Source: Candidatus Dormiibacterota bacterium (GTDB lineage Bacteria > Chloroflexota > Dormibacteria > Aeolococcales > Aeolococcaceae). From it: 64,000 bases of DNA. The notes under the pieces are model-generated. The model had not been told where the DNA came from. It searched no databases and saw nothing but the letters and a program-made list of their open reading frames with translations. The first letter of the stretch is position 1. Each line of letters starts with the position of its first letter. The stretch covers positions 1 through 64,000 of the forward strand of contig CAVPXI010000005.1 of NCBI GenBank assembly GCA_963709585.1. Direction: 5' to 3'. Made by a program: the position numbers and the translations under genes. Below, one piece after another: positions 1 through 64,000 of the stretch.

Positions 1-13
1 GAGCAGCCTGCTG

Positions 14-1888
14 ATGTGGACCGCAGCCGCCGTGCTCTCGTTGGGATTGATCTATCTGGCGTTGATGTTCCTTCCCACGGTGCCCCTGCCATCCACGACC
101 GGATCGGTCGCGTACAACCCGGATTACGCGTACTTCCTCGGTCTGATCGCCGAGGTCGCACACCATTGGCCCGCCACCAGTCCGGGCTTGTCCGGTGAGC
201 CACTGCACTACCAGTGGTTCGTCTTCATCCACATGGCAGCGATCAATCAGGTGACCAATCTTCCGATTCCGACCATCGCGTTCAGGCTCGACTACGTGCC
301 CACGATCATCGTGCTCGGATGTCAGTTGCTTGCAGTGGGCCGCTTCCTTGGCAAGTCGGCATGGACCGGGGTGCTTGCGACCGCGGTGTTCCTCCTCCTC
401 GGACCCCTCGACCTCACCACCGACGTCGGCGGATCGACACCCTTCTTTGACCTGGTCAGCAATCACCTGCTTGCGAGTTGGACGTTCCCCTATGGGTTGA
501 CGTTCTTCCTTGCGCTCATCTATTGCATCGACGAGCGGCTGCGCGCCGCAACGTGGCGCACCGCTCGCGACCTCTCATCGTGGGTACTGATCGGGCTCTT
601 GATGATCGGCGGGTCTGGGGCCAAGGGCACGATTCTGCCGGTCATCATTGCGGGCCTCGGGCTGTACTTCGTCCTTGCATTCGTTGTCCGACGCTCGATT
701 CCGGTTGCCGCGCTGGTGACGCTGGCTTTGAGCCTGGTGATCTTTGCGGTGACCTTCTCCGTGGTCTATGGGGGCGGGGTGCCCGGCACCAACATTCAAC
801 CGCTCGCATCTCTGGCGCGCACTGCGCCCGTGATCGTGGCAAGCGAACTCACGAGCCCCAAGCTGCGCGCCGTCGCCCTGCCCTTTGCATACGTCGCCGG
901 CTTGGCTGGGATGCTACTGCCGCTGGCGGGGATCCTCTACTTCCTGCGCCGGCATCGCCTACGCGAGATCTCCCCGTTCTGTCTGTGCCTGTGCCTTCTC
1001 GCGGCGGGACTGCTGATTGCCAACGTGGTGGATCAGGTCGGGTACAGCGAACTGTACTTTCAGGACACGGGGTACGTCGCCGGCTGCATCGTGGCCGGCG
1101 CAGGTCTTCGACTGGCGTGGGTCGATCTCGGTAAGGCGCTGCCGATTTCGAGGCGTGGAGTTGCGATTGCTCTCGTCGTCTGGGTGGTCTTCCTGCTGGC
1201 GGTGGTCGCCGTGACATCGAGAGCAGTCGCTCATCCCGACGCCCTCAAGATCCGCTACATCGCACTGGCCGTGGGCACCGTCGTGTTCGTTCTGCTGTGG
1301 ATTTATGTGCTGAGCGGCCGCCGTCGCCCGATGGCGGGCGTCGTCGCGTTGGGCCTGATTCCGTTGCTGGCGGCTGCCGCGCTCTCCCCGCCACTCGAGG
1401 TGTCGACAACCGTGCGGAACCTGCTCGACGACGCTCCGGTCACACCGGTGCGACCGGATCCACAGACAGTCTGGGGGCTGACTCCGGGGCTCTTCGCCGC
1501 GCTCCGATGGTTGCAGGCCAACGCGCCGGTCGGAGCGGTGCTGGCGGTCAGCAACCACTGGGTGGATCCTGGCAAGACGGATGGACGCTACTTCTACTAC
1601 TCAGCCTTCTCAGAGCGCCAGGTCTTCATCGAGGGCTATGACCCCATTCGTTACGGGATATCAGACGTCCTCGCCATGCCCCTGGGCAGGAACTACACGT
1701 ATCGTCAACGCCTGAACGATGCGCTCTTCAATCATGCGGATGCCGCCGCCCTGCATGTTCTCGTCCAGCAGTACGGGGTGCGCTTTCTCCTGGTCGATCG
1801 CATTCACGGCAGCGTCGATACCGCAGTGCTCCAACTGGGACGCATCGTGTTCGGCGACGCCGACGCTTTCATCGTCGCCGTTGGGTGA
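14..1888 (+). CDS. Polytopic membrane protein, GT-C-like glycosyltransferase; 5' end probably upstream of the window; paralog of 5457..7739
   Basis: Many hydrophobic segments; loop YNPDYAYF; C-terminal NHWVD..TDGRYFYYSAFSERQVFIEGYD shared with 5457..7739; glycan locus context. Confidence 0.7.
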   Translation: MWTAAAVLSLGLIYLALMFLPTVPLPSTTGSVAYNPDYAYFLGLIAEVAHHWPATSPGLSGEPLHYQWFVFIHMAAINQVTNLPIPTIAFRLDYVPTIIVLGCQLLAVGRFLGKSAWTGVLATAVFLLLGPLDLTTDVGGSTPFFDLVSNHLLASWTFPYGLTFFLALIYCIDERLRAATWRTARDLSSWVLIGLLMIGGSGAKGTILPVIIAGLGLYFVLAFVVRRSIPVAALVTLALSLVIFAVTFSVVYGGGVPGTNIQPLASLARTAPVIVASELTSPKLRAVALPFAYVAGLAGMLLPLAGILYFLRRHRLREISPFCLCLCLLAAGLLIANVVDQVGYSELYFQDTGYVAGCIVAGAGLRLAWVDLGKALPISRRGVAIALVVWVVFLLAVVAVTSRAVAHPDALKIRYIALAVGTVVFVLLWIYVLSGRRRPMAGVVALGLIPLLAAAALSPPLEVSTTVRNLLDDAPVTPVRPDPQTVWGLTPGLFAALRWLQANAPVGAVLAVSNHWVDPGKTDGRYFYYSAFSERQVFIEGYDPIRYGISDVLAMPLGRNYTYRQRLNDALFNHADAAALHVLVQQYGVRFLLVDRIHGSVDTAVLQLGRIVFGDADAFIVAVG

Positions 1889-1951
1889 TCCGGTTGGCCG
1901 ACGCGCGACCGCGTGACCGCCGAGGCGCCGCGGAGGTCCATTGCGGTCAAT

Positions 1952-2900
1952 TCATGGGCGGGAGCGGCGCCACCATTCGACGGTTTGGCGCAACCCGTCC
2001 TCCAGCGGCACCATCGCCCGCCAGTCCAGCTCGCGCACGGCGACGCTCACATCCGGACACCGCCGCTGAGGGTCGTCGACCGGCAGCGGGCGCCTCTCGA
2101 TCGACGAGTCGCTCGAGCAGGTGCTGCGGACCATCTCGGCAAGCTCCAGCATCGTGACCTCGCGCGGGTTGCCGAGGTTCACCGGCAGCGTGTAGTCCGA
2201 GCGCAGCAGCCGCATCAGCCCCTCGATGAGATCGTCGACGTAGCAAAGGCTGCGCGTCTGCGAGCCGTCGCCGTACACCGTGAGCGGCGCGCCGGCGAGC
2301 GCCTGCGTGACAAACTGCGGGACCGCACGCCCGTCCGCATCGCGCATCCGTGGACCGTACGGTGTTGAAGATGCGCGCGATCCGGACGTCCACACTGCGA
2401 GCGTTCATGAACGCCATCGCGAACGCCTCGGAAACCCGCTTGGATTCGTCGTAGACACTGCGCGGCCCGATCGGGTTGACGTTGCCCCAGTACGTCTCGG
2501 GCTGAGGATGAACGAGCGGGTCACCGTACACCTCGCTGGTCGAGGCGAGCAGGAATCGAGCCCCCTTGCTTTCGGCGAGACGTAGGGCATTGATGGTGCC
2601 CAGCGTGCCAACCTCGAGCGTCGCCAGCGGATGCTTCTGGTAGTCCACCGGCGATGCCAGCGACGCGAAGTGCAGGACGGCGTTCACCGCGCCCCCGATG
2701 CTCCATGTGCCAGTCACGTCATCGGTGCGCAGGGTGAAGCGCGGATTACCGTCGAGGTGGCTCACGTTGCGCGGGCTCCCGGTGATCATGTTGTCGACGC
2801 AGACCACCTCGGCCCCCTCGGCCAGCAGGCGGTCAGCGAGGTGGGATCCGAGAAAGCCAGCGCCGCCGGTCACGACCACGCGCGACGGAGTCCAGGTCAT
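1952..2900 (-). CDS. UDP-glucuronate decarboxylase / NAD-dependent epimerase-dehydratase, with an apparent +1 frameshift near 2360
   Basis: [26 protein letters not shown]; RIFNT continues as YGPRM in the adjacent frame (1952..2395). Confidence 0.85.
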
Positions 2901-4293
2901 CGGACGGCGAGCAGGTCGGGTGTCCTCGTGCCGGCAGGCGGCTGCGCTTTGGCAGCTTGGGTTTGCGAGTTGGCCGTCCCACCCCGATGTACGTGAAACC
3001 GAGGTCGACGAGGGGATCGGGGCTGAGGCAGTTGCGCCCATCGACCACGAGCCGGCGGCGCACCAGCGTGGCCACCCGAGCCCAGTCGAGACTGACGTAC
3101 TCCGGCCACTCGGTGACCACCACAACCGCGTCCGCCCCGCTGACGCATCGATAGGGATCGTCCACGAGCTCCGTGTTCGGGAGCAGCGGCAGGGCATTCG
3201 GACCCGCCACCGGGTCGGTGGCCACCACCGAGGCTCCGAGGTCCTCGAGGTGGCGGATGACGTCGATCGACGCTGCCTGGCGGACGTCGTCCGTGCCCGG
3301 TTTGAATGCGAGCCCGAGCACCGCAATCCTGCGCTTGGCAAGCTTGCCGTTGAGGGCGCGTTGAATCTTGGCCACGAACCTGCTCCGCGCTTGCTGGTTG
3401 ACCTCGACGGCGGCGCGAAGCAGCAGGAAGCTCTGGCCGTGATAGCTCGCCGCCTGATCGAGCGCGCGCACGTCCTTGGGGAAGCAGGAGCCGCCGAAAC
3501 CCAGTCCGGCGCCGAGGAATGCGCGGCCGATGCGCTCGTCGGTGCCGATGCCGTCGGCGACCGAGCTCACATCCGCGCCGGTGAACTCGCAGAGTTGCGC
3601 CATCTCGTTGATGAAGGAGATCTTCAGCGCCAGGAAGGCGTTGACCCCGTACTTGATCAGCTCCGCGCTGGTCGAGTTGGTGATTCGGATCGGTGCGTCG
3701 AGATGCCCGAAGAGGCCGGCGACCCGCTCGCATGCGTCGCGGTCGTCGCCGCCGATGACGACCTGTGGCGGCTGGCGAAAGTCACGAACCGCGCTGCCTT
3801 CGGCGAGGAACTCGGGGCAGACGGTCAACGGAACGACGCGTCCGTTGCGGCGACAGAGTGACTGCAGCGACGCGGTGGTTCCGGGCGGAACCGTGCTCTT
3901 GATCGCGATGACCGTCTCGGCTCCGGCGCTACGAACCGCCTGCGTGACCGCGGCGCGCACCTGGGTGAGGTCGGCCCGTCCGTCGCCGAGCGGCGGCGTT
4001 CCGACCGCGATCATGATCACCGCCGCCCCGCCCATGGCGACCGCTGGGTCGTCGTGGAGGACGAGCGCGCCGTTCTTGAGCACCTTCTCGAGCAGATCGT
4101 CGAGGAGTGGCTCGTGAATCGGAGCCCTGCCCTGGCGAAGCATCTCGAGCCGGGTTGGATCGATGTCCAGGAGGCGCACGTCCACGCCGGCGTCGGCGAG
4201 GCACACGGCGGTGACCAGGCCGACGTACCCGGCTCCGACCATGCAGAGCGGGTTCGGGCGCCCGGTCATGCGGCCACGAGCCTTCGAGTTCAC
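2833..4293 (-). CDS. ugd: UDP-glucose 6-dehydrogenase
   Basis: [44 protein letters not shown]. Confidence 0.92.
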
Positions 4294-4323
4294 AGGGCGA
4301 ACAATACGGGTCCCAGCGCCGGC

Positions 4324-5386
4324 CTACGCCGTTTGCGATCGAACCGGGAGAGGAGGCGGTGACCCGCCCCCGGTTTCAATCCCGCGCGCGGCCTCGAGCA
4401 CGCCGGCCCAGAACCCCGCCCCCCAGGCCAGGTGCATCACCGCAAAGGCGGCGGGAATCCGCCCGCGCACCTCCAACGATTCGCCGCGGCCCGCCTGCTG
4501 CCCGGCAAGGATGCAGGCGGCGGCGTACGCACCGGCGCCGGCCAGGGCGAGACGACGGCCCCGCCCGGTCACAACCATCGCCGCCATGACAGGGAGCGCC
4601 GCGACCAGTGCCGGCGCGACCAGGTGATAGGGGCGGATGACCCCCGGGCTGGCTCGGGCCACGCGTACCTTTCCCCGTCCGTACCGATAGTACTGCCGCC
4701 CCAGCGCCCGGAACCCGCTGCGGACGTGGTATCGGGTCCGGATCTCGGGGCTGAAGACGATGCGTCCACCGGTCGCGCGGATGCGCTCGTTCAGCTCGTA
4801 GTCCTCGTGCGGCGGGTACGCCTCGTCGAAGAGGCCGACGCGCTCGAATGCGCTGCGCCGGAAGGTGCCAAGAAATACGGTCGGCATCTCGGCCTCGCGT
4901 TCCGAGTAGCGGAATCGCGCGCCACCGACCCCGAACGGCGAGCTCATGGCCCGGGCGATCGCGCGGCCGGAGGGTCCGTCGCCGATTGCATCCTGCCGGC
5001 CGCCGACGTTGTCGGCTCGAGTTCGAGAGCAGCAGCGCCACCGATCGGCTGAGATGGTCGGGCGCCCATTCCGCGTGCCCGTCCTGGCGGGCGATGACCT
5101 CGCCGCGGCTCGCACCGATCGCACGATTCAACCCGGCCGCCTGCATCCGGCCCGGATTGTCAACAAGGCGCACGCGAGGATCCCGTTGCGCGATCGCACC
5201 AACGATGTCCCGGGTGCGATCTGTCGAGCCTCCGTCGGCGACGATCACCTCGTATCGATCCGGCGGGTAGTCCTGCGCGAGGACGGAGTCGAGGCAGGCC
5301 TCGATGTGACGCTCCTCATTGAAGACCGGCAGGACGACACTCACGAAGGCGGTGTCAACGGCGATCTTTGCGCTCCTTGAACTCAT
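4324..5386 (-). CDS. GT2 glycosyltransferase (ExoA-like), with an apparent +1 frameshift near 5020
   Basis: SVVLPVFNEE, DGGSTDRT, QDGH in one frame; ADNVGG, EDYELNERI, QYYRYG in the next. Confidence 0.85.
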
Positions 5387-5456
5387 GGTGCCTCTGGCAC
5401 GGTAACGCCTCGCCCACCGGTGCCGACGGAGCGAACGCACCACTGGTCTCACCCTG

Positions 5457-7739
5457 TTGGGGGATACTCCGCCGGTGCTCCGCCGGGGATCAGCGCCCGT
5501 TACGCTCGTCATCGTCGTCGCGCTGGAGCTCTGGCTCCTCTCCGGGGTCACTCCGGACGAGATCGTCAGATTCGCCGGATACGAGTTCGTGTTCGTTGCG
5601 CTACCGGGCGTGGCGACGCTCTGGGCCCTCCGCGGACGCCCCGGAGGATTTCTCGAGTTGGTCGGCCTCGGAATGCCGCTGGGTTACGCCCTCGAGATCC
5701 TCGCGTTCAGCGCGACGGCCGCAGCCGGCGTCCGGGGACTCTTCCTCATCTATCCGGTCGTGGTGGTTGCCCTCGCCGGGCTGCTGGTCTGGCGGCGCCG
5801 GAGGACCGCCGGCCAGGTCCCCCCGGCGGTCCCGATGTCGGGCCGGGTCATGTGGATCGCCGCGACGACGCTCTCCGCAGGTCTGACCTATCTGGCGCTG
5901 ATGTTCATCCCGCAGTCGCCGCTGCCTACCGGGCGAATGTCAGTCGCCTACAGCCCGGATTTCGTCTACCAGATGAGCAAGACCGCCGAAGTTCTCTACC
6001 ACTGGCCGCCGACGAATCCTGGGTTGTCAGGGGTTCCGCTGCCCTACGAGTGGTTTCTCTTCTTCCACATGGCTGCGGTCAGCCAGGTCACCCACCTCGG
6101 GATCCCGACCATCGCCTTACGCCTCGATTTCGTCCCACTGATCCTCACCGTGGGCTGTCAGTTGCTCATGATCGGCCGCGCATTCGCCGGCACCGCGACG
6201 ACCGGTGCGATCGCGCTCGTCGTGGTGTTTCTGCTCGGACCCCTCGACCTGACAACCGATTCGGCGGGGTCGTCCCCGTTCTTCAGCATCTTCAGCAGTC
6301 ACCTATGGTCGAGCTGGACATTCCCGTTCGGGCTCATCTTCTTCGTGGCACTGCTGTATCTGATCGCCGAACGATTGCGGGCGACCACCTGGAACAAACG
6401 CGCAGATCTCGGCTCGTGGCTATTGATCGCGCTCCTCATGGTCGGAGCCTCCGGCGCCAAGGCGACCATCCTGCCGGTGCTGCTCGTCGGCACCGGGATC
6501 TACGCCGGATTCGTCGGGCTCAGGGGCCGCGCCAGGCCCGCTCCGTCGCTGCTGATGGCACTCGGTCTGGAGGTGGCGATCTTCGTCGCAACGTTCTACG
6601 TCATCTATCGGGGGGGCGCACCGTTCACCGGGCTCGGTCCACTGGCATCACTGAGTTGGACCCTCCCGGTCGTCGATGCCACTCAGAGCTCGTTACCGGG
6701 TGCGGTCCGCGCCATCGCACTGCCGGCAGCGTATGCCGCGGGGCTCGCCGGGATGCTGCTTCCGCTCACCGGGTTGCTGTACCTGCTTCGACGCCGGCAC
6801 CGCCAGAGACTGAGGCGCTACGCACTCTGCCTGAGCATGCTGGGAGCCGGCGTCGTCATCGCCAACGTCTTCCACCAGATCGGCTACAGCGAGTTGTATT
6901 TTCAGGACACCGGATACGTGGCCGGGTGCATCGTGGCGGCGGACGGACTGCGCCTTGCCTGGTTGGACGCCGGGAATGCTCTGCCGATATCCAAACGCGC
7001 TGCTGCGACTGCGCTGGGGTGCTGGATCGGTGTGCTCACAGCGCTGGTCATCGCGACCTCGCCGACGCTGCACCAGTCACAGACGGCCGTCCTCCGATAC
7101 ACGGTGCTGATCTCGGGATGCGTGCTGTTCGTAGGCGGGTGCTTCCTGGTTGCGCGGCTGCGCAAACGTCCCACCTCGGGCGTGCTGGGGCTGGAACTCA
7201 TTCCCATCCTTGCCGCATCCGCACTTGCGTCACCGATCGAGATCTCAGCCACGACCGGTCTGATGCTGAGCGGCATTCCCGTCGCACTCGCCCAAGCCAG
7301 TGCGCCCAACGTCCGTGGCCTGACGCCCGATCTCCTTGCCGCGCTGCAATGGTTGCAGGCTCACTCTTCGGTCGATGCGGTGATCGCTGTGAGCAACCAC
7401 TGGCTCGATGCGGCCGAGACCGATGGACGCTACTACTACTACTCGGCCTTCTCTGATCGCCAGGTCTTCGTCGAAGGCTACGACGCGTCGCGCTACGAGA
7501 TCGCCACGGACATCGACACCCCCACCGGAGCCGACTTCGCAATCCGCCAGACCTTGAACGACGATGTGTTCCGCTACGCCGACGCGGCTGCGCTTCACAC
7601 GATGACTCAAAAGTATTCGGTTCGCTTCCTGCTGATCGACAGTCAGGACCGTGACACCGACGATGACAACCCGGCTGTGCTGAAACTCGGAACTGTGGTC
7701 TTCGCCAATGCGGCGGATACCATCGTTGCGGTCGGATAG
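5457..7739 (+). CDS. Polytopic membrane protein, GT-C-like glycosyltransferase; start uncertain (5420 GTG possible if the G run near 5460 is miscalled)
   Basis: 760 aa, many TM segments, YSPDFVYQ loop, colinear similarity to 14..1888. Confidence 0.72.
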   Translation: MGDTPPVLRRGSAPVTLVIVVALELWLLSGVTPDEIVRFAGYEFVFVALPGVATLWALRGRPGGFLELVGLGMPLGYALEILAFSATAAAGVRGLFLIYPVVVVALAGLLVWRRRRTAGQVPPAVPMSGRVMWIAATTLSAGLTYLALMFIPQSPLPTGRMSVAYSPDFVYQMSKTAEVLYHWPPTNPGLSGVPLPYEWFLFFHMAAVSQVTHLGIPTIALRLDFVPLILTVGCQLLMIGRAFAGTATTGAIALVVVFLLGPLDLTTDSAGSSPFFSIFSSHLWSSWTFPFGLIFFVALLYLIAERLRATTWNKRADLGSWLLIALLMVGASGAKATILPVLLVGTGIYAGFVGLRGRARPAPSLLMALGLEVAIFVATFYVIYRGGAPFTGLGPLASLSWTLPVVDATQSSLPGAVRAIALPAAYAAGLAGMLLPLTGLLYLLRRRHRQRLRRYALCLSMLGAGVVIANVFHQIGYSELYFQDTGYVAGCIVAADGLRLAWLDAGNALPISKRAAATALGCWIGVLTALVIATSPTLHQSQTAVLRYTVLISGCVLFVGGCFLVARLRKRPTSGVLGLELIPILAASALASPIEISATTGLMLSGIPVALAQASAPNVRGLTPDLLAALQWLQAHSSVDAVIAVSNHWLDAAETDGRYYYYSAFSDRQVFVEGYDASRYEIATDIDTPTGADFAIRQTLNDDVFRYADAAALHTMTQKYSVRFLLIDSQDRDTDDDNPAVLKLGTVVFANAADTIVAVG

Positions 7740-7832
7740 GCGTTCTCGTGGTGCTGCGGATCACGCTGCATCGGGTTGCTGTCCAAGGCGATGATGGACG
7801 TCTCCCATCGGCGCATTCGCATGATCAGCGTG

Positions 7833-7838
7833 TAGGCT
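7833..7838 (+). promoter_or_regulatory. -10 box TAGGCT of a probable leaderless transcript
   Basis: TANNNT 7 nt before ATG 7846; no SD. Confidence 0.5.
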
Positions 7839-7845
7839 AGCCCGG

Positions 7846-9222
7846 ATGATCGCCCAGAAGGTTCCGGGCGCCACGGTGGCGGCCGGCCGGCGAGGAATCC
7901 TCGCCTCAGAGCGAAAGTTGTTGCTCGCGGCCGGCGACACAGTTCTCGTCGCCGCGTCACTCGTCATCGCGTTCAATCTCCGGTCGGGGCCGATCCAGCA
8001 CGCCGCCCTGACCATTCCCTGGATCGGGGTGGCGCTGGTCACGGCGATCTGGCTCACCGTGGCGCTGGTCGTCGACGCGTATGACCTTCATGCCGCCGTG
8101 AGTGCCCGGGCGATCTTCCGGGTTGTTGCCACGACCGTCACGCTTGAAACGATCGCTCTGCTTGTCGTCTTCTTCATCGCCCCCTATGGGGTGACCCGTC
8201 CGACCATCCTCATCTGGGTCCCGGTGGCGGCCCTCACCGTGCTGTGCTGGCGCCTGCTCTACCGGCGAGTATTCGCCCAGGCCATCTTTGCGGGGCGGAT
8301 CATGCTCGTCGCCGACCCCGAGACCGTCGACCGGGTCTGGGCCGATGTCGATCAGCAACTGTCCGGTCTCTATCGGGTGGTCGGGACCATCCACCCCGCC
8401 GATGTCGACGCCGGTAGCCGGCTCACCGCGGCGGCGACGGGGCGAGAGGCCGACCAGATCGTCCTCGGCGCCGAGGAGGATCTGCCGACCGATCTCTTTC
8501 AGAGCCTCGTGGACTGCTACGACCGCGGGCTTGTGGTGCGGTCGATCGCGGACATCTACGAGGAGTTGACCGGTCGCCTGCTCGTCGAACGCTTGCGTCA
8601 GACCTGGCTGCTGTCCCTGCAGCAACGCGGCGAGACGTCACGCGTCTATGCGGTCTTCAAGCGATTGGTCGACATCGTCGCGGGTTTCCTCGGCCTGGTC
8701 GTGCTCGCCGTGTTGCTCCCGTTCGTGTGGGTCGCCGTCAAGCTTGAGGATCGCGGCCCTCTGTTCCACAGGCAGGATCGCGTGGGCCACTTCGGGCGGG
8801 CGTTCGAGATCCTCAAGCTGCGCACGATGTATGCGAGGCCGGGTGAGAAGCTGCACTGGACCGCCCTGGACGACGAGCGCATCACCCGGGTCGGGAGGGT
8901 GCTCCGTCGCCTCCACCTCGACGAGCTTCCGCAGGCGTGGAACATCCTCCGCGGCGACATGAGCGTTGTGGGGCCGCGTCCCGAGCAGATCCGCTACGTC
9001 GAGGAACTCCGCGAGAGCATCCCCTACTACAACACGAGGCTCTCGGTCCGACCCGGCCTCACCGGCTGGGCTCAGGTGAACTTCGGTTATGGCAGCGGCG
9101 TCGACGGGTCCACGGTGAAACTCTCCTACGACCTGTACTACATCAAGCATCAGTCGGTTGCGCTCGACCTGCTGATCATCGCGCGCACGTTGTTCGCAGT
9201 GGCCACGCTCAAGGGCCGCTGA
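7846..9222 (+). CDS. Undecaprenyl-phosphate glycosylphosphotransferase (WcaJ/WbaP family)
   Basis: N-terminal TMs; KRLVD, KLRTM, LDELPQAWNILRGDMSVVGPRPE, RPGLTGWAQV, YDLYY. Confidence 0.92.
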   Translation: MIAQKVPGATVAAGRRGILASERKLLLAAGDTVLVAASLVIAFNLRSGPIQHAALTIPWIGVALVTAIWLTVALVVDAYDLHAAVSARAIFRVVATTVTLETIALLVVFFIAPYGVTRPTILIWVPVAALTVLCWRLLYRRVFAQAIFAGRIMLVADPETVDRVWADVDQQLSGLYRVVGTIHPADVDAGSRLTAAATGREADQIVLGAEEDLPTDLFQSLVDCYDRGLVVRSIADIYEELTGRLLVERLRQTWLLSLQQRGETSRVYAVFKRLVDIVAGFLGLVVLAVLLPFVWVAVKLEDRGPLFHRQDRVGHFGRAFEILKLRTMYARPGEKLHWTALDDERITRVGRVLRRLHLDELPQAWNILRGDMSVVGPRPEQIRYVEELRESIPYYNTRLSVRPGLTGWAQVNFGYGSGVDGSTVKLSYDLYYIKHQSVALDLLIIARTLFAVATLKGR

Positions 9223-11381
9223 GCCCACCCAGCTTGCCACTGCACGACCTCACGCACTCGATTCCCGGGGTGGTGATCGCCGCCCTGCTCCCGGGATTTG
9301 CTCTGGCGACGCTTCTCGCGCCTGGATGGCGGGCATGGCAGCGCCTCACGATGGCGCCCGGTTTGTCGGCCGGTTTTATCGGCGTCGCCGGCCTGGCGAT
9401 GCACGACGTGCACATCCCATTCGAGCCACTCACGATCTTTCCCGCTCTGATCGTGCTGGGTGTAGCGGCGGTCATTCGCTGGCGACGCCGCGACCGGGCA
9501 AGCGCTGACGAGGCACCCTGGTGGCTCCCACTGCCAGCCCTGCTGGCCGGGGCGGTGGGAGCCGCCATCTTTGTCCTCGCACTCCGCAACCAGCTCCTCC
9601 CCCCCGACTGGGATTCGCCGACTCACGCCGGTCTGGCCACCGCCATCGCGCGAGCGCACAACGTCCTCCCCTTGATCCCGATCCCGCTCGAAGCGACAGA
9701 ATTCGTGAGACCACGACCGGGCTTCGAAGCGATGACCGCCGTTGTGTCCTGGCTCGGCGCACCCTCGCCGGCGGAGGCGATGGGGCCGGTGATCGCGATG
9801 ACGCTCGTGCTGATGCCGCTGTCGCTCGCCTTCCTTGTCTACGAAGCGACCGGCTCGGTCGCGCTCACCGCGATCGTCCCGTTCTTCGCGCTCGGTCTCG
9901 CGTTTCCGTCCGGTCAGGCGATCATCGGACGATTCCCCGAGGTCGTCAACTCCACCCTGATCGTTCCATTCATCGTCGCATCGCTGCGCGTGATTCGCGG
10001 ACGAAGTACTCGCGAGAACGCGCTGTTGATCGTCGGCATCGTCACGTCGATCTGGGTGATCCACGGGCTCGAGTTGGTGACCGCGCTGGTTGTCGGGTGC
10101 GGCCTCTATGCGGTGGCCGTCTTCACCACCATGCGCGCCTCATGGCGTGCAGGTTTTGCTCGGATCGCACTGGTCGTGGGCGCGACCCTGGCCGGGGCAG
10201 CGCTGGTAACGCTGCTGACGCGCCTGCCGCACGTGCCGCCACCAACCCACATCCAGCCGTCACAGATCATCGTCGCGACCAAGAGCGCACCGGTGAAGTT
10301 TCACCATATTCTGCTGACGATCGCCGAGACCGACATCACCAGCCCCGTCGCACTCGCGCTCTATGTCATCGGCGCGATCACGCTGTTGATTCGTCGCAAG
10401 ATGCTGTGGGTCCTGGCTGCACAGATCCTGCTGATCCTGATGATGGTCGACGACCTCTTCCTCCACCGTCTGAGCTGGTTCTGGCGCCTCGTCTATCCGT
10501 GGGGCGACACAGACCGAATTCTCGGGGTGCAGTACTGGCTGATTCCGCTCGTGCTGGGTGCCGGCCTGCTGTCACTGGCGGACGTGCTCCGCCGGCTGTC
10601 GCGCACTCGCCGGTTGTGGGTGATAGTTTCGATCGCCGCAGTCGCAGTCGTTGCGATCGCATTCGTCGTACGGCACCCACTTGGGCGTCTCTGGACCTAC
10701 GTCATCAGCACGAACACCGTGTACCTCTACCCATTGGGCGTGTTCAACCGCCTGGCGCAGCTGCGTCCGTGGATCCCCATGCTGGCGACGGCCGCGATCG
10801 TCGTGATCGTCGCCTGGGTGGTGTTCGCGAGGCACATTGATGTTCCCGGCTTCGTCCACCGGCTGCTGGGTGGCTTCGGACAGCACCTCGATGGCGGCGC
10901 TGCCATCGTCGGTCTCCTGGCCGTGCTCTGTCTGGGAGTCGGCGCCACGACCGAGCTCGATGTGTACAGAACTGAGGTCAACACGCGCTCGCTCGTCTCC
11001 CCTGCCGACCTGGCGGTGCTGCAGCGCATGCAGCAGGTGCTCCCGAAGGGCGCGATCGTGATGAGCGATGGTGGCGACGACGCGGGCATGTGGATGGCGG
11101 CGCTGACCACGCTGACCCCGTTGGTACCGAACGGCTTCGCCTGGGGCTCGTTGGACACGCCGCTCGATGTGGCCCTCAGCAAGGCCTGCACCGACCCGGC
11201 CGGCGCTGAAGCCGCGCTCGCGCAGTCGCAGACCGACGCTGTCTTCGTCGGCGCGCTCAACATTGCCACGCCGCTCTACCCGTGGAACGTGGACTGCATC
11301 GCGCGGCTGCCGGACCTTCGTATCATCGCGTCGGCACCCTGGTATGGCGCCGTCGCCACCGGCTTCGCAGTGGTCAAATAG
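9219..11381 (+). CDS. Large polytopic membrane protein, probable GT-C/DUF6541-like; start at CTG 9219 or TTG 9234
   Basis: Many TM segments, PPDWDSPTH loop motif, soluble C-terminal domain; follows the priming transferase. Confidence 0.62.
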   Translation: MSPPSLPLHDLTHSIPGVVIAALLPGFALATLLAPGWRAWQRLTMAPGLSAGFIGVAGLAMHDVHIPFEPLTIFPALIVLGVAAVIRWRRRDRASADEAPWWLPLPALLAGAVGAAIFVLALRNQLLPPDWDSPTHAGLATAIARAHNVLPLIPIPLEATEFVRPRPGFEAMTAVVSWLGAPSPAEAMGPVIAMTLVLMPLSLAFLVYEATGSVALTAIVPFFALGLAFPSGQAIIGRFPEVVNSTLIVPFIVASLRVIRGRSTRENALLIVGIVTSIWVIHGLELVTALVVGCGLYAVAVFTTMRASWRAGFARIALVVGATLAGAALVTLLTRLPHVPPPTHIQPSQIIVATKSAPVKFHHILLTIAETDITSPVALALYVIGAITLLIRRKMLWVLAAQILLILMMVDDLFLHRLSWFWRLVYPWGDTDRILGVQYWLIPLVLGAGLLSLADVLRRLSRTRRLWVIVSIAAVAVVAIAFVVRHPLGRLWTYVISTNTVYLYPLGVFNRLAQLRPWIPMLATAAIVVIVAWVVFARHIDVPGFVHRLLGGFGQHLDGGAAIVGLLAVLCLGVGATTELDVYRTEVNTRSLVSPADLAVLQRMQQVLPKGAIVMSDGGDDAGMWMAALTTLTPLVPNGFAWGSLDTPLDVALSKACTDPAGAEAALAQSQTDAVFVGALNIATPLYPWNVDCIARLPDLRIIASAPWYGAVATGFAVVK

Positions 11382-11430
11382 CCGGCGCGAGGTCCTCGAA
11401 CAGATCCGTCACCAGCCGAGGCAGCGGGTG

Positions 11431-12438
11431 TCAACCCGCGGGCGTTGCCTTCGGCGCGGGGGTCTGCCGCAGCAACGGCGGCAGTCCGTCAAGCTGGAAG
11501 CCCCAGTCGAAGAGCCGGCTCTCGAGACGCGCGGGATAGTTGCCACTCAACACCACCGCGAGCAGGTGATGCCCGTCGCGGACCGCCATCCCGATGAGGC
11601 AGGCGCCGGCGTTGCCGGTCCACCCGGGCTTGATGCCGACCGCGGCCGGATAGGCCCCGAGCAACGCATCGAGGTTGTGCAGGTGGAAGGCGGGGTGCTC
11701 GATGCCGGCCGGCAGGGTGATGGTCCGGGTGCCCACGATCTGGTCGAAGAGCGGGAACTGTTGGTACGTGTAATCGGCGATCACCGCGAGGTCGTGGGCG
11801 GATGAGTAGAGCCCCGGATCGTCGAGTCCCGCGGTCGCCGTGAAGTGCAACTCGGTGAGACCGAGTGCCGCCACCTGCGCATTCATGGCGGCGACAAAGC
11901 GAGCCATACCCACGGTGTCCATCGCGATCGCGCTCGCGGCGTCGTCACCGCTCGGGAGCAGCATTCCGTCAAGCAGTTGCTCGACGGTCAGGGTCTGGCC
12001 GGCCTTCAGTCCCATCAGCGTGTCGTCTGACGACTGCCCGAGGGCGTCTGGCGTCACGGTTACCGTCTGATCGGGACTGAAGTTCTCGAGAGCAACCAGC
12101 GAGGTGAGCACCTTGGTCAGACTCGCCGGCGCCAGCTCGAGGTCGGGTTGTCTTTCCCAGAGGATCTCCCCGGTGTCCATGTCCACGAGGATCCCGGCGC
12201 GGGGGCGGATCGGCGGGGCGCCCGGGGGCATCGATGCCGGTGCCCAGAGGCCGAGATCAGCGCTCGCCACCTTCATGTCGAACCACGCGCCCAGTGGCGC
12301 TTGCGTTGGAGGGCGGATGGCGGCAGCGACACCTGCCGGGACTATGGGGAGACGGGTGGTGGTGGCGAGGGTTCCAACCGCGACCGCGGCAACCAGAGCG
12401 ACCAGGGCGATGCGGGCGTATGGGGGCGGCGTGAACAT
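11431..12438 (-). CDS. dacA: D-alanyl-D-alanine carboxypeptidase (peptidase S11)
   Basis: Signal/TM N-terminus; APASLTK (SxxK), LPSGDDAA, GIKPGWT. Confidence 0.82.
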   Translation of the reverse strand: MFTPPPYARIALVALVAAVAVGTLATTTRLPIVPAGVAAAIRPPTQAPLGAWFDMKVASADLGLWAPASMPPGAPPIRPRAGILVDMDTGEILWERQPDLELAPASLTKVLTSLVALENFSPDQTVTVTPDALGQSSDDTLMGLKAGQTLTVEQLLDGMLLPSGDDAASAIAMDTVGMARFVAAMNAQVAALGLTELHFTATAGLDDPGLYSSAHDLAVIADYTYQQFPLFDQIVGTRTITLPAGIEHPAFHLHNLDALLGAYPAAVGIKPGWTGNAGACLIGMAVRDGHHLLAVVLSGNYPARLESRLFDWGFQLDGLPPLLRQTPAPKATPAG

Positions 12439-12533
12439 GAGAGGACTGACGCGAATCCTATCCTCAGCGCGCCGTGTTTTCCTGTCCTTAGCCGCATCGC
12501 GGCGAGCGATGCCGTGCCACCGCGGCAGCGCCG

Positions 12534-13175
12534 TCAGGGAATGAGGCTACGGCGCAGGAAATCGGGGAGCGCATCACCCGCGGCGGCGAGCCGCGGCTGC
12601 AACGCCTTATCGGTCGTCAGCGCCCGGAACATCATCGTGATGGTCACGTCGTGCGCTGGGCGATGCAGCACCGTGATCGCGTCTCCGGCGCTCACCGAAC
12701 CTGGCGAGATCACTCGGAGGTAGGCGCCCGGGGCGCCTCGTTGTGTGAAGCGCTTCACCCAGAGCTGGTCCTCGAGCCATCCGGCGAAGGTCCGGCACGG
12801 GATGCGCGGCGACGTCACCTCGAGCACGCAGGTGTCGCCGACCTGCCAGCGCTCACCGACCAGCGCCCCATTGACATCGAGTCCCGCGGTGGTCAGGTTC
12901 TCTCCGAAGACACCGTTGGTGAGCGGCCATCCGAGCTCCGCCTGCCAGACGTCGAGGTCCTCACGCCCATAGGCGTACACCGCCTGGTCGGTGCCGCCGT
13001 GCGAGCGCGGGTCGCCGATGGCATCGCCGGCCGCGCCACTGATTCCCGTGCCCGGACCGGGATCGCGGAGCACGACCGGCGCCGACGACGGGCGCTTGTC
13101 GATGCCGGTGACGCCGGTGTCGGCGTGCCGGCTTGCCGACATCCGGCCTACGTTGACGGAGAGCAGCGTTGCCAT
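12534..13175 (-). CDS. MOSC domain protein (YiiM-like)
   Basis: TGIDKRP, HGGTDQAVY, FGENLTT, PRIPC, GAYLRVI. Confidence 0.88.
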   Translation of the reverse strand: MATLLSVNVGRMSASRHADTGVTGIDKRPSSAPVVLRDPGPGTGISGAAGDAIGDPRSHGGTDQAVYAYGREDLDVWQAELGWPLTNGVFGENLTTAGLDVNGALVGERWQVGDTCVLEVTSPRIPCRTFAGWLEDQLWVKRFTQRGAPGAYLRVISPGSVSAGDAITVLHRPAHDVTITMMFRALTTDKALQPRLAAAGDALPDFLRRSLIP

Positions 13176-13244
13176 CAGGGCCCAAGGATACCCGCAACTC
13201 GTCAACGCGACGGCCGCCCCGGCGCTTGCAACTCCGCACGGTGA

Positions 13245-13250
13245 TATGCT
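13245..13250 (+). promoter_or_regulatory. Extended -10 (TG-a-TATGCT) for the regulator-clpP operon
   Basis: GTGATATGCT 9 nt before GTG 13260. Confidence 0.5.
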
Positions 13251-13259
13251 CTGAGCGTT

Positions 13260-13697
13260 GTGGATTCTGCTCTGAGCGTAACCGCCGATGAGGCCCGGCG
13301 CGAGCTGGGCGGGGTGCTCCGCGGGCACCGAGAGGGCCAGGGAAGGAGCCTAGGGGAGATCGCCAGTGAGGCCGGGTGCTCGCCCGCCTACCTCTCCGAG
13401 GTCGAGCGCGGGCTCAAGGACGTCTCGGCGGACCTGCTGGTGGCCATCGCCTACGCGCTGTCGGTTCCCGTCGCGGCGGTGTACACCGACCTCGGACGCC
13501 GCCTCGCAGCCGGGCCCCAGGCAGAGCCCGCGGGGTCGGCGGATCCGCGACGTCAACTCCGCATGGTCACGTCTGCGCTGGATGCCGCCTCGCTGCGCAC
13601 CGTGGCGCAGTTCGGCGCTTTTCTGGCCATGAACCAGGCGGAGCCGGCTCGCCGCCGCATCGGCTTCGTTCCACCATCAGCGGAGGGCTCGCGATGA
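13260..13697 (+). CDS. XRE-family HTH regulator, ClgR/PopR-like, with C-terminal RRRIGF
   Basis: [29 protein letters not shown] matches the ClgR-type HTH; ATGA overlap with clpP. Confidence 0.8.
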
Positions 13698-14326
13698 CCC
13701 TGGTCCCCACCGTCGTCGAAAGCACGACTCGCGGCGAGCGCTCGTACGACATCTACTCTCGGCTTTTGCGCGACCGGATCATCTTCATCGGCGGAGTGAT
13801 CGACGATGACCTCGCCAACCTGGTCACAGCCCAGCTGCTCTTCCTCGAAGGCGAGGATCCCGAACGCGACGTGCACCTGTACATCAACAGTCCAGGCGGC
13901 TCCATGACCGCGGCGCTGGCGATGTACGACGCGATGCAGTACGTGCGCCCCGTGGTCGAAACCATGTGCCTCGGCATGGCCGCAAGCGGTGCATCGCTGC
14001 TGCTTTCCGCCGGAGCCTCGGGACGTCGGCTGGCGTTGCCCAACTCGCTCGTGGTCATCCACCAACCCTGGGCACAGGGCATGCAGGGACAGGCGACCGA
14101 CCTCGACGTGCACGCCCGCGAGATCCTCCGCCAGCGTGCGTTGCTGATCGAGCTCTACCACCGGCACACCGGGCGAGACTCGGACCAGATCGGCCGGGAC
14201 ATCGAACGTGACTACCACATGACCGCCGAGCAGGCGCTCGCGTACGGGATGATCGATCACATCATCGAGCGCCGCCCGACAGGCGCGATCGCGAGAACCG
14301 AGGCGCCGGAGTCGGTGCCGGTCTAA
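13694..14326 (+). CDS. clpP: ATP-dependent Clp protease proteolytic subunit (second copy)
   Basis: [31 protein letters not shown] (Ser), IHQP (His), ERD (Asp); SD GGAGG. Confidence 0.95.
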
Positions 14327-14805
14327 GCGGCCTCAGCCGCGCTCACCACGTTCGGTTCGGTGCGCACAGCGAAGTTCACCGAGTTGGCGACGTAGCAGAG
14401 CGCGTGCGCTCGCTCGTGCAACGCGATGGCTCGCTCCATCTTGTCGGACGTTGTGATGGTCACCTGTGGCTGCAGTAGCACCTCTTCGAACTGACCGCCG
14501 CCGTCCTCGGTCTCCACGAGCGTGCCCGAAGGGTGGTCGACGTAGCCGGTCACGACGATGCCCTCCTTGGCGCACAGCACGAGATACCAGAGCATGTGGC
14601 ACTGCGACAGTGACGCGACCAGGAGCTCCTCGGGGTTCCAGCGCTCACGCGCGCCGCGAAACGCCGGGTCGGCGCTCCCGTGGATCGTCGGCTTGCCGTC
14701 GATGCTGACCTCGTGCGACCGCTCGAATGCCTGGTATCCACTGGTCCCGGTGCCGGTGTTGCCGGTCCAGGTCACGGTCAGCTCGTAATGATGGGTTTTC
14801 GGCAC
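14323..14805 (-). CDS. OsmC/Ohr family protein
   Basis: [16 protein letters not shown] and [11 protein letters not shown] (two conserved Cys); SD upstream. Confidence 0.9.
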
Positions 14806-14856
14806 CTCGACTCTCCTCCCCTATTCTCACCGCAACGCACCCTGCGGCGCGGCGAC

Positions 14857-16173
14857 CTACTCGTCGGAATCGACGAAATATGTCTCGCAGGCGAGTTCGA
14901 GCAGCTCACTGTTGAGCTCCACCGGCTTGCCCAGGTAGAGCGCGGCGTGGATCACGTGGTTGAGCAGGTCGCGAGGATGCGTGCCGTGCAAGGCCCGGCC
15001 CTTGGCCTGGTAGTGGGTCTCGAGCAGCCGGTCGACGAGCCCCTCGTCCATGCGCAGGTTGTTGTCGACGCAGTTGCGCCGCCAGATCTCCTTGTACTCA
15101 TCCACGGTCGGATCGGGGACGTGCACCTTGAAACGCACCCGGCGCAGGAAGGCCTCGTCCATGAGGTTCTGAGGACGCAGGTTGGTCGACAGCATCACCA
15201 GGCAGGTGAACGGCACCGGGATGCTCGATCCGGCGCGGGGGATGTTGAGATAGTCGACCTTCTTCTCGAGCGGCACGATGAGCCGGTTGAGCAGGTCGCG
15301 CGGGGACATGTTCTGCTGCCGCCCGAAGTCGTCGATCAGGAAGAGGCCGCCGTTGGCCTTGAGCTGCATCGGCGCCTCGTAGAAGCCGAGCGTGTGGTCG
15401 AAGCCGAGCTCGAGCATCCGCGGGGTCAGCTCGCCGCCGACCTTGACGGCAGGCCGCTTGGCCAGCTGCCAGCGACGGTCATGGGGTGGCAGCTCGCGGT
15501 CGATGGGCTCGTGGTGGATCGGGTCATAGAACCGGATCACCTCGCCGTGGACGTAGAGCGCCCGGGGGATGAACATCGGCGCCCCGAGCAGCGAGGCGGC
15601 CGCCTCGGCGATGGTCGTCTTGCCGTTGCCGGGAGGTCCATACAAGAAGACGGCCTGGCGTGCGCTCAGAGCGGGTCCGAGGTGGTCGAGCACGACCTCG
15701 GAGAGCACCAGGTGGCTGAAGGCGTCGTGCAGGCGCGCGCGGTTGACCTGCCCGTCGACATGGGATTGGCGCTCGGCCATCGCCGTGTAGTCGGCGATCG
15801 GCACCGGGGCGGGACCGGCGTACTGGTTGATCTCGAGCAGTTCCCGGGCGCGCTGCCGGCCGGTGGTCGAGATCATGTGCTGCATGCCGGCGTTGATCGG
15901 TTCCCCGGGATCGAGGGTCGCGGTGTGCACACCCGTCGAGGAGCAGTAGCCTTCGTCGGCGAGGAATCGTGAGGTGGTCTCGACGAACGAGAAGGGCAGG
16001 CAGAGGTGGTTCGCGATATCGCGACCCAGCATGCTGCCGTTGAAATACAGCACCTTGAGGACCAGGTCGCAGACAAAGCTGAATGGGAGGCCCGTCTCCT
16101 CGGCGGTCCTCGGCGCGGGAGGCAGCGCGATCGGACTGGAAGCGGGCGCGGAAACAGGCGCAATCACTGCCAT
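14857..16173 (-). CDS. AAA+ ATPase of unknown function with an N-terminal winged-helix-like region
   Basis: Walker A GPPGNGKTT, Walker B FLIDDFGRQ, STN sensor, DEAFLRR Arg finger. Confidence 0.82.
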   Translation of the reverse strand: MAVIAPVSAPASSPIALPPAPRTAEETGLPFSFVCDLVLKVLYFNGSMLGRDIANHLCLPFSFVETTSRFLADEGYCSSTGVHTATLDPGEPINAGMQHMISTTGRQRARELLEINQYAGPAPVPIADYTAMAERQSHVDGQVNRARLHDAFSHLVLSEVVLDHLGPALSARQAVFLYGPPGNGKTTIAEAAASLLGAPMFIPRALYVHGEVIRFYDPIHHEPIDRELPPHDRRWQLAKRPAVKVGGELTPRMLELGFDHTLGFYEAPMQLKANGGLFLIDDFGRQQNMSPRDLLNRLIVPLEKKVDYLNIPRAGSSIPVPFTCLVMLSTNLRPQNLMDEAFLRRVRFKVHVPDPTVDEYKEIWRRNCVDNNLRMDEGLVDRLLETHYQAKGRALHGTHPRDLLNHVIHAALYLGKPVELNSELLELACETYFVDSDE

Positions 16174-16271
16174 CGGCGTCCGATTGTGTCATGGGCCGGT
16201 TTGACGTTCCGGCGAGCGTGACGGATTGTCATACGACCGTTCCAGGGACCCTGCTGCTACGGTTGGAGGCA

Positions 16272-16424
16272 ATGGCCGTACCGTTGGACGAAGGTGCCCC
16301 CGGCCGGCGCCGGGTGGGCCCCTTCTGGATCGAGGAGGGCCCGGGCGCGCTCATCGCCGGGGCCGCCATCGTCCTGGTGTTCGCCGCGCTGTTCATCCTC
16401 GCCGTCGCCATGCGCCCGGCGTAA
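16272..16424 (+). CDS. Small single-TM membrane protein (50 aa)
   Basis: GGAGG just upstream of ATG; hydrophobic ALIAGAAIVLVFAALFILAVAM; fills an intergenic gap. Confidence 0.6.
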   Translation: MAVPLDEGAPGRRRVGPFWIEEGPGALIAGAAIVLVFAALFILAVAMRPA

Positions 16425-16532
16425 CCCGGCTCGCACCATGGCGTTTCACCCAGGAACTCGACAGCACTGCCGGCGCGCCACAGCGCTGCGGAGTCAGGAG
16501 ACGAACTCGCCAATGCATTCGACGGTTCCGGC

Positions 16533-19067
16533 ATGAGCCTCGACCAGAGCGCTGAAGGACGGCGCGTCCGCGCGGGTTTGCCGAACGGATCCCGAGGGCC
16601 GCTTCGCGCCACCGGGACGAACAATCCCGGCATCGGCGCCGCCGAGGCGGCGGCGCGAGCGGAGTTGCGCCGGCGGCGGGCAAGCGCCTACCGGCACCTG
16701 CGCACTCCGCGCAAGCGGGGGCGCGCACTCCGGATCGTGCTGATCGCGATCACCGTGTTCGCCGCGATCGGCGCCGGGACGGTCGGCGCCGTGTTTGCCG
16801 GCTACAACGCATACAAGGGCCAGCTCCCCGATGCGGCGACGATCACAAACATGGAGCCGCAGATCGACACCAACGTCTACAACTCGGCGGGCGGCCTCAT
16901 CCACGTCTTTCACAACGAGAGCTACCGCCACATCCACGTCGACCTGACGGCGATCTCCCCGTACTTCAAGGACGCGATCGTCGCGATCGAGGACCACAAC
17001 TTCTATCACGAGGGCTCGTGGGACCTGGCCCGCCTGGTCGAGTCCGGGGTCGCCGACGTGACCCATCGCAGCGCCGCGCTCCAGGGGGGCTCGACGATCA
17101 CCGAGCAGCTCGCGAAGATCAGTCTCTACGGAGGTGCCGATCCGCCCCAGAGCATCGATTACAAGATCAAGGAGATCGTGCTCGGCAACGAGATCGCGCT
17201 CAACTTCACGAAGAATCAGATCCTCGACATGTACGTCAACCGCATCTTCTACGGCAACTTCGCGGTCGGGATCGGGAGTGCGGCGCAGCTGTACTTCCTC
17301 AAGCCCGCGAGCCAGCTCGACCTCGCTCAGGCAGCGATGCTCGCCGGCCTCCCCCAGTCGCCCTCCGCGTACAACCCGCTCATCCACGATCCCAATGAGG
17401 CCGTCAATCCGCTCGCCAAATCCCGCCAGAAGGCGGTCCTCCAGGCGATGCAGGCGAGTGGCTTCATCACCCAGGCACAGGGCGTCGCCGCTTTCGCCGA
17501 GCCGCTGACCTTCCACGCGTGGAACGAGGCCGTGTCGGAACCCAACCTCGACCTCGACTTCATCGATTACCTCCAGACCTACCTGAACGCGAACTTTCCT
17601 CAGTACGCGAGCCCGGGCGGCTACGAGATACGCACCACCATCGACCAGGCAAAGCAGAACCTCGCATACAGCACGGTCCACAACCTGGTCGCCAAGGAAC
17701 GGGTCGCCGAGAACATGGGCGACGGCGCCCTGGTGAGCCTCGACCCGCAGAACGGTGAGGTGCTCGCCATGGTGGGCACCTGGAACTACCTCGATCCCTA
17801 TTTCGGTCAGGTCAACGAGGCGGCGGCGGTTCAGCTGAACATGGGGTCGACGACCAAGCTGTTCACGTACACGTCCGCGATCGCTTCGACCAAGTTCACG
17901 ATGACCACGCCGATCCTGGACGCACGCTTCAACTTCCCGATCCCAGGGACCAGCGGCTACAACCCGTTCGACGACGACCGCCGCACCCACGGGGTCTGCG
18001 AGCTCAAATTGTGCCTCGGCAACTCGTTCAACATCCCGGCGGTCAAGACCGAGTACGCGACCGGCACCCAGTACATCGCCAACACCGAGCTGTCCATGGG
18101 CGTCAAGTCGCTCGACCAGAACTGCGGTCCCAACGGACAGTACGTGAACTGGCCGGCCACCACTCAGTGGGCGGCCACGCTCGGATCGCTCACCTGCGGG
18201 ATCACCCTGCTCGATCTCGCCGACGGGGCCGCCACCCTCGGCGACCTCGGCGTCCAGCACAACCCGATGCCGGTGACCAGCATCACCGCCCAGGCCACCG
18301 GGCAGGTGATGTTCACGTACAACCCCGCCGCGGCCGGGCGCCAGGTGATCCCGGCGAACGTCGCCTACATCATGGATGAGATCACCAGCAACGACAACAA
18401 CCGGATCCGCGAGTTCGGCCGCAACGGCTATCTGACGCTGGGCGCGCGCCGGGTGAGCGCCAAGACGGGCACCGCCGACTACTTCATGGACAACCTGACC
18501 GTCGGCTGGACCCCGAACCTGCTCACCGCGGTCTGGGTGGGCAACGCGCAGCGAAGCTGCCTCCAGCCCAAGGATTACAAGTACATGGCGCAGCAGATCG
18601 CGCGAGGCAAGGTCGTCCAACCCGGCGAGGTCGACAACAGCTATCCGTTCAGCCCGAACGACCTGGCCAAGTACGGCCTCAAGCCGCTCCATCCGGGCTA
18701 CCCGGACTGCGGCCACCTCGATGGCGTTGTCTCCGGATACAGCGGCGCTGCCCCGATCTGGCACGCGTTTATGACGGCAGCGCTCAAGGGCGCTCCGATT
18801 ACCTGGTACAAGCAGCCCGCCGACGTGATCGTGGGCGCCGGCTCGGGCGACAACGCCGACTTCTATCTCCCCGGCACCCAGCCCGGTGCGTCCACCAACT
18901 GCACGTACTACGCCCAGACACCCACCCCCGCCCAGACCTGCACCTACGCCGGACCGACCCAGGCGCCGCCGCCCCCGACTCCCAACCCGAACCCGAGCCC
19001 GGGTCCGGGTCCGTCGCCCTCGCCCGGGCCAACGTTTCCACCGCACCCGACCCCGCCCACGCCCTAG
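16533..19067 (+). CDS. Class A penicillin-binding protein (transglycosylase-transpeptidase) with a Pro-rich tail
   Basis: EDHNFY, QGGSTITEQL, GSTTK (SxxK), SFN (SxN), KTGT. Confidence 0.92.
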   Translation: MSLDQSAEGRRVRAGLPNGSRGPLRATGTNNPGIGAAEAAARAELRRRRASAYRHLRTPRKRGRALRIVLIAITVFAAIGAGTVGAVFAGYNAYKGQLPDAATITNMEPQIDTNVYNSAGGLIHVFHNESYRHIHVDLTAISPYFKDAIVAIEDHNFYHEGSWDLARLVESGVADVTHRSAALQGGSTITEQLAKISLYGGADPPQSIDYKIKEIVLGNEIALNFTKNQILDMYVNRIFYGNFAVGIGSAAQLYFLKPASQLDLAQAAMLAGLPQSPSAYNPLIHDPNEAVNPLAKSRQKAVLQAMQASGFITQAQGVAAFAEPLTFHAWNEAVSEPNLDLDFIDYLQTYLNANFPQYASPGGYEIRTTIDQAKQNLAYSTVHNLVAKERVAENMGDGALVSLDPQNGEVLAMVGTWNYLDPYFGQVNEAAAVQLNMGSTTKLFTYTSAIASTKFTMTTPILDARFNFPIPGTSGYNPFDDDRRTHGVCELKLCLGNSFNIPAVKTEYATGTQYIANTELSMGVKSLDQNCGPNGQYVNWPATTQWAATLGSLTCGITLLDLADGAATLGDLGVQHNPMPVTSITAQATGQVMFTYNPAAAGRQVIPANVAYIMDEITSNDNNRIREFGRNGYLTLGARRVSAKTGTADYFMDNLTVGWTPNLLTAVWVGNAQRSCLQPKDYKYMAQQIARGKVVQPGEVDNSYPFSPNDLAKYGLKPLHPGYPDCGHLDGVVSGYSGAAPIWHAFMTAALKGAPITWYKQPADVIVGAGSGDNADFYLPGTQPGASTNCTYYAQTPTPAQTCTYAGPTQAPPPPTPNPNPSPGPGPSPSPGPTFPPHPTPPTP

Positions 19068-19109
19068 CCAGCTATCCGCATTAGCCGGCGAGGCATCGGC
19101 GCTGGCAGG

Positions 19110-19879
19110 CTAGGATCCAGCCCCGCTCCGCCGGGCACGCTCCCAGACCGCATCGAGATCGTCGAGGATGGGCAGCCCGGGGTCGGCTTCGACCGCGGCA
19201 AGGTCGGTGTCCGCCTCCGGGAGCGGAGCGAAGGAGGCATGCACGTGGCAAACGACCACGTTGTGACGCGCGGCCGGCCCTCGACCTCGTCGAGACCGAG
19301 GAGCGACCACCAGTAGTCAAGGGTGACGTCCGAGGCCGCCGAGAGCACCGCTGAATGTGAGAGCAGCGGCAGCTCCGGGTTCTCCGGCTGGCCGCCCCCG
19401 AAGGCACGAAGCAACCGCGCGAACGCCTCACTCTCGATCTCGGCGTCGATCACGATCCGGCCGGATCCCCCGGGTGTTTCCTGATCGATCATCGCGTCGT
19501 CGACGGCGACTCTGTCGAGCCGGACGCCGAACTCAGCGGGATCGAACAGGTCGGGACGCTCCCTGAGCACCCCGAAGCCCTCGCCGGCGATCGAGTAGCG
19601 GCTTTCCCCGTCGGACTCGGCGATGCGGATCACGAGCGTGTCGGCGCCGGTGGCGCCCGCGGTCAGCGTTGCCTCGGCGACCCGTTCATCACGGACGGCG
19701 AGCTCGGCGTCGAAGGTCCGCTGATCGATCCGCTCCGCCTCGGTCCCGGCAGCGGCGTGCTCCACGACCACAGACGTGCGCTCCTCGAAGTGGATTTCCA
19801 CGCGCACGCCGAGTCGCGTGTCCAGGCGATCGAGAAGGCAGCGGTAGAGGGCGCCGAGGGTCAGCTTCGGCTGGATCAT
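19110..19879 (-). CDS. Hypothetical soluble protein, probable frameshift near 19265
   Basis: ATG 19879 after AAGGAG; protein-like sequence continues in frame 19110..19310 (HNVVVCHVHASF..VWERARRSGAGS). Confidence 0.5.
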
Positions 19880-19972
19880 CGCAGCGCTCCTTCCCGGTGG
19901 CACGGCGAGACCATAGCCCATAAGCGTTACGGGCACGAGAGGATCGCAGGCGCGATCGGTAGACTGAACCGA

Positions 19973-21348
19973 GTGACGGACGCGGCACCACCGACCTACG
20001 CCGCGCCGCCGCCGGGGCCGAACCCGGTCGCGCTCGCCATCGCCCACGACCTGGTGACCCGCTACCGGCTCAGGCTGGCCGACCCTCGCGATGGCCGCCT
20101 CGGCGATCTGCTCGGCCACTACGTGCTCGCAGCCGCAATGTGGAACGGTCCTCGTGCCGGGCTGGTCGCCTTTTACGAGCCTCCGGCCGACCCGGCCGCG
20201 GCCGGCCCGACCTCGCGGCGCGTTGCGACGCGGCGCGCCGGTGGGGACTCGATCGCTTGCAAGAGCAGGGCGCGCAGGTGTGCGACATCCTCCTGATCGC
20301 GCTCGGTCCGCTCGCCGGCACGCTGTCGGCCGCGACCAATCCCAGCGACCCGGTGCGCCTCGGTGTCGCCTGGGTCGACACCGTCAATGCCAGCGCGGGC
20401 GCGGTGCTGCCGATCCCGCCCGGGATGCCGTCGGTGGGCGAGTTGCGCGCCCGGGTGCGGGCGGTGCACGACGGGGTGCCGACGCCGACTCTCGCGGCCG
20501 TCGACCTCGCCGAGCGCCAGGCGGTCGCCGGTGGCTATGTCGCGCCGGTGCGCCGTGCGATGGTCACCCAGCCGTACCTCACGTACTCGCTGATCGCGGC
20601 GTTCGTGGTCATCTGGTTGCTGGAGTACGTGACCACGCTGCATCCGGCGACGGCGGGTCTGGACGTCTGCTCGTGGGGAGCGCTGCCCAACGCGGAGCTC
20701 TATCCCGCCGTCGGACTGAGTTCGGCCTGCACCGTGACCTGGTGGCGCTTCGTCAGCAGCGCCTTCCTGCACGACAACAGCAGCGTGTACCACGTGCTCT
20801 TCAACAGCATCGCGATGCTGTTCATCGGCAGGCTGGTCGAACAACTCTACGGGCGGCTGGTGCTGCTCGGCGTTTTCCTGACCACCGCCATCGCCGGCGG
20901 CCTGCTGTGGGTCGCAGTGAGTACGTTCGCACCGAGCCTCCCCGGCGTCGCCCCCAACAGCATCTCCCTTGGCGCGTCAGGCGGCATCGCTGGCCTGATC
21001 GGGCTGCTCCTCATGGTCGGCAGGATCCAGGGGAAGAACGTGCCGGTGGGGATCACGCACACGGTGCGCAACTATGCGGTGACCGTGATCGTGCTCAATG
21101 TCGTGCTCACGTTTGTGTTCGGGGGCTCGCTCGGCGTCAACAACTACGCGCATATCGGCGGTCTGATCGTGGGCGCGCTGCTGGGGTGCATCCTGCCACC
21201 GATCATGTCGATCGGCGGACGGGATCACATGCTCGTCGAGAAGGTCGTGCTCTGGGCCCCGATCGCATTCAGCGCCGTGGCCCTGCTCTTCGCGCTGATC
21301 AACCTCACCAGCGCGATCATCCATCCGCTCCCGCCGTTCACCGGTTAG
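19973..21348 (+). CDS. Rhomboid intramembrane serine protease with an N-terminal soluble domain; frameshift near 20207
   Basis: WWRFVSSAFLH, HVLFNS, GASGG (Ser), AHIGG (His); TAGACT 7 nt before GTG 19973. Confidence 0.85.
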
Positions 21349-21357
21349 CGGCAGGCG

Positions 21358-21699
21358 TCAGACCGCACGTTCCCCGGCCGGGTCGCCCCACAGACCCTCG
21401 AGATCGTAGAAGGTCCGCTCCCCGGGGAGAAAGATGTGGGCGATCACCGCATCAAAGTCGGCGCAGGCCCACGACGCGTCCTTGAGGCCGGCGACCGCAA
21501 GCGCGCGCACGCCGTGCTGCTTACAGGCGTCCGTGATATTGTCAGTGATGGCACGAACCTGACGATCGGTGTCGCCCTCGCAGATAACGAAATAATCGGC
21601 GATCGTCGTCTTGGCGCGAATATCGAGCACCACCACGTCACGCGCCTTCTTGTCGGTGGCGGCGGCGGCGATGATGCCGGCCAGATCGGTGGAGGTCAT
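21358..21699 (-). CDS. rsfS: Ribosome silencing factor
   Basis: DKKARDVVVLD, ADYFVIC, RQVRAI, FYDLEGLW; nadD-rsfS synteny. Confidence 0.93.
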   Translation of the reverse strand: MTSTDLAGIIAAAATDKKARDVVVLDIRAKTTIADYFVICEGDTDRQVRAITDNITDACKQHGVRALAVAGLKDASWACADFDAVIAHIFLPGERTFYDLEGLWGDPAGERAV

Positions 21700-21709
21700 C
21701 CGTTTCGCA

Positions 21710-23619
<1,910 letters not shown>

Positions 23620-23937
23620 TCAGCCGGTCGCTGCGACCGGCTCCTCGTCGGCCTCTTCGATCATCTCGCCGACCGAGAAGATCGGCATCGCGCGAACGTT
23701 GGCGCGAGTCCTGTCGTGGCCGGTGTGATCGTAGGCAACCGTGCCGGTGCGCAACGCGAAGAGCGTGTGGTCGCGACCCACGCCGACATGCTCACCCGCG
23801 AGGATCTTGGTGCCGCGCTGACGGACCAGGATGGTGCCCGCGAGGACGACCTCGCCGGTGTGGCGCTTCACCCCGAGCCGCTTCGCCTTGGAGTCGCGCC
23901 CGTTGCGGGAGCTCCCGCCGCCCTTCTTATGCGCCAT
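23620..23937 (-). CDS. rpmA: 50S ribosomal protein L27 with an acidic C-terminal tail
   Basis: [31 protein letters not shown]. Confidence 0.97.
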
Positions 23938-24530
23938 CGCCTGGGTCCTTCTTCGGTTTGGGTGTCCTGGCTCGCTTCGGGGCAGCCGCCTTGGGCGCCG
24001 GCTTCTCCGTCTTCGGCTCGTCCGTCTCAGCCGCGACCGCTTCTTCGACGGCGAGCTCGGCGACGGCGACCTCGGCCTCCGCGGCTTCAGCCTCGACGGC
24101 GATCGCCTGGGCTTCGCGGGCGATGGTCTCGGCTTGCGCCTCGATCACCTCGGTCTTGGCCGCCTTCGGCGCGGCGGCACGCTTCGGCGCGCTTGCCTTC
24201 GGCTTGGCCGCGGCCTTGCCACGCCCGACCTCCTCGATGAGCAACTCGGTCAACTGGCTGCGGTAGCCGAGGGTGCGCCGGTGGCGTTTCTTCGGCTTGT
24301 AGGTGAAGACGCGGATCTTGCGTCCACGGCGGTGCGCGATCACCGTCGCGGTGACCGATGCCTCCACGGGCGATCCCTTGGCCACATCGGTCTCGGCGCC
24401 GTCACCGAGGAGCAGCACCGACTTCGAGCGTCACCGTCGACCCGACCTCGACTGGAATGCGATCGACGAGGATCCGGTCGCCGGAAGCGACACGGTACTG
24501 GTGACCGCCGTGCTGAAGGATTGCGTACAT
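23927..24530 (-). CDS. rplU: 50S ribosomal protein L21 with a long Ala/Lys/Glu tail; apparent +1 frameshift near 24422
   Basis: [14 protein letters not shown] from ATG 24530 (SD GAGG); [24 protein letters not shown] in the next frame. Confidence 0.93.
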
Positions 24531-24598
24531 CTGCCTCTCTCGCCGGGAGCGGGTTCACTCCACCGAGGAACGCCGGCTGATACCGGACGCGATATCCG

Positions 24599-24608
24599 AG
24601 ATTACCAC
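24599..24608 (-). promoter_or_regulatory. Extended -10 (GTGGTAATCT) for the rplU-rpmA-obgE operon
   Basis: TG-g-TAATCT about 70 nt upstream of the rplU start. Confidence 0.45.
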
Positions 24609-24645
24609 GCGCACCCGTTGACAGGCCCTCGGCGACGAGAGAAAT

Positions 24646-25575
24646 CTAGGAGCTGAAGACGTTGAGCGGGGCCGCGCCGGCGATGCTCACCTGGTCGCGC
24701 GACGCATCGGTGACCGCCACATGAATGGTGAACACGCCCTTCCCCGGGTTGGGAATGCACTGCGCGATGAATTCGATGGTGAGCGTGCCCGGACCGAGCG
24801 TCGTCTGCGGCGGTAACTCAAAGCCGCCGTAGAAGACCAGGTAACCGCCCTTGACCGGCGAGATCAGCGACTCCTGCGACGCGTTACCACCGAACGGCAT
24901 GATCGTCGACTGGTACTGGAGGACGGGCGGCAGGGTGACGAGCACGTCGACGGTGGGGGCGATTCCCGTGCCTTTGTTGGTGACCGTGACCCGATAGGTG
25001 ACCTGACCGAGGGGGTGCACCGTCGAAGGGCCGACGGACGCCGTGACTCCGAGCCGGGGTGCCTCGTTGACCGCAACCTGGATCGGGTGGCTCTGCACCG
25101 TGTCGGTGAGCGTGTCGTCGACCACCTGCGCCGCGAGTGAGTAGGTGTCGGGCTGCGCCGTGATGTTCACCGCGAAGTTGATCGACACCGATGCGTACTG
25201 GATCTGGCCGTTCGGTGACGTCGGCGACGAGAGCGACCAGACGCCCCACTGCGGGTTGGATATCCCGACTTGAGCGTCCTCGGGCGTGGTGCGCGCCGCC
25301 CCCTGGGTGTTGATCTGGTTGGTCACGGCGTACTGAAACGCGTTTGGCATCAACGCGTGGATGACCACGCCCGACGCGTTGCCGGGACCCAGGTTCTGCA
25401 CCGTCACGACGAAATCCGCGTCAGTGGTCCCCGGCGTATATGACGCACCGAAAGTGGAGCTGAGCGTGACCGAAAGTTGCGCCGCCTCGGAGCTGCAGGC
25501 GGTGACGAACAGCGCCACAGGCGCCAGGATCGCGACGGCAAGGATGCCCGTCAGATGCGACGCCGGTGCCCGCAC
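24646..25575 (-). CDS. Lipoprotein with two DUF11/Ig-like repeat domains
   Basis: Lipobox-like VTAC; repeated VTVQNLGPGNA / VTVTNKGTGIA motifs. Confidence 0.7.
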   Translation of the reverse strand: MRAPASHLTGILAVAILAPVALFVTACSSEAAQLSVTLSSTFGASYTPGTTDADFVVTVQNLGPGNASGVVIHALMPNAFQYAVTNQINTQGAARTTPEDAQVGISNPQWGVWSLSSPTSPNGQIQYASVSINFAVNITAQPDTYSLAAQVVDDTLTDTVQSHPIQVAVNEAPRLGVTASVGPSTVHPLGQVTYRVTVTNKGTGIAPTVDVLVTLPPVLQYQSTIMPFGGNASQESLISPVKGGYLVFYGGFELPPQTTLGPGTLTIEFIAQCIPNPGKGVFTIHVAVTDASRDQVSIAGAAPLNVFSS

Positions 25576-25595
25576 CCACCTGCTCCGCGAAACGG

Positions 25596-26255
25596 TCAGA
25601 CCCTGGAGGCGGTGCGAAGCGGCGCGAGCGGACGCCGCTGCCGCGTCGCGGTCAGCATGATGTCGGTGGTGCGCGGCAGCGGGTCTGGGTAGCCGATCTC
25701 ACCGAGCAGGCGAAGCGCGAGACCGACGTCCAAGCCGATGACCGTGTCGATGCGTCCGGCGACGGCCTCGACGAAGTCCGAGCCGCCACCCTGGATCGCA
25801 TATGCGCCGGCACGATCGAGCGGCTCGCCCGAAGCCACGTACATGTCGAGCGCGTCGTCGGTGAAGTCGCAGAACTTGACGGCCGAGCGGCTCACGCCGA
25901 GCGCCTCGTGGTCGCTCTCGGTGCACATCGCGCACACCCCGGTGAGCACGGTGTGGCGCTTGCCACGGAGGTCGTTGAGCATCTCCCGGGCCAGTTCGGG
26001 CGTGCGCGGCTTGCCGAGAGGGCCGTGGGGACCAACCACGATCGTGTCGGCGCTCAGCACGTACGTTCCAGCAGGAACTAGCTTGCTCACCGCGACGGCC
26101 TTCTGCCGGGCGACGAGCTGCACGGCGAGCTCCGCACTGACGCCGACGGGAAGCGAAACGTCGTCCGGGGGCTCCATGATCCGGAACCGGATCCCGGCCC
26201 TGGTCAGCAGCTCGCGCCGGCGAGGCGACCGGGACGCGAGAACGATTCCAATCAC
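25596..26255 (-). CDS. maf: Maf family nucleoside-triphosphate pyrophosphatase
   Basis: LASRSPRRRELL, SADTIV, LGKP, DRAGAYAIQ, VIGL. Confidence 0.93.
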   Translation of the reverse strand: MIGIVLASRSPRRRELLTRAGIRFRIMEPPDDVSLPVGVSAELAVQLVARQKAVAVSKLVPAGTYVLSADTIVVGPHGPLGKPRTPELAREMLNDLRGKRHTVLTGVCAMCTESDHEALGVSRSAVKFCDFTDDALDMYVASGEPLDRAGAYAIQGGGSDFVEAVAGRIDTVIGLDVGLALRLLGEIGYPDPLPRTTDIMLTATRQRRPLAPLRTASRV

Positions 26256-26367
26256 GTGGCGGTCACGCGCGCAACGGCCGCATCGAAATCTCGCGCCAAC
26301 TCACGCCCCATGCTAGCACCGCGATGCGACCGCGAGTTGATGGAGTCGGCGTTCGCGCACAACGGCT

Positions 26368-27105
26368 TTAGGGCCGTGCCGCGATGACCGCCGTCACCGA
26401 GGCGGCAATCGCGCACAGCCACGCGACCATGAACAGCGAGGGGTGCTCCCTTCGGGTCGCGGTTCGTATGAGCCGCAGGAGGAGCGCATAGACCACCACC
26501 GTCGCGACCAGCCCGAGGACCCAGACCGGCGCGAACGGCCACTGCTGCGCCGGTGGGATCAGGGTGGCGAGCATTACCTCGAGCGTCGCGGCGACGACTG
26601 TTGCCCGAGCCGCGACGGACCCGCTCGCCTCCTGGGGCTTGATCACTGCCGGGAGCGCCAGCAGGACGGCGATCACCGCGAGGATGCGCGCGGCGGCGTT
26701 CGCTCTCCCGGCCGCCCCCGAGATGTCGGTGCTGGAAAACGAGGTGGCCACAAGCCCGAGCAGGACCAGCGCGGTCCCGCCGAAGACGACCAGCACCAGG
26801 CGTCGTCGCGACCAGGGCTGCGGAGCCACGAGCGAGCCGGAGACAACGATCAGAAGCACCGCCGCCACCAGGTTGGCCGTCGCCCCGCCGGGTGGCGGGA
26901 GCGACGCTGCCGGGGTCCCGGGCAGCGGTGCCATCGCCGCGGCGACGGCTGCGATGGCGATGGCGGCGAGCCCGCGCGCATCGAGGGAGGTTGAACGCTC
27001 CATCCCCGCGCCACGGTAGGTCAGCCAGGCCATGACCGCCAGGAACAGGCCCCCGGGATACGCGGCGAGGGCAACGACCTCGAGGAGCAGCCCGAGCGGA
27101 TCCAT
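26368..27105 (-). CDS. Membrane protein, remote NuoH/HyfC-like
   Basis: About 8 hydrophobic segments; ALAAYPGGLFL..LTYRG resembles the NuoH-family N-terminus; operon context. Confidence 0.45.
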   Translation of the reverse strand: MDPLGLLLEVVALAAYPGGLFLAVMAWLTYRGAGMERSTSLDARGLAAIAIAAVAAAMAPLPGTPAASLPPPGGATANLVAAVLLIVVSGSLVAPQPWSRRRLVLVVFGGTALVLLGLVATSFSSTDISGAAGRANAAARILAVIAVLLALPAVIKPQEASGSVAARATVVAATLEVMLATLIPPAQQWPFAPVWVLGLVATVVVYALLLRLIRTATRREHPSLFMVAWLCAIAASVTAVIAARP

Positions 27106-27109
27106 CTCG

Positions 27110-28354
27110 TCAGTGACCGAACACGAATCCGGAGAGCGACTGCGGCGCAAGTCCGATCGCGATGCCGACGGCGACCAACAGCCAGGCGACAAGGTCGTTG
27201 AGGCGCCCGCGCAACCCGGCCAGGGGCACGACGCGCCCCCTGGTCCAGCACGCCATGACCGCGGCGACGAAGATCGCCGCCATCGCGATCACGGCGGCGA
27301 TCGTCGACCCGACGTTCCCCGCCGCGAGTGCCTCGAGGAGGAGCAGACGGCCCCAGAAGGCCGGCGACGGTGGGATGCCGCTGAGCAACGCCCAGGCCAC
27401 GCGACGCGGCCAGAGGAGACCGGCAGCTTCGGATCGCAGAAGAATCGGCGCGAGGGTGAGATGGGTCACCAGGATGATCAGCGCGCCGGTGACGGCGGGA
27501 GAGACCGCGGCCCCCTCGACGGCGGCGATGCAGAGTGAGATGTCCGCCATGAAGACGCGCCCGTAGCGCGTCCGGGCCGGGCCGCGCACCGCCCAGACCC
27601 CTCCCCAGACGGCGCTCCCCAGACCCACCACCAGCAGAACGTGCTCGAAGATGAGGCTCCCGTCGCCGAGGACTCCGCCAGGAATCCGCCCGGCGATGAT
27701 CAACACGACCGGCACCAGCAGGACCAGCCACGGCGCAACGTCGATGGGTCGAAGCGACCCGATGATCCCCGCTGCCCAACCCCCCAGCGGGTACACCGCC
27801 AGGAGCGCGGCGACCCCGGTGGCGAGCAGGGCGGCGACCACGACAGGACGATCCCCGCTTGTGAAGCCGGTGAGCGGCAGGAATGGCGAAGCCGCAACCA
27901 GCGCCATGGTCCCGGTCCCGGCGATGCGTCCGGCGGCGAGCGTCGCCTTCCCCGGCGCCTGGCCGATCCACCGAAGCACCAGGGTGGCGACCGCGACGGT
28001 CAGGGCCAGGGCGGTGACCAGCGGGTCACTGCTGGCCATGGCAACGGTTGCGGCCGCGCCGACCACACCGATGGTCCGCCCCACCGAGACGTCGATCGAG
28101 GGCTGGAGCAGCACCACCAGGGTCATCGAGAGGCCGGTGGCGACGAGCACTCCCTGACCCGCGCGGTCGAGGCCGGTGATGCCGGCCAGCCCTCCGAGCG
28201 GCACGGCAACGGTCGATGATCGCGTCGCGAGCAGGGTCAACCCCGCTCCGACCAGTGGCACCACCGCCACCAATCGCGCGGTGCGCCGGCGGAGGAGCGC
28301 CGACGTCAACAGGCCGAGCGCCAACCACGCCGAGGCGATGACCAGAGGGTTCAC
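27110..28354 (-). CDS. Degenerate antiporter-like subunit (NuoN/MrpD/HyfF-like)
   Basis: AVYPLGGW (cf. PFHxW), LVTH, LLSGIPPSPAFWGR (cf. SLAGIPPxxGFxGK); GTGA overlap. Confidence 0.65.
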   Translation of the reverse strand: MNPLVIASAWLALGLLTSALLRRRTARLVAVVPLVGAGLTLLATRSSTVAVPLGGLAGITGLDRAGQGVLVATGLSMTLVVLLQPSIDVSVGRTIGVVGAAATVAMASSDPLVTALALTVAVATLVLRWIGQAPGKATLAAGRIAGTGTMALVAASPFLPLTGFTSGDRPVVVAALLATGVAALLAVYPLGGWAAGIIGSLRPIDVAPWLVLLVPVVLIIAGRIPGGVLGDGSLIFEHVLLVVGLGSAVWGGVWAVRGPARTRYGRVFMADISLCIAAVEGAAVSPAVTGALIILVTHLTLAPILLRSEAAGLLWPRRVAWALLSGIPPSPAFWGRLLLLEALAAGNVGSTIAAVIAMAAIFVAAVMACWTRGRVVPLAGLRGRLNDLVAWLLVAVGIAIGLAPQSLSGFVFGH

Positions 28355-28980
28355 GTGTGAGCACGTCGCGAGCTTCGCCCGTTCAACCACCCGGCGAGGA
28401 AGGCCGCAAGCGGCGCGACGACACAGACGAGAGCCGCGCCGGGGATCGAGTCGGAGCCGCTTCGCAGCAGCCACGCCGTACCGGTCGCGATGCCCACCAT
28501 CGCGATGCCGACGCCCAGGTCCTCCACGGTTCGGGCGAGCACCAGCCGGATGACGCCACAGGTCCAGGCGTAGGCGATCGGGAAGAGCAGTCCCTCGGTG
28601 ACGGCGACCTGGCCGATCGGAACGTTGAAGCTCACCCACGAGGCGACCGGGAGCGCGACCGCCGCACCGAACGCGCGGCCGCTCCTGGGACCGAAAAGCC
28701 GGTCGGTCGGCGCGAACGCCGGGATGGTCGGGTCGAGGCCGGTGAGCCAGGGGAGGACTCGTCCGCCCAGCCAGCCGGCCCAACTCAGGAGCACCACGGC
28801 GATCGCGCAGGCACCGAGCACGGCCACCCCGGGCGCGCCCCCGAAGGTCGCCGCCGTCGGTGCGAGCCCGGCGGCGAGCAGGACGGCCGCGATCGCAACC
28901 GCGCGCCTGCCGTCCACCATCATCGCGATCGCCGCGGCGAGCACACCCGCGGCAGAGAGCAGCGGCGCGGAAACCCCCAT
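28351..28980 (-). CDS. Membrane protein, possibly HyfE-like
   Basis: 209 aa, about 7 TM segments, coupled on both sides to antiporter-like genes. Confidence 0.45.
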   Translation of the reverse strand: MGVSAPLLSAAGVLAAAIAMMVDGRRAVAIAAVLLAAGLAPTAATFGGAPGVAVLGACAIAVVLLSWAGWLGGRVLPWLTGLDPTIPAFAPTDRLFGPRSGRAFGAAVALPVASWVSFNVPIGQVAVTEGLLFPIAYAWTCGVIRLVLARTVEDLGVGIAMVGIATGTAWLLRSGSDSIPGAALVCVVAPLAAFLAGWLNGRSSRRAHT

Positions 28981-30653
28981 CAGTGAATCAGCTGGAAGAG
29001 CAGGATGGCCAGGATCGCTCCCCCGAGGACCACGACCAGCTGGGGCTGCACCACGAGCCAGTCGTCCGTCTGGCGCAGCCACGAGCTCCCGCGAACCGCG
29101 GCCGGCCGCAGCCGCCTGGCGATCCCGACCCCGATGGCACGCGCCGCAGCCGCTGAAGGCTGATCCTCGTTTGGCGACGAAGTCGCCGGCGACCAGCCCA
29201 CCAGCGTCGCAAAAGCCCACGCGCCGGCGGCGACGATGACGAACGCGACGACGATATAGCCGCCCGACCAGTCGCCCGCGTTGCTCCGGATCGCCGCGGC
29301 GCCGATCGGCTCGGTCAGCCCAGTCGAGTTGAGGGCAGCGAGCACCGAGGTCGCGATCGTGCCGGGCACCACGGCCGCGATCAGCGATACGACCGCCGCC
29401 ACCGCGCCAAGCAGCGAGGGGTACCCGGACCGCTCGGCATTCCCTCCCGAGGTCAGCACCCGCGTCGCGGCCTGAACCGCCGCCGCAGCGCCCAGGACGC
29501 CGGCGACGCCGAGTGCGGCCAGGAGGGCGGTTCCGGGGCGGCCGATCGAGACTGTCGCGGAGAGCTCGAGGATCAGGGCGGTGATGCCGAACCCGATCGG
29601 CAGGGACCCCGCGGCGCCGAGCGCGAAGGCGGCCAGGATAATCCCGCCCCGGCCGCGACCGATGTGCTCCCACGCCGCGGTCAGTGCCGTGACCAGCATC
29701 AGGGAGCAGACGCCCGCAGCGATGGCTGCACCCGCGGGAGGTCCCGCGACGCCCGTGAGCGCGACTACCGGCGCAGCGGCGATGACGCAGAGCGCCCGGC
29801 CCGTGATCACCGGCACGCGCGATCGGCGCAGGGCGACCACCACCGCCAGGGTCGCGGCCATGCCGCCCGCAGCCGCGAGCCCGATCGCAATCTGTTCGGG
29901 GAGCGGACCGGCGGCAGCCTCCCGGAGCCGTAGCAGGACGATCGCTCCGCACGGGATGGCGCCGGTTGTCGCCCATGCCGCCGTCGGGGTCCGGCTTCCC
30001 CGAATCGGAACGAACGCCGGCGAGAAGAGCCGCACCGCACCCGCCGCGGCCCACGGCCCGGCAACGGTCGCGCCCATCGCGCCGGCCGGAATCACTGCGA
30101 AGTCGGTTGTGCCGGCGACGCTCAGGAGCTGGACCGCGGCCACCACCAGGCCGAGTGACGCGAGGTGTTCGAGCCCGACGGCGACGAGCCCACCGCGGCC
30201 GGGGCGGCCGCGGGCGGCGCTGGTCATCAGCAGGGTCCCGACGCCCGCGATCTCGACACCGGCGGCCAGCATCACCACGTTGCCGGCGTCGGTCGCCAGA
30301 ATCGTGCCCGCCACGCAGACGAGGAGCGCGCTCACCTCGCGGGTTTGCCGGTCGCTCTCGAGCAGGAGGAGGAGGCCGGCCGCCGCCGCGGCAACCCCGA
30401 GGGTCGCGCCGGGCAGGTCGAGACGGAGCAGGTAGGGGATCCCGGCGACGGGGGTGCCGAGCGATGTCTCGATGCGCCCGCTTCCGTTGAGGAAGGCGGC
30501 TTCAACCGCCAGCAACGCGATGGTCATCGCGATGCCGACCCCCGCAACGATTCGCGCGGCGCGCGCCTGTCCTGGAGCGAGAGCGAAGACGGCGATGGCC
30601 GCGATGATCAGCGGCGCGGGTATGAGCGCGAGCTGGAGCCCACCGCCCAGCAT
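28980..30653 (-). CDS. Degenerate antiporter-like subunit (MrpA/MrpD/HyfB-like)
   Basis: LRLD, AGNVVMLAAGVE (TM5 Glu), AGTTDF, AVRLFSPAFVP, GAIVLLRL, AAGSLPIGFG follow the proton-translocating subunit pattern. Confidence 0.65.
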   Translation of the reverse strand: MLGGGLQLALIPAPLIIAAIAVFALAPGQARAARIVAGVGIAMTIALLAVEAAFLNGSGRIETSLGTPVAGIPYLLRLDLPGATLGVAAAAAGLLLLLESDRQTREVSALLVCVAGTILATDAGNVVMLAAGVEIAGVGTLLMTSAARGRPGRGGLVAVGLEHLASLGLVVAAVQLLSVAGTTDFAVIPAGAMGATVAGPWAAAGAVRLFSPAFVPIRGSRTPTAAWATTGAIPCGAIVLLRLREAAAGPLPEQIAIGLAAAGGMAATLAVVVALRRSRVPVITGRALCVIAAAPVVALTGVAGPPAGAAIAAGVCSLMLVTALTAAWEHIGRGRGGIILAAFALGAAGSLPIGFGITALILELSATVSIGRPGTALLAALGVAGVLGAAAAVQAATRVLTSGGNAERSGYPSLLGAVAAVVSLIAAVVPGTIATSVLAALNSTGLTEPIGAAAIRSNAGDWSGGYIVVAFVIVAAGAWAFATLVGWSPATSSPNEDQPSAAAARAIGVGIARRLRPAAVRGSSWLRQTDDWLVVQPQLVVVLGGAILAILLFQLIH

Positions 30654-30660
30654 CGTGGCG

Positions 30661-31128
30661 CTACCTCCCGGTGCGGGCCAGCGCCGGCGCTCCGACCTCA
30701 GTGGCGCAGTACGGGCAGACCCCCCAACCCAGGCGGAGGCTGCGGTCGCATCCCGTGCACCGCCGGGCGAACTGGGTCCGGCAGTAGGGGCAGAGGATGA
30801 ACTCCTGCTCGATCTCGCGTCCGCAGGTCGGACACGGTCGGGTGGGTACGCCCTCGACCGGTGGCTCGAGGAGCACCTGCTCCTCGATGGCGAGCGATCG
30901 CACCTGCTCCATCGTCATCGGCGGCCGCACCATGAAATAGATCAGCGCGCCGAGGAATGGCGGTACGAAACCGAGCAGCATCGCGAACAGCGCGAAGCCG
31001 GGCGACGTCGTGCGCCGGCGCGCGTCGCGGACGACGTAGAAGGCCAGCGCGAGCCAGAGCACGACAACGTAGGCGATGACGATGGTCAGCACGGCGGTGA
31101 GCAGCGTCCCCAGGTCAACCAGCAGCAT
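30661..31128 (-). CDS. Membrane protein with a C-terminal double zinc ribbon
   Basis: N-terminal TMs with RDARRR and YFMVRPP; CPTC, CPYC, CTGC, CPYC; SD GGAGG. Confidence 0.85.
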   Translation of the reverse strand: MLLVDLGTLLTAVLTIVIAYVVVLWLALAFYVVRDARRRTTSPGFALFAMLLGFVPPFLGALIYFMVRPPMTMEQVRSLAIEEQVLLEPPVEGVPTRPCPTCGREIEQEFILCPYCRTQFARRCTGCDRSLRLGWGVCPYCATEVGAPALARTGR

Positions 31129-33763
31129 CGATGCGTCCTCCTGACGGGCCGCGGCGGAGCAGATCCAGCTGTACCTGGGCTTCGGCGAGCCGGCGGCGCG
31201 ACTCGTCCACGACCCGGGCAGGTGCCCCGTTCACGAACGCCGGGTTCGCGAGCTGTGCCTGGAGACGCGACACGGTTGCCTCGAGCAGGCCGATCTGACG
31301 TGCGGTCGCACTGGCGTCGGCGGCGGTGTCGGCGATCACCACCTCGGCGTGGAGCCTACCCGAAACCACGACCACCGGATCGACGCCGCGCTCGTGGCCG
31401 TCCACGAGCTTCGCGGGCACGAGGCCGCCGATCAAGCGAGTGATGTGCTTGCTCGTGCCCCGCCCGTCGGCGGCGCGCACCGCCACCCGGATCCGATCGC
31501 GGGCGCCCCGCGGCACCCGGTGGCTGTGACCGAGCGCCCGGATCCGCTGCACCAGCTCGATCGCCTCGGCGATCTCGTGGTGCGCGGCTGCCGTCTCGGC
31601 GTCGCTCCAGAGCGGATCCTCCTCCGGCCACGCGCGCTGCTGGAGCGTCGGCGCGGCATTCGGGAGCTGCTGCGCGCATTCCTCGGTGACGAACGGCATG
31701 AACGGGTGCAGCAGGCGCAGGAGCACGTCCAGGGTGGTGACCGCGGTCCACACCGCCGCGCGCCGCGATTCGTCATCGCCCGCATCGGCGAGACGCAGCT
31801 TGATGATCTCGACGTACCAGTCGCAGAACGAATGCCACGTGGTGTCGTAGAGACGCTCGACCGCATCGTGGAATCGGAACGCCGCGAACCCGGCGTCGCA
31901 CTCGCGAACCACGGCCGCAAGCTCGGCCAGCATCCATCGATCCTCGGGACGGAGCGTCTCCGGCCCGGGTGGATGGATGTCGAGGTCGGCGGCCGATCCG
32001 TTGCCGACCTTGGCGACGAGGAACCCGCTGGTCACCTGCCATAGCTTGTTGGCGAAACGCTGGTACGACGCGATGCGGTCCTCGTCGAATCGCATGTCCT
32101 GGCCGCTGGTTCCCACCGCCGCCGCCCACGCGCGCACCGCGTCGGCGCCGAACTTGTCGATGAGGTCGAGCGGGTCGATGGTGTTGCCCTTCGACTTGCT
32201 CATCCGGGATCCGTCGATCGCCTGGATGGTGCTCGTGATCAACACGTCGGTGAACGGATTGCGGTCCGTGAACTTGAGCCCCGTCATGATCATTCGGGCA
32301 ACCCAGAGAAAGATGATGTCGCGTCCGGTGACGAGCACATCGGTGGGATAGAACTTCTCGAGCTCCGCTGTCTGCTCCGGCCAGCCGAAGATCGCAAACG
32401 GCCACAAGCCGCTGCTGAACCAGGTGTCGAGCACATCAGGGTCGTGGGTCAGCGCCGTGTTCCCACACTCGGGGCACTGCACCGGCGGGTCGATCCAGGC
32501 GAACCGATGCCCGTTGCCACACGTCGACACCGGGATCGCGTGCCCCAGCCAGATCTGCCTGCTGATGCACCAGTCCTTGATGTTGCGCATCCAGTGCAGA
32601 TACACGTCGGTGTATCGCGCGGGATGGAATGCGATCTCGCCACTTTCGACTGCACCGATCGCCGGAGCCGCGAGCGATGCCATGCGCACCCACCACTGCT
32701 CACTCACGAGTGGTTCGAGCACGGTGCCGCATCGGTCGCAATGACCCACCTCGTGGGTGTACGGCTCCTCTTTGACGAGCGAGCCGATTGCCCGGAGCGC
32801 ATCCGCGACCGCCGTCCTCGCCTGTTCGACGGGCATGCCGTGGAACTGTGGCAGCGAGGGCACGTCCATGGTCCCGTCGAGCGCGATCACGTTGATGATC
32901 GGGAGTGAATGACGCGCCCCGATCTCGTAGTCGGTCGGGTCGTGACCCGGGGTCACCTTGAGCGCGCCCGTGCCGAACTCGGGACGCACTGCGGCATCAG
33001 CGAAGATCGGCACCACCCGCCCCGTCAACGGCAGGGTGACGTGCTTGCCGATGAGTAACGTGTAACGGGGGTCGTCGGGCGCAACCGCCACCCCCGTGTC
33101 GCCGAGCATCGTCTCGGGACGCACCGTGGCGACGGTGATGTCCAGACCACCCTCGACCGGATACTTGAGGTAGTAGAGCGGGTCGGTCTGCTCCTGCCAG
33201 TCGATCTCCTCATCGCTGATGGCGGACGCACAGCCCGGGCACCAGTTGACGATTCGCGGGCCTCGGTAGACGAGCCCTTCGTCGTAGAGCGCCTTGAACA
33301 CGAACCGGATGGCGCGCACGTACTGGTCGTCGAGGGTGAAACGAGAACGCTCCCAGTCGCACGTGTATCCCATCCGTCGCATCTGCTCGTAGATGCGTCC
33401 GCCGTACTCCTCATACCACGCGTCGACTCGCCTTTGGAAGGCCGCTCTGCCCAACTCCTCCTTCGAGGTTCCCTCGTCGTCGAGCTGCCGCTCGATGACG
33501 TTTTGGGTGGCGATGGCGGCGTGGTCGGTCCCCGGGCACCACTCGACCTCGAAGCCGCGCATCCGCCGCTGGCGGCACAGCGTGTCCTGGATGGAGAACG
33601 TCGATGCGTGGCCCATGTGCAGCGCGCCGGTGATGTTCGGGGGCGGAAGCGCGATGACAAATGCGGGCTTGGTGCTGGTGACATCGGCATGCCCTACTTC
33701 GAGCTCTCTCCAGCGCTCACGCCACCGCGGTTCCACGCTGGACCAGTCGAAATGTTTTTCCAT
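31115..33763 (-). CDS. valS: Valine--tRNA ligase
   Basis: PPPNITGALHMGH, GTDHAAIATQ, DWCISRQIW, DVLDTWFSS, RMSKS; start at ATG 33763 (TATACT 10 nt upstream) or 33787. Confidence 0.96.
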   Translation of the reverse strand: MEKHFDWSSVEPRWRERWRELEVGHADVTSTKPAFVIALPPPNITGALHMGHASTFSIQDTLCRQRRMRGFEVEWCPGTDHAAIATQNVIERQLDDEGTSKEELGRAAFQRRVDAWYEEYGGRIYEQMRRMGYTCDWERSRFTLDDQYVRAIRFVFKALYDEGLVYRGPRIVNWCPGCASAISDEEIDWQEQTDPLYYLKYPVEGGLDITVATVRPETMLGDTGVAVAPDDPRYTLLIGKHVTLPLTGRVVPIFADAAVRPEFGTGALKVTPGHDPTDYEIGARHSLPIINVIALDGTMDVPSLPQFHGMPVEQARTAVADALRAIGSLVKEEPYTHEVGHCDRCGTVLEPLVSEQWWVRMASLAAPAIGAVESGEIAFHPARYTDVYLHWMRNIKDWCISRQIWLGHAIPVSTCGNGHRFAWIDPPVQCPECGNTALTHDPDVLDTWFSSGLWPFAIFGWPEQTAELEKFYPTDVLVTGRDIIFLWVARMIMTGLKFTDRNPFTDVLITSTIQAIDGSRMSKSKGNTIDPLDLIDKFGADAVRAWAAAVGTSGQDMRFDEDRIASYQRFANKLWQVTSGFLVAKVGNGSAADLDIHPPGPETLRPEDRWMLAELAAVVRECDAGFAAFRFHDAVERLYDTTWHSFCDWYVEIIKLRLADAGDDESRRAAVWTAVTTLDVLLRLLHPFMPFVTEECAQQLPNAAPTLQQRAWPEEDPLWSDAETAAAHHEIAEAIELVQRIRALGHSHRVPRGARDRIRVAVRAADGRGTSKHITRLIGGLVPAKLVDGHERGVDPVVVVSGRLHAEVVIADTAADASATARQIGLLEATVSRLQAQLANPAFVNGAPARVVDESRRRLAEAQVQLDLLRRGPSGGRIDAAG

Positions 33764-33794
33764 TGGGCGATTGAGTATATGGGCCATCCGGGTG

Positions 33795-34382
33795 TCACTC
33801 GCCCGCGGGGATGGTCGCGCCGGATTGCACGTTGCGCCATTCGGGGGTGAAAGGTGAGCCGGCGTAGACGAGCTGCGGGGTCGAGGTGGCGAGCCGAGCG
33901 GCCGCCGCACCCTCCCCCACCGCGGGAAAGCTCGCCGGAGCAGCGGGCCCCTGCGCCGAGATATCGGCGACCGAACCGAAGTATGCCCGACCGCCGCAGC
34001 CGACATAGAACGCGACCAGCCCGATGAGCCGCGTCGCGCTGCCCCCCGTCTCCGGGGCGGCGAGCGGCACCACCACCGCGGCCGGCTGCCCGGCGGCGGC
34101 GGCGGCCACATCCACCGGTTCCTGCGGTGTCGCACCGTCGAGGTTCGGGCTCACCACAGCGGCCGCGTTCTCACCCACCAGAGCTAGTGCCGCGAGGTTG
34201 TTCGAGTCGAATGACTGATCGAAACCTCCGAGCGCGCGAAGCGATGCGGACAGGCTCGGTGCCGGAGCGGCGATGGCGCAGCCGGGGGTGGTGTTGGTGA
34301 TGACATGCGTGAGCGTGATCAGGGTCACCGCGAAGAAGATCACCACGGCCGCCGCGCCCAGCGCGATGGCCCGGCGGCTCAC
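33795..34382 (-). CDS. Secreted or membrane-anchored hypothetical protein
   Basis: N-terminal signal/TM, two Cys; tightly packed between clpX and valS. Confidence 0.65.
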   Translation of the reverse strand: MSRRAIALGAAAVVIFFAVTLITLTHVITNTTPGCAIAAPAPSLSASLRALGGFDQSFDSNNLAALALVGENAAAVVSPNLDGATPQEPVDVAAAAAGQPAAVVVPLAAPETGGSATRLIGLVAFYVGCGGRAYFGSVADISAQGPAAPASFPAVGEGAAAARLATSTPQLVYAGSPFTPEWRNVQSGATIPAGE

Positions 34383-34384
34383 GC

Positions 34385-35674
<1,290 letters not shown>

Positions 35675-35726
35675 CGCATACCCCTTGGATTGTCCGAATT
35701 CCTGTCACGACCGGCCGATCACGGCA

Positions 35727-36428
35727 TCAGGCGTGTGCTGTCGCACCGCCACCCGCCTGGGGTGCCTCGGTCTCGGGTGGCGCGCCGGGCGGCCGTCCAC
35801 CATTGCTGCTCTCACCGTTCGGTGCCCCACCGCTCTTGATGCGGCCCTGGATGATCTCGTCGATGAGGCCGTAGTCCTTCGCCTCCTCGGCGCTCATGAA
35901 GAAATCGCGATCGGAGTCGTGGTTGACGACCTCGATCGGTTTGCCGCTGTGATGCGCGAGGATTTCGTCGAGGCGACGGCGCACGCGGAGGATCTCCTGC
36001 GCATGGATCTGAATGTCGGTCGCCTGGCCGCTGAATCCGCCCGACGGCTGATGGATGAGCACGCGGGTGTTCGGAAGGCTGAGACGCATGCCCGCCGAGC
36101 CGCCGGCGAGCAGGATGGCCGCCATCGAGGCGGCGATGCCCATGCAGATGGTGCCGACGCGCGGCTCGACGTACTGCATGGTGTCGTAGATGGCCAGCCC
36201 GGCATACACCGAACCGCCCGGCGAGTTGATGTACAGCCAGATGTCCTTCTCGGGATCCTCGCCGGCGAGGAACAGCAATTGCGCCATGACGACGTTGGCG
36301 ACCTGGTCGTCGATGGGCGTCCCGATGAAGATGATTCGGTCTTTGAGCAACCGCGAGTAGATGTCCATCCCGCGTTCGCCCCGATTCGTGGTCTCGATGA
36401 CGTACGGGATCAGATTGGTCGGATTCAT
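35727..36428 (-). CDS. clpP: ATP-dependent Clp protease proteolytic subunit
   Basis: [33 protein letters not shown]; upstream of clpX. Confidence 0.97.
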
Positions 36429-36437
36429 ACCTTTTCC

Positions 36438-36443
36438 ATTATA
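36438..36443 (-). promoter_or_regulatory. Consensus -10 box TATAAT for clpP-clpX
   Basis: TATAAT 9 nt before the clpP ATG, in an AT-rich gap. Confidence 0.6.
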
Positions 36444-36454
36444 GGTGGCCTTTT

Positions 36455-37342
36455 TTAGTCGCGCAGTCGAAAGCCATAGACGGCCAGGCTCAACATCAAC
36501 GCCCCGAAGGCGACGAGCACCGCCTCTTCGGTCCAAACCGAGAGGGGATGACCGAACAGGCTCAGCCCCAGCCTGTCGAGGATTTGTGACGGCACCCCTG
36601 ATGCGCTGAGGACGGCGCGACGGAGCGCGTCGATCCCGTAGCTCGCCGGGTCGAATCGCGTGAGCACCGAGAGCCACACGGGTAGGTTGCCGCCGAGCGG
36701 GAACAGCGCCCCGGCCAGGAAGAACATCGGCATCATCAGGAAGTTCATCACCATCTGGAAGCCCTGCATAGTGCGCATGCGCGCCGCGACCGCCACGCCG
36801 AGCGCGCTCAGAGCGAATGCGAAGAGAAAGATCATCGGGATCAGTTCGACCACGCCGAGGAACGTCAACTTCACGCCCACCAGCGGAGCGAGGATCAGGA
36901 TGACCAGACCCTGGAGCATCGCCTGGGTTGCGCCCCCGAGCGTCTTACCGATTGCAACCGCCGAACGATGAATCGGCGCGACCAGCACCTCTTTCAGGAA
37001 ACCGAACTCACGATCCCAGACGATGGACATCGCGCCGAAGATCGACGTGAAGAGCACGGACATGCCGATGATGCCGGGGAAGATGAACTGGACATACTGC
37101 AGCGATGACCCGGTGCCGCCGAACCCGCTCGTTGTGCCCCGCAGAGTCGAGCTCAGCCCGCTGCCGAAGACGAAGAGAAAGAGAATCGGTTGCGCGAGCG
37201 ACGCGACCAGGCGCATACGGTCCCGTCCGTAGCGGATGAGATCGCGCTTCCAGATGATGTAGATCGCGCGCAGCGTCGCGCCACGGACATTCACCGTCTG
37301 TGCGCGCGGCACGAACGGCGCGGACAGCACCTGTTCGCTCAT
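36455..37342 (-). CDS. ABC-2 exporter permease (DrrB-like)
   Basis: [17 protein letters not shown], 6 TM segments, [10 protein letters not shown]. Confidence 0.9.
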
Positions 37343-38325
37343 CGGCGTCCCCCTCCCCATATCCTGCCCATGTTTCGCATCGTGTCCAGCGACGTGCTGC
37401 CCTGCTCCCGAATGGCGCGACCGGTGAGCTTGAGAAACACGTCGTCGAGGCTGGGACGGCGCGCGCTGACCGCGCTGATCGGCACGGTCAGCTCGGAGAA
37501 GAGACGGGGCATGAACGATGCGGAATCGGGAACCTCGACGCGCAGCGTGCCATCGACCTGCGCCGTCTCGAGATGCATGACGCTGCGGATCTGATCGGCA
37601 GCGATCGCCATGTCCGGGGTGGTGATGCTCACCACGTCACCGCCCACCCCGGTCTTGAGCTCCGCGGGCGTGCCGAGAGCGACGATCTTTCCCTGGTCGA
37701 TGATCGCGATGCGATCGCAGAACTCGGCCTCGTCCATGTAATGCGTGGTCATGAAGATGGTGATGTGCTCGCGGGAGCGGACGGCGTGCAGGTAGTCCCA
37801 GATCTTGTTGCGCGTCTGTGGATCGAGACCGAGAGTCGGCTCGTCGAGGAAGAGCACCTGAGGGTAATGAAGGATGCCGCGTGCGATCTCCAGGCGACGC
37901 CGCATCCCGCCGGAATACGTGAGCACCGTCGATTCGGCGCGGTCGGTGAGCTCGACGATCGACAGTGCGTCGTCGATGCGCTGCTTGCGGGTCGCGGCGG
38001 GCAGACCGTACAGGTAGGCGTGGAAGTCGAGGTTCTCGCGGGCGGTGAGCTGGCCGTCGAGCGACGGGTCCTGGAACACGAGGCCGATGCGCGCACGGAC
38101 GGCGCTGGGATCCTTGAGCACGTCGATGCCGGCCACTTGGGCGACGCCCGAGGTCGGCCGCACCAGGGTGCAGAGGATGCTGATCGTCGTCGACTTCCCG
38201 GCGCCGTTGGGCCCGAGAAACCCGAAGATCTCGCCGGGACCGACCTCGAGGTCGATGCCGCGGACCGCCTCGACCTTCCCGTAAGTCTTGACGAGGTCGC
38301 GAACGCTGATCACCGGCTGGCCCAT
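37339..38325 (-). CDS. ABC exporter ATP-binding protein (DrrA-like)
   Basis: GPNGAGKST, YSGGM, FLDEPT, TTHYM. Confidence 0.93.
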   Translation of the reverse strand: MGQPVISVRDLVKTYGKVEAVRGIDLEVGPGEIFGFLGPNGAGKSTTISILCTLVRPTSGVAQVAGIDVLKDPSAVRARIGLVFQDPSLDGQLTARENLDFHAYLYGLPAATRKQRIDDALSIVELTDRAESTVLTYSGGMRRRLEIARGILHYPQVLFLDEPTLGLDPQTRNKIWDYLHAVRSREHITIFMTTHYMDEAEFCDRIAIIDQGKIVALGTPAELKTGVGGDVVSITTPDMAIAADQIRSVMHLETAQVDGTLRVEVPDSASFMPRLFSELTVPISAVSARRPSLDDVFLKLTGRAIREQGSTSLDTMRNMGRIWGGGRR

Positions 38326-38364
38326 GCCCGGGACAGCTTACCCACGCATGCCGGGGACCATGCC

Positions 38365-39696
38365 TCAGGTGGCGACGAAGTTGGAATCGTCCGGGGTGAC
38401 GATCTCGAGCAGCCGCTGCCCGGCCGCGCGACGGCGCAGGTCGCGGCGTGCGAGGTCCTCGAGCCGCCTGCGTTGGGTGGCATCGACCCGCCGGCCCTCG
38501 GCGACCGCCCGGGCCTCGCGCTCCACCTGGTTCTCGTCGACCTCGATCCCCTCGGCGCCCGCGAGCGCGTCGAGCGCCAGTTCCAGCCGGACCCGGCTGG
38601 TCGCCGATTCGCGACGCTCGGCGCGGAGCGCCGCCACGTTCTGCCCGCTCATCTCGAGATAGCGGTCGAGCGGCAACCCGAGCGAGCCAAGTCGGTACTC
38701 GAGATCCGCAAGCTGGCGCTCGATCTCACGCTCGATCATCGCCTCGGGGACATCGACCCGGACATGGTCGCGGAGTGCCTCGAGTGCGGCACCCTCGTGG
38801 CGCTCGCGATCCTGGTCAGCCGCCTCGACCGCGAGCGCGGTGCGGTAGTGCTCGCGAAGGTCTTCGAGGGTCGGCCCGTGACCATCGAGCACGGCGAGCG
38901 CGTCGTCCTCAGGGGGTAGGGTGCGCTCGCGGACGGCGTGCACGGTGACGTCGATCGTGACCGTCGCGCCACGGAGCTCCTCCTGGCGGTAGTCCTGGGG
39001 CAGGGTGGTCTCGAAGGAGCGCGACTCCCCGGCCGTGAGCCCGATGACTCCATCGACGATCGCCGGGATCACCACCTCACGATCCAGCTCCAGCTCGCGC
39101 TCCTCGCCATCACCTCCGGTGAGCACCTCTTCGCCGCGACGCATCACGAGCGTGCACCGGATGACGTCCCCGGCCTGAGCGGCTCGGTCGACGTCGGCAA
39201 GCTCCGAGTGACGCCGGCGTGCTTCAAGGATCGCCTGATCGACGCTCTCCTCGGTGATCTCGGTCGTCTCCATCGGGACCCGCAGCGTCAGGTAGTCGCG
39301 CAGGTCAACCTCGGGCTTCACGGTGACCGTGGCGGTGAACTTCAGCGGCTGGTCGCGCTCGAGCTCGCCGAGATCGAGCTCGGGATCGCCGACCGGCTCG
39401 ACGCCGGTCTCATCGACGGCGCGCCGGTAGAGCTCAGGCACCAGGTGATCGACGGTCTCGTGGCGGATCGTCTCCCAGCCGACCGCACGCTCGACCATGG
39501 CGGCGGGCGCCTTGCCGGGGCGGAATCCTGGGATCCGAACCCGCCCCGCGAGCCGGCGCAATGACGCCTGGACCGCCGCCTCGACCTCGTCCGCGGTGGC
39601 CTCGACCTGGAGGGCGACCTGCGAAGCGGCCTTGCGCTCGAGGGTGACGGTCATTGATGGACTCTTGCCCGGAGTGTCGGTCATCTGGGTACTCAT
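38365..39696 (-). CDS. tig: Trigger factor
   Basis: IPGFRPGKAP ribosome-binding signature; FKBP-like middle domain; upstream of clpP-clpX. Confidence 0.93.
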   Translation of the reverse strand: MSTQMTDTPGKSPSMTVTLERKAASQVALQVEATADEVEAAVQASLRRLAGRVRIPGFRPGKAPAAMVERAVGWETIRHETVDHLVPELYRRAVDETGVEPVGDPELDLGELERDQPLKFTATVTVKPEVDLRDYLTLRVPMETTEITEESVDQAILEARRRHSELADVDRAAQAGDVIRCTLVMRRGEEVLTGGDGEERELELDREVVIPAIVDGVIGLTAGESRSFETTLPQDYRQEELRGATVTIDVTVHAVRERTLPPEDDALAVLDGHGPTLEDLREHYRTALAVEAADQDRERHEGAALEALRDHVRVDVPEAMIEREIERQLADLEYRLGSLGLPLDRYLEMSGQNVAALRAERRESATSRVRLELALDALAGAEGIEVDENQVEREARAVAEGRRVDATQRRRLEDLARRDLRRRAAGQRLLEIVTPDDSNFVAT

Positions 39697-39718
39697 GTTT
39701 CTTGCTGGGTGAGCGCCG

Positions 39719-39801
39719 TGCGCGGACCGAGAACTCGAACTCGGACGGGTCACCCCACGGGATCCTAAGTCCCGCGCGTCTACCGATTCCGCCATCCGCG
39801 C
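39719..39801 (-). tRNA. tRNA-Leu(TAG); CCA not encoded; one extra T in the T-loop as assembled
   Basis: GCGCGGA/TCCGCGC acceptor stem, CGGGA-CTTAGGA-TCCCG anticodon arm, long variable arm, CCGAG-TTCGAGT(T)-CTCGG. Confidence 0.93.
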
Positions 39802-39915
39802 CCGGTCGGTCGAACCGGCCAGTGCCAGTGTAGCTGCGAGGAAACGGTCGCTGGACAACCCCTCTCCCGCTGCCTACTCTAGGTGGCATCCCCAACCCGA
39901 AGACGGAGGATCTGG

Positions 39916-40158
39916 ATGGAGCTGAATCACCTGACCGCAACGGCAGGCCCGCAGGAGGTCGTTGCGAAGATCGACCAGAAGGCGCTCCGGCTGTCGGCGC
40001 TGCTGCGGGAGATAGACAACCACCCCATCGAGCTGGAGACCGTGCTTCGGGACCAGCTCGATGACGTTCTGGAGATGCTGGCGTGCAGGATCGCCGCCAC
40101 CAGGACGCTGCTGCACCGATCCAGCCTCGAGTTGACGGGGGCCGGATCCCCCATATAA
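39916..40158 (+). CDS. Small helical hypothetical protein (80 aa)
   Basis: SD GGAGGA, TACTCT upstream, amphipathic Leu-rich sequence. Confidence 0.65.
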   Translation: MELNHLTATAGPQEVVAKIDQKALRLSALLREIDNHPIELETVLRDQLDDVLEMLACRIAATRTLLHRSSLELTGAGSPI

Positions 40159-41717
40159 CGGGCGTCGTACGGCGCCTCGGGACGGCGGCTGCAGTAGAGG
40201 CTGCTGCCGCCGTCCTGATCGTTATCGCCGCGATCCTGGCGCGCTTCTGGGCGCTCCAGACCCAACCCGGTGGTCTCTACCCGGACGAGGCCGCCGAAGG
40301 CCTCAGCGCCCAGAGCCTGCTGACGATCCCGGGATACCACCCGGTGTTCTTCAACAGCGACGGCGGCCGCGAGGCCCTGTACGCGTACATGGTCGCAGCC
40401 GTCTTCAAGGTGTTCGGGTCGTCGGTGCTTACGCTGCGCGGCACCGCCGCGGCCGTCGGCGTCGCCGGGGTCATCGTCACCTACCTCGCCGTCCGCCGTT
40501 TCGGCCGGGGTCCGGCGCTGCTCGCGATGGCATGGGCCGGCGGATCACTCTGGATGATCGCCGTGTCCCGCGATGGCTTCAGGAACATCCTGACGGTGCT
40601 CGTCGGCGCAGCCGCGCTCGCGGCCTTGCTGCGCTGGGGAGACAGGCCCTCCCGATGGACCGCCGCGCTCGCCGGGATTGCGGTGGCCCTGGGGTTCTGG
40701 ACGTATCAACCGCTGAAGTTGCTGCCGTTGCTTGCGATCCTCTGGCTGGCCTGGATGCACGCCCGCGACCGTGAGCGGTTTCTCACCGTCCGCGCGACCT
40801 GGCGATGGGCGACGGTGGGGTTTCTCGTGGTCGTGGCGCCGATGGTGTACACGGCCATCACCGACTTCTCGGCGTACTTCGGTCGCGCCGCGTTCGTCTC
40901 GGTCTTCAACAGCGGATCGATGTCGACGGACAGCTACCCGGCGCACATCCTCAAGACCCTCGGCATGTTCCTCCTCACCGGGGATCCGAACCCACGTCAC
41001 GACGTGTCGGCCCTGCCACTCCTGGGGCCCGTGCTGGTGGTGCCGTTCCTGCTCGGCATCTGGCACTGCTGGCGGCGGCGAGACGACCAGGGATACGCGC
41101 TGGTGCTGCTCGGACTTCCCGTGTTCCTGATCCCTCCGCTGGTTGCCAACGAGGGCGGCGCCCCCCACTTCCTCCGATCGCTCGGTCTCGCGCCCTACGT
41201 CGCCGCCTGCATCGGCCTCGGCTGCCTCGAGGGCATCGCGATCCTCCGGCGGCTCGTCGCGAGCAACGTTCGCACCGAGCAGCGCGTATCGCAGACGGGC
41301 TGGAGCGTCTGCGCGATCGCGGCGACCGGCCTCGGCGTGGCTTCGGCGGTGACCTACTTCAACCGCCCGCTGATCGATCGCTACACGGCCTTCACCTTCG
41401 CCGACGTCGCCCTGGCAAATGCCGCCGTGGACAACTCGACCGACGGCGGACCATCCACGCTGGTCATCCTCGACGGCTACGACGCGATGGACGTGCAGTT
41501 CCTTGACGCGGGCCGCGTGCCCACCATCGTCGCGCCGATGACCAGGGTCGCGAACGTCGCCGTCTACTCGCTGATCGTCGCCCCGTCGCGAGCCGACATC
41601 GCGGCCGCCGTCGGCGCGGGCATCGCCGCAGAGGCTCAGGTGGGCGCGACCGATCCTTATGGCAACCCGGTCGTCTTCGACGTCGTACCCCAGGCGGCGG
41701 TTCCCACCCTGCCCTGA
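40155..41717 (+). CDS. ArnT/PMT-family (GT-C) glycosyltransferase; start uncertain
   Basis: GLYPDEA motif, many TM segments, DPNPRHD loop. Confidence 0.8.
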   Translation: MTGVVRRLGTAAAVEAAAAVLIVIAAILARFWALQTQPGGLYPDEAAEGLSAQSLLTIPGYHPVFFNSDGGREALYAYMVAAVFKVFGSSVLTLRGTAAAVGVAGVIVTYLAVRRFGRGPALLAMAWAGGSLWMIAVSRDGFRNILTVLVGAAALAALLRWGDRPSRWTAALAGIAVALGFWTYQPLKLLPLLAILWLAWMHARDRERFLTVRATWRWATVGFLVVVAPMVYTAITDFSAYFGRAAFVSVFNSGSMSTDSYPAHILKTLGMFLLTGDPNPRHDVSALPLLGPVLVVPFLLGIWHCWRRRDDQGYALVLLGLPVFLIPPLVANEGGAPHFLRSLGLAPYVAACIGLGCLEGIAILRRLVASNVRTEQRVSQTGWSVCAIAATGLGVASAVTYFNRPLIDRYTAFTFADVALANAAVDNSTDGGPSTLVILDGYDAMDVQFLDAGRVPTIVAPMTRVANVAVYSLIVAPSRADIAAAVGAGIAAEAQVGATDPYGNPVVFDVVPQAAVPTLP

Positions 41718-41752
41718 CCGGCAGGTCACGCACCCCGTGCGAACGCGGATCT

Positions 41753-43231
41753 ATGGTGGGATCGATGCTGCGCGGCTTTGCGGGGAAGATCTGGCTGATC
41801 ACGGGCCTCGGTCTGGTTGCACGCCTTGCGCTGCTCGGGTATCAGCCGCTCTGGCGTGATGAGGCCTTCACCGCGCTGGCGGTGCAGCGTCCACTCGGCT
41901 CGATGATCGACGTGGTCCGCAACGACAGCGCACCGCCGCTCTTCTACCTGGTGGAGCGACTCTTCGCGGTGGTGTCGACCAGCCCCGCAATGCTCCGTCT
42001 GTTCCCCGTCCTGGCCGGGACGGCGGCGATCCCGCTGCTGGCGGCGCTCGGACGTCGGGTCGCGGGCGACGCCGGGGGCCTCTGGGCGGCGGTGATCGGC
42101 GCCGTGGCGCCGGCACTGATGGTGAGCTCGCTCGACGCGCGCATGTACGTGCTCGCGACCACGCTGGTGCTCGCGTCGACGCTCTGCCTGCTGGGTGCGC
42201 TCGACCGGCCGTCGCCGCTGCGCTGGGCGCTCTACCTGGCGATGTCGATTCTCGCTGTGTACACCGTGTACTTCGCGGTCTTCGCCGTGTTCGCCCAGGT
42301 GGTCACCGTTGCGCTGCTCCACGGGCGGCAACGGCGGGGCACGATGGTGCTTGTCGGAGCACTCGCCGCCCTGACCCTTGCGACCCTGATTCCTTGGATC
42401 GTCGCCGCACGCGCGCAGCTCGACCACAGCGTCGGCGCGTTCTGGGTACCGAGATTGAGCATCCGCAGCGTCTTCGGTGGCCTCGAGCAGTTCTTCACGG
42501 GCCCACCGATCAACAACTGGGTGGCCGGGTTCGCGGCGGTGCGAGCGCTGGAGCTCGCCGGAGACGCCGCCGGCTGCCTGGTGCTGATCGCGTTGGTGGT
42601 GAACCGAAAGCGGCTCGGCGCGGCCGGCGCGCAGGCCGCAGCCTTCCTTGGAATCGCTGTCGCAATCGGCGTGGGCGTGATGCTCCTGGCCAGCTTCTAT
42701 CACCCGCTCGAGGATGGGAAATACCTGAGCGCCGCGTGGGCGCCACTGTATCCGCTGCTCGGTGCGGGGCTCGCAACCCTGCCGTGGCGGCGAGTCGCGG
42801 TCGGTGCCGCAGCGGTGACTACGGCCGTGGCCGCCAGCACCGTCCTGGTCATCACCAATCCCGAGACTCCGCTGGCGGTTGCCGCGATCGCGCGGACCTC
42901 GGCTCCGGCACCGGTGGTGACCGCGTATCCCAGCGAATACCTGCTCGTCCTGTACTACGCCGACCACGACGTCGCCGCGAGGGCGCACGCCGTGGCCACA
43001 ACGGTGCCGTGGTTCTGGGGCACGGCGGTCTATCCATCGGACGGCGCGCTGCACACCGTGGCCCAACTATTGTCCGGCGCTGCGCCGCTCTGGTACGTCT
43101 ACGAGCCGGGCGATCCGCTGCCGTCGCCGCGAGGCGGATACACGGTTTCGAATGTCCGCTGCTGGACGGGGGTCTGTGTCACCATGCTCAACCCTTCTGT
43201 TGCCGTCGCATCGCGCGGGGGATCCGGCTAG
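41753..43231 (+). CDS. ArnT/PMT-family (GT-C) glycosyltransferase
   Basis: PLWRDEAFT, DSAPPLFY, DARMY. Confidence 0.83.
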   Translation: MVGSMLRGFAGKIWLITGLGLVARLALLGYQPLWRDEAFTALAVQRPLGSMIDVVRNDSAPPLFYLVERLFAVVSTSPAMLRLFPVLAGTAAIPLLAALGRRVAGDAGGLWAAVIGAVAPALMVSSLDARMYVLATTLVLASTLCLLGALDRPSPLRWALYLAMSILAVYTVYFAVFAVFAQVVTVALLHGRQRRGTMVLVGALAALTLATLIPWIVAARAQLDHSVGAFWVPRLSIRSVFGGLEQFFTGPPINNWVAGFAAVRALELAGDAAGCLVLIALVVNRKRLGAAGAQAAAFLGIAVAIGVGVMLLASFYHPLEDGKYLSAAWAPLYPLLGAGLATLPWRRVAVGAAAVTTAVAASTVLVITNPETPLAVAAIARTSAPAPVVTAYPSEYLLVLYYADHDVAARAHAVATTVPWFWGTAVYPSDGALHTVAQLLSGAAPLWYVYEPGDPLPSPRGGYTVSNVRCWTGVCVTMLNPSVAVASRGGSG

Positions 43232-43253
43232 CTCGCGGGACAAGGAGGAACAG

Positions 43254-43664
43254 GTGAAAGGCTTTCGTGACTTTCTCAACCAGGGCAACGTGGTTCAGCT
43301 CGCCGTGGCGTTCGTGGTCGGCGCTGCGTTCGGGGCCGTGGTCACCGCACTCGTGGTCGACATCATCAACCCGATCATCGCCATCCCCTTCGGCAAGCCG
43401 AACTTCGACGCGCTCGTGCTGACCGTCAACGGCAGCAAGGTCAAGTACGGCACATTCCTCACCGCGGTGATCGCGTTTGTGCTCATCGCGGCAGGCGTGT
43501 ATTTCGTCTTCGTCGTGCCATACAACAGGTTGCAGGCACGCACGCGGTCCGCGAGGCCCGGCGAGTTGAACACGCGAGCCTGCCCCGAGTGCCTGACGAT
43601 CATCCCCAAGGCGGCCCGCCGCTGTTCGGCATGCACCGCGGCGGTCGAACCTCAGGCGGCGTAA
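43254..43664 (+). CDS. mscL: Large-conductance mechanosensitive channel with a C-terminal zinc ribbon
   Basis: GFRDFLNQGNVVQLAVAFVVGAAF, YGTFL; CPEC..CSAC; SD AAGGAGG. Confidence 0.92.
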   Translation: MKGFRDFLNQGNVVQLAVAFVVGAAFGAVVTALVVDIINPIIAIPFGKPNFDALVLTVNGSKVKYGTFLTAVIAFVLIAAGVYFVFVVPYNRLQARTRSARPGELNTRACPECLTIIPKAARRCSACTAAVEPQAA

Positions 43665-43670
43665 CCGAGC

Positions 43671-44111
43671 GTGCCAGAGCTCCACACGGCTCACCTCGAC
43701 GAGCTGCCGCCGCGGACCCTGCTGGCGATCCTGGCGGTCCGTCAGGACGTCTTCGTGGTCGAACAGAGCTGCGCGTATGCCGATATCGATGCTCGCGACG
43801 CCGAGGCGCAGACCGTGCATCTGTGGATCGAGGATGACGATGGTCGCGTGGTGAGCACGCTGCGGCTATTGAGCGACGGGGACCGCGGACATCGCATCGG
43901 ACGCGTGGCGACCCTGCCGGCGTTTCGCGGACGCGGGTACTCGGGTGCGCTGCTCAGGCGAGCGATCGAGCTGTCTGGGCCGCCGATCGCGCTGAGCGCT
44001 CAGGCGTATCTGGTCGAGTGGTACGCCCGCTTCGGATTCGAGGTCTCCGGCGAACGCTGGGTCGAGGACGGCATCGAGCACGCGCCGATGCGCCTCGAGG
44101 TCAGTCGGTGA
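43671..44111 (+). CDS. elaA: ElaA-like GNAT acetyltransferase
   Basis: RQDVFVVEQSCAYADID, IGRVAT, AQAYL, EDGIEH. Confidence 0.87.
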   Translation: MPELHTAHLDELPPRTLLAILAVRQDVFVVEQSCAYADIDARDAEAQTVHLWIEDDDGRVVSTLRLLSDGDRGHRIGRVATLPAFRGRGYSGALLRRAIELSGPPIALSAQAYLVEWYARFGFEVSGERWVEDGIEHAPMRLEVSR

Positions 44112-46544
44112 CGATGTTGACGATGCGGTCGACGACCGCGAACACCCTGCGCGGCGCGCGCCCGTCGAGCAACTCCACGACCCGCGGGTGGGCCAGCGCC
44201 AGCGCTGTCAAGGTTTCCTCGGACGTGCCCGCGTCGACCTCGAGCTCACCCCGACGCTTGCCGTTGACGGTGATCGCCACACTCGCCCGCAGCGGAGCGG
44301 CAAGCTCGGCGTCGTAGGCCGGCCACGTGCCGCGCTGGTGGACCGAGCTGTCGTGCCCGGTGCGCTCCCAGAGCTCCTCGGTCACGAACGGCGCGAAGGG
44401 CGCGAGCAGTTTCAACAGGGTCTCGGCATCGATGCGCCGCGCGGTGCCTGCCGAGCACTCGTGGTCGAGGTCGCGCGCGAACTCCATGAGGTACGCGATC
44501 GCCGTGTTGTAGCGAAGCTCGGCGATGTCGTCCTCGACCTGCTTGATCAGGCGGTGGCGCCGCCGCTCCTTCACCTCGTCACCGGCGTCGCCGCCGGTCG
44601 CGAGCTGGGTAGCACGCCACGTCCGGTTGATGAAGCGGGTCATCCCGGCGATGCCCTTGTCGCGGAAGTCGCCACCGAGCGTGTACGGCCCGAGATACAT
44701 CATGAAGAGACGCACGGTGTCCGCGCCGTAGCGCTCGATGTACTCGTCCGGGTTGAGCACGTTGCCCCGGCTCTTCGACATCTTCGCGCCGTCCATGATG
44801 ATCATGCCGTGAGCGCGGAAGCGAGTGTACGGCTCCGCGACCGGGACGAGGCCCATGTCGTGCAGGGCACGCATCACGAAGCGCGCGTAGAGCAGGTGGC
44901 GCACCGCGTGCTCGTTGCCACCGATGTACATGTTGACGGGGAGCCAGGTGTCCGTCCGCTCCTTGTCGAAGGGAACATCGTCGAAGTCGGTGGACGGATA
45001 GCGCAGGTGGTACCACGCGGAGTTCGAGGAACGTGTCGCTGACGTCGGTCTCGCGCCGCGCCGGCTCACCGCACTTTGGGCACGGGACGTTGACCCACTC
45101 CTCCACGGTCGCAAGCGGCGAGAGACCCGTGCCCCGCGGCCGGAAATCCTCGACATCGGGAAGCAGGACCGGGAGATCCTCCTCCGGGACCGCGACCGGG
45201 CCGTCCTTGGGACAGTGGATGATCGGAATCGGCGGGCCCCAGTACCGCTGGCGTGAGATCAGCCAGTCGCGCATCTTGTACTGCACGCTGGGTTGCCCGC
45301 GACGCAGCTCGCCCAGGCGCTCGATGATGCGCCGCTTGCCATCGTCGGATGTCGCGCCGGTGAACTCGCCGCTGTTGACCATCGTGCCCGCGCCGCTGTA
45401 TGCGCCCTCGGCGACATTGCCGCCATTGATGACCTCGACGATCGGCAGCGAGTGCGCACGCGCGAAGGCCCAGTCGCGTGCGTCGTGCCCGGGGACGGCC
45501 ATGATCGCTCCGGTGCCGTACCCGCCGAGCACGTACGGAGCGGCCCAGACCGGAAGATGCGCTCCGGTCAGCGGATGGATGGCGTGCGAACCGAGCTCGA
45601 ATCCGATCGAGAAGTCGGGTTCGGCGGCGGCCGGCGGGAATTTGTTGCGCCACGCGTTGACCTCCCCCATGCGCTCCGGGGCCACGAAGTCCTCGAGCTC
45701 GGGGTGGTCGGCGCCGATCACCAGGAAGGTGGCGCCGAAGAGCGTGTCGGGACGCGTGGTGTACACGCTGATGTCCTTGCGCCGGCATCCTTCGAGATCG
45801 AACAGGATGGTTGCCCCCTCGCTCCGCCCGATCCAGTTGCGCTGCATGGTTTTCGTCGACTCCGACCAGTCGAGCGTGTCGAGCGCATTGAGCAATTCCT
45901 GCGCGTAGCGGGTGATCTTGATCCACCACTGGCGGAGATATCGTGTCTGCACCGGCGTGTGGCAGCGCTCGCAGCGACCCTGCTCCACCTGCTCGTCGGC
46001 GAGCACGGTGAGGCACGACGGACACCAGTTGACCGCCCCTTCGCGCCACTCGATGAGCCCGGCGTTGAAGAGTCGGACGAACAGCCACTGAGTTCCAGCG
46101 GTAGTACGAGGGCTCCGCGGTGTTGACCTGGTGTCCCCAGTCGAACATGGACCCGATTCGGGCGAGCTGGTTCTCCCGGAAGTTGGCGACCGCGCGGCGC
46201 ATAACGACGGCAGGATGCTCGCCGATCTTCATCGCGTAGTTCTCGGAGTGGATGCCGAAGGCGTCGAACCCCATCGGCTCGAACACGGTGTCACCCATCA
46301 GACGCCGCCAGCGGCCGTAGATGTCACCGCCCGCGAACGGGATGATGTGACCGACGTGCAGCCCCTCGGCGGAGGGATACGGGAACATCATCAGGTTGTA
46401 GAAGGGGTGCGCGGGCTCGTCGAGCTCGGTGCGGTAGTCGCCGCGCTCGTCCCAGATCCGCCGCCAGCGTGCCTCGACGGTGGTGTGGTCGTACACGTCG
46501 AGGTGGCCGGGACCGGGCCCGATCGGGGCGGTGACGGTGTCCAT
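44101..46544 (-). CDS. leuS: Leucine--tRNA ligase, with apparent +1 frameshifts near 46092 and 45022
   Basis: MFPYPSAEGLHVGH, QRNWIGRSEG, DWLISRQRYWG, KMSKS spread over three consecutive frames. Confidence 0.95.
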
Positions 46545-46647
46545 GACAGAAAGGGTATCCCGAGTCCGAGCCCAGCCCAAACCGACGCTGGATCTGGACA
46601 GCACCGGTCAGGGCGCTGCGGCGGCCGCGAGTACACTCCGAGCGCTC

Positions 46648-47847
46648 ATGGAACGAGACCCGTCACCGATCGAGATTCGCGACGCGCAGGGTGAGGCCGA
46701 GCTCCGGCGCTTCGCCGAGATCGACGCGGAGTTGTTCGCCGGTCGAGCCGCGAACAACATGCGCTGGCTGGCCGCCGCCGAGCCGCACGCGCCGCTCCGG
46801 CTGGCGCACACCGAAGGCGAGGTGGTCGGTGGGTACATGCTCTTCCCTGCCGGTCAGTTCTTCGGCGGGAGGTCGGTACCGGCGTCGGGAGTCACCGCGG
46901 TTGCGGTGCATCCCGCCTGGCGGCGCCGCGGGGTTGCCGCGGCATTGATGCGCGACTGCGTCGCCCTGGCGCGCGAGCAGGGAGCCGCGCTGGCGCCCCT
47001 GCACGCCGCGACAGTCCGGCTCTACCGGCGCTGGGGTTGGGAGGTCTGCTCTGAGACACTCCGGCAGATCGTGCGCACCCCTGCGCTGACCGGATTCTCC
47101 GGCTCGGGGCGGGTCCGCCCCAACCCCGACCGCGCGGAGGTCGAGGCGATGCGGCGTGCCCATCTCGCGCAGTGGGACGGTCCCCTCGATCGACCCGACT
47201 GGTTCCTCTTCGTGGAGTGGGATCCGGGCGACCCGGAGACGCTCCGCTTCGAGTACGGCTGGTACGAGGTGGACCGGCTCACCGGCTACGTGCGCTACGA
47301 GTTCGAGCGTCAGCCCAACGGCTGGATCCGGCTGCTTGTCTCGGAGTTCATCGTCACAACGCTCGACGCCCTTCGTGGTCTGCTCGGATTCCTCGGCGGG
47401 CAGGAGTTGCTGAGCCGCGATGTCGTGTTCGTGCACTCCGCGCTGGTCGACGCGTCGCCGCTGCTGTGGTTGCTGCCCGAGCCGCACCGCGATATCAAGG
47501 TGGAGGGCTTCCTCTGCTGGATGCAGCGCATCGTCAACATCGATCTGGCGATGACCGCGCGAGGCTGGCCGGGGCGAGCCGCCGGTCGTGCGGAGCTCGA
47601 GGTGACCGACCCGGTGACCGGCGTCGAGCGCGTGGTGCTCGAGGTGGAGAGCGGGTCCGCCCGGGTGACACCCGGCGGAGGAGGAGAGATTCGATGCGGT
47701 GTCGGCGCCCTCTCCGCGTGGTACTCGAGCGCGCTCCGAGCGCAGGATGCCGTCCGGCTGGGCCTGATGGAGGGTGAGCCGTCCGCAATCAGCGCCATGG
47801 ACGGGCTGATCGCCGGGGGCCTTCCCTGGATGCCCGACTTCTTCTGA
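46648..47847 (+). CDS. Eis-like GNAT acetyltransferase with an SCP2-like C-terminus
   Basis: GQFFGGRSV, VAVHPAWRRRGVA, LYRRWGWE, WMQRIVN, C-terminal DFF. Confidence 0.85.
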   Translation: MERDPSPIEIRDAQGEAELRRFAEIDAELFAGRAANNMRWLAAAEPHAPLRLAHTEGEVVGGYMLFPAGQFFGGRSVPASGVTAVAVHPAWRRRGVAAALMRDCVALAREQGAALAPLHAATVRLYRRWGWEVCSETLRQIVRTPALTGFSGSGRVRPNPDRAEVEAMRRAHLAQWDGPLDRPDWFLFVEWDPGDPETLRFEYGWYEVDRLTGYVRYEFERQPNGWIRLLVSEFIVTTLDALRGLLGFLGGQELLSRDVVFVHSALVDASPLLWLLPEPHRDIKVEGFLCWMQRIVNIDLAMTARGWPGRAAGRAELEVTDPVTGVERVVLEVESGSARVTPGGGGEIRCGVGALSAWYSSALRAQDAVRLGLMEGEPSAISAMDGLIAGGLPWMPDFF

Positions 47848-47856
47848 GCGACGGCG

Positions 47857-48990
47857 ATGCCTGACGCCACCGTGCCGCGGCTGCGCGTCGCCCGCCTGCG
47901 CTCGCAGCACCTCACCGACGACACGCGTGTGGATGGGGATGTCGCGACGGTTGTGCGCGCGGTGTGCGCGCTTCAGGCGCAGGCGTTCGACGCCGCGCGA
48001 CATCAGGTACGTGTGCGCACCGAGGGACTCACCGCCTCCGCGGTGGATCGCGCATTCGAGCAGGAGCGATCGGTGGTGCGAACGTGGTTGATGCGCGGAA
48101 CGCTGCATCTCTGTGCGGCGGACGACCTGCGCTGGTTGATCGACGTCTTCGGACCCGCCGTCAACCAGTTCGGGGCGAGCCTGCGCATGAATCTCGGCCT
48201 CGACGACGCGACCTGCGCTCGCGGCGTCGCGGTGATACGCAAGGCGCTTGCCGGCGGTCCGATGGCGCGGCGGCAGCTGCGCGAGCGTCTGGTCGGCGCC
48301 GGCGTGCTCGCGGAACCGGTCGGCCAGACGCTGCTGCATCTGATCTACCACGCCGCGGCGCTCGGTATCGTGTGTTCCGGACCGCGCATGGGTCGCGACG
48401 ACAGCTTCGTGCTCCTCGACGACTGGGTGCCGCAGACGACGGGCCCGCGGGGTGCGGCTGCGCTCGCCGAGCTCGCCCGGCGGTATTTCGCCGCCTACGG
48501 GCCCGCGAGCGAAGCGGATTTTTACGCATGGACCGGCCTGCGTTCTGCGGTCATTCGCTCAGCGATGGCGGCCATCGGTTCGGAGTTGGTGGAATTCCCG
48601 GGCTCGATTCGGGGCCTCTGGACGCTCGGACCGGCTGCGGATGCCGAGATCGTCCGGCCCACCGTGCGGCTGCTCGGTCACTTCGACACGTTCCTGCTCG
48701 GCTACCGGCGGCGCGAGCATCTCGGCGGAGCCGACGCTGAGGCATGGATCCACGATGGCGGCGGCGGCTGGATCCGTCCGGTCATCTGCGTCGACGGTTG
48801 GATCGCCGGTGGATGGCGAATGGAACGGCCCTCGGGGCAGATCGAGGTCACGGTCATGCCCTTCGATCGGATCGGCCGCCGCGCCGACCCCGCGATTGGT
48901 CGCGAGGTCGCCGCGATCGGCCGTTTTCTGGAACGGCCGGCGCGCTGGTCCCGCGGGCCCTTGGTAGGCTTCAACTCCGCGCCGACGTAG
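47857..48990 (+). CDS. AlkZ/YcaQ (HTH_42) DNA glycosylase
   Basis: ALQAQ (QxQ), RTWLMRGTLH, YGPA..DFYAWTG, LLGHFDTFLLGY. Confidence 0.85.
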   Translation: MPDATVPRLRVARLRSQHLTDDTRVDGDVATVVRAVCALQAQAFDAARHQVRVRTEGLTASAVDRAFEQERSVVRTWLMRGTLHLCAADDLRWLIDVFGPAVNQFGASLRMNLGLDDATCARGVAVIRKALAGGPMARRQLRERLVGAGVLAEPVGQTLLHLIYHAAALGIVCSGPRMGRDDSFVLLDDWVPQTTGPRGAAALAELARRYFAAYGPASEADFYAWTGLRSAVIRSAMAAIGSELVEFPGSIRGLWTLGPAADAEIVRPTVRLLGHFDTFLLGYRRREHLGGADAEAWIHDGGGGWIRPVICVDGWIAGGWRMERPSGQIEVTVMPFDRIGRRADPAIGREVAAIGRFLERPARWSRGPLVGFNSAPT

Positions 48991-49052
48991 CTCAGTGGTA
49001 GAGCAGCGGTTTCGTAAACCGCTGGCCGGGAGTTCGAATCTCCCCGTCGGCT
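48981..49052 (+). tRNA. tRNA-Thr(CGT); CCA not encoded
   Basis: GCCGACG/CGTCGGC acceptor stem, GCTC/GAGC D-stem, GCGGT-TTCGTAA-ACCGC, GGGAG-TTCGAAT-CTCCC. Confidence 0.96.
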
Positions 49053-49110
49053 CACGTATTTTTGGCGTTTGTGACAGGCCTTCCGTTCGGATCCGCCTGA
49101 AACTCGCGGT

Positions 49111-49983
49111 CTACACCCGCCGCGCCGCGACCACGAGCGACGTTCCCATGGGAACCGGAAGATGCCGCCCCCAGCTCCGCTCCGCGCCCATGACCCCGTC
49201 ACCCACGATCTGCGCGGGTCGGGATGCCTGACCCAGTGCCCGGACGTACTGCGCATTTGCGACCTCGGGATGCCGTCGCACCCCAAGGCGCCAGGGAAGC
49301 GAGCGGCCGACGAGCAACAACGGCGTGGCCGCGGCGAAGTGGTGATTGACGTAGGTAGGCCGAAAACCGGTGCGACGCAGGAGCGTTGTCAGGGTGCGTC
49401 GTCGGTAGCGACGGTAGTGTCCTGCCACCACATCGGCCTCGCTCCACAGCAGTGGAAACGCCGGGACCGAAGCCACGAATAGCCCGCCTGGCATGAGGAC
49501 CCGATGAATCTCGCTCATCAGCCGGGACGGGTCCTCGAGATGCTCAAGGACATCAAACGCGCCGACGGCGGGAAGGGACTCGGGTGGCAACTCGAGCTCC
49601 TCGAGGCTGGCACGCACGACATGCCGAATACCGCGTGACGCAGCTCCGAGCGAGCCCGCCTCCCCAGGTTCGACCACGACGGCCGTGATGCCGACGCCCT
49701 CCAGGTAGCGTGACACAACGCCATTGCCAGCTCCGACTTCCCACACTGCCGGCGGCGCACCCGCTCGGCGGATGACATCCGCAATGATCTCGTTGCGCCA
49801 GCGAAACCAGAGACTTCGATCCTCGACGCTGAGCAGCGATCGATGCGCGGTTGCGGAGAATGCAGTCGGGTTGATCTCGCCCCTCCCCATCCAGACGCCG
49901 TCAACAAGAGTGGCATGGTCGGCGATCGACCAGCCAAAATCGTTCCGAAGCCGCGCAAACTCAGGAGCTGTGCTTGACGACAT
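49111..49983 (-). CDS. Class I SAM-dependent methyltransferase (glycan-locus type)
   Basis: WFRWRN, EVGAGNG, FDVLEH, LWSEAD..GHYRRY. Confidence 0.85.
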   Translation of the reverse strand: MSSSTAPEFARLRNDFGWSIADHATLVDGVWMGRGEINPTAFSATAHRSLLSVEDRSLWFRWRNEIIADVIRRAGAPPAVWEVGAGNGVVSRYLEGVGITAVVVEPGEAGSLGAASRGIRHVVRASLEELELPPESLPAVGAFDVLEHLEDPSRLMSEIHRVLMPGGLFVASVPAFPLLWSEADVVAGHYRRYRRRTLTTLLRRTGFRPTYVNHHFAAATPLLLVGRSLPWRLGVRRHPEVANAQYVRALGQASRPAQIVGDGVMGAERSWGRHLPVPMGTSLVVAARRV

Positions 49984-50070
49984 CGCGAGGGACTCTACGA
50001 CTGCCCGGTCCAACTCGTACTTCGTGGGACCCCGTTCGACGGTCTTCGCACCAGAGGTACTCTCGACCGG

Positions 50071-51024
50071 ATGACTGAGGCATCCCTTCGACTGAGTGTG
50101 GTGATCCCCGTTTACCGCTCCGAGTTCGCACTGCGGATACTTTGCGAACGGATCACCATGTCGCTCGCCGATCTGGATGGCGGCTACGAAATCATCTTCG
50201 TCGACGACCGAAGTCCCGACGGATCATGGAAGCTGATTGCCAAGCTCGCGAAGGAGTTTCCCGCCGTGAAGGCCGTGCGTCTGAGTCGAAACTTTGGTCA
50301 GCACTACGCCATCACGGCAGGACTCGACCTCGCCAACGGCGATTGGGTCGTGGTCATGGATGGTGACCTCCAGGACCGCCCCGAGGAGATTCCGAACCTG
50401 CTCGCGAAGGGTGAGGAAGGCTTTGACATCGTGCTCGCTCAACGTGTCAAACGAGCAGACGCGCTCCGCAAGCGGGCATCCTCGGTCATCTTCTACAAGT
50501 GCTTCTCGCTGCTCTCCGGCTTCTCGATGGATCCCTCCGTCGGAACGTTTCGCATCATGCGGCGCCCGGTCGTCGAAGCGCTCCGCTCGATGCGTGAAAG
50601 TCGCCGTCTCTTCGGAGGCTTCGTTCAGTGGGTGGGCTTCGAGACCGGTTATGTCGAGGTTCAGCATGACCCCCGTGTCGAGGGCAAGTCGTCGTATGGA
50701 TGGCGAAAACTCCTGAAGCTCGCCCTGGACGGGATCGTGGCCTTCTCGAACCGGCCGCTGTACCTCTCGATCGCGATCGGCTTCCTCTTTTCCGTCGCCT
50801 CGGCGGTATATGGTCTCTCCCTTGTGATCGGATTCCTCATCGACCGCAAGATCGGGATATCGGGCTGGCTCAGCACGATGACGGTCACGTCGTTCATCGG
50901 AGGTCTGGTCCTGCTCAACCTCGGCATCGTCGGGATCTACGTCGGCCGCATCTACGACGAGACCAAACGGCGACCGCTGTACGTGATCGACGCCATCCTG
51001 CCCACGAGCGCTGAGCGATCGTAG
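50071..51024 (+). CDS. GtrB/ArnC-like polyprenol-phosphate glycosyltransferase (GT2)
   Basis: VDDRSPD, LSRNFGQH, MDGDLQD, two C-terminal TMs, YVGRIYDETKRRPLY. Confidence 0.9.
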   Translation: MTEASLRLSVVIPVYRSEFALRILCERITMSLADLDGGYEIIFVDDRSPDGSWKLIAKLAKEFPAVKAVRLSRNFGQHYAITAGLDLANGDWVVVMDGDLQDRPEEIPNLLAKGEEGFDIVLAQRVKRADALRKRASSVIFYKCFSLLSGFSMDPSVGTFRIMRRPVVEALRSMRESRRLFGGFVQWVGFETGYVEVQHDPRVEGKSSYGWRKLLKLALDGIVAFSNRPLYLSIAIGFLFSVASAVYGLSLVIGFLIDRKIGISGWLSTMTVTSFIGGLVLLNLGIVGIYVGRIYDETKRRPLYVIDAILPTSAERS

Positions 51025-51026
51025 CG

Positions 51027-52205
51027 ATGCCAGAGTTTTCTCGGGTCGTGACCGACGCTGGAGAGGCGATGTCCATCAAATACAACATGATGGTCTACGA
51101 CCTGCAACGGCAGGGGGTGGACATCCTGGTGATGAGCCTCGGCGAGGCGTTCTTCGACATCCCGCTGCTGCCGATGGACGAGCTGCCCTATCCCGCTGTC
51201 AATCACTACTCCAGCTCGCGGGGGATCCCCGAGCTCAGACAGCGACTCTCCACGTACTTTCACGACGAATATGGCGTTGACTTCGATCCCGACACGGAGA
51301 TCCTGATCACCGCCGGCTCCAAGGCTGCGATCCACATGACGCTCATGTCGATCCTCGACCCCGGCGATGAGGTGCTCTACTCCGAGCCTGGATGGGTGAG
51401 CTATCCCGAACAGATCAAGTTGTGTTACGGCGTTCCGGTCAGCCTCCCCTTCGATCACACGGTGGCCGAATACGAGCGGTACATCACGGAGCGAACCAGG
51501 GCCATCATCGTGACCAGCCCCCACAACCCTCGGGGCCTCGTGCTTTCTGAGGCCGACCTGCGGCAATTGGTGGCGGTGGCGAAGAAGCATGACCTCTGGC
51601 TGTTGAGCGATGAAGCCTACAGCGACTTCCTCCTGGACGGATCCTTCGTCTCTGCGGGGCGCCTGGACCCGGACAAGGACCGGGTCGTGATATTCAACTC
51701 GATGTCGAAGAACTTTGGGATCTCTGGCTGGCGTGTGGGGTACGTCATCGCCAACGAGCAGCTGATCAACAGGGTTCTCAAGGTCAATCAGCACCTCATC
51801 ACATGCCCGGCCACCATTCTCGAGTACTACCTCGCTCGGTACTTCGACACTCTCCTGGAGGTCACGAAACCGCAGATACGCGAGGTGGTGAAACGCCGCG
51901 AGCACCTCGCCGGCTACATGCGCGAGATCGGGCTGTCGGCGCTTCCAGGAGGAGCGACCTTCTACTTCTTCGTCTCTCTTGGTGCGTCGCAACTGCGATC
52001 AGAAGAGTTCGCGACGCGCCTCCTATATGAGCAACACATCAGCGTGGTACCGGGCGTGGGCTACGGGCCGTCGTGCAACTCCTTCATACGCGTCTCCATC
52101 GGAACCGCGAGCCTGGAAGAGAACATGCGCGGACTAGCCGCCATCAGGGCGTTGATCGACGACACTTCATTCTCGCCTCGGGTCTCTGCGTCTGATGGCC
52201 GGTAG
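51027..52205 (+). CDS. PLP-dependent aminotransferase class I/II
   Basis: SPHNPRG, SDEAY, NSMSKNFGISGWRVG. Confidence 0.9.
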   Translation: MPEFSRVVTDAGEAMSIKYNMMVYDLQRQGVDILVMSLGEAFFDIPLLPMDELPYPAVNHYSSSRGIPELRQRLSTYFHDEYGVDFDPDTEILITAGSKAAIHMTLMSILDPGDEVLYSEPGWVSYPEQIKLCYGVPVSLPFDHTVAEYERYITERTRAIIVTSPHNPRGLVLSEADLRQLVAVAKKHDLWLLSDEAYSDFLLDGSFVSAGRLDPDKDRVVIFNSMSKNFGISGWRVGYVIANEQLINRVLKVNQHLITCPATILEYYLARYFDTLLEVTKPQIREVVKRREHLAGYMREIGLSALPGGATFYFFVSLGASQLRSEEFATRLLYEQHISVVPGVGYGPSCNSFIRVSIGTASLEENMRGLAAIRALIDDTSFSPRVSASDGR

Positions 52206-53389
52206 CAGATGGGTGCACGTGCTTGGTGGTGGCGAATGGCAGGTGCCGACCATCAAGCTCGCCAAAGCCTCTGGCTACCGGGTGTTGTGCACCGACATCT
52301 ACTCCGAGCGTCCAGGGTACGCCTACGCGGACGAGCACGTGGTCGTCGACATCGCTGACAACGTGGCAACCCTGGAGATAGCCCAGCGGGCGCGTATCGA
52401 TGGGATCATCTGTGACACGACCGACGTCGGTGTCCCCACTATGGCCTACGTCGCGGAGCAGATGGGCCTCCCTGGAATCGGATATGAGACGGCACTCAAC
52501 TTCACCAACAAGTTCCTCATGCGCGAAATCACCAGCGCCGCGGGGGTACCCAACCCGCCGTTCCGGCTGGTGGGCGACCGGGGAGATGTGGTCGCAGCAG
52601 CCGCCGACATCGGGTTCCCTCTGGTCGTCAAACCCGTGGCCAGCCAGTCGAGTTCGCGGTGTCCACGTCGTGCGCACCGCAGATGCCCTGGAGTCCGCGT
52701 TCGAGGAGGCGTCACACTACGCTCGCAATGGTCAGGTCATTGCAGAAGGCTTCATTGACGGGACCGAGGTTACCGTCGAGGGCTATTGCCTCGAGGGTGA
52801 GCCCCTCATCTCCGGCATCTCGGACAAGGATCACTTTGCGCACAGGCCGGAGGTGGCCAACCGCATCACCTATCCCGCCGATCTGCCTCCGAGCGTCATG
52901 GCCCGGATCAGGGAGGTGAACACCGCAGTCGTCCAGTCACTCGGGCTTCGCACCGGGGTGACGCACGCCGAATACATGGTGGCAGGGGGCGAGGTATATC
53001 TGGTTGAGATCGCCGCGCGCGGCGGTGGCAGCCGGATCCACACGCACATCGCTCCCTACCTCGCCGGCGTCTGCATTCCCCAGCTGTATCTTGACTTCGT
53101 CATGGGCGGGATGCCCACGGCTCGACCTGACGGTGTGGCGCGCGCCGCCAACCTGGCTTTCTTCGCGTTTCCTGCCGGGACGGTGACCGGGATCGATGGC
53201 GTTGCGGAAGCCGCGACGCTGCCAGGGGTCGAAGAACTGCACCTGGAATTCGCGGTCGGGGACAGGCTCGAGCCTCCGGATGACGACCGTTCTCGGCCCG
53301 GCTATGTGGTTGTCTTCGGCGCGAACCGTGCCGAGGTTCTCAGCATCACCGCGGACGTTTTCGAACGGGTCCGGGTGACCATCGCATGA
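52195..53389 (+). CDS. ATP-grasp ligase, with an apparent +1 frameshift near 52652
   Basis: LGGGEWQ, NKFLMRE, VVKP..SQSS then RGV, EGFIDGTEVTVE, HAEY, EIAARGGG. Confidence 0.85.
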
Positions 53390-54171
53390 TCGTCGACTGC
53401 CACACACACATCTACGAAGCCGGACGCGGGGGTCCGTTCGATATTCCTGCCAGCGCCGACGCCCTCGTCCGTGACATGGATGCATGCGGCGTGGACATCT
53501 CAGTGGTGCTGCCGCTGCCCGGCACGGCGACCAATGCATTCGTCCAGGCGCAATGCGCTCGTTTTCCCGACCGCTTGGTCGGCCTCTATACGCCGGAATT
53601 CGAGAACCCGAGCACGACCATCACCAAGATGGAGCAGTTCTTTCAGGAGCACAACCCGCCCGGATTCAAGATTCACCCACGCGTTCAAGGGATCCGCGTC
53701 ACCGACGTGATTGTCCGCGACGTCCTCGCCTGGGCGAGCGAGCGATCGTTGACGGTTCTGTTCGACGTCTTCCCGTACGGCCCCAGCATGGCTGATCCCT
53801 TGCTGCATCCCCTTGCGTATCACACGCTCGCGCAGGAGATGCCGGACCTCACGATGGTCCTGGCTCACGCCGGCGGTTACAAGGTCCTGGAAGCATTCGT
53901 GGTGGCAAAGATCAATCCCCGTGTCCATCTCGATGTGTCCTTCACGCCCATCTACTTCAAGCAGTCATCTGCGGCCGCCGACATCCCGTTTATCTGCGAG
54001 CGCCTCCCCGACGGCCGCGTGCTGTACGGGAGCGACTTTCCCCACGTCCGCCTTGGCGAGGCGCTGGAGAGTGCGCAGCAGTGGGCCGGCTCCTTCACTG
54101 ACGCGAAGAGGGCGTCGCTCTTTGGAGACGCGGCCGCCGCGCTGTTTCGGATTTCGCGGAGGGGCGCGTAA
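53386..54171 (+). CDS. Amidohydrolase family 2 protein
   Basis: DCHTH, KIHP, LAHAGG, YGSDFP. Confidence 0.88.
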   Translation: MIVDCHTHIYEAGRGGPFDIPASADALVRDMDACGVDISVVLPLPGTATNAFVQAQCARFPDRLVGLYTPEFENPSTTITKMEQFFQEHNPPGFKIHPRVQGIRVTDVIVRDVLAWASERSLTVLFDVFPYGPSMADPLLHPLAYHTLAQEMPDLTMVLAHAGGYKVLEAFVVAKINPRVHLDVSFTPIYFKQSSAAADIPFICERLPDGRVLYGSDFPHVRLGEALESAQQWAGSFTDAKRASLFGDAAAALFRISRRGA

Positions 54172-54206
54172 TTCACGGACACGAATCGCCGAGTCACGAG
54201 GGCGCA

Positions 54207-54890
54207 ATGCTGGACGTGGACGTGGGTGAACTGCGCGAGCGGTACAGGCGGCGGTTCTCGCAGTACGGCTATGACCCCAGGACTCTCGGGTGGAACGCCG
54301 GAAGCCAGCGGGTCCGCTTTGAAGCGGTCCTCGAGGGCCTTCGTGAGGAGGATTACCCTTCCGTTCTCGACGTGGGATGTGGGTTCGGTGATCTGCTCAC
54401 TGTCCTCCGCGCTCGTGGATGGCGGGGACGGTACACCGGCATCGATCTCGTTCCCGAGCTGATCGATGAGGCGCGCCGCCGCCACGCCGACGACGGCGAC
54501 GCTTCCTTCGCATGCTCGGAGATCACGGCGATCGCCAGGGAGCACACATCAGCCATGGCGGTGGCGATCGGGATCTTCAACCACCGTCTGCATCGGGACA
54601 ACATGGAATTCGTGCGCGAGATGATCGCCGTCATGTGGGCATCGAGCACGGAGGTGGTGGTGTGCGATTTCCTCAGTACCACCTCGGAACCGGACCGGCG
54701 CAGAGATGACCTGTTCTACGCGGACCCAGGCGCGCTGCTCGCGGAAGCGCACGTCCACTCCAGGCGAGCGATGCTCCACCACGCGTACATGCCCTTCGAG
54801 TTCCAGGTGAAGATCTGGCACCACGACGAGTTCCGGAAGGACATGCCGGTCTTCGCGCCGTACGACCATGGTGACCCGGTTGCACCGTGA
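54207..54890 (+). CDS. Class I SAM-dependent methyltransferase
   Basis: LGW..SQRVRF, VLDVGCGFGD, YTGIDL, YMPFEF. Confidence 0.86.
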   Translation: MLDVDVGELRERYRRRFSQYGYDPRTLGWNAGSQRVRFEAVLEGLREEDYPSVLDVGCGFGDLLTVLRARGWRGRYTGIDLVPELIDEARRRHADDGDASFACSEITAIAREHTSAMAVAIGIFNHRLHRDNMEFVREMIAVMWASSTEVVVCDFLSTTSEPDRRRDDLFYADPGALLAEAHVHSRRAMLHHAYMPFEFQVKIWHHDEFRKDMPVFAPYDHGDPVAP

Positions 54891-54914
54891 TCGATGACGC
54901 GCTGGAGCAGAGAA

Positions 54915-56063
54915 CTATCCAGGAACTCTGAAGCTGCGCACCGCCTCGATAACCGTGGTGACATCGCCGTCTTCCATGTTGGTGTAGAACGGAAGGCGGA
55001 GCAGTCGCTCGCTCACGCTCTCGGTCACCGGGCAGTCGGCCACGGGCTGGAGGCGCCGCCCGTACGGGGACAGATGCAGCGGCTGATAGTGGAAGACCGC
55101 GAGGATCCCGGCGGCCCTGAGGTGGCTGAGCAACGCGTCCCGCGAGTGGGCGGACGGCATCAGCATGTGGAAAAGGTGGTACGGCGTCTCGCAATCCGAC
55201 GGTATCGACGGCATCTGGACATCGTTGGCATCTGACCAGTCGGCAAGCTCGTCGTCGTAGCGGTGCCAAATGGCGCTCCGGTGCTCCAACACCCAGTCGC
55301 GGTCCTCGAGTTGGGCGAGCAGCATCGCGGCAAGCAGATCCGAGGGTAGGTAGCTCGAACCCACATCGACCCATGTGTACTTGTCGACCAGACCGAGGAA
55401 GAACTGGCGCCGATTCGTTCCCTTCTCGCGGATGATCTCCGCTCGCCCGATGTACGCGGAATCGTTGATCACGATCGCTCCCCCCTCGCCGCAGGAAAAG
55501 TTCTTGGTTTCGTGAAAACTTTGGGCGGCCATGACGCCGAACGTTCCCAGCAGTCGCCCGCGATAGCGACCGAACAAGCCGTGCGCGTTGTCCTCCACGA
55601 TGGGGACGCCGTGCCGCGCTGCAATCTCGAGGATCGGGTCCATCTCGCACGCAACTCCGGCGTAGTGCACCGGCACGATCGCACGGGTCCTCTCGGTGAT
55701 CAGAGCCTCGAGCCTGCTCTCATCGAGGTTGAGGGTGTCGGAGCGGATGTCGATGAACACCGGGGTCGCTCCACGGAGCACGAAGGCATTCACAGTCGAG
55801 GAGAACGTGAATGAGGGGACGATGACCTCGTCACCCGGTCCGATGTTCAGCAGGAGGGCCATCAACTCGAGTGCGTGCGTGCCGGATGTCGTCAGCCGGA
55901 CAGTCGAGCCACCGAACAGGTCACCGAGGAGATCCTGGCATCTCTGCGTAAATGGGCCATCACCGGAGAGGTGCCCGCTGTGAAGCGCCGCGGCGACGTA
56001 CTCGTCGACCAACCGGGTTTGGGTCGGGCGGTTGAACGGGATCCGCAGCGAAGGAGCGCTCAC
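54915..56063 (-). CDS. wecE: dTDP-4-amino-4,6-dideoxygalactose transaminase
   Basis: SGDGPFT, VHYAGVACEMD, EDNAHG, SFHETKN, EKGTNR..VDKYTW. Confidence 0.92.
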   Translation of the reverse strand: MSAPSLRIPFNRPTQTRLVDEYVAAALHSGHLSGDGPFTQRCQDLLGDLFGGSTVRLTTSGTHALELMALLLNIGPGDEVIVPSFTFSSTVNAFVLRGATPVFIDIRSDTLNLDESRLEALITERTRAIVPVHYAGVACEMDPILEIAARHGVPIVEDNAHGLFGRYRGRLLGTFGVMAAQSFHETKNFSCGEGGAIVINDSAYIGRAEIIREKGTNRRQFFLGLVDKYTWVDVGSSYLPSDLLAAMLLAQLEDRDWVLEHRSAIWHRYDDELADWSDANDVQMPSIPSDCETPYHLFHMLMPSAHSRDALLSHLRAAGILAVFHYQPLHLSPYGRRLQPVADCPVTESVSERLLRLPFYTNMEDGDVTTVIEAVRSFRVPG

Positions 56064-56067
56064 CCCG

Positions 56068-56349
56068 CTATCCTGCCGTCACGACGACCGCATCAGCGTC
56101 GCTGAACACGACGTGGCCAAGTCCGATAACGGCCGGATCGTGGCCGCTGTGAATGCGATCGATGAAGTGACCGTCGGGATCCCATTGCGGATGGGATCGT
56201 AAGGCTCGATGAACACCTGACGCTCCGAGAAAGCTGAGTAGTAACAATACCGGCCATCTGTCCTCAGCGGGGCGATCCCGTGGTTGTTGACTGCGACCAC
56301 GGCTTCGACGGACGAGTGCTCGCCAAGCCAAGCGAGCGCGGCGGAGCAC
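56068..56349 (-). pseudogene. 3' remnant of a third copy of the GT-C-like membrane protein (14..1888 / 5457..7739), internally deleted and frameshifted
   Basis: VVAVNNH..TDGRYCYYSAFSERQVFIEPYDPIRNGI, then IDRIHSGHDPAVIGLGHVVFSDADAVVV in another frame. Confidence 0.8.
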
Positions 56350-56362
56350 TGGGGGTCAGGAT

Positions 56363-56956
56363 CTAATGCGGCTGCCCTAAGGTCGCTGCTCCCGTCGGCG
56401 CATCATTACTGTTCAGCGGTGACTTACGGCGCTTCTTCCGCGGCCGATTACGCCATTGCTCCCAGGCCACAGCCTTCCGGATGCACCATCCGCTGCTTGC
56501 CAGAAAGCCGTATTCCAACCCATATAACCCAATGAAGAAGATGGGGTTGACCGGTCTCCCCCCGTCGACCACAACATGGAAGAAGAGTGCGCAGGACGCA
56601 CTGAACGCTGCGAATAAGAAGAAGCCGACCACCCACAGGCGCATGGGCGCTGCCGATGCCGCGGATCCGACCTCTCGGGGAACGAGACGCTTTCGCATCG
56701 GCACAAGAGTCAGCGCACTCGGGTAGGTGGCGACGATCGCGGCGGTCACGAGCGAGCTGGTGGTGAAGCCGTCGCCGTTGCTGAAGCCGAAGGCGACGGT
56801 GAGTCCAACCCAGAGTGGAAGTGCACTCCCGAGGAGGACAGCACCCGGCCAGTAGCGCACACCCGCGTCCCATCGCGGGGTCGAGAACTTGCCCGGCAGG
56901 GGGTATGAATCCCAGCGGGGTGGCCCTTGGCCCTCGACCTTCCCACCCTCCTTCAT
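56363..56956 (-). CDS. Hypothetical membrane protein
   Basis: About 4 TM segments, basic tail; atypical, more AT-rich codons. Confidence 0.5.
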   Translation of the reverse strand: MKEGGKVEGQGPPRWDSYPLPGKFSTPRWDAGVRYWPGAVLLGSALPLWVGLTVAFGFSNGDGFTTSSLVTAAIVATYPSALTLVPMRKRLVPREVGSAASAAPMRLWVVGFFLFAAFSASCALFFHVVVDGGRPVNPIFFIGLYGLEYGFLASSGWCIRKAVAWEQWRNRPRKKRRKSPLNSNDAPTGAATLGQPH

Positions 56957-57016
56957 AACATCCCGAACGATAGCTCACCAAAAAGGGTAAAGAGGATGAC
57001 CTGGTGCGAAGCTGGA

Positions 57017-57454
57017 TCAGGAGATCGGCGGCGGTAGCGCTGGCGGTGCGGCCGGGGGCACGCCTCCCGCCCATATGTAGCGGTCCCAGAGCCCGTTGAG
57101 GTGGCTTTGGTAATACAGCGGGTAGAGGGTGAAGATGAAGGCGAGCAACAAGCCAAGGCCGCCCGACGCCCGACTTGGACTGCCACCAACCTCCTCCATT
57201 CTCGCGATGCGCTTGCCTGTCCTGTAGATAGTCACCAACGGCGGAATAACGAGGATGGCCCCAGGAATGAAGGCCAGCACTGACAGCGCGGGCTTTATGG
57301 AGTCGTCCCGGAGAAAACGACGCGCCTCATCATTGACCTTGTAGATCCAAACGTACGAGTAAATGCCGAGCGTAATGAAGGGCAAGCCGAGCCACACCGC
57401 GACGATGTTGCGTTTCTTGTAGGTCTGATTTCCGATCACGACCGTCTGCGACAT
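57017..57454 (-). CDS. DUF4234-like membrane protein
   Basis: ITLGIYSYVWIYKVN, YYQSHLN; SD AAAGGGGA. Confidence 0.75.
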   Translation of the reverse strand: MSQTVVIGNQTYKKRNIVAVWLGLPFITLGIYSYVWIYKVNDEARRFLRDDSIKPALSVLAFIPGAILVIPPLVTIYRTGKRIARMEEVGGSPSRASGGLGLLLAFIFTLYPLYYQSHLNGLWDRYIWAGGVPPAAPPALPPPIS

Positions 57455-57540
57455 TGGGGTCCCCTTTACGAGCCCGCTGGCAAGGCGCCGAGCGTGCTGG
57501 CCGGAGTCTAGTGGGATCGCCGGCGCCACGGGGGAAGTTG

Positions 57541-57735
57541 TCAGCTGGGAGGCGGTGGACCCTTCGTGATTGGGAACGATATCGGACCGATGCGCGAGAG
57601 CACATAGAATCCGATCGCGAAGAGCGCGAGTGCCAATGCCGTCCGGGAGAGCACCCCATTCGTGGTCAACTCGACCACTCCCGCGACCAGGAACAGCGTG
57701 AAGCTGACTACGATGCAGAAGTCCTTGAATGTCAT
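57541..57735 (-). CDS. Small two-TM membrane protein (64 aa)
   Basis: GGGAG/GGAG upstream of ATG; two hydrophobic segments. Confidence 0.55.
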   Translation of the reverse strand: MTFKDFCIVVSFTLFLVAGVVELTTNGVLSRTALALALFAIGFYVLSRIGPISFPITKGPPPPS

Positions 57736-57963
57736 GGCTCCGTCTCCCTATTCGTGAACATGACCACAGCTTAGGGCTCCAGGGATAGCTCGGAGTCCGC
57801 TGACCAGGACGCCGCGCAGGCCGCGGCGCAGAAGGCGGCCAAGAAGGCCAAGGCTTCGGGGCGGGCCCGGGTGATCATCGCCGACACCGGGATGTGATGC
57901 CGTAACCGGGCCACACCTGCGTAGAGCCCGCTGGCATACAGTGCCCGTCACGGAGGACGAGGC

Positions 57964-58446
57964 ATGATCGGTGCACGGTTGCGGCGCCTGGCGTGGTCGG
58001 TTGTGGTCGTGGCGCTGGTGGGCTGCGGCGGCACCGTCACGAGCGGCGGAACCCCGGCAACCAGCGCGAACTACGTCCAGCAGTACGCAAATGCCGGGGC
58101 CGCGCTGGACACGGCGACGACCACATGGGACACGCTCGGCCAGTCGCTGGTCGTGGCCGGCACGAACACCGTTGCCAACGAGGCGCCGATCGACGCCGCC
58201 TACGCCCAGGCGCTGCAGGCGTTCAGCACCACGCTGCTCGGCATCCAGTTCCCAGCCTCCACCCAGAACGATGTCCGCGCGGTGGTCAACGCGGCGGCGA
58301 TCGTGCGCCGCGACCTCGCCGGCGTCGCGAGCGGCGCGGTCGCAACCGCTCAATTCGTGAGCGATGAGTCCAACCTCCAGGCGGCGATCAACCTCGTGCA
58401 GCGGGATCTCGGTCTGGGTTCGAGCACCCCGATTGCCGGTGGGTGA
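57964..58446 (+). CDS. Lipoprotein, helical
   Basis: Lipobox LVGC; SD GGAGG/GAGG; TACAGT upstream. Confidence 0.75.
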   Translation: MIGARLRRLAWSVVVVALVGCGGTVTSGGTPATSANYVQQYANAGAALDTATTTWDTLGQSLVVAGTNTVANEAPIDAAYAQALQAFSTTLLGIQFPASTQNDVRAVVNAAAIVRRDLAGVASGAVATAQFVSDESNLQAAINLVQRDLGLGSSTPIAGG

Positions 58447-58482
58447 GATGCCGGCGGAACGAAGCCTCGCCTGACGGCTCGA

Positions 58483-59244
58483 CTAGAAGAGGAGGTGGAG
58501 CGCAAACGCAACGCCGAAGACGACGACGACGGTGCGCAGCACCACCGGACTCAGACGGCGTGCCACGGTCACGCCGATGAAGCCGCCTGCCGCGCTCATC
58601 GGGAACATGACCAGGACGGCGATCCACGACACCGGCCCGAAGAAGGCGAAATAGACGGCCGCGACCACGTTGATGATCAGCGACATCATGCCCTTGAGCG
58701 CGTTGATCCGCTGCAGATCGTCGCGGATGAACAGTCCGAGCACCGCGAGCATCATCACGCCCAGACCGGCGCCGAAAAAGGCGCCGTAGACACCGCCGAG
58801 AAACTGCGCCGCCGCGAGCACGGGCGAACGGTGCTGTTCGTGTTCCGGGCGACGTGCGCTGACCCGCGACGTGACCACGGGCTGAAGCAGGAGCAACCCG
58901 CATGCGCCGAGGATCAGCCACGGGACGACAGCCGCGAACACGCTCTTGGAAGTGCGCGTCAGCAGGATCGCGCCGACGATCGCGCCGGCGACGCTGATCG
59001 GCCCGAGAAAACGCACCCGCTCGCGTTGAACCTTGAGCTCCGCCCGGTAGGCGACGCTGCCGCCCGCGTAACCCGGAAGCAGGCCGAGCGTGCTCGTGAC
59101 ATTTGCGGTCAGCGCCGGGAAACCGAGCAGGAGCAAGGCCGGAAACGACAGGAGGGTTCCTCCTCCGGCGACTGCGTTCACCGCGCCGGCAACCAGCGCC
59201 GCGGCCGCGACCAGGAGCAGCCGTGCGGCGTCGAGATGGATCAA
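58483..59244 (-). CDS. TauE/SafE (TSUP) family exporter
   Basis: AGAVNAVAGGGTLLSFPAL, GVYGAFFGAGLG, NALK. Confidence 0.9.
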   Translation of the reverse strand: MIHLDAARLLLVAAAALVAGAVNAVAGGGTLLSFPALLLLGFPALTANVTSTLGLLPGYAGGSVAYRAELKVQRERVRFLGPISVAGAIVGAILLTRTSKSVFAAVVPWLILGACGLLLLQPVVTSRVSARRPEHEQHRSPVLAAAQFLGGVYGAFFGAGLGVMMLAVLGLFIRDDLQRINALKGMMSLIINVVAAVYFAFFGPVSWIAVLVMFPMSAAGGFIGVTVARRLSPVVLRTVVVVFGVAFALHLLF

Positions 59245-59918
59245 GGGTTGCCGGGCGCGATCCTCGCGCGTGCGGCGGCCTCTCGCAGCCCAAGAATGTC
59301 GGCACTCAGCTCGCCGGCGGCGAGGCGCGCTCGGATCTCGCTCTCGTGCGCGACGCGGTCCAGTACCCCGCGAGCCATCTCGACGGCCGACGCGGCGGCG
59401 ACGCAGACGACCCCGTCGTCATCGGCGACAATGACATCACCGGGCTCGACCTCCTGCCCCGCGCATACCACGGCGCGATTCACCGCTCCCGCACCATGTT
59501 TGGTCGTGCCTTGCGCCGTGATCCACCGTGACCAGACGGGGAAACCCATCGCGCGCAACTCGGCCACGTCGCGCACCCCCGCATCGATGACGGCGCCGAT
59601 CACTCCGTGGGCCCGTAGCGACGTCGCAAGCAGCTCCCCGATGACCCCGGCGTTCCTCGGCGGCCCGGTCGCAACGACCAGCACATCGCCCGGACGGCAG
59701 TGCTCGACCGCCATGTGGATCATCAGGTTGTCCGCCGGTGGGCAGAGGACGGTCACCGCCGGACCCGCGATACGGATGCCCTGCTGGATCGGGCGAATCG
59801 CCGGGTCGAGCAAACCTGCTCTGCCGAAGGCCTCATGTGCGGCGGCGACGCCGTGGGCGGCGAGGGTGGCGACGGCCGCGGACCAGTCCGCCTCCAGCGA
59901 CCGATCACCGCCCGACAT
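59241..59918 (-). CDS. RraA/LigK family HMG-CHA aldolase
   Basis: IAGPAVTV, DNLMIH, IGELLA, DAGVRD, GDVIVADDDGVV. Confidence 0.85.
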   Translation of the reverse strand: MSGGDRSLEADWSAAVATLAAHGVAAAHEAFGRAGLLDPAIRPIQQGIRIAGPAVTVLCPPADNLMIHMAVEHCRPGDVLVVATGPPRNAGVIGELLATSLRAHGVIGAVIDAGVRDVAELRAMGFPVWSRWITAQGTTKHGAGAVNRAVVCAGQEVEPGDVIVADDDGVVCVAAASAVEMARGVLDRVAHESEIRARLAAGELSADILGLREAAARARIAPGNP

Positions 59919-60823
59919 CAGGCCGGTGACGCGACCACGATGTTGCGAAGCTTCCCGATGCCCTCGATCTCCGACTCCATAACGTCGCCAGGCTGCAGGT
60001 ATTCCGGTGGGGTTCGCGCAAAGCCAACTCCCTCGGGGGTGCCGGTCGCGATCAGCATCCCCGGGAGCAGGGTCATGCCGACCGACAGCCACTCGATGAT
60101 CGCGTCCACGGGGTAGATCATGTCGCGGCTGTTGGCATCCTGCTTCACCGAGCCGTTGATGCGCAGCTCAAGGTGCAACGACTGCACGTCGGCGATCTCG
60201 TCGCGCGTCAGCACCCACGGGCCCACGGGGCAGGATCCGTCAAGGCTCTTCCCCTTGAACCACTGACCGCCCCAGCCGTTCTGGATGTCGCGTGCGGTGA
60301 CATCGTTGAGCACGGTGTAGCCGAAGACATGGTTGAGCGCGTCCTGGCGCTTGATGTTGGCGCCGCGACGTCCGATCACGACGCCCAGCTCGACCTCCCA
60401 GTCGATCTTGGTGCTCACCGACGGGTCGATGCGGATGTCGGCGTACGGGGCAGCGATGGTGGTGATCGCCTTCGTGAAGATGGTCGGCGGCCCGACCTCG
60501 GCGTTCGAGGCGCGTGCGGTCTCCTCGGCATGCTTCTGGTAGTTGCGACCGATCGCGAGCACGTTCCCTCGCGGCGGGTCGAACGGCGGAAGCAGGGTCA
60601 GGTCCGCAAGCTTGCGAATCGCGCTCGCCGGCGCTGACGACGCCAGGACGCGCAGGCGATCGACGCCCTCCTCGCCGGCGTCGATCACACCGAGAACGGT
60701 TGCGGGCAGCGGGGCCGAGCCAGCGCCGTTGGCGGCGGCGACGTCGACAATCTCATCGGGTGCGCCGTCGCGTCCGACACCCAGGCGCGGCGTACCACCA
60801 TCGCCAAACATGAGCAGTTTCAT
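59918..60823 (-). CDS. Fumarylacetoacetate hydrolase family protein
   Basis: GRNYQKHAEE, DWEVEL, NDVTARD, KGKSLD, ATGTPEGVG; SD GGAGG. Confidence 0.92.
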   Translation of the reverse strand: MKLLMFGDGGTPRLGVGRDGAPDEIVDVAAANGAGSAPLPATVLGVIDAGEEGVDRLRVLASSAPASAIRKLADLTLLPPFDPPRGNVLAIGRNYQKHAEETARASNAEVGPPTIFTKAITTIAAPYADIRIDPSVSTKIDWEVELGVVIGRRGANIKRQDALNHVFGYTVLNDVTARDIQNGWGGQWFKGKSLDGSCPVGPWVLTRDEIADVQSLHLELRINGSVKQDANSRDMIYPVDAIIEWLSVGMTLLPGMLIATGTPEGVGFARTPPEYLQPGDVMESEIEGIGKLRNIVVASPA

Positions 60824-61364
60824 ACCGTGTTCGCCTCCGAGCCGGACGCTGAGCTGAACTCGTCGCCGCTCCCAAAAACAGTTCCTCGAAATCCTGGCGA
60901 TCGAGGAGTTCGCCGGGTTGACCTTCCATGCGAATGGATCCGGACACCAGAACCGAGGTGTACGCCGCGATCTCGAGCGCGGCCCGGGCGCGCTGCTCGA
61001 CGAGCAGCACCGCCTTGCCCAGCGCCCCAAGTCCGCTGACCTGCTCGCGCAGCAATTTGTCGGCGAGTTGCGGCGCGAGGTTGGCCGTCGGCTCGTCGAG
61101 AATGAGCACCCTGGGATCGAGCATGAGCACGCGCGCGATCGCGAGCATCTTGCGTTCGCCGCCGCTCAACTTGTCGGCGCGACGTTTGAGCATCGGCTCG
61201 AGCGCGGGGAAGACTCCGACCACCTCCGGCACGCGCGCGCGGATGGTTGCGGCAGGCAGCACGTACCCGCCCATCTCCAGATTCTCGAGCACCGTCAAAG
61301 GCTCGAAGATGTCCTGCACCTGCGGCACGTATCCGACGCCGCGCCGCGCCAAGCCATCCGCGCC
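60753..61364 (-). pseudogene. 5'-truncated LivF-like ABC ATPase (Walker A missing)
   Basis: GVGYVPQ, LSGGERKMLA, LILDEPT, LLVEQ present; no N-terminal P-loop. Confidence 0.75.
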
Positions 61365-61922
61365 GCCCGCGCCGTGCTTGACCAGGAAGGCCTCATCGTC
61401 CGCGAGCCGCATCGGGGAGCCCGCGTCCGGCTGATCTCGGCGCGAGAAGCGCTCGAGATCGAGCAGGTGCGCAACGCGCTGGAGCGATTGCTCGCGCGGA
61501 GTGCCGCGGGACGTGCGACCAGCGGTGACCTGGCCGATCTTCGCGACATCCTCGCGGCGATGGCCGAGCGCCTCCGCGAGGCCGACGCCTGGGGCTACAT
61601 GCAGCTCAACCCGCAGCTGCACCGGCGGATCTGGAAGATCTCCGGCAACGAGGTCGCCACCAAGATGCTCATCACCCTCAAGTCGCAGAGCATCCGGTTC
61701 CAGTACGGCACCATCCTCCGGCCCGGCCGTCCCGAGCAATCGCTTCGGGAGCACGAGGCGATCGTTGCCGCGATCGCGGCGCACGACCCCGATGCCTGCG
61801 ATGCCGCGATGGCGGTCCACCTCGGCCACGTCCTCGAGACGCTGCGGTGGGCGATCGAGTTGCAGGAACGCCAGCGGCCGTGGTCGGCGTTACGGGAGCC
61901 GGCGCTCGACGCTCAGCCCTGA
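61353..61922 (+). pseudogene. 5'-truncated GntR/FCD regulator (most of the HTH missing)
   Basis: LDQEGLIVREPHRGARV, EQVRNALE, LHRRI, SLREHEAIVAAI, AMAVHL; no start codon in place. Confidence 0.75.
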
Positions 61923-62116
61923 GGTTTAAGGAAACGAGCTCGCTCGAGTTCCACGAGCCGAAGGCCGCGACGTGGTGGCGGGAGCTCGTTGAGCTGGCAG
62001 CCCGCGGGCCGCGTGTCCAGCGTCGCGGAGTCCGGCTCGAAGCGCCGCCGGATCGCGGAGCCTCGAACTGAGAACCCCTGGGCCACTGCGATCCGGTCAC
62101 GAATGGTGAGCAACAT
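61913..62116 (-). CDS. Possible small hypothetical protein (67 aa)
   Basis: GAGGAG 5 nt before ATG; no recognisable motif. Confidence 0.35.
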   Translation of the reverse strand: MLLTIRDRIAVAQGFSVRGSAIRRRFEPDSATLDTRPAGCQLNELPPPRRGLRLVELERARFLKPQG

Positions 62117-62282
62117 CGAGGCTCCTCAACACGCGATACGCGAGCATGATCCGAACGTCCGACGGAAGTCCAACGATAGCACCCGTTTCGAGTTGTTACC
62201 GGCGCGCGTCCGTGAGTGCGCCGGGCAGATCAAAGCTGCCGACTATCGACACGCGGTCGGGCGCCGTAGCAAAATACCGCGC

Positions 62283-62480
62283 GTGAAACCATCGAACACG
62301 GCGCTGCAGATTCGGTGCGTTCGCTGCGGCGGGACGAGGATGCTTCCGCTGACCGTCCACTTCCCGCGAGCGGAGTACGTGCAGATGCGGCGCTTCGCCC
62401 ACCCGGTGCGTGCGGAGCTGAAGTGCATCGCCTGTGGGCACCGCCACGTCGCTCATCCCCGCGTCCTCCTCCCCGGCTGA
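62283..62480 (+). CDS. Small Cys4 zinc-ribbon-like protein (65 aa)
   Basis: CVRC and CIAC pairs; CAAAAT 7 nt before GTG. Confidence 0.55.
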   Translation: MKPSNTALQIRCVRCGGTRMLPLTVHFPRAEYVQMRRFAHPVRAELKCIACGHRHVAHPRVLLPG

Positions 62481-62528
62481 GCCGTAGCCTCGACCGCGCG
62501 GTCACCCGCCTCCGGTCAGAATGGGCGG

Positions 62529-63365
62529 GTGGCATCGGAGAAGTTCACCGTGCAGCGTGGCACCGCAACCCTTGCGGGTGAGCGCTGGCCGGGCGGCGGA
62601 CAGCCCGTGATCCTGCTCCACTCGGGTGTCACCGATCGCCGCTCCTGGTACGCGGTCGCGGACGCGCTCCAGCCCCAGAGCGATGCCGTTGCGTACGACA
62701 TGCGCGGCTATGGGGAGACGTCGGGGGTCACGTACGGCTTCTCGCACCTCGATGACCTCGAGGCCGTGCTCGACCAGGTGACCACCGGACCGGTCTGGCT
62801 GGTGGGGAGTTCGATGGGTGGCGAGTTAGCGATCGACGCCGCGCTGGCAATGCCTGAGCGCGTCGCCGGGATGGTGCTGCTCGCCCCGGCGGTGAGCGGC
62901 GCTCCCGAACCGAGCGTGTTCGACGCGCCCACTGATCGACTGGTCCGCATGTGGGAGGCCGCGCAGACGTCGGGCGATATCGACGAGATCAACCGGATCG
63001 AGATGTGGCTCTGGCTCGACGGGCCGAGCTCGCCCGAGGGGCGCGTGGCCGGACCGGCTCGAGCGCTCGCCCTCGCGATGAACGCGATCGCGCTGAAGAA
63101 CGAGATCCCCGAGGAGTCGGGAAAGAGCGGCATAACGGCGTGGTCGAGGCTGGAGGAGATCAATGCCCCGGTCACGGTCGGGTGCGGCGACCTCGACCTG
63201 CCGTTCATCATCGCGCGTTCGAAGGAGCTGGCCGACTGGCTTCCCAAGTCACGCTTTCACGTGTTCGAAGGTATGGCGCACCTCCCCTATCTCGAGCAGC
63301 CGGCGGTGGTCGCGGAGTTGATCAGCTCGGCGATCCGCACCCCATGGGTCACGACCCCGGCGTGA
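62529..63365 (+). CDS. Alpha/beta-fold hydrolase
   Basis: LLHSG, YDMRGYG, GSSMG nucleophile elbow, GDLD, AHLP. Confidence 0.9.
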   Translation: MASEKFTVQRGTATLAGERWPGGGQPVILLHSGVTDRRSWYAVADALQPQSDAVAYDMRGYGETSGVTYGFSHLDDLEAVLDQVTTGPVWLVGSSMGGELAIDAALAMPERVAGMVLLAPAVSGAPEPSVFDAPTDRLVRMWEAAQTSGDIDEINRIEMWLWLDGPSSPEGRVAGPARALALAMNAIALKNEIPEESGKSGITAWSRLEEINAPVTVGCGDLDLPFIIARSKELADWLPKSRFHVFEGMAHLPYLEQPAVVAELISSAIRTPWVTTPA

Positions 63366-64000
63366 TCGTCACGTAGGTGGCGATCGCCACGCCGGTCGCA
63401 GTCGTGGCGAGGATGTCGTAGCGGGTCGCTCCCGCGGGAACCGTGGCGTCGGCAACGAAGTGGCCGATGGGGTCGAGCCTCCGGCTCACCAGAATCGTCG
63501 GGGTGCCACCCGGAGGAGTCATGCCGATGGTCGTGGTCGCGATCTGAATCTCGCTCGTCTCGTTCGAGCTCGTGAAGAACGTGACGTGAAACTCGTCAGC
63601 GCCGGCCTTGTCGGGGTCGATGTACACCTGCGCGAGCCAGCCGCTCTGGAGCTGGATCGAGTACAGGGTCGGTAGCCCGCTGAAGCGTGCGGCGACGACG
63701 ATCGGCGCCGGGGTGATGGTGGTCAGCTGGAGATGGACCTCGGCGGAACGCTGGGCATTCTCGATGATCACCGCGACCTCCCAGATCCCGGCAATCGCGA
63801 GGTTGCCTCCACGCGCGGTGAAGGTCCCGTCGGATTGACGCTTGAGCGTCAACGTCAACTCGCCGAGTTGCGGCCGCAGCGGCTGCGTGAACTCGAGCTC
63901 CACCGAGCCCGCGTGAACAGGTGCACCTGTGTCGTAGTCGGTCACGCGCAAAGCGAAGTTGTTGAACCCGGCGGCCCCAGGTGACACGACGAGGCGCACC
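63349..64000 (-). CDS. C-terminal part of a CopC/CopD-type copper protein with YtkA/FixH-like Ig domains; continues beyond the window
   Basis: VSPGAAGFNNF..GGNLAIAGIWEV and IDPDKAGADEFHVTF tandem beta domains. Confidence 0.55.
   Translation of the reverse strand, partial: VRLVVSPGAAGFNNFALRVTDYDTGAPVHAGSVELEFTQPLRPQLGELTLTLKRQSDGTFTARGGNLAIAGIWEVAVIIENAQRSAEVHLQLTTITPAPIVVAARFSGLPTLYSIQLQSGWLAQVYIDPDKAGADEFHVTFFTSSNETSEIQIATTTIGMTPPGGTPTILVSRRLDPIGHFVADATVPAGATRYDILATTATGVAIATYVTITPGS

Follow-up and report, generated by a model that had tools for sequence, protein, structure and literature searches.

Four genes that adjoin valS in this soil bacterium, here called A to D, form a conserved module, an offshoot of the membrane arm of complex I and the group 4 hydrogenases that has neither partner nor relay. 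The observation of an orphan complex-I-like membrane module is confirmed as real. All of the genes lie on the minus strand of the window, the whole 64,000 nt stretch of DNA that was analyzed (Table 1), and A to D are translationally coupled behind valS. The start of ZnR and the stop of valS overlap by 14 nt, and A begins 7 nt past the ZnR stop and is preceded by GGGAGG. The A/B junction is TGATG (1 nt overlap), the B/C junction is GTGA (4 nt overlap), C and D are separated by 4 nt, and D and maf by 112 nt. A preliminary description of this DNA had reported coupled membrane genes of 557, 209, 414 and 245 aa between a valS-overlapping ZnR and maf, and the coordinates, the overlaps and the gaps of 4–7 nt bear out this layout. 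A hydropathy scan finds 13 hydrophobic segments in A, 6 in B, 12 in C and 8 in D.

Table 1. Genes of the module and its flanks (positions in the window).
Feature	Description	Coordinates	Strand	Basis
valS	Valyl-tRNA synthetase	31115..33787	-	ORF and translation; likely true start is the ATG at 33787
ZnR	155 aa	30661..31128	-	PF12773 (DZR), E 1.3e-8; weak PLDc_N match
A	557 aa, divergent antiporter-like subunit (NuoL/MrpA/HycC type)	28980..30653	-	Predicted fold and profile
B	209 aa, 6–7 membrane helices, family-less	28351..28980	-	ORF; no Pfam/NCBIfam match
C	414 aa, GTG start, divergent antiporter-like subunit (NuoN/M/MrpD type)	27110..28354	-	Profile-profile comparison
D	245 aa, short HycD/NuoH-type subunit, 8 helices	26368..27105	-	Predicted fold
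maf	Downstream flank, outside the module	25596..26255	-	PF02545, E 4e-48

None of the four proteins of this genome has a Pfam match at E ≤ 1, and a profile of A has no match among PDB sequences at E ≤ 10. The AF2 model of A (pLDDT 58.7, pTM 0.59) has 168 Foldseek matches at E ≤ 1e-3. The best is 8e9g_L (4.2e-10), the top matches are NuoL, HycC and MrpA/D, and 7z0s_C, presumably HycC, is matched at 2.3e-9. In VIA, antiporter-like chains fill the best 26 of 50 rows (Z 31.1–21.4), and the next value is 10.6; the first of them, 6tjv_D, aligns over 414 residues with an rmsd of 3.0 (Z 31.1, for a model of pLDDT 58.7). MrpD and MrpA chains are among the best structural matches. An hhalign comparison with NuoL gives 90% (E 1.6e-6), the match being N-terminal in A, and a search of 1.84e9 sequences with the A-family profile finds three bona fide PF00361 proteins (E 1.9e-5 to 2.8e-4). 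An f4 orthologue (L095) scores 22.2 bits for PF00361 against a cut-off of 21.5. By its predicted fold and its profile matches, A is an antiporter-like subunit of the NuoL/HycC/MrpA type.

C is placed among the antiporter-like subunits of the NuoN/M/MrpD type by profile comparison. In hhalign, a 27-row alignment of C matches NuoL at 95.2% (2.7e-8), NuoM at 93.8%, NuoN at 93.6% (347 columns) and the A family at 98.1% (6.6e-14), against 0.69 for NuoH and 0.57 for NuoK as controls (0.1%). For PF00361, an f5 orthologue (L106) reaches 26.4 bits, above the cut-off.

Neither A (TM5 Glu, TM7 Lys and TM12 Lys/Glu; 59 family representatives) nor C (TM5 Glu, TM7 Lys and TM12 Lys) carries the full relay in profile alignments. 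In A, E134 occupies the TM5 Glu column, where 32/59 representatives have Glu and 10 have Gln. R208 lies within the TM7 Lys segment (Arg in 36/59). Thr or Leu takes the place of the TM12 Lys, and E363 follows one turn of the helix later. Since Glu and Arg occur in only these fractions of the family, the E134-R208 pair is not universal. In C, the TM5 Glu is replaced by Val, the TM7 Lys by Leu184 and the TM12 Lys by R336 in the motif GIPPSPAFWGR. R336 and D271 (TM8) are invariant in the 20 rows of the f1 and f2 alignment, f4 and f5 sequences share the Arg motif (GF.AR or GFxxR), and the broken helices keep their proline motifs. Lys is scarce throughout: A and B have none and C and D one each, or two in 1,425 residues, compared with 5–12 in the NuoL/M/N/H of the same genome. 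The preliminary readings of A (TM5 Glu kept, Arg at the TM7 Lys, TM12 Lys gone) and of C (no TM5 Glu or TM7 Lys, Arg at TM12) are upheld by the profile alignments; the Lys/Glu axis is largely gone.

The resemblance of D to NuoH/HyfC, also proposed at the outset, is borne out by the predicted fold (pLDDT 80.2, pTM 0.80), which is of the HycD/NuoH type. The VIA matches are 7z0t_D (Z 14.1, rmsd 3.6, 212 aligned), 6u8y_m (13.3), 6cfw_M (11.9), 7a23_H (11.7) and 8iuf_N1 (10.5), with the next at 7.5; we take the first three to be HycD, MbsM and MbhM. The matches to these five HycD/MbsM/MbhM/ND1-type chains span residues 6–245. The best 50 Foldseek rows come without exception from structures of complex I, NDH-1, FHL or MBH, the lowest E being 4.2e-3. 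At the profile level, D and five orthologues have no PF00146 (NADHdh) match at E ≤ 1, and hhalign against NuoH gives E of 0.05–0.08. In NuoH, a long TM5-6 loop builds the quinone and partner site. D appears to have neither this loop nor conserved charges: an alignment of 38 rows has no conserved charged column, and the loop of NuoH falls in a gap of the weak alignment, the two proteins being 245 and 336 aa long.

B lies outside every known family that could be searched by profile. We found no Pfam match at E ≤ 1 among eight orthologues and no NCBIfam match for B; hhalign gives E of 0.39–0.47 against NuoK, and at least 0.29 in all comparisons with NuoK/J/H/L/N and the MrpA C-terminus. A language-model lead (Atlas) points to the NuoK/HyfE family at 0.80–0.81. 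The earlier likening of B to HyfE has this lead alone on its side, PF00420 being unmatched in the eight orthologues, and we do not retain it. In the complex prediction B is docked on C at an ipSAE of 0.71 (0.64, 0.72 and 0.71 in separate runs), compared with 0.00 for the best of three controls, a partner pLDDT of at least 68 and a contact agreement between runs of at least 95%. The mark used for docking is reached by 116/157 solved complexes and by 2/215 mismatched pairs. Because B belongs to no known family, the pass is not a memory of a solved complex.

The module is class-wide and under purifying selection. The class is Dormibacteria in database records, and its families are labelled f1–f5. 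The A family is present in 31/33 sampled class genomes (f1 11/13, f2 1/1, f3 6/6, f4 9/9, f5 4/4). By tblastn and HMM synteny, the order valS-ZnR-A-B-C-D-maf is kept in all 17 same-genus loci fetched, and valS is immediately upstream of the module in all 13 loci of f3, f4 and f5. The dN/dS values are 0.21 for A, 0.14 for B, 0.18 for C and 0.24 for D (151–153 genome pairs), and 0.076 for ZnR; maf identity within the genus is 91–98%. The gene order and the dN/dS values of A to D show that these ORFs did not arise by chance from high G+C. Between f1 and f2, identity is about 27–37% for A to C, 36–51% for valS and 56–59% for maf, and both families retain intact frames and the start/stop overlaps. 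Intact overlapping ORFs had been put forward as an argument against decay, and the comparison across related genomes agrees.

D and ZnR have a narrower distribution. D is present in f1, f2 and f4, but with this query it was found in 1/36 f3 genomes (a weak, partial match) and 0/11 f5 genomes, which retain A-B-C. ZnR begins with two hydrophobic helices and ends in a double zinc ribbon with four CxxC pairs (8 Cys). It is present in f1 (27/27), f3 (35/36) and f5 (10/11), and was not found in f2 (0/10) or f4 (0/36). As f2 and f4 retain A-B-C-D, ZnR is not an obligatory module, and the suggestion that it serves as the cytoplasmic module of the complex is not supported. ZnR is more probably a lineage-specific neighbor outside the core, and D a lineage-specific accessory.

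The cluster had been described as lacking soluble partner genes, and such genes are found neither in it nor unlinked in the genome. A complete-looking nuo operon is located on contig C14 and holds the single PF00346 match of the genome. PF00374 and PF01058 matches form pairs within two ordinary [NiFe]-hydrogenase loci, where two extra PF01058 matches adjoin the ordinary large subunits. A spare NuoD/NuoB-like pair was not found in the genome, which is 88.8% complete and was searched without 8,000 of its bases, so that a partner could be missed; the search for unlinked EhrL/S or group 4 hydrogenase subunits likewise found none spare in it. The cluster holds no NuoK/MrpC-like gene, and the PF00420 matches are confined to the nuo operon and contig C23. 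PF13244 (MrpA C-terminal) has no match in the genome and is matched in 8/81 genomes of a phylum sample. PF10070 (DabA) has no match in the genome at E ≤ 0.01.

The preliminary description proposed a repurposed complex-I-like membrane arm. What stands of this is that A and C are antiporter-like, that D is of the NuoH type, and that the module is conserved, has lost the axis and has no partner; the HyfE-like B and ZnR as a module are not supported. On balance, A to D are probably a class-specific membrane complex descended from the arm common to the group 4 [NiFe]-hydrogenases (FHL/Hyf/Mbh), complex I and Mrp. A, B and C would make up the core of one complex, with B docked on C as predicted, and D and ZnR would be lineage-specific accessories. 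The C-terminal helix of A (residues 504–535) and its last membrane helix (537–556) as an anchor may clamp a neighbor in the manner of the NuoL lateral helix, a reading weakened by the pLDDT below 50 of residues 434–513 in this C-terminal stretch. The titratable Lys/Glu relay has been replaced by Arg, Leu or Val. From this replacement, and from the apparent lack of charges and loop in D, we infer that the complex is neither a redox-driven pump nor a canonical Mrp-type H+/cation antiporter. It may well still handle charge, at somewhat short of even likelihood, either as a non-proton ion path or as a voltage- or ion-responsive conformational device. The buried fixed pairs (E134-R208 in A, D271-R336 in C) and the proline/broken-helix motifs could serve either of these, and the complex would be expressed together with growth genes.

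Second to charge handling in likelihood, though itself rather unlikely, is a role as a structural scaffold alone. The old pump arm would have lost transport and would organize the membrane or anchor proteins in a growth and cell-elongation neighborhood (valS ... maf-mreB-mreC). The few residues that are invariant between families, mostly Gly, Pro, Arg or Trp, fit a scaffold, as does the lack of conserved charge in D. So do the most conserved motifs of A, W462xGGY and D530xWLxxQP, which lie in the C-terminal extension outside the channel core, and the maf and/or mreB-mreC genes that follow the module in f5 and some f4 loci, although neighborhood alone is no proof of a link to MreB. A scaffold sits less well with the invariance of the buried D271 of C and of R336 at its TM12 Lys column, with the Arg motif shared by f4 and f5, and with the retained proline motifs of the broken helices.

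Mrp is a redox-free assembly of the superfamily that can function as an antiporter. This precedent, the fold of A and C, the MrpD/MrpA chains among the top matches and the purifying selection on the genes would suit a working Mrp-like cation/proton antiporter, in which Arg stands in for Lys through high G+C. We consider this improbable. At physiological pH, Arg is unable to relay protons, and in C the columns of the TM5 Glu and TM7 Lys are occupied by Val and Leu; the PF13244 and PF00420 searches gave no Mrp-type set for the module. Nor is the change from Lys to Arg imposed by composition, because the NuoN of the same genome still has its TM5 Glu, TM7 Lys and TM12 Lys. That the four genes supply a docking arm for a soluble module encoded at another locus (Ehr-like, hydrogenase or other oxidoreductase) is very improbable. 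In its fold D corresponds to the subunit on which the soluble module of FHL, MBH and complex I is mounted, and the genome does have two ordinary [NiFe]-hydrogenase loci. However, their small and large subunits sit together in those loci, the sole PF00346 match belongs to the nuo operon, D has no conserved charged residue and seemingly no TM5-6 loop, and the f3 and f5 genomes keep A-B-C with D, by the query used, almost or entirely missing. That the genes are a neutrally decaying relic or spurious high-G+C ORFs is scarcely credible and already contradicted: A to D evolve much faster than their neighbors, but at dN/dS of 0.14–0.24, with intact overlapping frames, class-wide occurrence and, for both proteins modeled (A and D), specific known folds.

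Known systems share parts of this design. DAB/MpsAB pairs a stand-alone NuoL-like protein with DabA, an antiporter-like protein outside respiration (PMC6689103, PMC8552792). The module likewise uses antiporter-like proteins outside respiration, but it has four membrane subunits and no soluble partner, and PF10070 was not found in its genome. Ehr is defined through hydrogenase-like subunits without Ni-Fe ligands (PMC6349859). Like the module, Ehr is a complex-I-like assembly that has antiporter-like subunits but no longer the original chemistry; in the module, the hydrogenase-like subunits are absent from the cluster and none is spare in the 88.8% complete genome. Without a hydrogenase-like large and small subunit, the cluster falls outside the definition of an Ehr/Hyf complex.

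FHL and hydrogenase-4 (HycC-HycD; HyfB-C-D-E-F), like MBH/MBS, co-encode antiporter-like subunits with a HycD/MbhM-type subunit, as the module does. Unlike them, it lacks Fe-S proteins and both hydrogenase subunits, large and small, its relay Lys/Glu are replaced, and D, at 245 aa, is shorter and has no conserved charges. B, compared with FHL/Hyf, has no detectable NuoK/HyfE likeness. Mrp (Mnh/Pha/Sha) is, like the module, a redox-free multi-subunit membrane complex with two antiporter-like subunits. The module differs in the lost Lys/Glu relay, in a genome without PF13244 and in a cluster without a NuoK/MrpC-like gene; it also has a NuoH-type subunit, which Mrp lacks. Compared with complex I (NuoH, NuoA/J/K, NuoN, NuoM, NuoL), the module has no peripheral arm and no NuoA/J/K matches, but as in complex I the H-type and L/M/N-type folds occur together.

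Genes A to D encode polytopic membrane proteins of 557, 209, 414 and 245 amino acids, and rereading the open reading frames (ORFs) confirmed the coordinates and lengths given in the preliminary description. The window has a G+C content of about 70%, and a Pfam scan places the genes within one long co-oriented housekeeping run. They are co-oriented, translationally coupled, conserved in the class and partner-free. Between valS and A lies ZnR (155 aa), in which two hydrophobic helices are combined with a double zinc ribbon; the ribbon matches PF12773 (E 1.3e-8) and contains four CxxC pairs. None of A to D has a match in Pfam, or a meaningful one in NCBIfam even at E<=1. A promoter and terminator scan of positions 24400-34600 returned zero promoter-like and three terminator-like sites, no excess over shuffled sequences. 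The upstream extension of the valS frame is Arg/Pro-rich and looks non-coding. The DUF11/CARDB protein has a signal- or lipoprotein-like N-terminus, and a comparable ORF of 277-309 aa also follows maf in loci of a second family (f2).

Gene order, junctions and neighboring features of the module (A to D). Families f1 to f5 are sampled families of the class, taken from record source names to be Dormibacteria, f1 including the genus of the window; L-numbers are fetched loci, and C14 and C23 are contigs of the same genome as the window.
Feature	Position	Strand	Description
Gene run in the window		-	tig, two ABC-transporter genes, clpP, clpX, valS, ZnR, A, B, C, D, maf
Run continued after maf		-	DUF11/CARDB protein, rplU, rpmA, obg, cytidylyltransferase-like (nadD-like) gene, rsfS
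valS frame	31115-34135	-	open 116 codons upstream of likely start ATG 33787
valS/ZnR junction			14-nt overlap
ZnR/A junction			7-nt gap, GGGAGG ahead of A
A/B junction			TGATG, 1-nt overlap
B/C junction			GTGA, 4-nt overlap
C/D junction			4-nt gap
D/maf junction			112-nt gap
DUF11/CARDB protein	24646-25575	-	directly after maf
f1 order			valS-ZnR-A-B-C-D-maf
f2 order			valS-A-B-C-D-maf
f3 order			valS-ZnR-A, one ORF of ~510 aa, maf
f4 order			valS-A-B-C-D, then rplU-rpmA-obg or mreB-mreC
f5 order			valS-ZnR-A-B-C-maf-mreB-mreC
B + C single ORF, one f5 genome	L107, oriented 8644-10371		575 aa
Second membrane-only cluster	L111:4937-11324 (C23)	+	after mnmA
NuoK-like gene of that cluster	~L111 6015-6290		PF00420
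NuoL-type gene	L112:6586-8289 (C14)		first PF00361 gene after nuoK

A and C are two antiporter-like subunits. The AF2 model of A is of low confidence (pLDDT 58.7, pTM 0.59). It drew 168 Foldseek matches at E<=1e-3, with NuoL, HycC and MrpA/D leading, and its best 26 rows in VIA-align were all antiporter-like chains (NdhD, NuoN/M/L, MrpD/A, MbsH-type, HycC and MbhH) with Z from 31.1 to 21.4; the next row scored 10.6. In sequence, hhalign paired A with NuoL at 90% (E 1.6e-6), the alignment covering 185 N-terminal columns. The A profile reached three proteins that pass PF00361, with whole-library E-values of 1.9e-5, 2.4e-4 and 2.8e-4, and an A orthologue from f4 is itself above the PF00361 cut-off (22.2 bits). 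Among the other 36 scanned members of the A family, 31 have no Pfam match, four have unrelated weak matches and one matches PF00361 weakly. A profile of 26 A homologues gave no match at E<=10 among PDB sequences. For C, early narrow alignments linked it to A only at E 0.039 by hhalign, and 20 rows from f1 and f2 compared weakly with NuoL and NuoN (E 0.003-0.004). These profile links of C became significant only once orthologues from f4 and f5 were added. The resulting 27 rows of C aligned with NuoL at 95.2% (2.7e-8), NuoM at 93.8%, NuoN at 93.6% over 347 columns and the A family at 98.1% (6.6e-14), against control E-values of 0.69 (NuoH) and 0.57 (NuoK). An f5 orthologue of C passes PF00361 at 26.4 bits.

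D has no family link by any sequence method (Pfam including orthologues, NCBIfam, hhalign). Its model, built from a 38-row alignment of f1, f2 and f4, is confident (pLDDT 80.2, pTM 0.80), and on this predicted fold D is a HycD/NuoH-type subunit. The best VIA match is 7z0t_D (Z 14.1, rmsd 3.6, 212 residues aligned), a score that helical models can reach by chance (Z ~14), followed by 6u8y_m (13.3), 6cfw_M (11.9), 7a23_H (11.7) and 8iuf_N1 (10.5); the next row is at 7.5. These five chains we take to be HycD, MbsM, MbhM and two ND1 subunits. A real match is favored by the near-full coverage and by the drop in score to the unrelated rows. The best 50 Foldseek rows are all complex I, NDH-1, FHL or MBH entries, with none reaching E 1e-3. 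A NuoH cluster was an Atlas look-alike (0.86), a lead that the fold went on to bear out. D, at 245 aa, is shorter than NuoH of the same genome (336 aa), and the conserved NuoH loop after TM5 falls in a gap of the D-NuoH hhalign alignment, itself weak. No charged column is conserved among the 38 rows.

B, judged by its sequence, appears to be a new subunit. Eight orthologues gave zero Pfam matches, and in hhalign neither B nor D reached an E-value under 0.05 against NuoK, NuoJ (three rows only), NuoH, NuoL, NuoN or the MrpA C-terminal region. Atlas look-alikes of B (MbhD 0.81, HyfE 0.80) serve as leads only. Complex prediction docks B on C (ipSAE 0.71 vs 0.00 for the best control, partner pLDDT >=68), with >=95% of contacts shared between runs; the docking mark used is reached by 116/157 solved complexes and 2/215 mismatched pairs. 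The predicted interface joins residues 81-195 of B with residues 56 and 112-172 of C. Confident contacts were predicted solely between B and C and none to D, a result that carries no evidence about D.

The homologues of A carry the source names Candidatus Dormibacteria or Dormibacterota. Some JGI records label them "formate hydrogenlyase subunit 3/MnhD", names which the ancestry of the module may account for. A is present in 24/24 further genomes of the genus and, at ~30% identity, in eight of the 16 genomes of f2. By family profile, A was found in 11/13 (f1), 1/1 (f2), 6/6 (f3), 9/9 (f4) and 4/4 (f5) genomes of the class, counts that are a floor given the stricter first look used in that search. 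Several genome tallies (A, D, ZnR, PF13244 and PF00420) each include one to four unpublished genomes (G032, G078, G185, G213, G311, G381, G389, G398 and G399), the sequences of which were kept out of every alignment and model. Outside the class the A profile scored at most 102 bits, against at least 118 bits for full-length matches within it. The out-of-class matches that could be placed are canonical genes: several have a match to the MrpA C-terminal family PF13244 in the same frame, and one lies 1.5 kb after NuoH. Against 1.84 billion representatives the profile returned 122 proteins at E<=1e-3. An A protein of f1 to f5 was the best match for 58 of the 61 full-length representatives (very weakly for three of these 58), and two of the other three are canonical PF00361 proteins.

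D was found at 19/27 (f1), 6/10 (f2), 1/36 (f3), 36/36 (f4) and 0/11 (f5), and ZnR at 27/27, 0/10, 35/36, 0/36 and 10/11, respectively. These counts and the gene orders make valS together with A-B-C the core; D (f1, f2, f4) and ZnR (f1, f3, f5) are accessories with nearly complementary ranges. Where present, ZnR always lies between valS and A, and it is far better conserved than A to D (42-67% identity across families). The space from A to maf is only ~1.5-1.7 kb in all four f3 loci (L101-L104), and in L101 and L102 it is occupied by the single ~510-aa ORF, the N-terminus of which recalls B and which has a TM12-like "WPPAxxFAG" motif. This ORF and the 575-aa ORF of f5 are probably natural B-C fusions.

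Canonical antiporter-like subunits carry a relay of TM5 Glu, TM7 Lys and TM12 Lys. In a profile alignment of C with NuoN of the same genome, the TM5 Glu is replaced by Val, the TM7 Lys by Leu184 and the TM12 Lys by R336, and D271 falls within the TM8 segment "SSIAQ". R336, D271 and R263 are invariant (20/20 rows), and the TM12 motif form GF.AR of C recurs in f4 and f5. In A, E134 aligns to the TM5 Glu, R208 lies within the TM7 Lys segment (the exact column is uncertain, with an aligner gap there), and Thr358 or Leu360 occupies the TM12 Lys column, E363 following one turn later. Of 59 A-family representatives, 32 have Glu and 10 have Gln at position 134; Arg is kept by 36 at position 208 and by 56 at position 242. 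A, B, C and D contain 0, 0, 1 and 1 Lys. NuoL, NuoM, NuoN and NuoH of the same genome have 5-12 and retain the canonical relay residues, Glu as well as Lys; thus, base composition does not explain the loss. The products of A to D may form one membrane complex with an A-B-C core, which would not be drivable by a redox module and would be unable to pass protons along the usual Lys/Glu path. Conservation persists in the overall fold, in the prolines at the broken helices, in the C-terminal motifs of A and in one buried acid-Arg pair in each antiporter-like subunit. We therefore favor, tentatively and as something near an even call, a residual charge-handling role, e.g., as a pathway for ions other than protons or as a device that responds to voltage or ions. 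A pure scaffold ranks next and is rather unlikely.

Two further readings would tie the module to known ion transport or to an enzyme. The preliminary description saw no soluble partner in the cluster, and the genome (88.8% complete and searched family by family, less 8,000 withheld bases) showed none to spare. The single PF00346 (NuoD) match and the single PF00146 (NuoH) match are in the nuo operon on C14. PF01058 (NuoB) has three significant matches: one belongs to the nuo operon, and the other two each neighbor a PF00374 large subunit at an ordinary hydrogenase locus. The MrpA-type PF13244 (MbhD) domain and PF10070 (DabA) gave no match in the genome. A true Mrp-like antiporter is less likely, for all that MrpA and MrpD chains are among the structural matches of A; so is a docking arm for an unlinked enzyme. 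PF00361 has six matches, three on C14 and three on C23, and none within the window. The C23 matches (612, 496 and 495 aa) belong to a second membrane-only cluster, which also includes two polytopic proteins (137 and 204 aa) that match nothing in Pfam; no NuoH, NuoB or NuoD lies near it. On C14, the first PF00361 gene groups with NuoL sequences and stops only ~90 codons past the Pfam domain. Other genomes encode NuoL proteins of 620-750 aa with a long C-terminal extension, which this gene seems to lack; it may be a short NuoL, or the gene model or the assembly may be at fault.

Median Nei-Gojobori dN/dS (151-153 pairs, 18 genomes of the genus) was 0.076 (ZnR), 0.21 (A), 0.14 (B), 0.18 (C), 0.24 (D) and 0.044 (maf). 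The module is under constraint, weaker than that on its neighbors. The order valS-ZnR-A-B-C-D-maf is kept in 17/17 fetched same-genus loci, and, with purifying values of 0.14-0.24, this bears out the earlier argument against decay; a decaying relic is less likely. In one metatranscriptome run (X20), contigs of relatives, ~93% alike in the listed pieces, cover A, B, C and D, and one 1,131-nt piece crosses the D/C junction. These contigs show neither strand nor level and DNA carry-over is possible, so they are only a hint of expression in relatives. Two other runs of the RNA survey, X18 and X19, probably hold DNA.

Textbooks treat antiporter-like and NuoH-like subunits as components of redox-driven and secondary ion pumps, and the movement of protons through the Lys/Glu chain is still debated. 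The module is a natural, class-wide version under selection in which the redox module is dropped and nearly every relay residue replaced, and so a natural experiment, ready to hand, on the functions open to this fold once the relay is gone. In Dormibacteria, an uncultured soil lineage, it also points to a conserved gene set that Pfam leaves unannotated. More speculatively, and with considerable doubt, the module could be the first complex-I-type arm with a NuoH/HycD-type subunit that is permanently without a redox module or proton relay, serving as a growth-coupled housekeeping device. Such a device would be co-translated with valS beside maf-mreBC, e.g., as a sensor of voltage or ions, or as a non-proton conduit via the fixed Arg-acid pairs. 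If so, the antiporter fold would be reusable for work outside bioenergetics. We found no account of the module in the papers searched. The closest known systems are the membrane arms of FHL, Hyf and MBH, the Ehr complexes and Mrp. The FHL/Hyf/MBH arms and Ehr differ in that the module is without hydrogenase-like subunits, and Mrp differs in that the module is without the MrpA C-terminal domain or MrpC. The module thus departs from each of these systems in its defining features, and the relay is absent.
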